In this document: piece by piece, positions 1-7,178 of the stretch
Position numbering within the stretch: position 1 is the first letter of the stretch
How the letters are laid out: each line of letters opens with the position of its first letter
Virus record (IMG/VR): IMGVR_UViG_2548876941_000009
Direction: 5' to 3' (one strand)
Source: a virus
Taxonomy: Duplodnaviria > Heunggongvirae > Uroviricota > Caudoviricetes
DNA: 7,178 nucleotides
Translations under genes and position numbers: made by a program
The notes under the pieces: model-generated
Told to the model about the DNA's origin: nothing
What the model saw: only the letters and a program-made list of their open reading frames with translations
Databases searched by the model: none

Positions 1-354
<354 letters not shown>

Positions 355-429
355 TAAATTCTCCTTTGATTTCAAAGGCTTAGTGTATTTTAATCATTTT
401 TAACCAAGCCTTTGATATATAAGTATTTT

Positions 430-503
430 CTCTGTTAAGCGTGAGCTACGTAAAAAATAATTTTTAGTGGGTATATCTGTTCAGAAGAAATCACGTAGCA
501 CAC
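430..503. repeat. 74-bp intergenic repeat, copy A, between the tape measure stop and the next gene
   Basis: Near-identical (71/74 by eye) to 2607-2680 in direct orientation. Contains imperfect inverted-repeat arms GTGAGCTACGT and ACGTAGCACAC separated by about 40 bp of AT-rich spacer. Confidence 0.85.
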
Positions 504-517
504 GGATATATAAGAAA

Positions 518-2599
518 TCATTCTTCCTCTGGATAGCTTGAACTTAAGAGCATATCCTGCGTGAACTGGTCATTAGCTGATTGATTGAAAGTAAAGAAAG
601 CTGGTTCATCCGGTCTAACAGTTGCTTCACCAGTGATATTAACTGACAAGGGCTTCTTAGCTTCTGCCGTTAAAGCATCTACCTTGCGTGATAGTTCACT
701 AATAGTCATTGCAAGTTGAGCATTGCTATTCACAATATCACTCGTAATAGCTGGTGGAGTTGATTGTGTGTTATTTACGAAGTTATTCATCGGTTCTTGG
801 AAACCAGCAATTTTATCAGCTGCACTATTAAACCAACCTTTCACATCATCCATAGTAAATACTGGCTTAAGTCCAGACTCTTTAGCCAGCTCTGGTAATT
901 TAGCTTGTGCTTCCATTCGTTCAGGTGTAGAAGCTAATCTCTCATAACCTGCATAGATAGCACTACCAGCTAATAGCATATTCATAGGGTTTAGTCTTGA
1001 TGGTTTCCCATTCTTTCTATTCACGTTATCCGCTGTAGTATCAGCGACCTGACCTAATCTTGTGATAGCAGTCATAAGCCCGTAAATACTTCTGGTTACA
1101 CCAACAACTTTATTTACAGCAATAACACCAGCCAAGACTTTTAAACTATTAATCAAGCCAGAACCTAAAGCATCAACAACTTTCTTTTGTTCATCGGTTA
1201 AACCACGATAAGCTAATGTCACCTCATCAAAGAACGCTCTCACCCTGTAACTAATATCAGTCAGGTTATCGATACCATGCGACATATCGCTCATCAAGCC
1301 ACCAAGAGATTCACCAAGACTTTTACCACTCCCACCTAAACTATTCAAAAGCGTTGTCAAGCTTCGTGTAAAATCTTGCAGACCATTTTCAGAACCTCTG
1401 AAGATACTATCAAGCGTGGTATTCCAAGAGTTTTTCAAGTTCCCTAGTTGTGCCTGTGTACTTTCTGAAATAGCTTTCCAGCCACCTTTAGCGGTGATTT
1501 GTTTATTCAGTTCCTGAGTGACCTTCTGAAGAGTATCGGCAGATTTTAAAGCCCCCTTCTTCATGGCATCAAATAGCTCTTGTTCATTCCTTCCGGTTGC
1601 TTTAGCGAATACCTGAACCATACCAGGAACAGCTTCAGCTAATTGCCCCTTAAGCTCTTCAGCCATAATCTGACCCTTACCAGCCATCTGTGATAATGCT
1701 GTTAATGCTCGCTTAATCTCTTCTTCACTTCTCCCCATCAGACGAGAATAGCCAATCATATTTCTAAAAAGTTCTTCAGAACCTTGAATGCCCATAGACC
1801 CTCTAGCTGAAGCACCGAAACCAGCAAACTGTGATTGCAGCTCAGCGATATCTAAACCCGTTGTTTGAGCTAATGACTTTGTGAACTCTTTTACTTGACC
1901 TGCATCTTTATCAAATACGAAATCAATTGAACGTTCAGCACTTGCACGTTGAAGGCCAATTTCCATAATCTTCTGATAACTGGCTAATACAGCCTGAAAG
2001 CTGATAAATGCACCTGCTGCTTTAATTGCTGCTGAAGACAAATTATCAAGACTGCTAGCTGCTCTGTCACCATTAATGCTGGTGGATGTATGACCTCTGG
2101 CTTTAGTGATTGCCTCTCGTACACTTGAATTTAGTTTAGCAAGGGCTTCATTAAACTTGGTGTTATCCATCTGACCAGCTTTACTACTTAATGCGTAAAA
2201 CTGACTCTTAATGTATTTCTCGACAATTGGGTTAAGACCTTTCAGTTTGGTCATATTAGCTGAGTAAGCCGCTGTGATTGCTCTGCTTCCGCTAATTCGT
2301 GGCTGTCTTGGTTGTCTAAGTGGCTTTAAAGTATCCTCAATTTCCGTTTTAATCTTAAACGCTTTAGTGTTTTTAAAACGCTGCTCAATCTTGGAAACAG
2401 TTTTATCGACATTTCTTTCCATGACCTTGAGAGAATCATTTAAAGGCGTAGGATTAACTTTAAAAGCTTTATTTAGTCGTTTTTCAATTCTTGATGCGAT
2501 TTGCATCGTTTGTTTCTCGGCTTTTTCCAAGCCTTTTAAAACTTTCTGAGAGTTAAAACTTAACTCAATCAGGAAGTCATCAACTTTAAACTGTGCCAT
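518..2599 (-). CDS. Phage tail tape measure protein (693 aa)
   Basis: Long ORF with strong SD AGAGGTGA 5 nt upstream of the ATG. Central segment GKGQIMAEELKGQLAEAVPGMVQVFAKATGRNEQELFDAMKKGALKSADTL matches the conserved tape-measure domain signature (GQLxExxPG ... G-rich flank) as I recall it. Coiled-coil-like N-terminus and Gly/Ser/Leu-rich C-terminal half typical of TMPs. Confidence 0.75.
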   Translation of the reverse strand: MAQFKVDDFLIELSFNSQKVLKGLEKAEKQTMQIASRIEKRLNKAFKVNPTPLNDSLKVMERNVDKTVSKIEQRFKNTKAFKIKTEIEDTLKPLRQPRQPRISGSRAITAAYSANMTKLKGLNPIVEKYIKSQFYALSSKAGQMDNTKFNEALAKLNSSVREAITKARGHTSTSINGDRAASSLDNLSSAAIKAAGAFISFQAVLASYQKIMEIGLQRASAERSIDFVFDKDAGQVKEFTKSLAQTTGLDIAELQSQFAGFGASARGSMGIQGSEELFRNMIGYSRLMGRSEEEIKRALTALSQMAGKGQIMAEELKGQLAEAVPGMVQVFAKATGRNEQELFDAMKKGALKSADTLQKVTQELNKQITAKGGWKAISESTQAQLGNLKNSWNTTLDSIFRGSENGLQDFTRSLTTLLNSLGGSGKSLGESLGGLMSDMSHGIDNLTDISYRVRAFFDEVTLAYRGLTDEQKKVVDALGSGLINSLKVLAGVIAVNKVVGVTRSIYGLMTAITRLGQVADTTADNVNRKNGKPSRLNPMNMLLAGSAIYAGYERLASTPERMEAQAKLPELAKESGLKPVFTMDDVKGWFNSAADKIAGFQEPMNNFVNNTQSTPPAITSDIVNSNAQLAMTISELSRKVDALTAEAKKPLSVNITGEATVRPDEPAFFTFNQSANDQFTQDMLLSSSYPEEE

Positions 2600-2606
2600 T
2601 ATTCAC

Positions 2607-2680
2607 CTCTGTTAAGCGTGAGCTACGTAAAAAATAATTTTTGGTGGGTATATCTGTTCAGAAGATTTCACGTAGCACAC
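2607..2680. repeat. 74-bp intergenic repeat, copy B, immediately upstream of the tape measure start codon
   Basis: Direct repeat of 430-503 with 3 mismatches (A/G once, AA/TT once). Ends 8 nt before the tape measure ATG and is preceded by a terminator-like hairpin at 2685-2726. Confidence 0.85.
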
Positions 2681-2684
2681 ATAC

Positions 2685-2726
2685 AAAAAAGGGAGAAACT
2701 ACCGATATCACTCGATAATCTCTCCC
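2685..2726 (-). terminator. Putative intrinsic terminator downstream of the 70-aa gene
   Basis: On the minus strand, stem GGGAGA/UCUCCC (plus 2721-2726 pairing 2691-2696) is followed by a U6 run (plus 2685-2690 are A6). The loop is long (24 nt) but contains an internal UAUC/GAUA pairing. Confidence 0.45.
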
Positions 2727-2749
2727 GTACTTTACCCAACCAATTCTTT

Positions 2750-2962
2750 TTAATGTCTGACAAGATAATGTAGTTCCGTTTCACCTATAATTTGAGCATC
2801 AGAAGGAATACGGTCAATACACCACTTTGGAATCTTGCGTGTTTTTGGTTTGTATGAGGTGATGTAATGACGGTTATTCTTAATTCGTAGCTTTTGTCTA
2901 TTTGGTTGTAGCTGGAGTCTTTCGCAAACAGACCGAATAGTCTCTAAACGTTCTTCAAACAT
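2750..2962 (-). CDS. Hypothetical small basic protein (70 aa)
   Basis: ORF with SD AGAGGTGA 4-5 nt upstream of the ATG, lying 23 nt downstream of the 234-aa gene stop. Lys/Arg-rich, so possibly nucleic-acid binding. No family recognised. Confidence 0.55.
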   Translation of the reverse strand: MFEERLETIRSVCERLQLQPNRQKLRIKNNRHYITSYKPKTRKIPKWCIDRIPSDAQIIGETELHYLVRH

Positions 2963-2985
2963 TAATCACCTCTTTTAATTCATAA

Positions 2986-3690
2986 TCAAACAGCCTTGCT
3001 AAATTCTCGTGGAACACTCAGAAAATCATTGAAGCTGATAATCTGTGCCAACTCTTGACGGTACTCCTTAGCCAGCGCTTGATGGTCACTAATCAGCTTA
3101 GCCAGTCTTGATTTCAGCAAATTAATCTCATTTTCTCTTGCTTTCATCAGTTTCTCTTTGGCAATTTCTTCAAGCTCAGCTTGTGATTTATCAGCAACAA
3201 TTAGAGACAGTCGATGTGGTGCTCTGACAGCTCTTTCTGTACGAACAACTCTTTGACCTTCTGGTAAATCTGCAATCACTTTACCAATCTCTACAGGGTC
3301 ATACCCCCAACCGTCACGGTCTAGTCGAGAGAAATAAGCATAAGGATTGGTTTGAAGCTCCATCAAAATAGCCATTTCGTCAATTTCGTCTTCAAGCTTG
3401 GACTGAATTTTCTCATAAACACTTCTCATTGCTTCTTGAGAGTCTTTAATAGCTTGGAAATATCGGCGTTGTAGCTTCAACTTCAAATCAAGTTCACACC
3501 GTTCGTTCATAGAAAAATCAATTTCAACTCTTGGAATCTCAAGTGGTTCTGGTGGAATATATGGACCTTTATTTACTTCGTGTGATTCCCGCCAGGCTCT
3601 ATCAAAAGATTCACGCAAACTTAATTCGCGAATATCAAGTGCACTTGGTCTGTTCTCAATAATCATTTCATGTTCATCACGGATAGACAT
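2986..3690 (-). CDS. Hypothetical protein (234 aa), charged and predicted helical/coiled-coil
   Basis: ORF with SD AAGAGGTGA 7 nt upstream of the ATG. First gene after the leader region, upstream of the tape measure gene. No family recognised from sequence. Confidence 0.7.
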   Translation of the reverse strand: MSIRDEHEMIIENRPSALDIRELSLRESFDRAWRESHEVNKGPYIPPEPLEIPRVEIDFSMNERCELDLKLKLQRRYFQAIKDSQEAMRSVYEKIQSKLEDEIDEMAILMELQTNPYAYFSRLDRDGWGYDPVEIGKVIADLPEGQRVVRTERAVRAPHRLSLIVADKSQAELEEIAKEKLMKARENEINLLKSRLAKLISDHQALAKEYRQELAQIISFNDFLSVPREFSKAV

Positions 3691-3730
3691 TATTTTTCAC
3701 CTCTTTAGTGTAATTGCTTATTTTCAAATT

Positions 3731-3797
3731 CGTAGAAGCACACTCAGCAATCAGAGGTGAAGAGTCTGACTGAACAAGAACCTGCCAAGTGTGCTTT
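3731..3797. promoter_or_regulatory. Long-spaced inverted repeat upstream of the 234-aa gene, with a degenerate match to the 74-bp repeat arm
   Basis: Perfect 9-bp arms AAGCACACT (3736-3744) and AGTGTGCTT (3788-3796) separated by 43 bp. Plus-strand CGTAGAAGCACAC (3731-3743) resembles the CGTAGCACAC arm of the 74-bp repeats. Confidence 0.3.
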
Positions 3798-3806
3798 TAT
3801 GAATTG

Positions 3807-3841
3807 AAAAAAAGCCCTAAACATAATCTGTGAAGGGCTTT
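3807..3841 (-). terminator. Putative intrinsic terminator
   Basis: On the minus strand, stem AAAGCCCU/AGGGCUUU (plus 3834-3841 pairing 3811-3818) with a 15-nt loop, followed by a U-run (plus A-run 3807-3813). Confidence 0.5.
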
Positions 3842-3905
3842 GGAGGTTTGCTTATAACGTTAACGAAGTTTCAGGAAAACTTTCTTTAAAAGCTCTTAAA
3901 GAAAC

Positions 3906-3926
3906 GCCCTAATCATGAGTTAGGGC
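3906..3926 (-). terminator. Second hairpin (GCCCUAA/UUAGGGC, 7-nt loop), possible weak terminator or RNA structural element
   Basis: Perfect 7-bp stem. On the minus strand it is followed by GUUUCUUUAAGAGCUUUU. Shares the GCCCTAA core with the 3811-3841 hairpin. Confidence 0.3.
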
Positions 3927-4103
3927 AAAGCTGTAAAGGATTCAATAATGAATGAACAAGAGTACTTTTTGATATAGCCTATCTAGTGTGGGCTAAATAG
4001 GCCATGACGAAAAGCATTGCACCTTTCCAACTCAAAACAACTATCATTGATGTAGAACGACTAATAGTTTAATTCAAGGAGAATTGCCCTCCCCATACAT
4101 ACA

Positions 4104-4132
4104 ATTATGTCATGCTCAAGGTTGTTTGTCAA
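4104..4132 (-). promoter_or_regulatory. Sigma70-like promoter on the minus strand
   Basis: Read on the minus strand: TTGACA (plus 4127-4132), 17-bp spacer, CATAAT (plus 4104-4109). Predicted start near plus 4097. Confidence 0.4.
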
Positions 4133-4155
4133 CAACTTTTAACAGATTGGTAACA

Positions 4156-4233
4156 TCAATTATTATTTGCGGAGTTACCAACCAGACAGCCAACAAATAG
4201 CCCTAGCAGCGTCCATAATACAATTAACGTCAT
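4156..4233 (-). CDS. Putative 25-aa hydrophobic peptide (MTLIVLWTLLGLFVGCLVGNSANNN)
   Basis: Its ATG overlaps the TAA stop of the 107-aa gene (TAATG, plus 4231-4235), suggesting translational coupling. Single predicted transmembrane-like segment. Absent from the ORF track because it is below the length cutoff. Confidence 0.35.
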   Translation of the reverse strand: MTLIVLWTLLGLFVGCLVGNSANNN

Positions 4234-4556
4234 TAGTGAATCCTCACAGAATCCGCAACCAAATTATTGTCAGCGTACAAAATTGCTATAGCCGCCTTGA
4301 GATATTGTTCAGGGCTAACGCTGTATTTATTCGTTTCTTCGATAACAAGCCTTTTCATGTTTGAGTCGGTAACGGGAAACATAAAACGTGGGTCACCAGT
4401 TTTAATTCCCTGAATAAAATCTTCAATTACTTCTGAGTTCTCAGCCATTAGCTTTAACAGCCTGTCAAAGTCAATACTAATACCTGCATCAGTGAAGCTT
4501 TGCACCATCATAGCAGTGTCGTCATCAACCATAATTCGCATTGGGTAATTGTTCAT
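4233..4556 (-). CDS. Hypothetical acidic protein (107 aa)
   Basis: ORF with SD GAGGA 8 nt upstream of the ATG. Net acidic, including a DDD run near the N-terminus. No family recognised. Confidence 0.65.
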   Translation of the reverse strand: MNNYPMRIMVDDDTAMMVQSFTDAGISIDFDRLLKLMAENSEVIEDFIQGIKTGDPRFMFPVTDSNMKRLVIEETNKYSVSPEQYLKAAIAILYADNNLVADSVRIH

Positions 4557-4612
4557 TTTTAAATTCCTCTAAAACACATCTTAAATCTGCCAAAATAGCC
4601 ATTCCGAGGCCA

Positions 4613-4681
4613 GTAACCATGCGGGTTACAGAGGGAGTGAGACACCTTAGTAATAGGGTTGCTCATCTTTGAGTCTCACTC
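4613..4681. promoter_or_regulatory. Two intergenic hairpin/inverted-repeat elements between the 128-aa and 107-aa genes
   Basis: GTAACC/GGTTAC stem with 5-nt loop (4613-4629). Perfect 9-bp inverted repeat GAGTGAGAC/GTCTCACTC separated by 29 bp (4635-4681). Confidence 0.35.
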
Positions 4682-4693
4682 ATTCTCACAGGC

Positions 4694-5080
4694 TTACACA
4701 GACGCTTTAATCTTGTAGTATTGACTGCGTGATAAGCCGTATTTCTCAGAAATATAACTTTGTGATTGTCCTTTGGTGATTGCATCAATGATTAAATCTT
4801 TATCATATCTGTTACCATTGGCTTTGTGCTTGTCACCATTTTTAATAGAGTTGAAATTATCAATTAATTTAATGGCGTCTTTAAGGTCGTCTTCGTAAGT
4901 ATAATCAAAGCCTCTGATAAACTCGAAATCACCATTATCTTTTTGTGCTCCAGTCCAGATATCAAATCTTGAGGCTAATTGCTGGTGGGTAAACTTGGGC
5001 TTATTGGTTTGTGTTACGTCTTTCCAGACTTTACCGTCAAATCTTACCAGATGGTCTCGATGCTTATAAAAATCATACAT
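4694..5080 (-). CDS. Putative Mor/C-family phage transcriptional activator (128 aa) with C-terminal helix-turn-helix
   Basis: C-terminal DLIIDAITKGQSQSYISEKYGLSRSQYYKIK resembles the Mor C-terminal HTH region of phage Mu as recalled from memory (DLRIWNDFNGRNVSELTTRYGVTFNTVYKAI). Similar size to Mor (about 129 aa). Start ATG overlaps the upstream gene stop (TAATG). Confidence 0.5.
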   Translation of the reverse strand: MYDFYKHRDHLVRFDGKVWKDVTQTNKPKFTHQQLASRFDIWTGAQKDNGDFEFIRGFDYTYEDDLKDAIKLIDNFNSIKNGDKHKANGNRYDKDLIIDAITKGQSQSYISEKYGLSRSQYYKIKASV

Positions 5081-5358
5081 TAAACCTCCATTGCTAATTT
5101 GTGAATTTTGATACTTAGTAATCTTGCTAAATCCAGTCCAAAGGCATTTAGAGCCTTCAGACTATCAAGGTCATCTTGCTTAATCCTGATATGGTGTCTT
5201 GCTGCCTCTAAACGACTATTAAGCAAATCCTGCTCGTTAATATCACGGTTAATTGCAAGCTTCATCACTGCTGAGTGTGGCAGACCTGTAATGTTTTTGA
5301 TTCGGTTAAGTTCGTCAAAGGCTGTCTTTGTAACTCTGGTTAAAGTGTGCTTAGTCAT
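5080..5358 (-). CDS. Hypothetical protein (92 aa)
   Basis: ORF in the operon. Starts 3 nt after the stop of the 110-aa ORF and is translationally coupled to the downstream 128-aa gene. Confidence 0.6.
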   Translation of the reverse strand: MTKHTLTRVTKTAFDELNRIKNITGLPHSAVMKLAINRDINEQDLLNSRLEAARHHIRIKQDDLDSLKALNAFGLDLARLLSIKIHKLAMEV

Positions 5359-5361
5359 TAT

Positions 5362-5694
5362 TTAAAATCCTTCTGCTTGTGCGTACACGTCAAATTCAAA
5401 GTCTGGCTCACTGGTTGTAAGACTGATATTACCAACGGTAATATGATGCTCGACAATACCAATTAACTTTGCGCACATCACAGCAAGTAATGCGCAATAG
5501 GCATCGCTTGGTAACTCATGGCTTAACCTGGTTGCCTGACGCTGGAGATGGTTTGTCACGGTAGCTGAGTTAATTTCATCAAGATTCTTTAGAAGATAAA
5601 ACAATTTCTTGTTGTATTTTGGGTGCCCCCTCACTTCTGCAAAATCCGATAAGAATGTCGTCAAGCTTGCTCGGTAATTGCTCGTAGCTGTCAA
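5362..5694 (-). CDS. Hypothetical protein (up to 110 aa), start codon uncertain
   Basis: Longest frame begins with TTG at 5694 with no obvious SD, and overlaps the 3' end of the 112-aa ORF by about 116 nt. The frame is needed to fill 5362-5578 in an otherwise tightly packed operon. Confidence 0.45.
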   Translation of the reverse strand: MTATSNYRASLTTFLSDFAEVRGHPKYNKKLFYLLKNLDEINSATVTNHLQRQATRLSHELPSDAYCALLAVMCAKLIGIVEHHITVGNISLTTSEPDFEFDVYAQAEGF

Positions 5695-5917
5695 AGTTAG
5701 CCAGATAATTCTTGATGCTGTTCTTTGTTGTTTTGCGTACTGACATATAACGACTCCTCGGTGTAATTGCCCGAATTACTTCGTCAATGCCTTTGCGTTC
5801 TGCTCTGGTGAACTTAGGTGCTTCGTGGCTGGTGGGGGAGTTTGTGTAAGCGTAGGAATTGTATCTGTTACGTTGTCTCGATGCCTGAAGCATCGCTCTA
5901 AATTCTGCATCTCTCAT
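5579..5917 (-). CDS. Hypothetical basic protein (112 aa), first gene of the operon
   Basis: ATG at 5917 preceded by AAGGA 8-9 nt upstream and by a promoter about 45 nt upstream. Arg/Lys-rich N-terminal half. Confidence 0.6.
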   Translation of the reverse strand: MRDAEFRAMLQASRQRNRYNSYAYTNSPTSHEAPKFTRAERKGIDEVIRAITPRSRYMSVRKTTKNSIKNYLANFDSYEQLPSKLDDILIGFCRSEGAPKIQQEIVLSSKES

Positions 5918-5967
5918 TCATAAGCTAGTCCTTATAATTGTTAATTCTCTGTTAACCAATATATACA

Positions 5968-5996
5968 ATACTAGCATTTTCAAAGGCTAATGTCAA
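5968..5996 (-). promoter_or_regulatory. Sigma70-like promoter for the minus-strand operon
   Basis: Read on the minus strand: TTGACA (plus 5991-5996), 17-bp spacer, TAGTAT (plus 5968-5973). Confidence 0.5.
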
Positions 5997-6002
5997 GCAT
6001 TT

Positions 6003-6032
6003 TTAACAATTTAGTAACATCTGTGGTATAAT
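6003..6032 (+). promoter_or_regulatory. Divergent sigma70-like promoter with extended -10
   Basis: TTAACA (6003-6008), 18-bp spacer, TGgTATAAT (6024-6032). Sits back-to-back with the minus-strand promoter, the two -35 elements 6 bp apart. Confidence 0.55.
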
Positions 6033-6054
6033 GGGTTTATGGGGAGAGTAAAAT

Positions 6055-6399
6055 ATGAGGCGTGGCTATCGAGAATGGCCGCATGGTTATTGCATTGCAC
6101 ACAGACCTCTTCAATCGCTCTGTAACGAGTTAAACGGCCTCTTCAGGTCAACTATAAGGTCAGGTACTTTTTTGTGCCAGAATGCGATTGAGAGCGTCCT
6201 ACAAGGAAAGCTAATGGTAAACCTCCCTGAACTGGGGTCACCTGATGTATGGGCTGGTGGAGGTATTGGACTGATTGCAGGTCTGCTACTCCGCTATTTC
6301 ATCGTCAGAGTGTTTATCGTGTTCAGATTGTTTGGTCGTGAATGGTCATTTGACCTCAAGGACAGGACCCGAACAGACAACCACACAGAACCCCGTTAA
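6055..6399 (+). CDS. Hypothetical protein (114 aa) with one hydrophobic, transmembrane-like segment; could instead be the 5' part of a non-coding transcript
   Basis: ATG at 6055 preceded by GGAG(AG) at about 8 nt and by the strong promoter at 6003-6032. Sequence has the hydrophobic stretch GGGIGLIAGLLLRYFIVRVFIVFRLF but odd composition (Cys/Trp/His/Arg-rich N-terminus). Confidence 0.4.
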   Translation: MRRGYREWPHGYCIAHRPLQSLCNELNGLFRSTIRSGTFLCQNAIESVLQGKLMVNLPELGSPDVWAGGGIGLIAGLLLRYFIVRVFIVFRLFGREWSFDLKDRTRTDNHTEPR

Positions 6400-6490
6400 A
6401 CTCCCTTCAAAACCCCTGTACGAGATGACAGATAGAAGTCTATGTTATAGGGGTATCTTTAGCATTTTGCGCTATCTATTAAAAAATAGC

Positions 6491-6520
6491 TTGACAGAAC
6501 CAGAAAGCTGCATCTATAAA
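6491..6520 (+). promoter_or_regulatory. Sigma70-like promoter
   Basis: TTGACA (6491-6496), 18-bp spacer, TATAAA (6515-6520), preceded by an A-tract (6480-6486). Confidence 0.35.
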
Positions 6521-6526
6521 GCATTC

Positions 6527-6900
6527 ACCTCTCTGACAGTGATTTCTAAAAGTTCTTATTTTTCAATTAGTTGTAATTAGCCAATATAATAGCTGTTCAG
6601 CTTCTTCACAGGGAAACTTCAGAGGCATTCTTAACCGTCCACTAAGTGGGAGAAGAGCGACATCCCAGAAAGGGAAGCTCCTTTCTAATTGGTATTGTTA
6701 CCAATCCCTAAACCGACTTCTTAACCCACCCTTACGTTATTCGTTCACAGTGTCGATAAGTGGTTTTGCCCTCTGTTTCTGTTATCATCGGGCTTACCTT
6801 GTCAGGGCTTTGAAATGTCCCTGTAACTCCCTCTTAACGGGAGAGAAAGAACATAGTGACCCCAAGCGAAGCGCCCCTCTAAAAAGATTTTTTAGCTATT
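6527..6900 (+). ncRNA. Candidate structured non-coding region of unknown class
   Basis: No plausible ORF beyond short peptides. Noticeably GC-richer by eye than the phage genes. Many local hairpins, for example AGAAAGG/CCTTTCT (6668-6687), ATTGGTA/TACCAAT (6689-6706), CCACT/AGTGG (6640-6650), CAGGG/CCCTG (6803-6823), CTCCC/GGGAG (6828-6844). Confidence 0.25.
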
Positions 6901-7081
6901 TTGTTTAAAGGCACATCAAACGATACATTTTGTTGATTTTGGTCAAAGACAAAAGCATTGACAAAATGGTAAGATTGTTCACATGACCTTACTTAACAGA
7001 CTTTTAAGAGCTTTTGAAACAGCCTGTTTAACAAGGTCACTACCTACGGTTCTTCGTTTCCCTTCTTTCTAGGTAGTCATC

Positions 7082-7135
7082 TGTTAAGTATCTTTTCAGA
7101 TATCTCTTTGTTAAGTATCTTTTCAGATATCTCTT
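7082..7135. repeat. Perfect tandem duplication of a 27-bp unit, TGTTAAGTATCTTTTCAGATATCTCTT, with palindromic core AGATATCT
   Basis: Units at 7082-7108 and 7109-7135 are identical. A partial third start, CTGTTAAG, follows at 7143-7150. Confidence 0.8.
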
Positions 7136-7178
7136 ACACTCACTGTTAAGATGTAACACACCTTCGGTATATCGTTAC

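Follow-up and report, generated by a model that had tools for sequence, protein, structure and literature searches.

What are two nearly identical elements doing on either side of a tape measure gene? The question is raised by the DNA considered in this study, a stretch of 7,178 nucleotides (the window) recorded as caudovirus sequence (IMGVR_UViG_2548876941_000009). The elements, each 74 bases long, lie at 430-503 (copy A) and 2607-2680 (copy B), both on the minus strand, which is the coding strand and the one on which all features placed below are read. As an earlier note on this DNA had claimed, they differ at only 3 of 74 positions (A in copy A for G in copy B at 466/2643, and AA for TT at 488-489/2665-2666), and a repeat search of the window returns 430-514 and 2607-2691 as an 85-nt direct repeat of 91% identity. 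The positions given in that note are correct once read on the minus strand. Copy B (2680-2607) lies between an intrinsic terminator (2726-2691) and the ribosome-binding site of the tape measure gene, its 3' end (CAGAG) continuing into the SD GAGGTG that precedes the ATG at 2599. Copy A (503-430) begins 14 nt past the tape measure stop (520-518), 5' of a Dit-like baseplate gene with its ATG at 355.

The setting is not the late region of a phage, as had been supposed, but an Escherichia integrative island of about 11 kb that carries Felix-O1-type tail genes. The island encodes a large serine recombinase, occupies several chromosomal integration sites, and is present in an excised circular form in a metagenome (locus L017). 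Of complete E. coli genomes, about 8% have a member of the family; when one genome per species was scanned with protein anchors, the island turned up in E. albertii alone. No description of a Felix-O1-associated satellite or island was found in the literature searched. The tape measure gene (TMP; 518..2599, 693 aa; PF20155, phrog_4036) is homologous to Felix O1 ORF67 over its first 150 or so nucleotides and its last 30. The Dit-like gene (BP; 5' part at 56..355; PF21821, phrog_3721), truncated in the window by an IS end at 1-55, is 81% identical to Felix O1 ORF68 in its nucleotides. Since TMP and ORF68 overlap in Felix O1 without any spacer, the cassette between them is a gain by the island. 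Between copy A and the BP SD lies a further hairpin (CAAAGGCTTGGT / ACTAAGCCTTTG; 364..423), whose 3' arm could instead pair with the SD (UCAAAGGAG) and which is missing from BP2-type islands.

To see how the element is distributed, 144 copies were gathered from 107 loci, the loci themselves being gathered through cassette copies. The suggestion that the element is a module dedicated to gene starts was borne out: 135 of the 144 copies are sense-oriented and lie 7-81 nt upstream of a TMP or Dit-like start, and wherever downstream sequence is available the canonical copies are always directly upstream of TMP or BP. Of the other nine, seven end at contig edges and two are diverged copies at a third locus. 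The cassette is thus not a dispersed repeat unrelated to gene starts. A copy was found at every readable BP junction, while the TMP-side copy is present in 28 of 67 islands (about 42%) and absent from 39 (58%). Each island has one to three copies, whose gene junctions and orientation are always the same, and an E. coli genome has them at no more than five places. In all the loci fetched (other E. coli matches being set aside), copies lie solely within the island family. BLAST against 50,697 phage records gave chance matches only, and word searches of Felix O1 found neither the box pair nor the tail motif described below.

The terminator seen before copy B (2691..2726) is strong, with a 15-bp stem and T6, and ends the upstream unit of 234-aa and 70-aa genes. 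It is kept in all islands, and in those without a cassette at that place the TMP SD follows directly on the T-run of the terminator. Of the three positions that the cassette occupies, two come right after an intrinsic terminator: IGR1, and the third locus, which lies past the gene for the small recombinase.

The anatomy of the cassette, its pattern of conservation and its placement relative to genes can be read directly from the collected sequences: 55 variants for conservation in general and 36 aligned variants for the columns of boxes and hexamer. The 11-bp arms proposed earlier, GTGAGCTACGT (440-450) and ACGTAGCACAC (493-503), are indeed complementary at 10 of 11 positions around a 42-nt AT-rich spacer, but only the inner 8-9 bp of each arm is conserved across the 55 variants. 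The pattern GCTACGT-N35-48-ACGTAGC occurs twice in the 47-kb locus L001, as compared to no occurrence in 100 shuffles. What is conserved is a pair of inverted 8-bp boxes with an ACGT core (CTACGTGA / TYACGTAG) at fixed spacing, the -10-like hexamer TAnnnT, and a tail of 14 nt. In the 5' box, CTACGTGA (2668..2675 in copy B, 491-498 in copy A), CTAC and the last A are invariant and the intervening GTG is at least 90% conserved over the 36 aligned variants. The 3' box, TTACGTAG (2623..2630 and 446-453, respectively), is its inverted repeat, with T or C as second base; 45 bp separate its ACGT center from that of the 5' box. The tail, CTCACGCTTAACAGAG (2607..2622 and 430-445), holds a TAA that is invariant and in frame. 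It also has the word TTAACAGAG, found again at 5947-5955 (minus strand) within the 5' UTR of the leftward operon of the island.

The hexamer, TATTTT in the window (2631..2636 in copy B, 454-459 in copy A), had been overlooked in the earlier note. Its first, second and sixth bases (T46, A47 and T51) are invariant at fixed columns across the 36 aligned variants and five divergent spacer types, while the inner three vary (TATTTT, TAGAAT, TAGATT, TAATTT or TAACTT, according to spacer type), and TAnnnT is kept also in the diverged third-locus copy. With A second and T sixth, it has the bases expected of a sigma-70-type -10. The earlier note was right that there is no canonical -35: a consensus scan reports no sigma-70 promoter within the cassette. 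By inspection, spacer types a and d offer TGAACA (4/6) at an 18-bp spacing and types b and c nothing, and the TG of an extended -10 (at -15/-14) is absent from the cassette.

Spacers are mosaics of exchangeable halves (a/b/c/d x i-v), yet divergent as they are, the cassette measures 73-75 nt in 52 of 55 variants. Three TMP-type variants and several third-locus copies have a 27-nt insertion directly 3' of the 5' box. The near-identity that drew attention to the repeats holds in the window but not in most islands, where the two copies have only boxes and architecture in common; the same spacer type is found in both copies at 6 of 30 two-copy loci. The boxes are better conserved than the flanking coding DNA, and what is kept is their sequence, invariant or nearly so, beyond the mere ability to pair. 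The word CTACGTR is found nowhere else in the window and is not enriched in Felix O1.

I tentatively consider this conserved cassette to be, most likely, a factor-dependent and switchable internal promoter/operator, though my confidence in that function stops short of even. The reading draws on the sense placement upstream of starts, the terminators, TAnnnT, the fixed geometry, the constraint on the boxes and the gain relative to the phage, and, by analogy, on the precedent of the satellite P4, whose late promoters before morphogenesis genes lack a -35 and are activated by a helper. The cassette would act at the level of DNA, as a -10-like TAnnnT without a usable -35, set between two ACGT-core boxes. 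If transcription begins within ACGTA, as predicted, these would fall at about -47 and -2. The boxes may bind a putative dimeric regulator, either encoded by the island or supplied by an infecting Felix-O1-like phage. From its place past a strong terminator or past the TMP stop, the cassette would start transcription anew and would provide conditional expression of its own to the Dit-like gene in every island and to TMP in about 42% of them. That the cassette drives transcription, where the start lies, that a regulator binds (and which one) and that a helper is needed are all things that I infer from this arrangement. Several observations weigh on the other side. TAnnnT is common in AT-rich DNA, and the opposite strand has such hexamers too; the sigma-70 scan was negative for the cassette; the 27-nt insertion alters the spacing of the boxes and yet persists; TMP in 58% of the islands must be expressed, if at all, without a cassette; and Felix O1 has no related motif.

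A close precedent is provided by the late promoters of phage P2 and satellite P4 (Psid and PLL, and P2 PP, PO, PV and PF), which lack a -35, are activated by Ogr and delta in a helper-dependent manner, and carry a dyad, TGT-N12-ACA, that is centered near -55, all of it upstream of the promoter. The island resembles them in having a repeated -35-less module with a dyad and a -10-like hexamer before morphogenesis genes, within a small integrative element relying on another phage (in its case putatively), with silence expected until a trans-activator arrives. It departs from them in its boxes (CTACGTGA / TYACGTAG), which are 45 bp apart and straddle the -10, in having no zinc-finger protein like Ogr or delta (the 70-aa protein has 2 Cys), and in its putative helper, a virulent Felix-O1-type myovirus rather than the temperate P2. 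An Ogr- or delta-dependent promoter proper was rejected, as both the sequence and the geometry of the dyad differ and the island has no Ogr-like protein. Other assignments fared no better. A promoter 3' of the cassette with TTTACG as its -35 works weakly in one context and fails upstream of TMP. Compared by eye with the cassette, neither the sites of sigma-54, sigma-32, sigma-E, sigma-28 and T4 late transcription (TATAAATA) nor those of the MotA box, CRP, TyrR, TorR, CpxR, PurR and MetJ fit all spacer types.

If there is a regulator, it is probably not the 128-aa HTH protein put forward earlier as a binder, whose gene is missing from four islands (L003, L004, L006 and L010) with identical boxes. 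The 184-, 92-, 107-, 234- and 70-aa proteins gave no informative match in sequence searches of Pfam, PHROGs, PADLOC, NCBIfam and PDB, and tblastn found no counterpart of any of them in Felix O1. AlphaFold models built from single sequences were unreliable for the 92-aa (pTM 0.44) and 70-aa (pTM 0.37) proteins and were therefore left out of fold searches. No candidate regulator of the cassette was found among the island proteins searched, which speaks against the promoter reading.

The main rival, possible but on balance doubtful, is that the cassette works in RNA or translation, a hairpin between the boxes and a micro-ORF bridging it together setting mRNA stability or the translational coupling of the downstream tail gene. 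On a read-through polycistronic mRNA the boxes would form a stem of 9-13 bp with a loop of about 35-40 nt, and a short ORF would run through the hairpin and end at the invariant TAA, just 5' of the next ribosome-binding site, a device that would replace the direct ATGA/TAATG start-stop coupling of Felix O1. In copy A the micro-ORF (435..521; 28 codons, MISYISVCYVISSEQIYPLKIIFYVAHA and stop) begins at the ancestral, SD-equipped start of the baseplate gene, whose ATG and the TMP stop overlap (GAGGAAGAATGA); in copy B the corresponding frame opens with a GTG at 2680 and closes with a TAA at 2612. On the sense strand, frame 0 stays open through all 55 variants as well as the third-locus copy, always with the TAA at its end, which points to a role in RNA or translation and against a promoter. 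The other two frames meet stops within the boxes (TGA and TAG), so that one frame alone could ever be open. Variable columns show no bias by codon position (11, 12 and 10 at positions 1, 2 and 3), and no conservation of the peptide is apparent across the 55 variants. Starts and SDs of the micro-ORF are heterogeneous, many contexts having no SD or no ATG. The ORF stop lies just 12-25 nt from the following ATG in the BP2 and TMP contexts, but about 80 nt from it in the BP1 context.

The hairpin itself is predicted at -17 to -20 kcal/mol (MFE), with sense-strand z-scores down to -3.3. Its single variable stem pair switches between G-U and G-C (19 vs 15), and the 27-nt insertion falls in the loop and in frame. 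Against this, there is no covariation: paired cells amount to 89.7% as compared to 89.3% in shuffles, the covariation score is 0.057 as compared to 0.051, and one pair has changed on both sides. Outer stem pairs are broken without compensation in 9-12 of 36 rows, the boxes are kept as sequence, and a scan of the window against Rfam gave no match at E<=1. Copy B and the third-locus copy, moreover, come after terminators and have no upstream ORF from which to couple. Intercistronic hairpins and upstream ORFs of phage operons, such as the RNase III sites of T7, mediate translational coupling or mRNA processing, and the cassette is like them as a conserved hairpin-forming repeat between cistrons with a micro-ORF stop near the next RBS. 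It is unlike them in its lack of covariation, in its copies that follow terminators with no upstream cistron, and in its stem of 9-13 bp, RNase III substrates being typically about 20 bp.

It is improbable that the cassette serves primarily for recombination, in the manner of the T4-type PeSL, its copies promoting exchange, duplication and loss of modules with regulation secondary. Signs of exchange between copies do exist. Presence of the cassette upstream of TMP varies among islands, spacer halves are interchangeable, the identical 27-nt insertion occurs in TMP-type and third-locus copies, and near-identical copies in 6 of 30 two-copy islands, the window included, suggest gene conversion. 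The composite of terminator and cassette at two positions also recalls the composite terminator/promoter motifs of PeSL (PMC4122927). The earlier proposal of a recombination boundary bracketing TMP nevertheless finds no support, because the TMP-side copy is so often absent and TMP is never deleted or swapped between copies: among 89 baseplate-side copies there was no TMP-deleted or TMP-replaced product. Mosaic breaks fall inside TMP and inside the cassette rather than at the cassette's edges, across which homology among islands is unbroken. The presence of one to three copies at fixed junctions in one orientation also speaks against this reading, and recombination alone leaves the strong purifying selection on boxes and TAnnnT unexplained.

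PeSLs have a near-consensus -35/N17/-10, number in the tens within hyperplastic regions, and flank ORFans that differ between close relatives (PMC2839356, PMC4122927). The cassette shares with PeSL and PmSL the character of a short conserved regulatory module, directly repeated around genes, associated with a stem-loop or terminator and showing signs of copy-to-copy recombination, and with PmSL the pairing of a -10 with a non-sigma-70 upstream box. It differs from PeSL in lacking a -35, in its few copies at fixed junctions, and in that the bracketed TMP is never exchanged or lost. Membership among the PeSLs was rejected for want of a -35 and because a terminator precedes the cassette at only two of three positions.

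Very improbable is a non-transcriptional role, in which a protein of the helper or the island would bind the cassette in replication, packaging or the control of recombination directionality, or an inert relic of a past insertion. The tail word CTTAACAGA is enriched in two non-coding regions, one in the island (window 6990-7150) and one of 1.6 kb in Felix O1, and the whole TMP-Dit spacer is an insertion between 7-8-bp duplications of ATGATTT(A). Against this, the boxes (CTACGTR) have no such enrichment; the strict tie to gene starts and orientation better fits control of expression; and a relic would not hold boxes more conserved than the neighboring genes.

The remaining candidates can be dismissed briefly: a MITE, since despite the inverted arms a comparison of filled with empty sites upstream of TMP reveals no target duplication, and the ATGATTT(A) duplication brackets the entire 163-bp spacer and not the cassette; an intrinsic terminator, since the scan finds 2726-2691 and none inside the cassette, whose 3' arm is followed by CTCACGCTTAAC; and an inversion or resolution site of the small serine recombinase, since loci L050 and L029, with the recombinase module replaced, are collinear with L001 and show no cassette-bounded inversion. 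By inspection the cassette is presumably also unlike hix/gix or res half-sites.

A broader proposal, unlikely but conceivable, is that the promoter/operator is a helper-sensing switch of undescribed Escherichia satellites or anti-phage islands that parasitize virulent Felix-O1-type myoviruses. On infection, a factor of the phage or the island would bind the boxes and fire the cassette, and the island tape measure and Dit, whose ends match those of the helper, would redirect or poison helper tail assembly. Temporal control of transcription in Felix O1 is reported not to be known (Whichard et al., 2010; PMC3185647). The PLE of Vibrio cholerae is likewise a small island in the chromosome, equipped with a large serine recombinase, linked to a virulent myovirus (for the present island putatively) and excised as a circle, and differs from the present island in the latter's homologues of the phage's tape measure and Dit and its short non-coding motifs common with Felix O1.

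The cassette is also a marker for a family of islands of about 11 kb with phage tail-assembly genes. If it is a helper-responsive promoter, its 74 bp would offer a handle on how an island detects a strictly virulent Felix-O1-type phage, and the boxes could be used as bait for the regulator. The islands themselves may serve as satellites, or as a defense that interferes with tail assembly, against phages used in typing and therapy.

By repeat search, 430-514 and 2607-2691 form the window's largest direct repeat, and the near-identical 74-nt copies that the earlier note described there are real, with 3 mismatches within its 74 nt. Since the long ORFs near the repeat all lie on the minus strand, the sequence to read for the element, here called the cassette, is the reverse complement, GTGTGCTACGTGAAATCTTCTGAACAGATATACCCACCAAAAATTATTTTTTACGTAGCTCACGCTTAACAGAG. 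The positions claimed for both copies hold. Copy B (2680-2607, minus strand) follows a terminator with a 15-bp stem at 2726-2691 and precedes the tape measure (TMP) gene, and its 3' bases merge into the SD, GAGGTG, of that 693-aa gene (ATG at 2599). Copy A (503-430, minus strand) begins 14 nt past the TMP stop, upstream of the SD of the next gene; on its 3' side come a hairpin (423-364), then the SD, and then the ATG of that gene at 355. The 3' arm of this minus-strand hairpin, GCCUUUGA, has two alternative pairing partners, the 5' arm and the SD region, UCAAAGGAG, and could serve as an alternative-structure translational switch. It has no counterpart in islands carrying the other type of this gene.

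The supposed phage late-gene setting has to be given up, as the window lies outside any phage genome and matches E. coli chromosomes, the best at 99.6% identity across window 56-7108. Strain 21KM1392 carries the region as an insert of ~11 kb in the tonB/yciI interval, with a 506-aa large serine recombinase at its boundary, and on L001, a 47-kb E. coli locus, the island occupies 17973-29432. Related islands are inserted at yegS/yegR, yecD/yecE and wrbA; the island occupies at least four sites on E. coli chromosomes and also occurs in E. albertii. An 11,233-bp metagenome contig (L017) has a 55-bp terminal overlap and joins both island ends precisely, with a 2-bp overlap, and is thus the excised circle of the island. 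The copy of the island in the window is decaying: an insertion-sequence end (window 1-55, present in thousands of records, with IS21/IS100- and IS66-like matches) truncates the gene after the TMP gene past ~100 codons, and a 184-aa gene, the first of the leftward operon, which L001 has whole at 25307-25861, is broken into overlapping ORFs of 112 and 110 aa (window 5579-5694). Island cargo is variable (a 221-aa protein, a Dam-like methylase, or HNH endonucleases), as is the right-hand module (L001 27732-28283, as against 9740-10309 and 9402-9926 in two other compared loci, L050 and L062), which holds either an AP2/ERF-like gene or a small serine recombinase/invertase with two unrelated alleles in either orientation.

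The TMP matches PF20155 and phrog_4036, and the gene after it is Dit-like (PF21821, phrog_3721), with 81% nucleotide identity to ORF68 of phage Felix O1; the likeness of the TMP gene to Felix O1 ORF67 is limited to the first ~150 nt and the last 30 nt. The two genes, which overlap in Felix O1 (GAGGAAGAATAATG), are set apart in the island by a 163-bp spacer that contains the cassette and has at each end one copy of a duplicated ATGATTT, the first bases of the baseplate (Dit-like) gene. Beyond these Felix-O1-type genes the island has no recognisable phage genes, and for its remaining proteins neither a Felix O1 homologue nor a recognisable family was found.

The 91-nt cassette region occurs in 446 of 5,426 complete E. 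coli genomes, always chromosomal and at 1-5 places per genome, and has no real match among 50,697 phage records. The comparison set consisted of ten E. coli loci, E. albertii (the sole match in a scan of one genome per species), 95 metagenome stretches and 13 IMG/VR stretches, the last fetched after the nhmmer search and thus outside its census. Searching with the nhmmer profile gave 144 copies, spread over 107 loci. The earlier note had proposed mapping copies against gene starts: 46 of the 144 have a TMP start 7-17 nt downstream on the same strand, and 89 precede the start of a Dit-like gene, at ~73-77 nt for one gene type and 10-20 nt for the other. The rest are truncated by contig ends (7) or represent a diverged third copy (2), which in some islands lies after the terminator of the small serine recombinase gene, on the other strand, with boxes CCTACGC...CGTAGG. 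The baseplate-side copy is present in all islands with a readable junction, the TMP-side copy in 28 of 67 assessable islands; where the latter is missing, the terminator T-run directly adjoins the SD or a deletion remnant, AACACTTAAGAGGTG, stays.

Length is 73-75 nt in all but three of the 55 distinct variants; these three have a 27-nt hairpin insertion just 3' of the 5' box. In an alignment of 36 variants the parts that are invariant or nearly so are the 5' box CTACGTGA, the motif ATACC(C/A)AC, an A-tract, T-A-n-n-n-T-T, the 3' box (T/C)ACGTAG, of which ACGTA itself is invariant, and the tail CTCACGCTTAA(C)AGAG. The remaining spacer comprises four 5' types and five 3' types, freely combined; the two copies of a locus usually differ in type, agreeing in 6 of 30 two-copy loci, the window included. 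The boxes are more conserved than the neighbouring TMP and Dit coding sequence. The 27-nt hairpin, TGATTCGGATAAGAATTATCCTCA, has the same insertion point in TMP-type and third-locus cassettes, and a hairpin of ~30 nt, TATGAG(G)ATAG-NNNN-CTATC(C)GAA..TAT, recurs before and/or after the terminator in intergenic regions (the two modules are seen in L005 6880-7086, L007 4703-4845, the cassette variants of L034, L067 and L101, and L046 and L061).

I tentatively favour, at somewhat below an even chance, the view that the cassette is a factor-dependent promoter/operator, because of its -10 signature, its fixed geometry, the conservation of the boxes at the level of sequence and its position after terminators. 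A consensus scan of the window found no sigma-70 promoter inside the cassette, and strong ones elsewhere (minus strand 4132-4104 and 5996-5968; plus strand 6003-6032). The earlier remark that no canonical -35/-10 is obvious in the element stands for the -35 but passes over a -10-like hexamer: the invariant TAnnnT, with its variable inner bases, is the signature of a -10 hexamer, and it sits 2 bp before the 3' box. From its position, transcription would start in ACGTA, giving a predicted leader of 20-25 nt with the SD inside and setting the 5' box at about -47 and the 3' box at about -2. Lacking a -35, the cassette would need a factor for activity. The 128-aa HTH protein once suggested as a binder finds no support in that role, its gene being replaced by a small ORF and an HNH gene in islands with identical boxes.

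The main rival, to which I give a somewhat lower probability, is that an RNA hairpin and a micro-ORF bridging it modulate translation or stability; the two readings are not mutually exclusive. What keeps this rival in play is an open frame across the cassette and the tolerance of an insertion in the loop. The sense strand folds as the expected hairpin (z-scores -1.1 to -3.3). By pair counts, 89.7% of cells are paired, as compared with 89.3% after the columns are shuffled; a single pair is changed on both sides, and Rfam has no match for the cassette. As for the 11-bp inverted arms, the inner 8 bp never vary and so say nothing about pairing; they are conserved as sequence. The outer pairs break uncompensated in one quarter to one third of rows. 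From the 5' box onward, 55 of 55 variants keep one sense frame open as far as an invariant TAA (in GCTTAA). The 27-nt insertion leaves that frame unshifted, and in the third-locus copy it is likewise open; in copy A its start is the ancestral ATG of the baseplate gene, which comes with an SD and overlaps the TMP stop. The probability of such a frame by chance is roughly estimated at 0.001-0.01, varying with the independence of the spacer types. A real coding role is argued against by TGA and TAG within the boxes, which close the other two frames, by heterogeneous start signals and by an even spread of variable sites across codon positions (11, 12, 10), so that any selection would be for ribosome passage and not for a peptide.

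A purely recombinational role is distinctly improbable. As for the copies as a boundary around the TMP gene, none of the 89 baseplate-side copies is a TMP-less recombinant, the islands are collinear, and mosaic breakpoints fall within the TMP gene and within the cassette. Some other non-transcriptional role seems slightly less probable again.

Several other non-coding features deserve mention. A region of ~1.3 kb in the island (window 6990-7150; L001 26345-27730) is dense in the words CTTAACAG, CTAACAAG and TTAACAA, as is a 1.6-kb region of Felix O1 (L012 12306-13927), where 8 of 21 exact occurrences of CTTAACAG fall in 12845-13688. A 20-mer, TAGTCATCTGTTAAGTATCT, matches between the two regions at 95% identity, and they also have CCCCCTTTGCAAAA in common; both exceed all 30 shuffles. 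This may be a common cis-site for a phage protein, perhaps an origin or packaging site. The word TTAACAGAG is present in both cassette tails and at 5947-5955 (minus strand), within the leftward operon's 5' UTR. A unit of ~27 nt, TCTGTTAAGTATCTTTTCAGATATCTCT, with the word CTGTTAAG, is tandemly duplicated at window 7064-7135 and single-copy in L001. Finally, a 540-nt gap (3691-4232, minus strand) contains the near-consensus sigma-70 promoter at 4132-4104 (TTGACA, 17 bp, CATAAT with TG), a terminator ~170-190 nt downstream (3927-3905) and, after it and just before a 234-aa gene, an inverted repeat with 29-nt arms (3811-3721). The layout resembles a leader, attenuator or small RNA, suggesting that the operon ending at the TMP terminator is controlled by terminator read-through.

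No description of the cassette or the island was found in the searchable literature, and temporal control of transcription in Felix O1 is given as unknown in its genome paper (PMC3185647). The known systems that the cassette would most resemble in working are the late promoters of satellite P4, which a helper activates, and, in T4-type phages, the PeSL/PmSL cassettes (PMC4122927); it fails the defining features of each and so is a member of neither. It is a selected cis-element dedicated to both tail genes of an island family that may be an undescribed satellite or tail-interference element.

Follow-up and report, generated by a model that had tools for sequence, protein, structure and literature searches.

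The leader hairpin of the phage Mu mom gene, which is opened by Com, and the hairpin in the early transcript of the T4 lysozyme gene (e) are translational operators in the 5′-UTR that occlude the Shine–Dalgarno (SD) sequence. In phages P1 and P7, the c4 RNA of the immI region (Rfam family C4) is a regulator located upstream of its target in the same transcript, behind a constitutive promoter. The lambda N leader and the early intergenic regions of T7 contain RNase III sites, where cleavage alters the translation of the downstream gene.

The locus described here lies in a window of 7,178 nt, which is the whole stretch of DNA that was analysed (IMG/VR record IMGVR_UViG_2548876941_000009), and centers on a 90-nt hairpin (3721–3810, minus strand) ahead of a gene for a 234-aa protein. 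Like the mom and e leaders, it is a conserved structure of the coding strand just upstream of a start codon, with a complementary segment that covers the SD, and it may likewise prevent the untimely expression of a phage or mobile-element gene. It differs from them in that the anti-SD lies in the apical loop of a separate hairpin, 35–48 nt upstream of the SD, and not on the opposite strand of the stem that holds the SD. The contact would be pseudoknot-like, and no opening factor is known for this hairpin. As with c4, the RNA element is upstream of its target in the same transcript and its loop complements the ribosome-binding site of the next gene, but there is one target-complementary loop here against two in c4, the Rfam C4 model does not match, and the element lies after terminators. 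It resembles the lambda N and T7 sites in being a long imperfect hairpin directly before a ribosome-binding site, with cleavage only predicted here; a loop complementary to the SD that follows is no defining feature of those known sites. In the same window, a pair of 74/85-bp repeats also takes the form of a spaced inverted repeat on the same strand and in the same operon, with one copy directly after a terminator (2726–2691). In function the hairpin would belong with the SD-occluding leader structures of phages and mobile elements, its distinction being an anti-SD loop on a long hairpin of its own, immediately behind a terminator.

Extent, conservation and strand of the hairpin

A sequence-only reading of the window had pointed, upstream of the 234-aa gene, to an inverted repeat of two perfect 9-bp arms, 43 bp apart. 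The repeat (AAGCACACT, 3736–3744; AGTGTGCTT, 3788–3796) is present as described, is the sole such match in the window, and does lie upstream of that gene (minus strand, 2986–3690). Perfect 9-bp inverted repeats with spacers of 20–60 bp number 7 in the window, compared with 1.4 ± 1.5 expected from first-order Markov resampling, and at least 7 were reached in 3 of 300 resamplings. A core of this kind is thus not rare, and alone it is little proof. The complementarity continues well past the core, however, with arms of 29 nt that are 79% complementary. The significant feature is larger than first described: a 90-nt hairpin, of which the 9-bp repeat is only the core.

In the predicted fold of the gene strand, the hairpin (3721–3810) consists of an outer stem (3810–3799 with 3733–3721), a core stem of 16 pairs (3798–3783 with 3749–3734), a weak inner stem of 6 pairs (3770–3765 with 3755–3750) and an apical loop of 9 nt (3764–3756). 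The 101-nt stretch 3715–3815 folds on this strand with ΔG = −37.3 kcal/mol (z = −6.3), a value not equalled by any of 200 shuffles. The hairpin is directly preceded by a terminator hairpin, and ends 16 nt before the SD of the 234-aa gene.

The hairpin itself does not resemble an intrinsic terminator, as its 3′ foot (3721) is followed by UAAGCAAUUAC, without a U-run, and it is absent from the terminator scan. A search of the whole window with the Rfam 15 covariance models gave no match at E ≤ 1. Within 3680–4140, the best Rfam score was 26.6 bits against a threshold of 100, for a plant microRNA precursor, and the C4 antisense RNA model gave no match even at E ≤ 10. The sub-threshold similarities, all to microRNA precursors, are those of generic long hairpins. 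Two promoters picked out by eye inside the hairpin were rejected. A sigma-70 candidate (TTGGCA-N17-ACTCTT) has a poor −10 element and a sigma-54 candidate (TGGCAGG-N4-TTGT) a poor −12 element; both elements are lost in sequence classes B and C, and neither candidate was listed by the scan.

Related loci were drawn from 7 IMG/VR records, complete E. coli genomes, 1 E. albertii contig and about 100 metagenome contigs, the last recovered by exact search with a leader box (GAAAGGTGCAATGCTTTTCG) that was invariant in the 19 loci collected before. Of 5426 complete E. coli genomes, 475 (about 9%) matched the non-coding query 3680–4170 at least in part, and 42 contained at least 80% of it. A contig search with the 234-aa protein yielded one locus only, from E. 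albertii. The hairpin was present in at least 112 of the 117 related loci with enough flanking sequence. The more than 110 loci that carry it come from E. coli, E. albertii, Citrobacter and gut metagenomes, and fall into six sequence classes (A–F), the window belonging to class A. The hairpin is also present in two groups that are more divergent, one from Citrobacter and one from metagenomes, whose homologues of the 234-aa protein have 64–69% identity. The order common to the related loci is promoter, leader, one or two terminators, long hairpin and ribosome-binding site.

An alignment of 23 distinct sequences from classes A–D was examined for covariation. Stem cells were paired in 91.8% of cases, compared with 35–52% when the partner was slid by 1–3 columns. 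Changes on both sides that preserve pairing occurred in 13 of 29 stem pairs, although the related sequences represent few clades, and independent compensatory events are fewer than the cell counts suggest. The covariation score was 0.345, compared with at most 0.105 for slid controls and at most 0.198 for shuffles. RNAalifold independently recovered a 13-bp core, with compensatory changes in 5 of its pairs. Examples of compensation include A-U to G-C, A-U to C-G and C-G to U-A, and in class F GCACAC/GUGUGC has become GUACAC/GUGUAC with pairing retained.

The strand was assigned from classes B and C, because in class A, the class of the window, both strands fold equally well. The fold energies are −37.5 kcal/mol on the gene strand and −28.5 kcal/mol on the opposite strand in class B, and −33.3 and −18.8 kcal/mol, respectively, in class C. 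The gene strand gave the better fold in 60 of 72 distinct variants overall, and in all 60 distinct variants of classes B and C. Nearly every asymmetry between the arms is a G-U pair on the gene strand. Since the stem covaries and the G-U pairs favor the gene strand, the element is an RNA structure made from the coding strand and not a DNA operator. The sequence-only reading had left the choice between a dimeric regulator and an RNA structure; for 3736–3796 the covariation and the gene-strand G-U pairs settle it for RNA structure, and a dimer site is unlikely, given arms that vary by class and show an RNA-type asymmetry.

Comparison with the other spaced repeats

The repeat had also been taken for a third, degenerate copy of the 74-bp elements, sharing with them a GCACAC/GTGTGC arm motif. 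Those elements are direct repeats of 74/85 bp (430–514 and 2607–2691), on the same strand as the hairpin and each before an operon gene. A common origin was not borne out: in blastn-short searches the hairpin matched only hairpin homologues, and element queries never matched 3710–3820. Nor is the arm motif a shared one. Among 89 copies of the element, the 5′ flank is mostly GAATG or GTGTT, with GTGTG specific to the lineage of the window, and the 3′ arm is usually GCTCAC; the GTGTG flank does not covary with the 3′ arm, and the outer arm bases do not covary either. The flank is equally unconserved on the side of the hairpin, where CTACG reads CTATA or TTTAA in most relatives and recurs only in close relatives of the window. 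Class B hairpins have GCATAC in place of GCACAC. The likeness of CGTAGAAGCACAC to CGTAGCACAC is literally there in the window, but it is conserved neither in the hairpin nor in the 74/85-bp elements.

What the 85-bp element conserves is TGCTACGTGA and especially the 21-mer ACGTAGCTCACGCTTAACAGA, which is nearly invariant in the 89 copies. None of these copies, collected with at most 3 substitutions, lies in a hairpin, and no such 21-mer is readable in 3721–3810. The stem of the 74/85-bp element is only 9–13 bp, and encloses an A/U-rich loop of 33–37 nt. The two are different in kind: the hairpin keeps its pairing while its sequence drifts, whereas the 85-bp element is an invariant sequence motif.

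A recurrent layout was the other basis for linking them, and this part stands. A terminator, a spaced inverted repeat and a ribosome-binding site precede both the 234-aa gene (terminator 3841–3811, hairpin, SD 3704–3696) and the tape-measure gene (terminator 2726–2691, element 2691–2607, SD 2610–2602). The hairpin and the 74/85-bp elements share architecture, not ancestry.

The layout could also be read as a set of DNA sites, with arms about 40 bp apart that bind a dimeric regulator, which would recognize the 74/85-bp elements before the tape-measure and baseplate genes as well. All three elements front consecutive genes, two of them just after terminators, and GCACAC and a CGTAG-like flank are common to all three in the window. 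The shared bases, however, are conserved in neither kind of element, and no sequence similarity connects the hairpin with the repeats. GCACAC occurs 6 times in the window against 2.5 expected, and 11 of 200 shuffles reached 6; four of the six are non-independent, two lying in the direct-repeat copies and two in the arms of the 3736–3796 inverted repeat. The motif is thus near its background frequency. The arms of the hairpin are not conserved in sequence and symmetric on DNA, as would be expected of an operator for a dimeric regulator. They vary by class while the pairing stays, and their asymmetries are transitions that give G-U on one strand. In the 85-bp element, moreover, the arm centers are about 47 bp apart, or 4.5 helical turns, which places them on opposite faces of the DNA. 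We regard a shared DNA site as highly improbable.

The 85-bp elements were considered separately as mimics of the late promoters of a Felix O1-like helper, and this was rejected, since the arm motif CTACGTGA occurs once in the 45 kb of Felix O1, at chance level. Homologues of the 85-bp elements and of the leader were absent from 50,697 phage records. The complementarity between the loop of the 85-bp element and the SD is limited to 5–6 nt (CUUCUG/CAGAGG), in one sequence class.

A fourth spaced inverted repeat (GAGTGAGAC at 4635–4643, GTCTCACTC at 4673–4681) is present with the 29-bp spacer given earlier. The fold of 4635–4681 is no better than that of shuffles (z = −1.7). Its arms are invariant in 35 loci, and the repeat is missing from about 15 others that keep the neighboring sequence.

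Leader, apical loop and Shine–Dalgarno sequence

In the left 5.9 kb of the window, every real gene is encoded by the minus strand. The direction of transcription leads from several small ORFs (5917 to 4233) to a non-coding stretch of 540 nt (4232–3691), followed by the 234-aa gene (2986–3690), a 70-aa gene (2962–2750), the tape-measure gene (518–2599; Pfam TMP_3, PHROG tail tape measure) and a gene for a Dit-like distal-tail protein, which is truncated by a multi-copy mobile element ending near base 55. The 234-aa gene is the first after the leader. Searches of its product against Pfam, PHROGs, NCBIfam, PADLOC and PDB sequences gave nothing significant, and the homologues found were confined to Escherichia, Shigella and Citrobacter. 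Many islands have another gene, encoding 236 aa, in this position, with the same leader and hairpin ahead of it.

The best sigma-70 promoter match of the window lies within the non-coding stretch (4104–4132, minus strand). It matches at 11 of 12 positions, with TTGACA at 4132–4127, a 17-nt spacer and an extended −10 (TG-n-CATAAT, −10 at 4109–4104). Across 19 related loci there is no variation in or around the −35 hexamer, and TTGACAAATAACC is retained in the divergent classes E and F as well. The promoter looks constitutive. Downstream of it comes a structured leader RNA, about 170 nt long (3928–4097, minus strand), with a conserved box and a covarying hairpin; the fold of 3685–4100 has z = −5.6. 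The box (4027–4008) is invariant in the first 19 related loci, and in alignments the leader hairpin that follows it changes on both sides (GCCUAUUUAG/CUAGAUAGGC vs GCCUUUCAG/CUGAGAGGC).

Two terminators separate the leader from the long hairpin. The first (3905–3927, minus strand), found by the terminator scan, consists of TGCCCTAACTCATGATTAGGGCG followed by TTTCTTT; it is optional, being absent from some relatives (e.g. loci L002, L003, L005 and L007). The second is a terminator-like hairpin (3811–3841, minus strand; AAAGCCCT...AGGGCTTT) with a run of seven U that leads into the 5′ foot of the long hairpin. It is not listed by the consensus terminator scan, because its loop exceeds 8 nt. Its stem GCCCT/AGGGC is invariant in 8 loci. 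Of the 117 loci extracted, nearly all have a terminator hairpin and its T-run immediately ahead of the long hairpin; the TAGGGC marker by which it was located is absent in two. The consensus scan listed no promoter-like site between the terminators and the 234-aa gene, which therefore seems dependent on read-through.

Comparison of the long hairpin with the initiation region of the 234-aa gene revealed an exact 9-nt complement. The SD region AGAGGUGAA (3696–3704, minus strand) ends 5 nt before the ATG (3690–3688), and the anti-SD UUCACCUCU (3753–3761, minus strand) lies 48 nt upstream of it, with 6 bases in the apical loop and 3 in the weak inner stem. The same pair was found by an unbiased scan for 9-bp inverted repeats.

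The complementarity is kept as the sequences change. Each of the six classes has its own loop and SD, complementary over 9–12 nt: UUCACCUCU/AGAGGUGAA in class A, CCUCUUCUAAG/CUUAGAAGAGG in class B, CUUCUAAGUG/CACUUAGAGG in class C, AUUCACCUC/GAGGUGAAU in classes D and E, and UCCUCUAAGUG/CAUUUAGAGGA in class F. The gap between anti-SD and SD ranges from 35 to 48 nt across classes. Class B hairpins precede either the 234-aa gene or the unrelated 236-aa gene, and the matching SD goes with the hairpin both times. Together with the compensated structure of the coding strand, a complementary segment that follows its target through sequence change is what an SD-occluding leader RNA would be expected to have.

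The duplex between loop and SD in the window was computed at −12.5 to −14.5 kcal/mol, or −5.0 kcal/mol net of opening costs. Duplexes of loop and SD from the same class average −13.6 to −17.4 kcal/mol, compared with −6 to −14.6 kcal/mol for mismatched classes. Shuffled loops matched the observed duplex energy in 0–70 of 2000 trials, depending on the locus. After opening costs, the net energies are −5 to −10 kcal/mol in all six classes, as calculated without a pseudoknot penalty, since RNAfold cannot model the pseudoknot.

The sequence UCACCUC of the class A loop is also the 3′ end of 16S rRNA, and this loop is largely a generic anti-SD, its specificity for the adjacent gene being weakest in the window itself. 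The 9-mer of the window loop also matches the SD of the tape-measure gene (2602–2610), and comes close to matching the SD of the 70-aa gene. While the outer stem is fully formed, the 16-nt linker of the window barely lets the SD reach the loop in cis, and the outer stem may have to fray for the contact.

These matches to other genes in the operon are consistent with a trans-acting antisense RNA of the c4 type, in which a stable small RNA, excised from the leader by RNase III for instance, would block ribosome-binding sites on other transcripts as part of an RNA-based immunity switch. The anti-SD is displayed in a loop, which recalls antisense RNAs whose pairing begins with a loop contact, and the element lies upstream of its target in one transcription unit, behind a constitutive-looking promoter. 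The position of the hairpin after the terminators argues against such a role, as it would be made only on read-through RNA that carries the target, which is poorly suited to producing repressor in excess. The hairpin also lacks its own terminator or clear 3′ end, the class B loop matches the initiation region of the adjacent gene only and not the tape-measure SD, and neither the C4 model nor any other Rfam family matches. We consider this alternative unlikely.

The stem itself allows another reading, in which the hairpin does no more than separate the leader from the mRNA, as a site of RNase III processing or an element of stability in the manner of the T7 early intergenic sites, and the complementarity of loop and SD has no function. 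The predicted stems have 30–35 pairs with few interruptions, and thus contain the helix of about 20 bp or more that an RNase III substrate requires; in class B the predicted helix is nearly continuous, with about 27–31 contiguous pairs, a size that RNase III cleaves. That the only Rfam similarities, far below threshold, are to microRNA precursors fits a generic long hairpin of this kind. Such a role leaves unexplained both the 9–12-nt match of loop and SD in six sequence versions and the SD that travels with the hairpin when the gene is swapped, and as the sole function it seems quite unlikely.

We hypothesize that the hairpin instead acts as a translational lock in cis. Transcription would start at the conserved sigma-70 promoter (4132–4104), and the one or two intrinsic terminators (3927–3905, 3841–3811) should stop most transcripts. 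On transcripts that read through, the long hairpin would form at once, and its anti-SD tip UUCACCUCU (3761–3753) would pair with AGAGGUGAA (3704–3696) in a pseudoknot-like contact between the loop and the downstream sequence. This pairing would keep the 30S subunit off, and leaky read-through RNA would stay untranslated. For release, the stem of 30–35 bp offers an RNase III-type helix, and its cleavage, which is plausible on the modelled structure, would remove or open the lock; alternatively, a factor made on induction or phage infection could open it. The RNA structure, its strand and conservation, the complementarity of loop and SD and their co-variation between classes are observed, and from these we infer repression, cis action and the route of release. 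On this evidence it is probable that the hairpin silences the translation of read-through transcripts in cis, and a translational fail-safe is the best overall reading.

The island and its possible switch

The window matches a chromosomal island of E. coli of about 12 kb (11–12 kb across the family), and not a known phage. It occupies either the tonB–yciI interval or a site within a DUF72 gene, with a large serine recombinase and a small resolvase-type recombinase at its boundaries. It contains no capsid or packaging genes. Its distal-tail protein is 73% identical to ORF68 of Felix O1, and its tape-measure protein is 26% identical overall to Felix O1 ORF67, with the N-terminus kept and the C-terminal LLSSSYPEEE identical. 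PADLOC did not recognize the island. A literature search for Felix O1 satellites, or for tape-measure islands with a serine recombinase, found nothing relevant, and a paper on ‘Tai’ tail-assembly interference does not cover the island. The tail-gene content suggests that the island may hijack the tail assembly of virulent phages or interfere with it.

PLE islands, which respond to phage ICP1, offer an analogy for unlocking triggered by infection. By this analogy, the promoter, the leader of about 170 nt, the terminators and the anti-SD hairpin could form the RNA off-switch of a new family of islands, which would parasitize Felix O1-like phages or defend against them through their own tape-measure and distal-tail proteins, with infection supplying an antiterminator or an RNA-opening activity. 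We offer this wider scheme tentatively, and as a whole it is unlikely.

For annotation, the locus suggests that, before a protein operator is invoked for a spaced inverted repeat, the repeat should be compared with the ribosome-binding site of the gene that it precedes. The hairpin is an unannotated and structurally well-supported RNA, putatively cis-regulatory, without a match in Rfam, and it marks a control point of the operon for the tape-measure and distal-tail proteins. If the lock works as proposed, mutations in the loop and in the SD would provide a simple genetic handle on the timing and the manner in which the island is switched on.

Conserved elements upstream of the tail genes

Two direct repeats, at 430-514 and 2607-2691 (the 85-bp elements), precede the Dit-like and tape-measure genes respectively, and 89 copies were found in related loci. 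Comparison of these copies shows a nearly invariant 21-mer, ACGTAGCTCACGCTTAACAGA, which extends into the ribosome-binding site, and a second retained motif, TGCTACGTGA, approximately 45 bp upstream of the 21-mer. The interior of the element exists in two versions that are unrelated to each other. Judged from these alignments, the elements are conserved as sequence and not as structure, which suggests that they could serve as a recognition site for a protein or polymerase. A search for a counterpart of the 85-bp elements in Felix O1, a virulent phage, and in phage records did not reveal any.

A further hairpin on the minus strand (364-423, 13-bp stem AAAGGCUUGGUUA.../...UAAGCCUUUG, dG -17.7 kcal/mol, z = -4.5) has the first 85-bp element on one side and the Dit-like gene's ribosome-binding site on the other. 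Some lineages carry this hairpin, and others have a direct junction instead.

The extended Shine-Dalgarno (SD) sequence AGAGGTGA(A/T) occurs upstream of three consecutive genes, encoding the 234-aa protein (3696-3704), the 70-aa protein (2965-2973) and the tape measure (2602-2610), and once more on the minus strand near 6528 (6524-6532), in a gene-free region. With one mismatch permitted, 9 matches were observed versus 2.3 expected.

Leader RNA and an adjacent small ORF

Positions 3928-4132 on the minus strand comprise a conserved promoter and, downstream of it, a structured leader RNA of ~170 nt. The leader contains a box, GAAAGGTGCAATGCTTTTCG (4027-4008), that was invariant among the 19 loci first aligned, as well as a covarying hairpin, and its 3' end is a terminator. 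The box can be read as the SD and AUG of a short ORF, which in the window is MLFVMAYLAHTR (4017-3979); neither the length nor the sequence of this ORF is kept in relatives. The leader RNA, for which a search of Rfam did not reveal any family match, could be a free-standing small RNA.

Also on the minus strand is an unannotated ORF of 25 codons (4156-4233), the start of which shares bases with the stop of the 107-aa gene (TAATG). It encodes a hydrophobic peptide, MTLIVLWTLLGLFVGCLVGNSANNN, and related loci can be read to give a similar one (MGLIIAWTLLGLFVGC...). The peptide could be a toxin or a small membrane protein.

Ends of the window and divergent promoter-like sites

Back-to-back strong promoter-like sites are present at 5968-6032 (minus strand, TTGACA-17-TAGTAT; plus strand, TTAACA-18-TATAAT with TG), in the gap that separates the divergent 112-aa gene (start 5917) from an ORF on the plus strand (6055). 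The stretch is probably a regulatory switch region of the island described below. Further to the right, a gene-free 800-bp stretch includes a perfect tandem duplication of the 27-bp unit TGTTAAGTATCTTTTCAGATATCTCTT (7082-7135), and the best-matching genome aligns with the window as far as 7108, which is within this array. These repeats could act as iterons or as sites for a recombinase or for partition.

At the left end, positions 1-55 are 100% identical to a multicopy sequence found in 2972 of 5426 E. coli genomes, in up to 26 places per genome, and also on many plasmids. The transposases annotated adjoining these matches belong to the IS21/IS100 family or the IS66 family. Positions 1-55 represent the end of an insertion sequence, which cuts the Dit-like gene short in the window.

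A chromosomal island with tail genes

The window (1-7178) is part of a chromosomal island of 11-12 kb, copies of which were located in two related loci (L008, 17973-29432; L011, 4112-15059). Of 5426 complete E. coli genomes, 475 matched at least part of the noncoding stretch 3680-4170, which served as a tracer query for the island. The island encodes, in order, a large serine recombinase, the Dit-like protein, the tape-measure protein, small ORFs, an HTH protein, in some copies a Dam methylase, and a small resolvase-type recombinase; it lacks genes for a capsid or a terminase. PADLOC returned zero matches for the island, and no literature on it was found. The Dit-like protein shares 73% identity with Felix O1 ORF68, and the tape-measure protein retains both termini of Felix O1 ORF67, among them the ending LLSSSYPEEE, which is identical. 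The island appears to be an undescribed satellite of Felix O1-like virulent phages, or a tail-assembly decoy against them.

Follow-up and report, generated by a model that had tools for sequence, protein, structure and literature searches.

Mor and C of phage Mu activate sigma-70 promoters that have no -35 element by binding a dyad centred near -43.5, and in the structure of Mor a beta-strand linker connects the helix-turn-helix (HTH) to an N-terminal dimerisation domain that is helical. In the small serine recombinases, such as Tn3/gamma-delta resolvase and Hin, the DNA-binding domain (HTH_7) is made of a short arm containing Gly and Arg followed by three helices. An HTH of this type also lets the Tn3-family resolvases bind res and so repress tnpA and tnpR. 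Phage satellites likewise encode small DNA-binding regulators in a promoter-proximal operon (AlpA in the PICIs, delta and Vis in P4, Str and Stl in the SaPIs), and PLE, a Vibrio cholerae satellite of the virulent myovirus ICP1, integrates by means of a large serine recombinase and consists almost entirely of ORFan genes.

We analysed the gene for a 128-residue protein, hereafter p128, in a 7,178-nt stretch of DNA (the window; IMG/VR record IMGVR_UViG_2548876941_000009). An initial annotation, made from the letters of the window, had proposed that the product is a Mor/C-like activator, encoded at the end of a four-gene operon and acting on repeat elements of 74 bp in front of phage structural genes. 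p128 does resemble Mor and C in that it has about 130 residues, carries its HTH in the last third of the chain behind a glycine-containing linker and is encoded towards the end of an early or regulatory operon, but it lies outside any Mu-like transposable phage. It also resembles the small serine recombinases, with which it shares the short arm and the three helices that follow; in contrast to them it has no catalytic domain, and its HTH is fused to an unrelated N-terminal domain of 78 residues.

The p128 gene, its operon and the island

The p128 gene occupies positions 4694..5080 on the minus strand of the window. It starts with an ATG that stands 4 nt downstream of a GGAGG ribosome-binding site and overlaps the stop codon of the upstream 92-aa gene (TAATG), and the encoded protein ends in ...SEKYGLSRSQYYKIKASV. 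The same CDS is annotated by RefSeq as hypothetical protein WP_130842790.1 in an Escherichia coli locus that is 99.6% identical. Homologues at 39-95% identity keep the reading frame. Comparison with the closest diverged copy gives a dN/dS of 0.19, a value that points to purifying selection; for the remaining homologues dS is saturated. The kept frame and the dN/dS value indicate that the ORF is a real gene and not a chance ORF, and the 128-aa product called by the initial annotation therefore stands. The allele of the window was found in 127 of 5426 complete E. coli genomes, and the protein family as a whole is tiny (10 matches among 1.84 billion representatives). When phage genomes were searched by tblastn with p128, its distant homologue and the 234-aa neighbour, no match was obtained; a profile search of the PDB by sequence gave noise only, and among the viral structures of BFVD there was one full-length match to p128, A0A6G5Y9G6 (127 aa, E 1.3e-5).

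Comparison of related loci indicates that the window is not a phage but a copy of a chromosomal integrative island of about 11 kb, apparently undescribed, which has a large serine recombinase at one end and a small resolvase at the other. Variants of the island were found inserted at no fewer than four chromosomal sites, that is, at least at tonB-yciI, yecE, the wrbA-yccJ region and msyB-lpxL. The conserved gene order begins with the small resolvase, a 58-61-aa membrane peptide whose gene is transcribed divergently from the operon, a 184- or 322-aa protein, a 92-97-aa protein, p128 and a 107-aa protein, and continues with a protein of about 235 aa, one of 62-72 aa, a terminator, the tape measure protein, the repeat, a Dit-like protein and the large serine recombinase. 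The p128 gene is present in variants at at least four chromosomal sites, always directly after the 92-97-aa gene, and by this comparison is a core gene of the island; one variant (L002) has kept it while the resolvase is reduced to a 42-aa HTH fragment.

Apart from the tape measure gene, the Dit-like gene and the recombinases, the island genes are ORFans, and searches with p128 and its neighbours in Pfam, PHROGs, NCBIfam and PADLOC returned nothing significant beyond TMP_3, Dit_like and the recombinases. The tape measure gene (518..2599, minus strand, 693 aa) matches Pfam TMP_3 at 1.7e-18 and PHROG 4036 at 1e-77. Its product is 26% identical to Felix O1 ORF67, with the N- and C-termini conserved, and its best phage matches all come from genomes of about 86 kb, most of which are named Felix O1 relatives. 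The window holds the 5' part of the Dit-like gene (56..354, minus strand), which an IS3 end truncates at position 55; the intact homologue, of 257 aa, shares 73% identity with Felix O1 ORF68 and has a Dit_like match at 2.6e-19. With this truncation and a frameshift in the 184-aa gene, the copy in the window is decaying. A 41%-identical homologue of p128 was found in a different small island (L006), which carries a tyrosine integrase and a lambda-E-type capsid gene and has only p128, the small resolvase and one non-coding motif in common with the tail-gene islands.

An integrative element of about 11 kb that carries helper-type structural genes and encodes a small DNA-binding protein in a promoter-proximal operon is reminiscent of phage satellites. 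In Pfam, PHROGs and NCBIfam, p128 matched neither Phage_AlpA nor Ogr/Delta nor any other named regulator. The island is like PLE in its integration by a large serine recombinase, in its nearly complete ORFan content and in an apparent tie to a virulent myovirus lineage, which in this case would be Felix O1-like; the two nevertheless have no genes in common, and no tape measure or Dit homologues are known from PLEs. A search of the literature found no described Felix O1-type satellite or defence island and no island carrying a tape measure gene. In the paper on tail-assembly inhibition by Tai, tape measure proteins appear only in the reference list, and neither Felix O1 nor serine recombinases nor distal tail proteins are mentioned.

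The transcription unit to which p128 belongs had been described as four genes. Alignment with three intact relatives revealed that the two ORFs at its head (5579-5917 and 5362-5694) are a single gene (5362..5917, minus strand; 184 aa in the relatives, with RefSeq CDSs of 555 nt), which in the window appears as two overlapping ORFs because a C-run near 5630 has one C too many and shifts the frame. The unit therefore has three genes. The only hint of a role for the first of them is a weak HTH_36 match in its 324-aa form. The next, the 92-aa gene (5080..5358, minus strand, from the ORF list), encodes a protein that, judged by its sequence pattern, is likely of the ribbon-helix-helix type, and that gives a weak DndE-like match at aa 8-48. 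The overlapping stop and start codons ascribed to the whole operon are found at the junction of the 92-aa and p128 genes, while the preceding junction has a gap of 3 nt. Ahead of the unit, a consensus scan predicts a sigma-70-type promoter with an upstream TG (TTGACA-17-TAGTAT, 5968..5996, minus strand), whose function in driving the leftward operon we infer. A rightward promoter, predicted by the same kind of scan at 6003-6032, lies back to back with it, and the intergenic region that holds both is nearly invariant among diverged island variants.

The placement of p128 immediately before the structural genes was not borne out, as three genes, a promoter and a terminator intervene. The p128 gene is followed by a structured spacer of 137 nt, the 107-aa gene (4233..4556, minus strand; in the ORF list, and a conserved island gene in the island comparison), a spacer of 540 nt, the 234-aa and 70-aa genes, the terminator and then the tape measure gene. 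A near-consensus sigma-70 promoter (TTGACA-17-CATAAT, 4132..4104, minus strand, consensus scan) is predicted within the 540-nt spacer. The terminator before the tape measure gene (2726..2691, minus strand, sequence scan) is a strong intrinsic one, and a further terminator lies at 3927..3905.

Domain layout of p128 and its likeness to Mor/C and to serine resolvases

The AlphaFold2 model of p128 (pLDDT 79) has strands at residues 2-7, 10-14, 19-21 and 52-58 and helices at residues 63-76, 94-102, 107-114 and 118-126, with a disordered linker (residues 82-91) between the helix at 63-76 and the three helices at 94-126. Accordingly divided, the protein has a predicted alpha/beta N-terminal domain (aa 1-78, nt 5080-4847, minus strand), a low-confidence linker in which the homologues conserve GDKHKxNGNRY (aa 79-92, minus strand) and a C-terminal three-helix HTH (aa 93-126, nt 4804-4703, minus strand), which is predicted by the model and by profile matches and has a pLDDT of 77-87 in 10-residue blocks from residue 91. 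The N-terminal 80 aa matched no Pfam family; His7, His10 and His32 are invariant in the p128 family and would make a metal site possible. In the C-terminal part, HTH_28 of Pfam was matched by 13 of 13 family members (best E 5e-4), HTH_23 by 9 of 13 and HTH_7 by 7 of 13, all at aa 93-127, and no HTH profile reached its curated threshold for any single member (best 20.5 bits, against a cut-off of 25). Judged by its sequence, p128 is almost certainly a DNA-binding protein. In the model it is a two-domain protein, with a beta-rich N-terminal domain of no recognised kind and a resolvase-type HTH, and it is the joining of a resolvase-type DNA-binding domain to a novel N-terminal domain that is new.

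The closest detectable relative of the p128 HTH, as far as profile comparison can tell, is the small resolvase of the islands themselves. When the p128 family was aligned by hhalign with the five small resolvases of the islands, a probability of 91.9% (E 7e-7) was obtained, and the alignment falls on the C-terminal HTH of the resolvase (residues 154-186 of 190). The two have similar recognition helices, SRSQYYKIK in p128 and SKATYYRLAK in the resolvase, both of the type S-x-x-x-Y-Y-[KR], and likewise VSVRTVQRI in a distant p128 homologue and LSVRTVSRH in a resolvase. Structure searches gave weak matches of the HTH part to Tn3 resolvase, Bin3, a gamma-delta/Hin chimaera and IstA, and the HTH_7 score was 14.7 bits for the whole of p128 and 16.8 bits for its C-terminal 48 aa (cut-off 23.8). 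The Resolvase catalytic domain (PF00239), for which the true resolvase of the island scores 149 bits, was not matched by p128. In p128 the conserved NGNRY precedes helix 1, and in the resolvases the GRP arm lies somewhat farther upstream of that helix. Across the island variants, no consistent co-variation was observed between the recognition helices of p128 and those of the cognate resolvase.

The initial annotation had likened the C-terminus of p128 to the HTH of Mor-type activators. A three-helix HTH is indeed found there, but membership of the Mor/C family is not: the Pfam Mor profile (PF08765) was unmatched at E<=1 in the window protein and in 13 family members, while Mu Mor and Mu C, taken from the Mu genome as positive controls, scored 113.9 and 116.1 bits (cut-off 24.9). 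The agreement in size that had been pointed out is real (128 aa for p128, 129 for Mor and 140 for C), and the HTH of p128 lies at aa 93-126, compared with 91-118 in Mor/C. The N-terminal domain, in contrast, is modelled as beta-rich and not as the helical dimerisation domain of Mor, and structure searches with the p128 model did not retrieve Mor. Also absent from p128 is the basic C-terminal extension of Mor and C; p128 ends ...KIKASV, 2-3 residues past helix 3, where the Mor consensus goes on ...RRMRRLKYRQYQPxLF. Alignment of the p128 family with a Mor/C alignment by hhalign gave 60.9% (E 8.2e-5) over 92 columns, which include the helix and the glycine-rich linker preceding the HTH. This is below the 91.9% for the resolvase HTH, and the values for p128 against single sequences were 0.6% (Mor) and 10% (C). 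The profile match hints at kinship at the level of the HTH superfamily and is no evidence of membership. Mu Mor and C give the same weak HTH_28 and HTH_23 matches as p128, at the same relative position, and these shared matches very likely explain the resemblance to Mor that had been noted. The Pfam searches and the model both indicate that p128 is not a member of the Mor/C family.

Repeats, candidate binding sites and a structured spacer

Both repeat copies noted earlier exist, at 430-514 and 2607-2691; they are 85 nt long and 91% identical. The copy between the tape measure and Dit-like genes (430..514, minus strand) is universal, being present in 9 of 9 island loci examined. The copy upstream of the tape measure gene (2607..2691, minus strand), which comes directly after the terminator at 2691-2726, is present in only some variants; most have no repeat before the tape measure gene, which there directly follows the terminator. 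The element occurs in 461 of 5426 complete E. coli genomes (about 8.5%). On the gene strand the element runs GCTACGTGA - ~N22 - ATACCCAC - A-rich - TAnnnT - TT - ACGTAGCTCAC - GCTTAACAGAG. TAnnnT is conserved (as TATTTT, TAGAAT or TAATTT), a -35 is not, and the palindrome CTACGT(G/A)(A/G) lies upstream. The element thus has the look of a promoter that possesses a -10, lacks a -35 and stands between two CTACGT dyads, a layout consistent with an activator-dependent promoter, as the initial annotation had supposed. We also considered the repeat as a copy of a helper promoter, which was rejected with the element absent from phage records and from the whole Felix O1 genome (nhmmer and motif search), and as an RNA stem. 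A long-range stem of 10 bp is possible (z = -3.2), but it shows no compensatory changes and two copies break it, and the repeat is better read as two DNA dyads.

Whether p128 is the factor that acts on these elements of 74-85 bp is a separate matter, on which the comparative data weigh against such a role, none of them decisively. It is not favoured because the dyads and ATACCCAC are constant while the recognition helix of p128 varies (SRSQYYKIK, SRRQYFYVK, SDRQYYRIK), because a variant found in five genomes (L003), in which an unrelated 71-aa ORF replaces the p128 gene, keeps the tail genes and the repeat element, and because in most variants no element stands in front of the tape measure gene.

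A different motif, CTGTTAA, occurs nine times in the window, where 1.5 +/- 1.1 occurrences are expected (a six-fold excess, reached in 0 of 300 simulations). Seven of the nine copies fall in non-coding DNA, which makes up 29% of the window. CTGTTAA(G) follows closely on the -10 of the operon promoter and adjoins the -35 of the 4132..4104 promoter; both repeat copies carry it at their 3' end, and further sites cluster at 6990-7150. By its distribution CTGTTAA(G) is the best candidate for a p128 site, and as a half-site for a resolvase-type HTH it is a better candidate than the dyads; the small resolvase, the 92-aa protein and the 184-aa protein are equally possible owners of these sites. In variants with the 322-aa type of first gene, the operon promoter has no CTGTTAA although p128 is present.

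The spacer after the p128 stop codon contains a structured element (4612..4681, minus strand). A hairpin with 9-bp arms (4673-4681 and 4635-4643) begins 14 nt past the stop codon and is followed by an invariant CCCTCTGTAACCCGCATGG (4634-4612). Pairing was found in 81 of 81 cells of the hairpin, compared with 23-46 of 81 in slid controls, and four pairs show compensatory changes, giving three stem types. The core positions CCCTCTG and CCGCAT of CCCTCTGTAACCCGCATGG are invariant even in the distant island L006. The stretch CCCUCUGUAAC / CUCUGUAAC after the hairpin bears what we take to be a resemblance, although a short one, to boxA (GCUCUUUAAC), and a second boxA-like copy, CGCUCUGUAAC / CGCTCTGTAAC, is located in the conserved rightward 5' UTR. 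Rfam and tRNA scans were both empty. Since in most variants the tape measure gene comes straight after a terminator, control by read-through is a live alternative to activation at the repeats.

Proposed role of p128

We hypothesize that p128, a protein confined to a small group of Escherichia islands, binds island DNA in a sequence-specific manner and regulates island transcription, a reading that we hold tentatively, at a probability of roughly 45%. The 184-aa, 92-aa and p128 genes would form one transcription unit, read from the consensus-type sigma-70 promoter. p128 would bind short half-sites in the control regions of the island by means of its arm (GDKHKxNGNRY) together with the HTH, and its N-terminal domain would supply oligomerisation or contact with a partner. 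It would thereby regulate transcription of the island, either as an activator or as a repressor, between which the sequence does not tell, and would work in the manner of a small phage or transposon HTH regulator.

The likeness to the resolvase also suggests a role outside transcription, which we regard as unlikely: p128 could be an accessory DNA-binding factor for recombination or replication that occupies the sites of the small serine resolvase, or the origin, and governs when, or in which direction, resolution, inversion or excision takes place. It could alternatively help a neighbouring initiator-like protein, a version that draws on the weak HTH_36 match in the 324-aa form of the first operon gene. 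The closest detectable relative of the p128 HTH being the islands' own small resolvase fits such a role, but the recognition helices of p128 and its cognate resolvase do not co-vary across variants. p128 and the small resolvase are the sole proteins common to the tail-gene islands and L006, yet L002 keeps p128 with only a 42-aa HTH fragment left of the resolvase. Half-sites of the CTGTTAAG type do form inverted pairs in non-coding DNA (6990-7150) on the side of the island where the resolvase lies. Against an accessory role, directionality factors that work with large serine integrases usually bind the integrase and not DNA.

Two further readings address the expression of the tail genes. It is rather improbable that p128 is a very distant activator of the Mor/C type that acts on the repeat element. 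Under that proposal a p128 dimer on the upstream CTACGTGA dyad, centred about 47 bp before a guessed start site, would recruit sigma-70 RNA polymerase to the TAnnnT -10 promoter without a -35 and switch on the Dit-like gene and, in the lineage of the window, the tape measure gene as well. p128 has the length of Mor and its HTH at the same position, but its N-terminal domain is beta-rich where that of Mor is helical, and the basic tail that follows helix 3 in Mor and C is missing. The weak HTH_28 and HTH_23 matches are shared by Mor, C and p128, and the hhalign match to the Mor/C alignment (60.9%, E 8e-5, 92 columns) points the same way, whereas PF08765 was matched by none of the 13 members. 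The element itself, with its conserved TAnnnT, no conserved -35 and the CTACGT(G/A)(A/G) palindrome upstream, is what such an activator would call for, but its dyads stay constant while the recognition helix changes from SRSQYYKIK to SRRQYFYVK or SDRQYYRIK, it is kept in the variant that has no p128 gene, and the -47 position is as much a guess as the start site from which it is counted. Because a terminator directly precedes the repeat upstream of the tape measure gene, this copy would have to have a promoter of its own or be reached by read-through. Most variants have no promoter-like element between the terminator and the tape measure gene, which makes read-through necessary, and p128 might then be part of a processive antitermination system, which we consider very unlikely. 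Either it would, like Q, load on RNA polymerase at the promoters of the island, or it would work jointly with the hairpin-plus-boxA-like element; in both cases transcription would pass the 3927..3905 and 2726..2691 terminators and enter the tail genes. The covarying hairpin followed by the invariant CCCUCUGUAAC directly after the p128 gene, and the second boxA-like CGCUCUGUAAC in the rightward 5' UTR, are in keeping with antitermination of some kind; but islands with strongly different p128 HTHs have one and the same hairpin motif, the likeness to boxA is short, boxA/Nus-type antitermination needs no HTH protein, and p128 matched no Q or N family in Pfam, PHROGs or NCBIfam.

Taken by itself, p128 is modest news, one more small HTH protein. 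It matters because it is one of two proteins common to two kinds of island that carry phage structural genes as cargo. A wider reading, to which we assign a low probability, is that p128 is the founding member of a new regulator family and part of the conserved backbone of undescribed Escherichia phage satellites, in which it would switch swappable helper-derived structural cargo on during infection by the helper. If this satellite reading is true, the backbone would also include the small resolvase and the hairpin-plus-boxA-like RNA element, and the cargo would differ by lineage, one carrying a Felix O1-like tape measure protein plus Dit and another a lambda-E-type capsid protein. Islands of the tail-gene kind are common in E. 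coli, as measured by the repeat (461/5426 complete genomes). Felix O1-like phages are widely used for typing and therapy, and if the islands parasitise or block such phages, p128 would be a natural handle on how the island switches on.

An integrative island and its possibly exchangeable cargo

The window belongs to an integrative island of ~11 kb whose two ends are marked by recombinase genes, one for a large serine recombinase and the opposite one for a small resolvase (window; variant loci L001, L002, L003 and L007-L012), and the variants of this island occupy at least four chromosomal sites. The ENA metagenome contig L006 (3000-15244) bears a different island of ~11 kb, which has a tyrosine integrase, carries a lambda-E-type major capsid gene and contains four 23-nt palindromic iterons (7467-7613). 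All that L006 has in common with the E. coli islands is the family of the 128-aa helix-turn-helix protein, the small resolvase and the motif that follows the 128-aa gene, which hints that both kinds are built on one backbone and that their structural cargo can be exchanged. The 128-aa gene can itself be replaced: five complete genomes retain the remainder of the island and have, at the position of this gene (L003 19500-20050), an unrelated 71-aa ORF and remnants of an HNH endonuclease.

The island copy in the window is damaged, since its Dit-like gene is truncated by insertion of an IS3 element, the end of which (1-55) has thousands of perfect matches (100% identity) among E. coli copies of the element. 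In addition, an extra C in a C-run at about 5626-5631 divides the 184-aa first gene of the leftward operon into two overlapping ORFs. This gene is unbroken in three relatives; the split may mean that the copy is truly a pseudogene, or it may be a sequencing error in the homopolymer.

Candidate signals for leftward transcription

Directly 3' of the stop codon of the 128-aa gene (4612-4681, minus strand) lies a hairpin with four compensatory base-pair changes across three stem types. Next to it comes CCCTCTGTAACCCGCATGG, and not even the distant island L006 departs from this motif at its core positions. The motif is boxA-like, which would fit a nut-like or processing element. Farther along the same strand, a near-consensus sigma-70 promoter (4132..4104; 11/12 matches plus TG) is separated from the 234-aa gene by an untranslated leader of ~400 nt (region 3691-4232), within which a hairpin resembling a terminator (3927..3905) is accompanied by an inverted repeat of 29 nt (3721-3749 / 3783-3811). 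A strong intrinsic terminator (2691-2726, minus strand) then lies upstream of the tape measure gene, and all variants have a strong terminator of this kind ahead of the gene, with equivalent sites in L002, L003, L010 and L011. Most variants place no promoter-like element between this terminator and the ribosome-binding site, which comes directly after it, so that expression of the tape measure would need terminator read-through.

The heptamer CTGTTAA is over-represented six-fold in the window (9 observed versus 1.5 expected), including sites at 432, 2609, 4139 (minus strand), 5949, 6993 (minus strand), 7081 and 7143. It is concentrated in non-coding DNA: each of the leftward promoter regions has it, and further sites cluster at 6990-7150. 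It is probably the half-site of some DNA-binding protein of the island.

Predicted rightward transcript and the resolvase side

On the plus strand, a strong rightward promoter (6003-6032) drives the region 6039-6399, which begins with a highly conserved 5' UTR of ~175 nt that contains CCGCATGGTTATTG (6079-6092) and CGCTCTGTAAC (6116-6126). Downstream of the UTR is encoded a peptide of 61 aa that has a single hydrophobic helix (6214-6399). This arrangement of UTR and peptide is reminiscent of type I toxins or of small effectors of abortive infection.

At 7081-7134 the window carries a tandem duplication of 27 nt, CTGTTAAGTATCTTTTCAGATATCTCT, which is absent from L001. In L001, perfect 16-nt inverted repeats, TTAACGGGAGAGAAAG, bracket a 301-bp segment (26779-27111) that spans this region. 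With the small resolvase gene some 600 bp away, the segment could be invertible or res-like. Just outside the window, L001 27320-27535 contains the consensus promoter TTGACG-17-TATAAT and, about 170 nt after it with no ORF in between, a clean terminator hairpin; the island may thus encode a small RNA here.

Kinship of the cargo to Felix O1

The sole recognisable cargo of the island is a tape measure protein, 26% identical to ORF67 of the virulent myovirus Felix O1, and a Dit-like protein, 73% identical to its ORF68. By its appearance, the island would be a satellite or an anti-phage island of an undescribed kind, directed at Felix O1-like virulent phages.

What the first reader, a model, noticed from the sequence alone, without database searches (positions are those of the whole stretch)
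5940..6060. Back-to-back divergent promoters forming a candidate genetic switch region
A minus-strand promoter (TTGACA-N17-TAGTAT) and a plus-strand promoter (TTAACA-N18-TGgTATAAT, extended -10) have their -35 elements only 6 bp apart. TTAAC-containing motifs recur here (GTTAACCAAT at 5951, TTTAACAAT at 6002, GTAACAT at 6014) and could be operator half-sites. This is the expected layout for a lysis/lysogeny or early/immunity decision point. No obvious repressor gene is visible on the plus side, where the first ORF is an odd 114-aa membrane-like protein.
Basis: seen in the sequence. Interest (0 to 1): 0.5.

Follow-up and report, generated by a model that had tools for sequence, protein, structure and literature searches.

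The report
Phage-iteron operators at island's divergent promoters
The two back-to-back promoters are real and strongly conserved, and they form the control region of an undescribed mobile E. coli island whose operator-like repeats match the repeat array of Felix O1-type virulent phages, so it looks like a phage-coupled control point and not a classical lysis/lysogeny switch.

Summary
A leftward TTGACA-17-TAGTAT promoter and a rightward TTAACA-18-TGgTATAAT promoter lie 6 bp apart. This core is the most conserved stretch across 17 related sequences. The window is part of an 11.5-13 kb island with a serine integrase, present in 411 of 5426 complete E. coli genomes at five or more insertion sites.

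The TTAAC motifs resolve into a bipartite site, TTAACA-N5-KTAACA. Its half-sites are invariant and its spacer varies. It occurs three times in the window against 0.17 expected: twice around this region and once at a paralogous promoter module at 4104-4155. The same motif, in the same 11-bp register, forms a 14-15-copy array in a conserved non-coding region of Felix O1-type (Ounavirinae) phages. Those phages also supply the closest relatives of the island's tape-measure and adjacent tail genes.

- The 114-aa ORF is really a conserved 58-61-aa membrane protein.
- The 112-aa basic protein is a frameshifted 184-aa gene.
- The 128-aa HTH gene is a replaceable cassette.

No CI/Cro-type pair exists. 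My best model is that these are operator sites for a TAACA-repeat-binding protein, possibly the island's 184-aa product, which couples island transcription to phage infection. No binding has been shown.

The parts
5968..5996 (-). Leftward promoter B(-): TTGACA-17-TAGTAT with TG. The inferred start is near 5961. It drives the 184-aa, 92-aa, 128-aa, 107-aa and 25-aa genes.
   Evidence: Promoter scan. The -35 hexamer and the 17-nt spacer are invariant and the -10 keeps TAnnnT in 17 of 17 sequences. The start position is inferred, not mapped.
6003..6032 (+). Rightward promoter B(+): TTAACA-18-TGgTATAAT (extended -10). The inferred start is near 6039.
   Evidence: Promoter scan, 11 of 12. TTAACA and TGGTATAAT are invariant in 17 of 17 sequences.
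6003..6019 (+). Right TAACA-repeat site (TTAACAATTTAGTAACA). It lies at -36..-20 of B(+) and -42..-58 of B(-).
   Evidence: half-sites invariant, N5 spacer variable (8 versions). The L001 version is 16 of 17 identical to a phage SP116 repeat pair.
5939..5955 (-). Left TAACA-repeat site (TTAACAGAGAATTAACA on the minus strand). It lies at +7..+23 of the leftward transcript, between the inferred start and the ribosome-binding site.
   Evidence: present in 17 of 17 sequences, with TGTTAT in 3. It is 16 of 17 identical to TTAACAGAGATTTAACA of phage SP116.
6039..6213 (+). 5' untranslated region of the rightward transcript. It has a conserved hairpin at 6062-6082. Positions 6106-6212 are absent in four relatives.
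   Evidence: The overall fold is not unusual (z = -0.54).
6214..6399 (+). Conserved gene for a 58-61-aa single-pass membrane protein. A terminator-like hairpin follows at 6412-6454.
   Evidence: The ORF is intact in 17 of 17 sequences. Variable sites by codon position are 26/10/39. The family is confined to this island type. Hairpin.
5362..5917 (-). First leftward gene, 184 aa in relatives. In this window it is frameshifted by an extra C at 5626. It is the best island-encoded candidate for the site binder.
   Evidence: It is the only early gene shared with a distant island whose promoter also carries TAACA repeats. No known fold was found.
5080..5358 (-). 92-aa protein with two predicted strand-helix-helix units, a ribbon-helix-helix (RHH)-like pattern. 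It is a second candidate binder.
   Evidence: pLDDT 48, low confidence; internal repeat, P = 0.011. It is absent from the distant island.
4104..4155 (-). Paralogous module A: leftward promoter TTGACA-17-CATAAT (4132..4104), with a TAACA-repeat site at 4139-4155 in the same -42..-58 position.
   Evidence: The plus-strand -10 found here is not conserved.
3905..4097 (-). Structured leader or small RNA of about 195 nt from promoter A(-). It ends in an intrinsic terminator before the 234-aa/70-aa/tape-measure/baseplate genes.
   Evidence: Fold z = -3.81. It has an invariant 20-nt block, covarying hairpins, and a terminator in all relatives.
6664..6715 (+). Non-coding element shared with Felix O1-type phages: 52 nt at 84.6% identity, including 23 nt that match exactly.
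518..2599 (-). Tape-measure protein gene. Its closest phage relatives are in the Ounavirinae. It gives context for the link to a helper phage.

Best explanation
This is the main transcription control region of an 11.5-13 kb integrative island that is tied to Felix O1-type (Ounavirinae) phages.

Two near-consensus sigma-70 promoters fire back to back. The leftward one drives the island's conserved early operon: 184-aa, 92-aa, a variable slot, 107-aa and a tiny peptide. The rightward one drives a 58-61-aa membrane protein.

The region carries two copies of an operator, TTAACA-N5-KTAACA, made of two TAACA units one helical turn apart. One copy covers the -35 and spacer of the rightward promoter. 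That same copy lies at -42..-58 of the leftward promoter. The other copy lies at +7..+23 of the leftward transcript. A third copy sits at -42..-58 of a paralogous leftward promoter ahead of the tail-gene operon.

A protein bound to these sites must block the rightward promoter, and it probably also restrains the leftward one. I infer that the binder is made by the island itself, most likely the 184-aa first-gene product acting as an autorepressor.

Felix O1-type phages carry the same repeat in an array of about 15 copies. I therefore infer that incoming, replicating phage DNA competes for the binder, or is itself its target. Either way, island expression becomes coupled to infection.

What is shown and what is inferred:
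- Shown: the promoters, the sites, their conservation, and the identity of the motif with the phage array.
- Inferred: start sites, who binds, and the direction of regulation.
For: Promoters.
- They are real by consensus and by conservation.
- The back-to-back arrangement is non-random.

The site.
- It is enriched in the window: 3 exact copies against 0.17 expected.
- Half-sites are invariant while the spacer varies, including inside the rightward promoter's spacer, where RNA polymerase needs no specific sequence.
- There are 41 exact copies in 182 kb of island DNA, all at these three positions, and none in 190 kb of flanking chromosome.

The phage match.
- The same motif in the same 11-bp register gives 15 hits in phage SUSP2 (0.13 expected) and 14 in phage SP116 (0.15 expected), in a non-coding region conserved in 283 Ounavirinae records.
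- Some pairs are 16 of 17 identical to island sites.

Other links to these phages.
- The tail gene next to the tape-measure gene is 67% identical in protein to SUSP2 gp017.
- The tape-measure protein shares its N- and C-termini with the phage protein.
- A 23-nt non-coding stretch matches exactly.

Evidence for a resident binder.
- Both promoters are near consensus, so they would be constitutive in uninfected cells.
- In a distant island the 184-aa homologue is only 32% identical in BLASTP (33% in the representative search). There a TAACA 11-bp repeat lies between the -35 and -10 of that gene's promoter.
- That homologue is the only early gene the two island types share.
Against: - No binding or expression data exist.
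- The 184-aa protein matches no DNA-binding family or known fold. It is frameshifted in this window.
- No island regulatory protein has a detectable homologue in SUSP2. The phage's own array binder is therefore a different protein, and it could act on the island sites directly.
- The distance between the left and right sites varies from 62 to 65 bp, so there is no strict helical phasing for looping.
- Module A has only the upstream site.
- The A-rich stretch next to each -35 could act simply as an UP element.
- The function of the phage array is unknown.
Confidence: 0.4

Rival explanations
1. The sites are bound by a phage protein, the same one that binds the phage's own repeat array. The island copied only the DNA sites. 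On infection, this protein shuts the rightward promoter and acts on the two leftward promoters from -42..-58. This would flip island transcription toward the operons that include the tail genes.
For: - The motif and its register are identical in island and phage.
- No island protein has a homologue in SUSP2, so copying the sites is the simpler evolutionary route.
- The site lies at the same upstream position at both leftward promoters.
- By analogy from general knowledge, satellite P4's late promoters carry binding sites for the helper P2 activator.
Against: - The leftward promoters already have a consensus -35, a 17-nt spacer and TG, so they do not look activator-dependent.
- The +7..+23 site, and the site inside the promoter spacer in the distant island, fit repression better than activation.
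- Without a resident repressor, both promoters would be on in uninfected cells.
Confidence: 0.25
2. No dedicated regulator exists. These are two strong constitutive promoters. The TAACA/A-rich repeats serve as UP elements or phased bendable DNA, or are bound by a general nucleoid protein. The resemblance to the phage array reflects shared DNA architecture.
For: - An A-tract directly upstream of TTGACA recurs at B(-), at A(-), and at a third promoter-like site at 6491 that has no TAACA pair.
- The site overlaps the -40..-60 zone of the leftward promoters.
- No recognisable regulator was found.
Against: - The half-sites are invariant while the spacer varies, and the second half-site sits inside a promoter spacer.
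- The left site lies downstream of the start, where an UP element has no role.
- There are zero copies in 190 kb of host DNA.
- Matches to phage repeat pairs reach 16 of 17.
Confidence: 0.15
3. The rightward unit is a small-toxin module of the type I toxin-antitoxin or abortive-infection kind. The strong promoter, long leader and small hydrophobic protein form the toxin arm. The divergent arrangement controls toxin release.
For: - A conserved 58-61-aa membrane protein follows a 70-175-nt leader with a conserved hairpin.
- A second tiny hydrophobic ORF is conserved elsewhere in the island.
Against: - No antisense RNA gene was identified.
- The leader fold is not unusual (z = -0.54), and 107 nt of it are dispensable in relatives.
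- There is no match to toxin or defence families.
- This model does not explain the paralogous module or the phage motif.
Confidence: 0.1
4. One reading: a temperate-phage lysis/lysogeny or immunity switch, with a repressor and an anti-repressor transcribed divergently.
For: The layout is divergent promoters with repeated operator-like sites.
Against: - There is no CI/Cro-like gene on either side.
- The plus side encodes only a membrane peptide.
- The element is a 12-kb island with two tail genes. No replication, capsid or lysis genes were recognised.
- The only HTH-like gene is a replaceable cassette.
Confidence: 0.05

Closest known systems
Autoregulated initiators of iteron plasmids (P1 RepA, pSC101 RepA, R6K pi). 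From established knowledge, not tested here.
   Same: A protein binds phased repeats in an array and also binds a short operator made of the same repeat units over its own promoter. It therefore represses itself, and extra repeat copies compete for it. This matches the proposed logic: a two-unit operator at the promoter of the first gene, and an array of about 15 units elsewhere.
   Different: - Here the array is on a different genome, that of a virulent phage, and not on the element itself.
- The candidate binder has no similarity to Rep proteins.
- The island has no repeat array of its own.
Control region of SaPI-type satellites, with divergent stl and str promoters. From established knowledge.
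   Same: An integrated island of similar size has a central divergent promoter region that keeps the island quiet until a helper phage infects.
   Different: - SaPI Stl is a recognisable HTH repressor encoded on one side and is lifted by helper proteins.
- Here one side encodes a membrane peptide and no repressor family is recognisable.
- The operator motif is shared with helper DNA.
P4/P2 late promoters that carry binding sites for the helper (or satellite) activator near -55. From established knowledge.
   Same: A satellite promoter carries a cis site recognised by a factor of the helper system, placed upstream of the -35 at two separate promoters.
   Different: - P4 late promoters lack a good -35 and depend on the activator. 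Here the -35 hexamers are consensus.
- P2 is temperate. Felix O1-type phages are virulent.
- No P4 marker genes were found.
PLE of Vibrio cholerae, a satellite of the virulent myovirus ICP1. From established knowledge.
   Same: A chromosomal island with a large serine recombinase is associated with a virulent myovirus and carries helper-related functions.
   Different: - There is no sequence relationship, and no RepA or nuclease markers were recognised.
- This island carries a tape-measure gene and the adjacent tail gene.
- Induction, excision and packaging are untested.
Lambda OR (PR/PRM)
   Same: Back-to-back promoters with repeated operators. One bound site can repress one promoter while touching the other.
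   Different: - There is no CI/Cro pair.
- The operators are direct 11-bp-phased repeats, not 17-bp palindromes.
- There is no evidence of bistability.

Membership tests
Sigma-70 divergent (back-to-back) promoter pair | Two -35/-10 pairs of good consensus and correct spacing on opposite strands | tested here: met
   Scores of 10 of 12 and 11 of 12, both with TG. Only 4 of 2000 shuffles contained such a pair.
Sigma-70 divergent (back-to-back) promoter pair | Promoter elements conserved in relatives beyond the background level | tested here: met
   The hexamers and the 17-nt spacing are invariant in 17 sequences. The core is the conservation peak of the region.
Sigma-70 divergent (back-to-back) promoter pair | Mapped transcription starts on both strands | not testable with these tools
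   No transcript data are available. The starts near 5961 and 6039 are inferred from the -10 positions.
Temperate-phage CI/Cro-type lysis/lysogeny switch | Divergently transcribed repressor and anti-repressor genes flanking the operators | tested here: not met
   The plus side encodes a 58-61-aa membrane protein. The leftward genes match no repressor family.
Temperate-phage CI/Cro-type lysis/lysogeny switch | The element is a prophage with replication, capsid and lysis modules | tested here: not met
   The annotated islands are 11.5-13 kb. They hold an integrase, two tail genes and small unknown genes.
Operator made of repeated protein-binding half-sites | Repeated motif enriched over chance, with constrained half-sites and a free spacer | tested here: met
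   Three exact copies against 0.17 expected. Half-sites are invariant and there are 8 spacer versions.
Operator made of repeated protein-binding half-sites | Demonstrated binding by a protein | not testable with these tools
   This needs a gel shift, a footprint or ChIP.
Repeat (iteron-like) array of Ounavirinae phages | Same half-site sequence and same 11-bp register as the phage array | tested here: met
   15 hits in SUSP2 and 14 in SP116 against 0.13-0.15 expected. Successive copies are 11 bp apart. Pairs are 16 of 17 identical to island sites.
Phage satellite (general definition) | Integrative element with its own recombinase, found at several chromosomal sites | tested here: met
   A large serine recombinase is present. 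Insertions lie at tonB-yciI, yecE, mdtG, wrbA-ymdF and dinB-lafU.
Phage satellite (general definition) | Lacks most virion genes but shares genes or cis sites with a helper phage | tested here: met
   Only the tape-measure gene and one adjacent tail gene are present. Both are closest to Ounavirinae. The repeat motif and a 23-nt element are shared.
Phage satellite (general definition) | Helper-dependent induction, replication and packaging | not testable with these tools
   This needs infection experiments. The island lies on IMG/VR contigs of 25-52 kb, which is uninformative.
Known satellite families (P4-like, PICI, cfPICI, PLE) | Family marker genes: P4 alpha/sid/psu, PICI alpA/ppi, capsid genes, PLE repA | tested here: not met
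   No such domains were found in Pfam, PHROGs or NCBIfam scans of the island proteins.
Ribbon-helix-helix repressor (92-aa protein) | Strand-helix-helix fold and a family profile match | tested here: inconclusive
   The predicted secondary structure is strand-helix-helix twice, but pLDDT is 48. The internal repeat has P = 0.011. There is no Pfam or PDB profile match.
Type I toxin-antitoxin | Small hydrophobic toxin plus an antisense RNA | tested here: inconclusive
   The small membrane protein is present. No antisense RNA or Rfam family was found. Toxicity is untested.

The most novel reading that the evidence does not exclude
The island is an undescribed family of satellites, or anti-phage parasites, of virulent Felix O1-type phages in E. 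coli and its relatives. Its central promoters sense infection through DNA. An island protein that represses itself at two-unit TAACA operators is drawn off by, or directed to, the roughly 15-copy TAACA array on the incoming phage genome. That switches on island genes, including a substitute tape-measure protein and an adjacent tail protein.
Probability: 0.3. Interest if true: 0.85.

Novelty: new variant of a known kind. Interest (0 to 1): 0.6.

Why it matters
Satellites of virulent phages are known from very few systems, and how they detect their helper is mostly unknown. This island is found in about 8% of complete E. coli genomes. It would provide a sharply defined 17-bp operator that it shares with the non-coding repeat array of a widely used group of phages (Felix O1 and its relatives, used in typing and therapy).

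If the link holds, three things follow:
- It gives a testable mechanism for sensing infection: competition for, or sharing of, a repeat-binding protein.
- It gives a handle on the unexplained 1.7-kb non-coding region of Ounavirinae genomes.
- It predicts that island-bearing strains respond differently to these phages.

Tried and rejected
RNA and protein family scans:
- Rfam found nothing in the whole window at E <= 1. No tRNA or tmRNA was found.
- Pfam, PHROGs, NCBIfam and PADLOC gave no assignment for the 184-, 92-, 107-, 234-, 70- or 61-aa proteins. The only signal was a sub-threshold HTH_28 hit in the 128-aa protein.

Structure:
- The model of the 92-aa protein was too poor for fold search (pLDDT 48).
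- A profile search of PDB sequences was empty.

Wider searches:
- The species-representative genome scan found only two more loci, in E. albertii and Citrobacter.
- Homologue searches showed that all three protein families are narrow.
- Six literature searches found no description of this island, no satellite of Felix O1-type phages, and no account of the phage repeat region. Searches were also unhelpful.

Ideas rejected:
- The 114-aa ORF. Its start codon is not conserved.
- The plus-strand promoter at 4139-4166. Its -10 is not conserved.
- The 128-aa HTH protein as the conserved regulator. It is a variable cassette.
- Strict looping between the two sites. Their spacing varies from 62 to 65 bp.
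- A structured rightward leader (z = -0.54).
- An island repeat array acting as an origin. No such array exists.
- Other motifs shared with the phage. None was found.

Full report
**1. The observation**

- Minus strand: TTGACA at 5996..5991, a 17-nt spacer, then TAGTAT at 5973..5968, preceded by TG.
- Plus strand: TTAACA at 6003-6008, an 18-nt spacer, then TATAAT at 6027-6032, with TG at 6024-6025.
- The -35 hexamers are 6 bp apart.

Promoter-like matches in general are not enriched in the window: 15 found against 18 expected. The arrangement is another matter. I required both partners to match 10 of 12 or better and the -35 hexamers to lie 0-15 bp apart. The window then has two back-to-back pairs. 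Of 2000 dinucleotide shuffles, only 4 had one pair and none had two. The second pair lies at 4104-4166.

**2. What the window is**

- Positions 56-7108 match E. coli chromosomes. The best match is 99.6% to strain 21KM1392.
- No phage or plasmid record carries the region.
- Positions 1-55 are a repeat that is also found on more than a thousand plasmids near transposase genes.

In annotated genomes the window falls within an 11.5-13 kb island with a constant layout:
- a large serine recombinase;
- a 'baseplate' gene and a tape-measure gene;
- 70-aa and 234-aa genes;
- an intergenic region;
- a 107-aa gene, a variable slot, a 92-aa gene and a 184-aa gene, all leftward;
- the divergent region under study;
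- a small rightward ORF;
- about 1.4 kb with no annotated gene, sometimes carrying a Dam methylase;
- a small serine recombinase and one more gene.

The island is inserted at tonB-yciI, yecE, mdtG, wrbA-ymdF or dinB-lafU. The 5750-6450 segment occurs in 411 of 5426 complete E. coli genomes, always on the chromosome. It also occurs in E. albertii and Citrobacter.

**3. Conservation**

I aligned the window with 16 relatives that are 75-99% identical.
- TGTCAA, TTAACA and TGGTATAAT are invariant.
- The leftward spacer is always 17 nt.
- The leftward -10 always keeps the form TAnnnT.
- Positions 5966-6010 are the conservation peak of the whole 1.1-kb stretch, with 24-25 invariant positions per 30. 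Coding windows on either side have 8-19.

Both promoters are therefore under selection.

**4. Corrections to the gene picture**

- The ATG at 6055 is not conserved. Four relatives also lack 6106-6212.
- The conserved rightward gene starts at 6214 and encodes a 58-61-aa single-pass membrane protein. It is intact in all 17 sequences. Its variable sites by codon position are 26/10/39, which is a coding signature.
- A hairpin followed by a U-rich tail lies after that gene.
- The '112-aa basic protein' is the front of a 184-aa gene that is broken in this window by an extra C at 5626.
- The 128-aa protein has only a sub-threshold HTH hit. In many relatives it is replaced by an HNH endonuclease plus an unrelated 71-aa protein. 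It cannot be the conserved regulator.

**5. The operator-like motif**

The TTAAC motifs resolve into TTAACA-N5-KTAACA, that is, two TAACA units 11 bp apart. The window has three exact copies and one near copy, against 0.17 expected:
- 5939-5955 on the minus strand;
- 6003-6019 on the plus strand;
- 4139-4155 on the plus strand.

In all 17 sequences the TAACA cores of the half-sites are fixed apart from a TGTTAT variant of the left site in three loci, while the 5-nt spacer takes eight forms at the right-hand site. The second half-site there lies inside the spacer of the rightward promoter. RNA polymerase needs no particular sequence at that position, so the constraint points to a protein-binding site.

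Exact copies number 41 in 182 kb of island DNA, all at these three places. There are none in 190 kb of flanking chromosome.

Positions relative to the inferred starts are as follows.
- The right site covers -36..-20 of the rightward promoter and -42..-58 of the leftward one.
- The left site covers +7..+23 of the leftward transcript.
- The copy at 4139-4155 lies at -42..-58 of the second leftward promoter, at 4132..4104.

The combined pattern TGTCAA-N6/7-TTAACA occurs exactly twice in each sequence. The module is therefore duplicated within the island. At the second module the plus-strand -10 is not conserved. What the two modules share is a leftward promoter plus an upstream site.

**6. The link to Felix O1-type phages**

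The island's tape-measure protein aligns full-length with those of Ounavirinae (27% identity; phmmer E = 1e-63 against SUSP2). The termini are the best-conserved parts. The next gene is 67% identical in protein to SUSP2 gp017 and about 77% identical in DNA to Felix O1.

A search with the island's non-coding DNA found a 52-nt match, including 23 nt exact, in a 1.67-kb unannotated region of SUSP2 and its relatives. That phage region is an array of the same motif:
- TTAACA-N5-KTAACA, allowing one mismatch, occurs 15 times there against 0.13 expected.
- Successive copies are 11 bp apart.
- Across the whole SUSP2 genome, 15 of 20 hits fall in this 0.75-kb stretch.

The region is conserved in 283 Ounavirinae records. 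A Felixounavirus, SP116, has 14 hits against 0.15 expected. These include TTAACAGAGATTTAACA and TTAACAATTTCTTAACA, each 16 of 17 identical to an island site. None of the island's small proteins has a detectable homologue in SUSP2.

**7. Who binds?**

No island protein matches a known regulator family.
- The 92-aa protein has a predicted strand-helix-helix pattern repeated twice, and a weak internal repeat. The model is poor.
- The 184-aa protein is helical, has a basic N-terminal part, and has no structural neighbour.

A distant island was found through a homologue of the 184-aa protein that is 274 aa long and 32% identical to it in BLASTP (33% in the representative search). It keeps the overall plan: Dam, the 274-aa gene, a resolvase, a late promoter followed by a terminator, and a tape-measure gene. 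Its only exact TAACA-N6-TAACA lies between the -35 and -10 of the 274-aa gene's promoter. The 184-aa family is the only early gene the two island types share.

This makes the 184-aa protein the best island-encoded candidate. It also makes repression the more likely role of the sites.

**8. The model**

Shown:
- two conserved promoters;
- three conserved bipartite sites;
- identity of the motif with a phage repeat array;
- tail genes related to those of the same phages.

Inferred:
- Occupancy of the right site blocks the rightward promoter.
- The site pair restrains the leftward operon.
- The binder is resident and probably self-regulating.
- Phage DNA carrying about 15 sites per genome competes for the binder or is its target.

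The main rival is that a phage protein binds the island sites directly.

**9. Comparison and novelty**

The logic resembles that of iteron-plasmid initiators, which repress their own promoter through a short operator built from iteron units. It also resembles satellite control regions such as SaPI stl/str and the helper-responsive promoters of P4. These comparisons come from general knowledge and were not tested here.

Membership in the known satellite families fails on marker genes. The general satellite criteria that can be checked are met. Induction and packaging cannot be tested with these tools.

Six literature searches found no description of the island or of the phage array. The library is incomplete, so prior description cannot be excluded.

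Noticed in passing
window 3905-4097 (minus strand): Promoter A(-) is followed by a strongly structured RNA of about 195 nt (z = -3.81) that ends in an intrinsic terminator just before the 234-aa/70-aa/tape-measure/baseplate genes. It has an invariant 20-nt block (GAAAGGTGCAATGCTTTTCG), a 5' stem-loop and a central hairpin with compensatory changes. The terminator exists in two sequence versions. The RNA is a candidate small RNA or attenuator for the tail-gene operon. The same promoter-terminator layout occurs in the distant island (L025 9587-9861).
   Followed up: partly
window 4156-4233 (minus strand): A tiny hydrophobic ORF (25 aa, MTLIVLWTLLGLFVGCLVGNSANNN) has a start codon that overlaps the stop of the 107-aa gene (TAATG). 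It is present in all 17 sequences in two versions (25 aa or 21 aa) and is unannotated.
   Followed up: partly
window 7079-7132; L001 27024-27044 and 28627-28647: 21-nt inverted repeats (ATCTGTTAAGTATCTTTTCAG) flank the small serine recombinase gene. That gene lies in either orientation in different genomes, though as different alleles. This suggests an invertible segment of about 1.6 kb. The window carries a 27-bp tandem duplication of the left repeat. The repeat resembles units of the phage array (ATCTGTTAAGATTCTG).
   Followed up: partly
window 6664-6715; L017 2501-2551 and 3138-3162: A non-coding element is shared with Felix O1-type phages. Its core TGGTATTGTTACCAATCCCTAAA matches exactly and contains the palindrome TTGGTA-TTGT-TACCAA. 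The phage region holds two copies. The function is unknown.
   Followed up: partly
window 5626: An extra C in a C-run frameshifts the 184-aa gene relative to the 99.6%-identical genome copy. With the repeat junction at position 55 inside the baseplate gene, this suggests that the window's copy of the island is decaying.
   Followed up: yes
window 4084-4097 and 6038-6051: The first transcribed bases of promoters A(-) and B(+) are alike: TATGGGGAGGGCAA against TATGGGGAGAGTAA. No such sequence occurs in phage SUSP2.
   Followed up: partly
window 3881-3904 and 7000-7019: Two similar palindromes (TTTCTTTAAAAGCTCTTAAAGAAA and ACTTTTAAGAGCTTTTGAAA) lie in two different non-coding regions. A related sequence also lies in the distant island (L025, near 5085). 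They may be a second kind of binding site.
   Followed up: no
window 6102-6198; e.g. L002 24414-24533, L005 7675-7794: Part of the rightward leader has a second copy upstream of the 107-aa gene, but only in island variants that carry the HNH endonuclease cassette. It may be a footprint of homing or cassette exchange.
   Followed up: no
window 6491-6520: A third promoter-like site (TTGACA-17-TATAAA) has the same A-tract upstream of the -35 as B(-). In most relatives the -10 is TATCAA. It faces about 350 nt of conserved DNA that has no ORF.
   Followed up: partly
L001 27316-27560 (outside the window, inside the putative invertible segment): A near-consensus promoter (TTGACG-17-TGTATAAT) is followed by a G-rich stretch of about 190 nt and a clear terminator (GGACTCC...GGAGTCC TTTTTT). 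It looks like an unannotated small RNA gene.
   Followed up: no
L018 22891-22918 (phage SUSP2): Outside the main array, the phage has three TGTTRA units in 11-bp register between the tail-fibre gene and the gp027/holin genes. The repeat may therefore also act at a phage promoter.
   Followed up: no

Follow-up and report, generated by a model that had tools for sequence, protein, structure and literature searches.

The island and its non-coding block

The window analysed here is a whole stretch of 7,178 nt, and the block under study is its non-coding last part, from 6400 to the window end (6400-7178). Immediately upstream lies a 61-aa ORF with one predicted membrane helix (6214-6399, + strand), which is transcribed from a divergent promoter at 6003-6032 and is the last conserved CDS before the non-coding stretch. 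E. coli genomes have a hypothetical protein annotated at the corresponding place, and in the related island L010 the ORF marks the point, position 11805, from which sequence is conserved onward in all relatives. The block itself is the proximal part of an unannotated stretch of 1.4-2 kb that has the 61-aa ORF on one side and the small recombinase or cargo genes on the other, inside a chromosomal island of ~11.7 kb. The island encodes a large serine recombinase at its edge (Resolvase, Recombinase and Zn_ribbon_recom domains), a hub-like 'phage baseplate protein', a tape-measure protein and ~8 small ORFs.

Six loci were inspected and we found the island at four insertion sites, bounded by the host genes tonB/yciI, yecE, mdtG and dinB/lafU. 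An earlier sequence-only reading of this DNA had allowed that the block might be host flanking DNA next to a prophage end. Since the block sits within a mobile island that occupies four different chromosomal positions, we can exclude host flanking DNA. The element is a satellite-like island and not the end of a prophage. The block matches 422 of the 5,426 complete E. coli genomes (about 8%), all in the chromosome and none on a plasmid, and is also present in E. albertii and in 40 metagenome contigs. The E. coli strains SCU-485, E110019 and APEC O18 are among the carriers of the island. The relatives that carry the transitive phage homology described below are 80-87% identical to the window.

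Within the ~11.7 kb the only recognisable virion genes are the tape-measure gene and the one hub-like gene. Domain and annotation searches of the island ORFs returned no capsid, terminase, portal, sheath or tube genes, and among the island ORFs tested with Pfam and PHROGs none had a Rep, RepA_N or primase domain. The island baseplate gene shares 77-91% nucleotide identity with the gene that directly follows the tape-measure gene in Felixounavirus; this tape-measure/baseplate junction is common to the island and Felixounavirus, and both genes are related. The island has its own integrase with defined sites, is missing an autonomous virion gene set, and holds genes and sites of a helper lineage. 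On these sequence features it looks like an undescribed satellite of Felix O1-type phages. Among the metagenome contigs, those of 11-12 kb invariably had host flanks and no terminal overlap, and no excised, circular or packaged form was seen among them.

We found no conserved ORF in 6400-7178, which bears out the earlier observation that the DNA beyond ~6400 is ORF-poor. Two mechanical ORFs touch the block (6275-6580, TTG start, 101 aa; 6750-6908, GTG start, 52 aa), and across 42 distinct relatives the longest ORFs vary in position, strand and length. Feature annotation under the block match was absent from RefSeq in the best 30 of the 422 E. coli genomes. A hidden small gene was considered and rejected: the recurring candidate, a 44-aa ORF with a TTG start at ~6865 on the - strand, is broken in 23 of 40 distinct relatives, the window included, and its frame shifts between haplotypes. 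The block had also been called GC-richer. This holds only as a weak local rise, to a GC of 0.45 in 6601-6900, next to 0.39 in 6301-6750 and 0.40 in 6751-7050.

Conserved units, hairpins and RNA folding

The block begins with a terminator-like hairpin, ACCCCTGTA...TATAGGGGT (6412-6454, either strand), which is the sole convincing terminator in the window. T-rich runs flank it on both sides, so it is probably a bidirectional terminator. In the window lineage 17 nt are inserted in the loop, and two related islands, L011 and L014, carry the exact reverse complement of the hairpin; the structure is therefore kept. Further along, the TTGACA-N18-TATAAA motif reported previously is present exactly on the + strand (6491-6520; TTGACA at 6491-6496, an 18-nt spacer, TATAAA at 6515-6520). 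As a promoter it is a weak candidate, read from the sequence. The consensus promoter scan of the window omits it because its -10 has no terminal T, and relatives carry TATCAA where the window has TATAAA.

Next comes an island-specific conserved unit, ACAGTGATTTCTAAAAGTTCTTATTTTTCAATTAGTTGTAATTAGCCAATATAAT (6536-6590, + strand), with an identity of 0.77-0.83 to relatives. It is present as one copy in the window and as two tandem copies of ~95 nt in most relatives, and contains TTCAAT (6562-6567)-N17-TATAAT (6585-6590), which by eye reads as a putative promoter. A hairpin module that we call b1 follows on the + strand at 6636-6690, made of CCACTAAGTGG and then GGGAG...CTCC around CCC-AGAAA-GGG; it is loosely like the 5' leader hairpins of Felixounavirus early genes. 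At 6688-6712 lies a mini-hairpin insert, ATTGGTATTGTTACCAATCCCTA, of unspecified strand, which is present or absent among relatives, occurs in a second, oppositely oriented copy in L012, and has a 91% match at positions 94-116 of phage DE7, left of the terminal repeat. Comparison of relatives showed that 6712-6860 (strand unspecified) is the most variable segment, with two haplotype families. It includes a hairpin at 6803-6823, in which the loop TTTGAAA is conserved and the stems differ, and module b2, CTCCC-TCTTAAC-GGGAG (6827-6843); RNAalifold found no consensus structure in this segment.

Beyond the variable segment is a near-invariant, AT-rich core of 107 bp (6861-6967, strand unspecified). 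Its identity to 38 other relatives is 0.88-0.99, a value inflated at 6941-6965, since a 25-nt pattern from that spot served to retrieve the metagenome relatives. The core holds a GCGAAGC mini-hairpin (6866-6872), a CTAAAAA/TTTTTAG hairpin (6879-6895), a 43-bp imperfect palindrome, CATTTTGT...ACAAAATG (6926-6968), and GACAAAA repeated at 11-nt spacing. No phage counterpart of 6861-6967 was found. The remainder of the block, from 6965 on, is the part related to phage termini and is taken up below. Within it lies a perfect 27-nt tandem duplication, TGTTAAGTATCTTTTCAGATATCTCTT x2 (7082-7135, + strand), which is private to the window's source: the unit is single in all relatives (a 95% gap column), and E. 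coli matches of 99% identity are 27 nt shorter. At the window edge stands a small hairpin, GTAAC-(ACC-TTC-GGT)-GTTAC (7153-7178, + strand). We found three fully compensated versions of its stem, GTAAC/GTTAC in 7 distinct sequences, GATAC/GTATC in ~23 and GAACC/GGTTC in 9, while two recombinants break a pair.

The block had been described as hairpin-dense, and the inverted repeats are there: CCACTAAGTGG at 6639-6649, AGAAAGG/CCTTTCT at 6667-6686, ATTGGTA/TACCAAT at 6688-6705, CAGGG/CCCTG at 6803-6823, CTCCC/GGGAG at 6827-6843 and AGGTCACTACCTA/TAGGTAGTCATCT at 7034-7082. The last forms a stem-loop whose loop is common to the phage and reads TCTTATCGTTCCCTT in relatives and TTCTTCGTTTCCCTT in the window. 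However, only some hairpins rise above chance. Short inverted repeats number 15 in the block, 20 in the other non-coding stretch of the window (3700-4478) and 9 in tape-measure coding DNA. Local folds that stand out are 6405-6475 with the terminator hairpin (z = -2.56), 7030-7090 with the stem-loop at 7034-7082 (z = -2.96) and 7075-7178 on the - strand (z = -2.94). The pieces 6596-6700 and 6800-6910, and with them modules b1 and b2, fold no better than shuffled sequence (z -0.1 to -1.2).

A structured RNA was one of the roles first suggested for this DNA, and we weighed whether the block is transcribed as one or more island ncRNAs, in the manner of the sRNA SviR of the Vibrio satellite PLE. 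On the + strand an RNA of ~300 nt is conceivable, running from TTCAAT-17-TATAAT (6562-6590) to a hairpin and U-rich tract at 6866-6905; on the - strand one of ~500 nt could run from a candidate phage-early-like promoter in the core, TTGTCA-18-TAAATC (6964 to 6935), to the terminator at 6454-6412. Folded whole, the block is more stable than shuffled sequence, with z = -3.88 on the - strand and a smaller departure on the + strand (z = -1.97). The terminator hairpin is kept even when flipped, the hairpin at 7153-7178 combines its compensated stems with a UUCG-like loop, and the stem at ~6866-6905, in which several pairs vary only between G-U and G-C, fits a + strand RNA. In addition, a clear unit of promoter, GGT-rich element and terminator lies downstream of the window (L010 12973-13183) and has a phage homolog; RNA genes therefore occur in the non-coding stretch.

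Against an ncRNA, Rfam gave no match in the window at the permissive threshold of E<=1, all Rfam matches on the full non-coding stretch of L010 were far below gathering thresholds, and ARAGORN found no tRNA or tmRNA in the window or in loci L001-L003. The block is thus not a known RNA, just as it is not host DNA. The covariation check that had been proposed yielded a weak consensus: over 41 sequences RNAalifold gave -15.9 kcal/mol over 456 columns, with a covariation term of -1.66 and 3 compensated pairs of 50, and sub-blocks of either strand stayed between 0 and -7.5 kcal/mol. Where conservation is highest the sequence is invariant and does not covary, and it is two small hairpins that show compensated or flipped variants. 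We conclude that support for a conserved RNA structure is weak. The promoters are likewise weak or read by eye, and the window's - strand -10 is mutated to AAAATC. Antisense control of phage early leaders by a + strand RNA was also rejected, as complementarity did not exceed that of shuffles (z = -0.68); the - strand signal against early leaders (z = -3.1) reflects the resemblance of the b modules to those leaders and not antisense design. Taken together, we regard an ncRNA as rather unlikely to account for the block. Long-range pairing was a further candidate, through a perfect 16-nt inverted repeat whose arms are window 6834-6849 and, shortly beyond the window end, L010 12752-12767. We dropped this candidate, as by eye the repeat is not maintained in L001, L002 or L004.

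Homology to the terminal region of Felix O1-like phages

Felix O1-like phages package their DNA with exact terminal repeats of ~581-608 bp (PMC4837284, PMC8303462). We took the repeat boundaries from one record with both terminal repeats, vB_EcoM_D4, in which an exact 581-bp repeat stands at both ends and maps to DE7 222-812. UAB_Phi87 was rejected as a source of physical ends, as its record opens in the tRNA region and is not oriented by the genome ends. We built a profile from the terminal non-coding regions of four phages and ran it with nhmmer on nine island loci, with the host flanks included. All matches with E < 5e-3 fell between the 61-aa ORF and the downstream recombinase, and all were in reverse orientation; one marginal match (E 0.0053, L015 11156-11242) lay just past the downstream recombinase gene.

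Two parts of the phage terminal repeat (DTR) region were recovered. The repeat interior (DE7 473-584) was matched with E down to 6e-9 at the equivalent of window 6965-7106; the eight islands concerned were L015, L004, L002, L011, L014, L013, L001 and L010, with E from 6e-9 to 5e-3. The block from 6965 to 7106 (- strand) is thus, via its relatives and the phage-terminus profile, a reverse-oriented homolog of the interior of the presumed helper's 581-bp DTR, corresponding to about DE7 470-590 and D4 238-358. A six-sequence alignment of this segment has 61 invariant columns. The right boundary of the repeat with its flank (DE7 631-951) was matched with E down to 1e-14, at a position beyond the window end, the best boundary homolog lying ~550 nt past it. 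L014 retains the boundary sequence TACC|AAGCAG.TATAC, which L013 and L010 share in part; in L010 the boundary homolog is located at ~13300. Past the window end, the related islands also carry a copy of an element that in the phage lies left of the repeat. For the left boundary of the repeat, the islands gave no convincing copy.

A blastn search with the L014 non-coding stretch hit 163 phage records. The organisms listed were nearly all Ounavirinae, and among the matches listed none overlaps an annotated feature. Exact or near-exact island-phage matches of 13-23 nt concentrate on the phage terminal 2 kb, which by our own count takes 12 of the ~62 matches of the non-coding stretch vs 2.4% expected from genome length. 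The same terminal region is filled with TGTTAA-type motifs, at 38 per kb in the first kb of DE7 vs ~2.5 per kb elsewhere. We found a cluster of these motifs in both orientations at 6993-7149: CTTAACA at 6993-6999 and 7028-7034, TGTTAAG at 7081, 7108 and 7143, and CTTAAAAG at 7001-7008. The 500-nt bin of the cluster contains 9 motifs vs 0-3 per 500 nt elsewhere in the island.

For the window itself, blastn of 6000-7178 against phages returned nothing, and homology appeared only with profiles and relatives. The window sequence alone had no significant match to the phage profile, and the link to phage termini therefore runs through transitive homology with the relatives. Most of the block (6400-6965), including its two best-conserved parts, had no phage counterpart in these searches, and one haplotype family of the repeat-interior segment had no phage match; its source was sought and none was found. 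The phage-derived pieces are rearranged and not colinear with the phage terminus. They are kept in every island examined, across four insertion sites, at 70-87% identity. Our data show that the block is non-coding and conserved, lies inside the island and is homologous to the phage terminal region.

Candidate roles of the block and comparison with known systems

Of the four explanations offered by the sequence-only reading, a packaging site gains the most support, in that homology to the Felix O1-like DTR region covers the block's right end and the DNA just downstream. Our tentative reading, on which we would not yet insist, is that the block is a DNA-level mimic of the helper terminus which hijacks helper packaging and is combined with promoter-like repeats and the 107-bp core. 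On this reading the block would make up the proximal half of the cis-acting non-coding region of an ~11.7 kb island that lives as a satellite of virulent Felixounavirus phages. It would be a composite, starting with the bidirectional terminator that closes the 61-aa ORF, followed by promoter-like repeat units and small hairpin modules, then by the AT-rich core, whose 43-bp palindrome is presumably a protein-binding site, and from ~6965 on by the reverse copy of the ~581-bp DTR interior with its TGTTAAG motif cluster. Upon helper infection the excised and replicated island DNA would display helper-terminus sequences to the Felixounavirus terminase, which would cut it and lead to packaging into helper-derived particles.

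A bolder version of this proposal, in which the block is the cis-acting heart of a widespread, undescribed E. coli satellite family on virulent Felix O1-like phages, with a split and rearranged DTR copy and terminase bracketing, seems to us possible but doubtful. On the island - strand the order would be the right half of the repeat with boundary and right flank, the left-flank element, the left half of the repeat and the core. In an excised circle or concatemer, left-end-like and right-end-like sites would bracket almost the whole 11.7 kb genome, and the helper terminase, on meeting both, could excise satellite DNA of unit length.

What the terminal region of Felixounavirus does is itself uncharacterised (PMC3185647), and its copies in the island could therefore act in replication or transcription and not in packaging. 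In a rival reading, the AT-rich core and its flanks form the island's replication origin, which replication proteins of the helper or the host would fire. Any satellite has to replicate, and we see no other candidate for an origin. The invariant, AT-rich core contains the palindrome, the spaced GACAAAA repeats and a DnaA-box-like TTGTTCACA (by eye), and a phage origin could be among the terminal sequences copied from the phage. Against this, no initiator gene is recognisable in the island ORFs tested, the family is without an iteron array, the ~95-nt unit occurs in 1-2 copies, and iterons were rejected for the 27-nt tandem repeat, which is private to the window. The phage terminal region would also lie between convergent transcription units, as expected of termini and not of an early origin. 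We therefore consider an origin unlikely. Improbable is a third possibility, that the core palindrome and promoter-like repeats are the operator/promoter of island regulators and the phage-like pieces decaying remnants: an invariant palindromic core is typical of operators, the island encodes a 92-aa ribbon-helix-helix-like and a 128-aa helix-turn-helix ORF (weak Pfam matches), and the phage-derived pieces are rearranged, with one haplotype lacking a phage match, but those pieces persist in all islands examined, across the four sites, the phage right-boundary sequence is kept, and downstream of the core there is no conserved gene to regulate, the broken 44-aa ORF included.

If helper-terminus mimicry is correct, a compact satellite directed against Felix O1-like phages is present in about 8-10% of complete E. 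coli genomes. These phages are widely used for typing, biocontrol and therapy of Salmonella and E. coli, and the satellite could limit them and move DNA between strains. The block would be its recognition handle and a direct route to the undefined packaging signals of Felixounavirus, and this would be the first satellite shown to exploit packaging with short exact terminal repeats. Even if packaging is wrong, the 107-bp core and the phage-derived pieces mark strongly constrained and easily deleted sites.

Helper DNA-end sequences are used by known satellites: P4 uses the P2 cos, and cos-type SaPIs such as SaPIbov5 use the helper cos for packaging. Similar to these, the island is a small integrative element with few virion genes and a copy of a helper DNA-end sequence, here the DTR region. 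In contrast, its presumed helper is virulent and has an exact ~581-bp DTR in place of cos or headful packaging, and its copied sequences are split, inverted and interleaved with island-specific DNA. To our knowledge, virulent-phage satellites have been studied in detail in essentially one system, PLE and ICP1 of Vibrio cholerae. The large non-coding region of PLE holds its origin and the sRNA SviR. Like PLE, the island has a large serine recombinase as integrase, a presumed virulent myovirus helper and a kb-scale non-coding region. Unlike PLE, it has no RepA_N initiator and no iterons, and has tape-measure and hub genes, which are not known from PLE. The replication context of PLE, a satellite of the virulent myovirus ICP1, has been described (PMC7145576).

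Barth, Dunham and Seed describe putative E. coli satellites with tape-measure and baseplate-hub genes (PMC10055350, section 24). As that section presents them, these elements resemble the island in being chromosomal, in having a tape-measure gene and a baseplate component while most tail genes are missing, and in a subset with a serine recombinase. They differ in that further genes described there were not found in the island by Pfam or PHROGs. The section does not describe their non-coding regions, and the four island genomes that we checked are absent from the available part of the article's supplements.

Two more systems were compared. Phage T7 has dense CCTAAAG arrays at its terminal repeat, the function of which is unsettled. 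Felixounavirus similarly has arrays of 7-8-nt motifs (CTTAAAAG, CTTGTTAG or CTGTTAAG) next to and inside a short exact terminal repeat, although the motif is different and the phages are unrelated. The second comparison is with Hin, Gin and Pin. A 183-aa serine recombinase that scores as a DNA invertase adjoins the non-coding stretch, and a 19-nt imperfect inverted repeat brackets 1.2 kb. However, no locus examined had a flipped stretch, and islands without the 183-aa recombinase keep the block. With all loci examined colinear through the stretch and no orientation polymorphism, an invertible segment was rejected. The module 'ATTTCTAAAAGTTCTTATTTTTCAAT' had no second copy in the island within 3 mismatches, and the deletion junction in L018 looks like ordinary decay.

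The island and its non-coding stretch

Of the 5,426 complete E. coli genomes searched, 422 matched the block (window 6400-7178), every time on the chromosome, while a plasmid search with the block gave no match. E. albertii also carries it, as do contigs from IMG/VR and 40 from metagenomes. Host flanking DNA, one option of the sequence-only reading, was wrong, since the block lies inside an ~11.7 kb island with four insertion sites (annotated neighbourhoods tonB/yciI, yecE, mdtG and dinB/lafU). In gene order, the island has a large serine recombinase, a 'phage baseplate protein', a tape-measure protein and then some eight small hypothetical genes, which in certain copies include an HNH endonuclease. 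Next come the 61-aa membrane ORF, transcribed divergently, and 1.4-2 kb without annotation. The cargo beyond varies and is a 183-aa invertase-like serine recombinase, an AP2/HNH protein or a Dam methylase. The block covers the proximal ~780 nt of the unannotated DNA, inside which the window ends.

The window is AT-rich and phage-like. Its minus strand carries a truncated gene (<1-355), the 693-aa tape-measure gene (518-2599; PHROG 4036, E 1e-77) and then a series of small ORFs reaching to 5917. Divergent sigma-70-like promoters are found at 5968-6032 and the 61-aa ORF at 6214-6399 on the plus strand. Past 6399 there are just two mechanical ORFs, neither conserved, which bears out the description of the block as ORF-poor, and among the E. 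coli matches listed no annotated feature lies under the block. A 44-aa TTG-start ORF after GAGGGG (minus strand, ~6731-6865) recurs in both haplotype families of the block; intact in 17 of 40 distinct relatives and frameshifted in the window, it is probably non-coding.

A second unannotated, ORF-poor stretch, also within the island, at window 3691-4232 contains GCTCTTAAAG-type motifs and 20 short inverted-repeat pairs versus 15 in the block. At ~5626, within 5362-5917 on the minus strand, a 1-nt insertion gives C5 instead of C4. The E. coli locus L010, 99% identical, has an intact 184-aa gene here, which the insertion breaks into two ORFs that overlap (5362-5694 and 5579-5917). In the source of the window the leftward operon therefore has a pseudogene as its first gene.

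The small serine recombinase adjoining the stretch (L010 13388-13939 and equivalents) scores as a DNA invertase (PHROG 125, E 1e-58); no inversion was seen next to it among the loci examined. In the APEC O18 locus, L015, the small recombinase and the integrase are at the opposite island end in reversed orientation. A metagenome contig (QZLR01001205.1, 1-2400) holds a degenerate island that has lost its tail genes and small ORFs and in which the integrase gene directly abuts the non-coding stretch; a further deletion lies between hairpin modules b1 (6636-6690) and b2 (6827-6843).

Homology to the Felixounavirus genome end

The Felixounavirus phage vB_EcoM_DE7 (DE7) has ~2 kb of non-coding DNA across its record ends, dense in CTTAAAAG, CTTGTTAG and CTGTTAAG octamers (38 per kb versus ~2.5 per kb elsewhere). 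In Felix O1-like phages the genome ends are exact repeats of 581-608 bp (PMC4837284, PMC8303462). The record of phage vB_EcoM_D4 carries an identical 581-bp sequence at each end, which places the repeat at DE7 222-812, within this non-coding DNA.

We searched nine island loci, together with their host flanks, using a profile built from four phage terminal regions. All matches with E <5e-3 fell inside the unannotated stretch; one marginal match (E 0.0053) lay just past the small recombinase gene of L015. Every match ran in reverse orientation. The equivalent of window 6965-7106 matches the interior of the repeat (DE7 473-584; to 271 in locus L013; E down to 6e-9), and the right part of the repeat with its boundary and flank (DE7 631-951) matches ~550 nt past the window end (E down to 1e-14). 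Between these two homologs the islands carry an element from the left of the phage repeat, and the right-boundary sequence is preserved in locus L014. The L014 stretch matched 163 phage records by BLAST; among the matches listed nearly all were Ounavirinae, and no annotated phage feature was overlapped. The window sequence alone gave no significant match to the profile; its homology to the phages comes from alignment with relatives and phages, plus 80-87% identity to the profile-matching islands. Window 6993-7149 shows local enrichment in TGTTAA-type motifs.

An imperfect 19-nt direct repeat, CCCCGTTAAACTCCCTTCA and CCCGTTAAATATCCCTTCA, occurs at window 6391-6409 and, just past the window end, at L010 12760-12778. 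The copies are conserved in relatives and stand 768 nt apart, bracketing the block almost exactly. They resemble the left boundary of the phage repeat, GCCCCCTTAACA, on the strand opposite to the other phage-derived pieces.

The block is non-coding, conserved, part of an island and homologous to the phage terminal-repeat region. The earlier observation was mostly right, and among its options a packaging site is best supported. We tentatively suggest that the block combines island-specific regulatory sequence with a mimic of the helper terminus, which would recruit the packaging machinery of Felixounavirus. This reading is not exclusive of a non-coding RNA, an origin or an operator region, so the probabilities of the four need not add up to one.

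The presumed helper

The baseplate gene shares 77-91% nucleotide identity with the Felixounavirus gene following the tape-measure gene. Island and phage also have in common the tape-measure/baseplate junction and the 3' end of the gene for the tape measure. A ~70-nt repeat stands at 431-500 and 2608-2677, directly upstream of the baseplate and tape-measure genes, its copies 86-96% identical to each other and to relatives. It includes CTGTTAAG and ACGTAAAA, which the phage terminal region has as well, and is possibly a helper-responsive promoter.

Felix O1-like phages are virulent. Because of this, and since the island has an integrase and two helper-type tail genes but no other virion genes, it fits a satellite better than the remains of a prophage. 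A proposal that certain E. coli elements are satellites concerns relatives of this kind, which likewise carry tape-measure and hub genes (PMC10055350). They also encode capsid, decoration and RepA_N genes, whereas the island has none of the three, and the four island genomes checked were absent from the supplementary material examined. None of the papers searched tied a satellite to Felixounavirus.

Hairpins, conserved parts and candidate RNAs

The inverted repeats (about 6640-6650, 6668-6706, 6803-6844 and 7040-7077) and TTGACA-N18-TATAAA (6491-6520) were found where the sequence-only reading had placed them. Structure stands out from chance at 6412-6454, 7034-7082 and 7075-7178 (minus strand) but equals the shuffled level at 6596-6700 and 6800-6910, and the higher GC is a local rise (0.45 in 6601-6900). 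Folded whole as RNA, the block gives z of -1.97 for the plus and -3.88 for the minus strand. Searching the window for Rfam families, tRNA and tmRNA gave nothing, and a known RNA is discounted. Evidence for a conserved RNA fold is weak: across 41 sequences and 456 columns RNAalifold gave -15.9 kcal/mol, with compensation in 3 of 50 pairs, and sub-blocks gave 0 to -7.5 kcal/mol.

Some small hairpins are clearly maintained. The terminator hairpin after the 61-aa ORF (6412-6454) is an exact reverse complement in the equivalents in loci L011 and L014 (CCCCTGTACGAGATGGTATAGGGG versus CCCCTATACCATCTCGTACAGGGG), its structure preserved; the hairpin at 7153-7178 has three compensated stems; and the stem-loop at 7034-7082 occurs in both haplotypes and the phage with a common loop and differing stems. 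Short RNA hairpins and protein-recognised DNA are equally good fits to this pattern. The block may plausibly be transcribed, but that it is a non-coding RNA is rather doubtful; an origin is unlikely, and an operator region distinctly improbable.

Window 6455-6965 had no phage counterpart that we could find. Two parts of this region are strongly conserved: 6461-6600, where the TTGACA motif is joined by a unit of ~95 nt that ends in TTCAAT-N17-TATAAT (one copy in the window, duplicated in most relatives), and a core at 6861-6967 holding a GCGAAGC mini-hairpin, an A/T hairpin and a 43-bp imperfect palindrome. Among 38 other distinct sequences the core hardly varies, partly through ascertainment, because metagenome relatives were retrieved with a 25-nt pattern from 6941-6965. 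The segment between is the most variable and forms two haplotype families. Modules b1 and b2 loosely resemble ATCAACGGGGAGGGAATGACCTTCCCCACTAAGTAAAACCCTTAAACTAGGAGATTC, a near-identical leader of at least eight Felixounavirus early genes (DE7 80000-85310) after TTGACA/TAAATT-type promoters.

About 220-430 nt past the window end (L010 12973-13183), a TTGACG-16-TATAAT promoter precedes a ~100-nt GGT-rich element of NNGGT pentamer-like repeats and a strong terminator. The element has a homolog in a Felixounavirus intergenic element beside the DNA ligase gene (DE7 44011-44117, E 1e-8); in Shigella phage Silverhawkium the identity reaches 89%. This arrangement and its phage homolog suggest that the stretch holds RNA genes, the unit being a candidate small RNA common to island and phage.

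Follow-up and report, generated by a model that had tools for sequence, protein, structure and literature searches.

The perfect 27-bp tandem repeat near the end of the 7,178-nt stretch of DNA analysed here (hereafter the window) is a recent, strain-specific duplication of one unit. It lies in a non-coding segment of an Escherichia coli chromosomal island and, as judged from profile and pairwise alignments, the island DNA around it shares homology with the ~580-bp direct terminal repeat (DTR) of virulent Felix-O1-like (Ounavirinae) phages. On balance, we consider it probable that the duplication arose inside a mimic of the DTR that the island carries, and that the octamer CTGTTAAG found there is a cis-acting word recognized by a protein acting at the genome ends of a helper phage, likely for packaging.

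Tandem Repeats Finder placed the array at 7082–7135, with a period of 27, 2.0 copies and 100% matches, and gave the unit as TGTTAAGTATCTTTTCAGATATCTCTT. The perfect duplication described in the first-pass annotation is therefore real, as is the palindromic core that it assigned to each unit, since AGATATCT is found in both. On the plus strand, copy 1 (7082–7108) is common to all relatives and copy 2 (7109–7135) is the extra one, private to the window sequence; read from left to right, the locus consists of GTAGTCATC, two copies of TGTTAAGTATCTTTTCAGATATCTCTT, the bases ACACTCA and then CTGTTAAGATG. Searching the window for the 27-mer with up to 3 mismatches returned the two tandem copies only, and no third. 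What had been taken for the partial start of a third unit, at 7143–7150, is out of register, being preceded by seven unrelated bases, and is a separate TGTTAAG site that is invariant in 39 of 39 aligned relatives. The array comprises exactly 2.0 copies and no microhomology was found at the duplication junctions, and simple slippage between short repeats thus fails to explain the duplication. The twin units are 27 bp apart, which corresponds to ~2.6 helical turns. The duplication also creates a weak promoter-like match on the minus strand.

The extra copy sets the window apart from every relative that covers the site. Against 5,426 complete E. coli genomes, megablast alignments of the window terminate at 7108, 7099 or 7033, and the 139-nt region 7040–7178 has no match of at least 99% identity in that set. 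A sensitive search with the same region reached 178 of the 5,426 genomes, and in the closest strains the 139 query bases align to 112 subject bases, that is, to a locus with one 27-bp copy. The relatives covering the site comprise 10 E. coli genome loci, 2 from Escherichia albertii and 41 metagenome loci, together ~46 distinct sequences, and all of these carry the 27-mer once; a scan of species-representative genomes gave matches in E. albertii alone, so that cross-genus diversity is small. The nearest relative, L001 (NZ_CP151067), is 99.6% identical to the window, from which it differs by 26 substitutions and three indels. The 27-bp insertion is the sole large indel; relative to L001 the window also has a C-run at 5626 that is longer by one C, so that a 184-codon gene is frameshifted, and lacks one A after 5998. 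Across the ~46 relatives the interior of the 27-mer is the most variable part of the region, and only a 7–8-bp word within it is conserved. Of the readings initially proposed, recent duplication is thus correct, and a 27-mer that is present once in all relatives and varies in its interior does not behave as an iteron or a repeat unit. By itself the duplication is an ordinary mutation. It resembles common VNTR-type duplications in that two perfect head-to-tail copies occur in one strain, but differs from them in having neither a copy-number series nor flanking microhomology.

The conserved word is over-represented in the window. Where 0.35 occurrences of CTGTTAAG and 1.67 of TGTTAAG would be expected, 5 and 6 were observed, respectively, and in neither case did any of 200 shuffles reach the observed count. 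The suspicion that the word is commoner than chance was thus well founded, although the occurrences are not independent, as the duplication accounts for one and two others belong to the two copies of a single long repeat. The first-pass count of five on the plus strand holds for the 7-mer TGTTAAG; of the five CTGTTAAG octamers, four are on the plus strand and the fifth is on the minus strand. Around the tandem repeat, TGTTAAG is direct at 7081, 7109 and 7143 and inverted at 6992, the duplication having raised the number of direct sites from two to three. Site 1 of the octamer (7081–7088, plus strand) lies within the 15-mer TAGTCATCTGTTAAG and corresponds by homology to the site that opens the right-hand TGTTAAG array in the phage DTR described below. 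Site 2 (7143–7150, plus strand) is the invariant site already mentioned. Both sites are present in 29 relatives, of which 28 have site 2 at a distance of 34–37 bp after site 1 and the remaining one, L044, at 42 bp. The inverted octamer (6992–6999, minus strand; the plus strand reads CTTAACAG) is conserved and forms an inverted repeat with both site 1 and site 2. A role for the octamer as a −35 box (TTAACA) was rejected, as no consistent −10 element follows the sites.

The same word is concentrated at the genome ends of Felix-O1-like phages. In Felix O1, a 1.6-kb unannotated stretch (12305–13928) between convergent gene blocks holds 16 of the 51 TGTTAAG copies of the genome (binomial p about 1e-15), and the record of coliphage vB_EcoM_E9 begins and ends inside that stretch with an exact 580-bp direct repeat. 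The authors of the E9 genome reported direct terminal repeats identified by PhageTerm (PMC11737134), and for UAB_Phi87, a Felix-O1-like phage of Salmonella, a 608-bp DTR was determined by Bal31 digestion and run-off sequencing (PMC4837284). The E9 DTR contains 13 copies of TGTTAAG, and the 3.4 kb that follow contain 2. Three inverted copies occupy its left end, at positions 6, 17 and 28, and eight direct copies its right end, at 399–567, with spacings of 31, 31, 11, 20, 20, 11 and 44 bp; the word is therefore phased in multiples of about 10–11 bp, inverted on the left and direct on the right. By inspection, both DTR boundaries are inverted copies of GCCC(CC)TTAACAT. In Erwinia phages, which belong to another genus, the array (467–552) is the only part of the DTR that can be detected, and the record of Erwinia phage Hena2 likewise starts in sequence full of TGTTAAG; phage SUSP1, whose record starts at the terminase gene, was left out as a check on genome ends. 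Its concentration in the array, its phasing and its conservation in Erwinia phages indicate that the octamer is, on these comparative grounds, a conserved, phased and orientation-structured word of the Ounavirinae genome-end region.

Two overlapping parts of the island locus align with this DTR. The segment at 6994–7107 (minus strand) shows homology by both nhmmer and blastn to an interior stretch of the Felixounavirus DTR (E9 DTR about 230–344), which it carries inverted: an island profile matched the E9 DTR interior (344–230) over window positions 6993–7100 with E = 2e-6 to 2.5e-6 and Felix O1 with E = 3e-4, and pairwise blastn gave E = 6e-5 to 3e-6. The segment at 7068–7165 (plus strand) is colinear with the start of the phage TGTTAAG array (E9 about 385–455), with a marginal nhmmer match (E about 0.01–0.02), and two array sites occur there in the same order, 31 bp apart in the phage and 35 bp apart in L001. 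The 15-nt TAGTCATCTGTTAAG matches the E9 DTR exactly, with a score reached in 2 of 2000 shuffles, and L001 27013–27038 is 88% identical to Felix O1 13144–13169. Beyond the window, an island segment of ~250 bp matches E9 715–458, again inverted, with E = 7e-19, and spans the right boundary of the DTR; no convincing homologue of the left boundary was found in the island. The DTR-like pieces of the island are thus rearranged, with the interior inverted and the boundary-like piece ~560 bp away and also inverted, and the island without the extra unit carries two direct and one inverted TGTTAAG at the spot, compared with 13 in the phage DTR. A hairpin at 7040–7076 (plus strand), formed by the inverted repeat CTACCT...AGGTAG, has counterparts on both sides, its stem being kept by compensatory changes as CTCTT/AAGAG in other islands and CACTA/TAGTG in the phage DTR. 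The island therefore shows homology to an experimentally supported terminal repeat, in its interior (E = 2e-6) and at its boundary (E = 7e-19), and carries the iterated TGTTAAG of that repeat. The early suggestion of terminal repeat units was correct insofar as TGTTAAG and its surroundings are homologous to the Felix-O1-like DTR, where the word is iterated, and incorrect insofar as the 27-mer itself is no repeat unit.

The window also contains two longer repeats that share words with the 27-bp units. Originally described as 74-bp elements, they are real but extend to 85 bp and are 91% identical to each other. Copy 1 (430–514, plus strand) lies between the tape-measure and Dit-like genes, starts with CTCTGTTAAG and contains TATCTGTTCAGA; copy 2 (2607–2691, plus strand) lies directly upstream of the start codon of the tape-measure gene, which is encoded on the minus strand. 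The 12-mer TATCTKTTCAGA was observed 4 times against 0.01 expected, twice in the 85-bp repeats and twice in the 27-bp units, so that the two kinds of repeat have two blocks in common in the same order, CTGTTAAG and then TATCTKTTCAGA. Both 85-bp repeats have the composite CTGTTAAG...ACGTAAA at their start, and its single occurrence in Felix O1 falls within the DTR. The kinship proposed between the 27-bp units and the long repeats is therefore plausible. BLAST of the 85-bp repeat against phage DNA returned chance matches only, and a profile built from eight copies of it had no significant match in the phage sequences, so that only short words in common connect it with the DTR.

Three further features of the locus bear on what follows. 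A second hairpin, GTAAC-(ACC TTC GGT)-GTTAC (7153–7178, plus strand), ends at the window edge, and inspection of three sequence variants shows its outer stem in the forms GTAAC/GTTAC, GATAC/GTATC and AGAACC/GGTTCT among relatives. A 16-bp perfect inverted repeat has its left arm, TTAACGGGAGAGAAAG, at 6834–6849 (plus strand), and the partner of this arm, CTTTCTCTCCCGTTAA, is found in L001 just past the match to the window end. This 16-bp repeat is part of a purine-rich 'ACTAAG...GTGACC' module that is repeated in the island and also occurs in the phage DTR. A tRNA/tmRNA scan of the window found nothing.

The window makes up most of a chromosomal island of ~11 kb. Sequence matching its non-coding region of ~1.9 kb, to which our frequency survey was confined, is present in 514 of the 5,426 complete E. 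coli genomes, roughly a tenth. We found the same ~11-kb architecture at four insertion sites: between tonB and yciI, inside a DUF72 gene, inside mdtG, and between wrbA and ymdF. The gene order is constant, with a large serine recombinase, a Dit-like distal tail protein, a tape-measure protein and five to six small genes of unknown function, followed by the ~1.9 kb with one small annotated ORF and then by variable cargo, often including a small serine recombinase. Pfam confirms the large serine recombinase (Resolvase, Recombinase and Zn-ribbon domains) and the Dit-like protein, and the tape-measure protein matches Pfam and PHROGs families. The island is thus a compact integrative element with its own integrase and several chromosomal sites. 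Felix O1 has homologues of two island proteins only, the tape-measure protein (28% identity) and the Dit-like protein (73% identity), which are encoded there by adjacent genes (ORF67 and ORF68), and none of the island ORFs tested matched Rep, primase or helicase families. The 27-mer site is ~9 kb from the island end that carries the large serine recombinase.

The copy of the island in the window has decayed. In addition to the frameshift at 5626, an IS-type end at 1–55, identical to copies in many plasmids and genomes, truncates the Dit-like gene. Megablast against a phage collection matched this IS-type end and the Dit-like gene only, and against a plasmid collection the IS-type end region only (within 1–82). 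In IMG/VR we found no free viral contig of ~11 kb corresponding to the island, which is present there only inside larger contigs (25–54 kb). Chi sites are strongly co-oriented: all five in the window are on the plus strand (0.10 expected), and the two orientations number 18 and 2 in four islands and 110 and 9 across 41 metagenome loci. This is consistent with a linear-DNA stage with one free end. Felix O1 has one Chi site in 86 kb.

We infer that the octamer serves as a cis-acting protein-recognition word of the genome-end region of a helper phage, which the island carries as a rearranged mimic. Its likeliest use would be recognition by the packaging or concatemer-processing machinery of the helper, by which the island could be mobilized as a satellite; mimicry of a replication origin would be the main alternative use. 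The extra 27-bp unit would add one such site, and the duplication is probably neutral, since the island copy that bears it is already decaying.

According to that alternative, which we regard as unlikely but credible, the TGTTAAG sites are iterons of a replication origin, bound by an initiator of the helper phage or of the island, and the duplication adds one iteron to an origin mimic. Satellites such as PLE carry iteron origins, and like the iterons of plasmids and phages (lambda ori, P1 oriR) the sites here are short, repeated words, phased in multiples of ~10–11 bp in non-coding, AT-rich DNA, and are candidates for protein binding. An island with no recognizable replication gene would moreover need helper functions. 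However, the words are 7–8 bp long rather than 17–22 bp, the relatives do not contain three or more direct repeats of a unit of 17–22 bp, the 27-mer is single-copy in all of them, no Rep-like initiator gene adjoins the sites among the island ORFs tested, and an unwinding element was not identified. In the phage the array takes up the terminal repeat and adjoins, in inverted orientation, the cut sites at both DTR boundaries, and the island also has a homologue of the right boundary. The position of the array at both DTR boundaries, together with this boundary homologue in the island, favours end recognition over an origin.

Somewhat less probable still is that the region acts as a structured non-coding RNA transcribed from the plus strand, with CUGUUAAG and CUUAACAG as pairing elements. 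These would form alternative helices within the RNA or pair in trans with CUUAACAGAG in the leaders of the tape-measure, Dit-like and early operons, exerting control in the manner of the P4 CI or P1 C4 antisense RNAs, and the duplicated unit would supply an extra hairpin. Several features are in keeping with such an RNA. Compensatory changes occur in the two hairpins, one of which has a CCUUCGG-type loop; in the hairpin at 7040–7076, read as plus-strand RNA, G-U pairs outnumber A-C pairs by 20 to 8; RNAalifold pairs 6992–6999 with 7143–7150; a TTGACA at 6958–6963 is conserved; and UUAACAGAG is present in three minus-strand leaders. Against it, the consensus structure is only weakly stable (−6.25 kcal/mol), no covariation occurs in the long-range helix, and an Rfam scan of the window gave no match even at E ≤ 1. 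Virulent phages also repeat the word within their DTR, in either orientation and with DNA-like helical phasing, and the hairpin at 7040–7076 is kept in that DTR too. Antisense control of the tail genes in particular is unlikely, because neither the target motif nor the 85-bp repeat is conserved upstream of the tape-measure gene: the repeat is missing there in some islands (L002 and L003), and the motif is mutated in L001.

An assembly or sequencing artefact in place of a genuine second copy is improbable. The duplication is known from one sequence only, which has two single-base homopolymer differences from its nearest relative, as is typical of long-read error, and no junction microhomology is present for slippage. 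Yet a perfect, in-register duplication of 27 bp would be atypical as an error on any platform, and the 7-bp duplication that L044 carries in the loop of the same hairpin indicates that the spot tolerates indels.

We give very little weight to the idea that the repeats are recombinase sites, either the arm-type integrase sites raised in the first-pass annotation or crossover sites of an invertible segment of about 300 bp flanked by the 16-bp inverted repeat: although that repeat is perfect and brackets the 27-mer segment in L001, and that strain encodes a small serine recombinase (PHROG 'DNA invertase') ~600 bp downstream of the point equivalent to the window end, both island recombinases are serine recombinases, which do not use arm-type sites, and the motif is abundant in the virulent Felix O1, whose annotation contains no recombinase or integrase. 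Neither enzyme is of the tyrosine type to which arm-type sites belong. An invertible segment of the Hin/Gin type was likewise rejected, as the segment has one orientation in all relatives, the inverted repeat is imperfect in other island variants, and islands without the small recombinase retain the region.

The reading of the octamer as a genome-end word of a helper phage places the island beside several known systems. It resembles the DTRs of Felix-O1-like phages (580 bp in E9, 608 bp in UAB_Phi87) in TGTTAAG, in the 15-mer TAGTCATCTGTTAAG, in the interior segment with its hairpin and in the segment at the right boundary. The island version differs from them in being chromosomal and rearranged, with the interior inverted, the boundary piece separate and two to three copies of the motif at the spot instead of 13; its likeness is one of sequence, and a physical DNA end is known only from the phage. 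Satellite-like elements with a copy of the genome-end or packaging sequence of a helper have precedents in P4, with its cos site, and in cos- and pac-type PICIs and SaPIs. Those elements use cos or headful pac sites, whereas the model for the island is a phage with a short exact DTR, and we know of no described satellite for this packaging type. The Vibrio cholerae satellite PLE, whose helper is the virulent myovirus ICP1, offers a further likeness, as it too is a compact island that inserts by means of a large serine recombinase, is related to a strictly virulent myovirus and contains non-coding repeats. In contrast to PLE, the island has tape-measure and Dit-like tail genes, and neither a recognizable replication initiator nor a capsid-remodelling gene; this comparison is one of descriptions, and the dependence of the island on a helper is putative.

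More tentatively, the island may represent an undescribed family of E. coli and E. albertii satellites that exploit virulent Felix-O1-like myoviruses, analogous to PLE and ICP1. Members of such a family would integrate by a large serine recombinase, supply their own tape-measure and distal-tail proteins and be packaged by way of a rearranged helper DTR, with the phased TGTTAAG array as a terminase or end-processing signal of Ounavirinae. The DTR-like DNA, the helper-like tail genes and the co-oriented Chi sites provide indirect hints of a satellite, and it is from sequence comparison that we infer both this status and the function of the motif. In the searchable literature we found no description of a Felix O1 satellite, of the TGTTAAG architecture of Ounavirinae terminal repeats or of an island family that mimics them.

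Together, these results suggest that the island and the Ounavirinae phages are an undescribed satellite-helper pair. Felix O1 and its relatives serve in Salmonella typing and biocontrol, and a helically phased word of 7–8 bp marks the genome ends of this large and much-used group of virulent phages. Should the island prove to be a satellite, it would offer a tractable parallel in E. coli to PLE and ICP1 and, to our knowledge, be the first satellite of a phage with a short exact terminal repeat. It would then provide a handle on how the ends of such phages are recognized and cut, and may constitute a widespread resistance or interference factor to be reckoned with in phage therapy and biocontrol.

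The non-coding region that holds the 27-bp duplication contains a recurring module, consisting of ACTAAG, a purine-rich run and GTGACC. This module is present four times in the island non-coding region, three times in direct orientation and once inverted: at 6640-6680, 6833-6875 and 7035-7078 (the inverted copy) in the window, and at 27258-27300 of L001, the locus of the nearest relative in NZ_CP151067, which continues past the window end. How these copies are arranged also accounts, as a side effect, for a 16-bp perfect inverted repeat whose arms lie at 6834-6849 and just beyond the window end. The same module occurs once in the direct terminal repeat (DTR) of phage vB_EcoM_E9. Both boundaries of this 580-bp DTR (L056, the phage record, 1-30 and 555-580) read GCCC(CC)TTAACAT(T/C)C... 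in mutually inverted copies, so that, as judged from the sequence, each cut site is flanked by a TGTTAAG-type word directed outward. The 27-bp duplication itself creates a weak sigma-70-like match on the minus strand (7087-7114, TTAACA-16-GATACT, 9/12), with the -10 element supplied by copy 1 and the -35 element by copy 2.

Two other pieces that recur lie at 6102-6147 and 6162-6198 of the window (within 6102-6198) and at 10541-10660 of L002, another aligned island locus. In the window they are found just upstream of a small plus-strand ORF (6159-6344) and overlapping its start, and in most aligned relatives (L002-L004, L007, L009 and L010) they occur a second time approximately 1.5 kb upstream, with 86-89% identity, in the intergenic region adjoining an HNH endonuclease gene. 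The ORF has 61 codons, includes a hydrophobic stretch and is kept in relatives, where its indels are of 3 and 12 nt; as multiples of three, these make a real gene probable. It is preceded by a TTAACA-18-TATAAT promoter (6003-6032). Free-standing genes, encoding a DNA N-6-adenine methyltransferase, an AP2/ERF-domain protein or an HNH endonuclease, interrupt the non-coding region in many genomes with relatives of window 5900-7700, and such insertions typify the movement of homing endonucleases through phage-like DNA.

Approximately 140-350 bp past the window end (L001 27320-27530) is a TTGACG-17-TATAAT promoter, after which come roughly 12 pentamer repeats of the form GGTNN and then an intrinsic terminator. 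The GGT-repeat part shares ~80% identity with an unannotated intergenic region of Ounavirinae phages (119 records), and in phage SUSP1 its counterpart separates the DNA ligase gene from the one that comes next. This element resembles a small RNA in which GGU triplets are phased, and it may serve a ring-shaped RNA-binding protein as a binding site or sponge. Elsewhere in the window, the 85-bp repeats (430-514 and 2607-2691) lie directly upstream, on the coding strand, of the tape-measure and Dit-like genes. Within them the inverted repeat GAGCTACGTRAAA ... TTTCACGTAGC is conserved and the loop between its arms is variable. In L002 and in L003, a further island locus, no such repeat was detected upstream of the tape-measure gene.

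The Dit-like tail gene is cut off by an IS-type element end at window 1-55, and the island copy in the window is therefore defective. Copies of this end with 98-100% identity are present in several phage records and on many plasmids of E. coli and Yersinia, and some of these copies adjoin IS66-family genes; related islands are interrupted by IS100-family genes. Compared with the nearest relative, the window also has one additional C in the C-run at 5626, which frameshifts a 184-codon gene (5362-5917, minus strand), and one A fewer after 5998, within a T/A run just upstream of the plus-strand promoter-like site at 6003-6032. Either the gene and its surroundings are truly decaying, or these two differences are sequencing errors in homopolymers.

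Chi sites (GCTGGTGG) number five in the window against 0.10 expected, and all five are on the plus strand (750-757, 2078-2085, 4981-4988, 5828-5835 and 6253-6260). The orientation bias is family-wide, at 18 versus 2 across four islands, and in the 41 metagenome loci 110 Chi sites have one orientation and 9 the other. The 86-kb genome of the virulent phage Felix O1 has a single Chi site. This strand bias, in the window and in the family, suggests that for part of the time the island exists as linear or rolling-circle DNA, one end of which is exposed to RecBCD.
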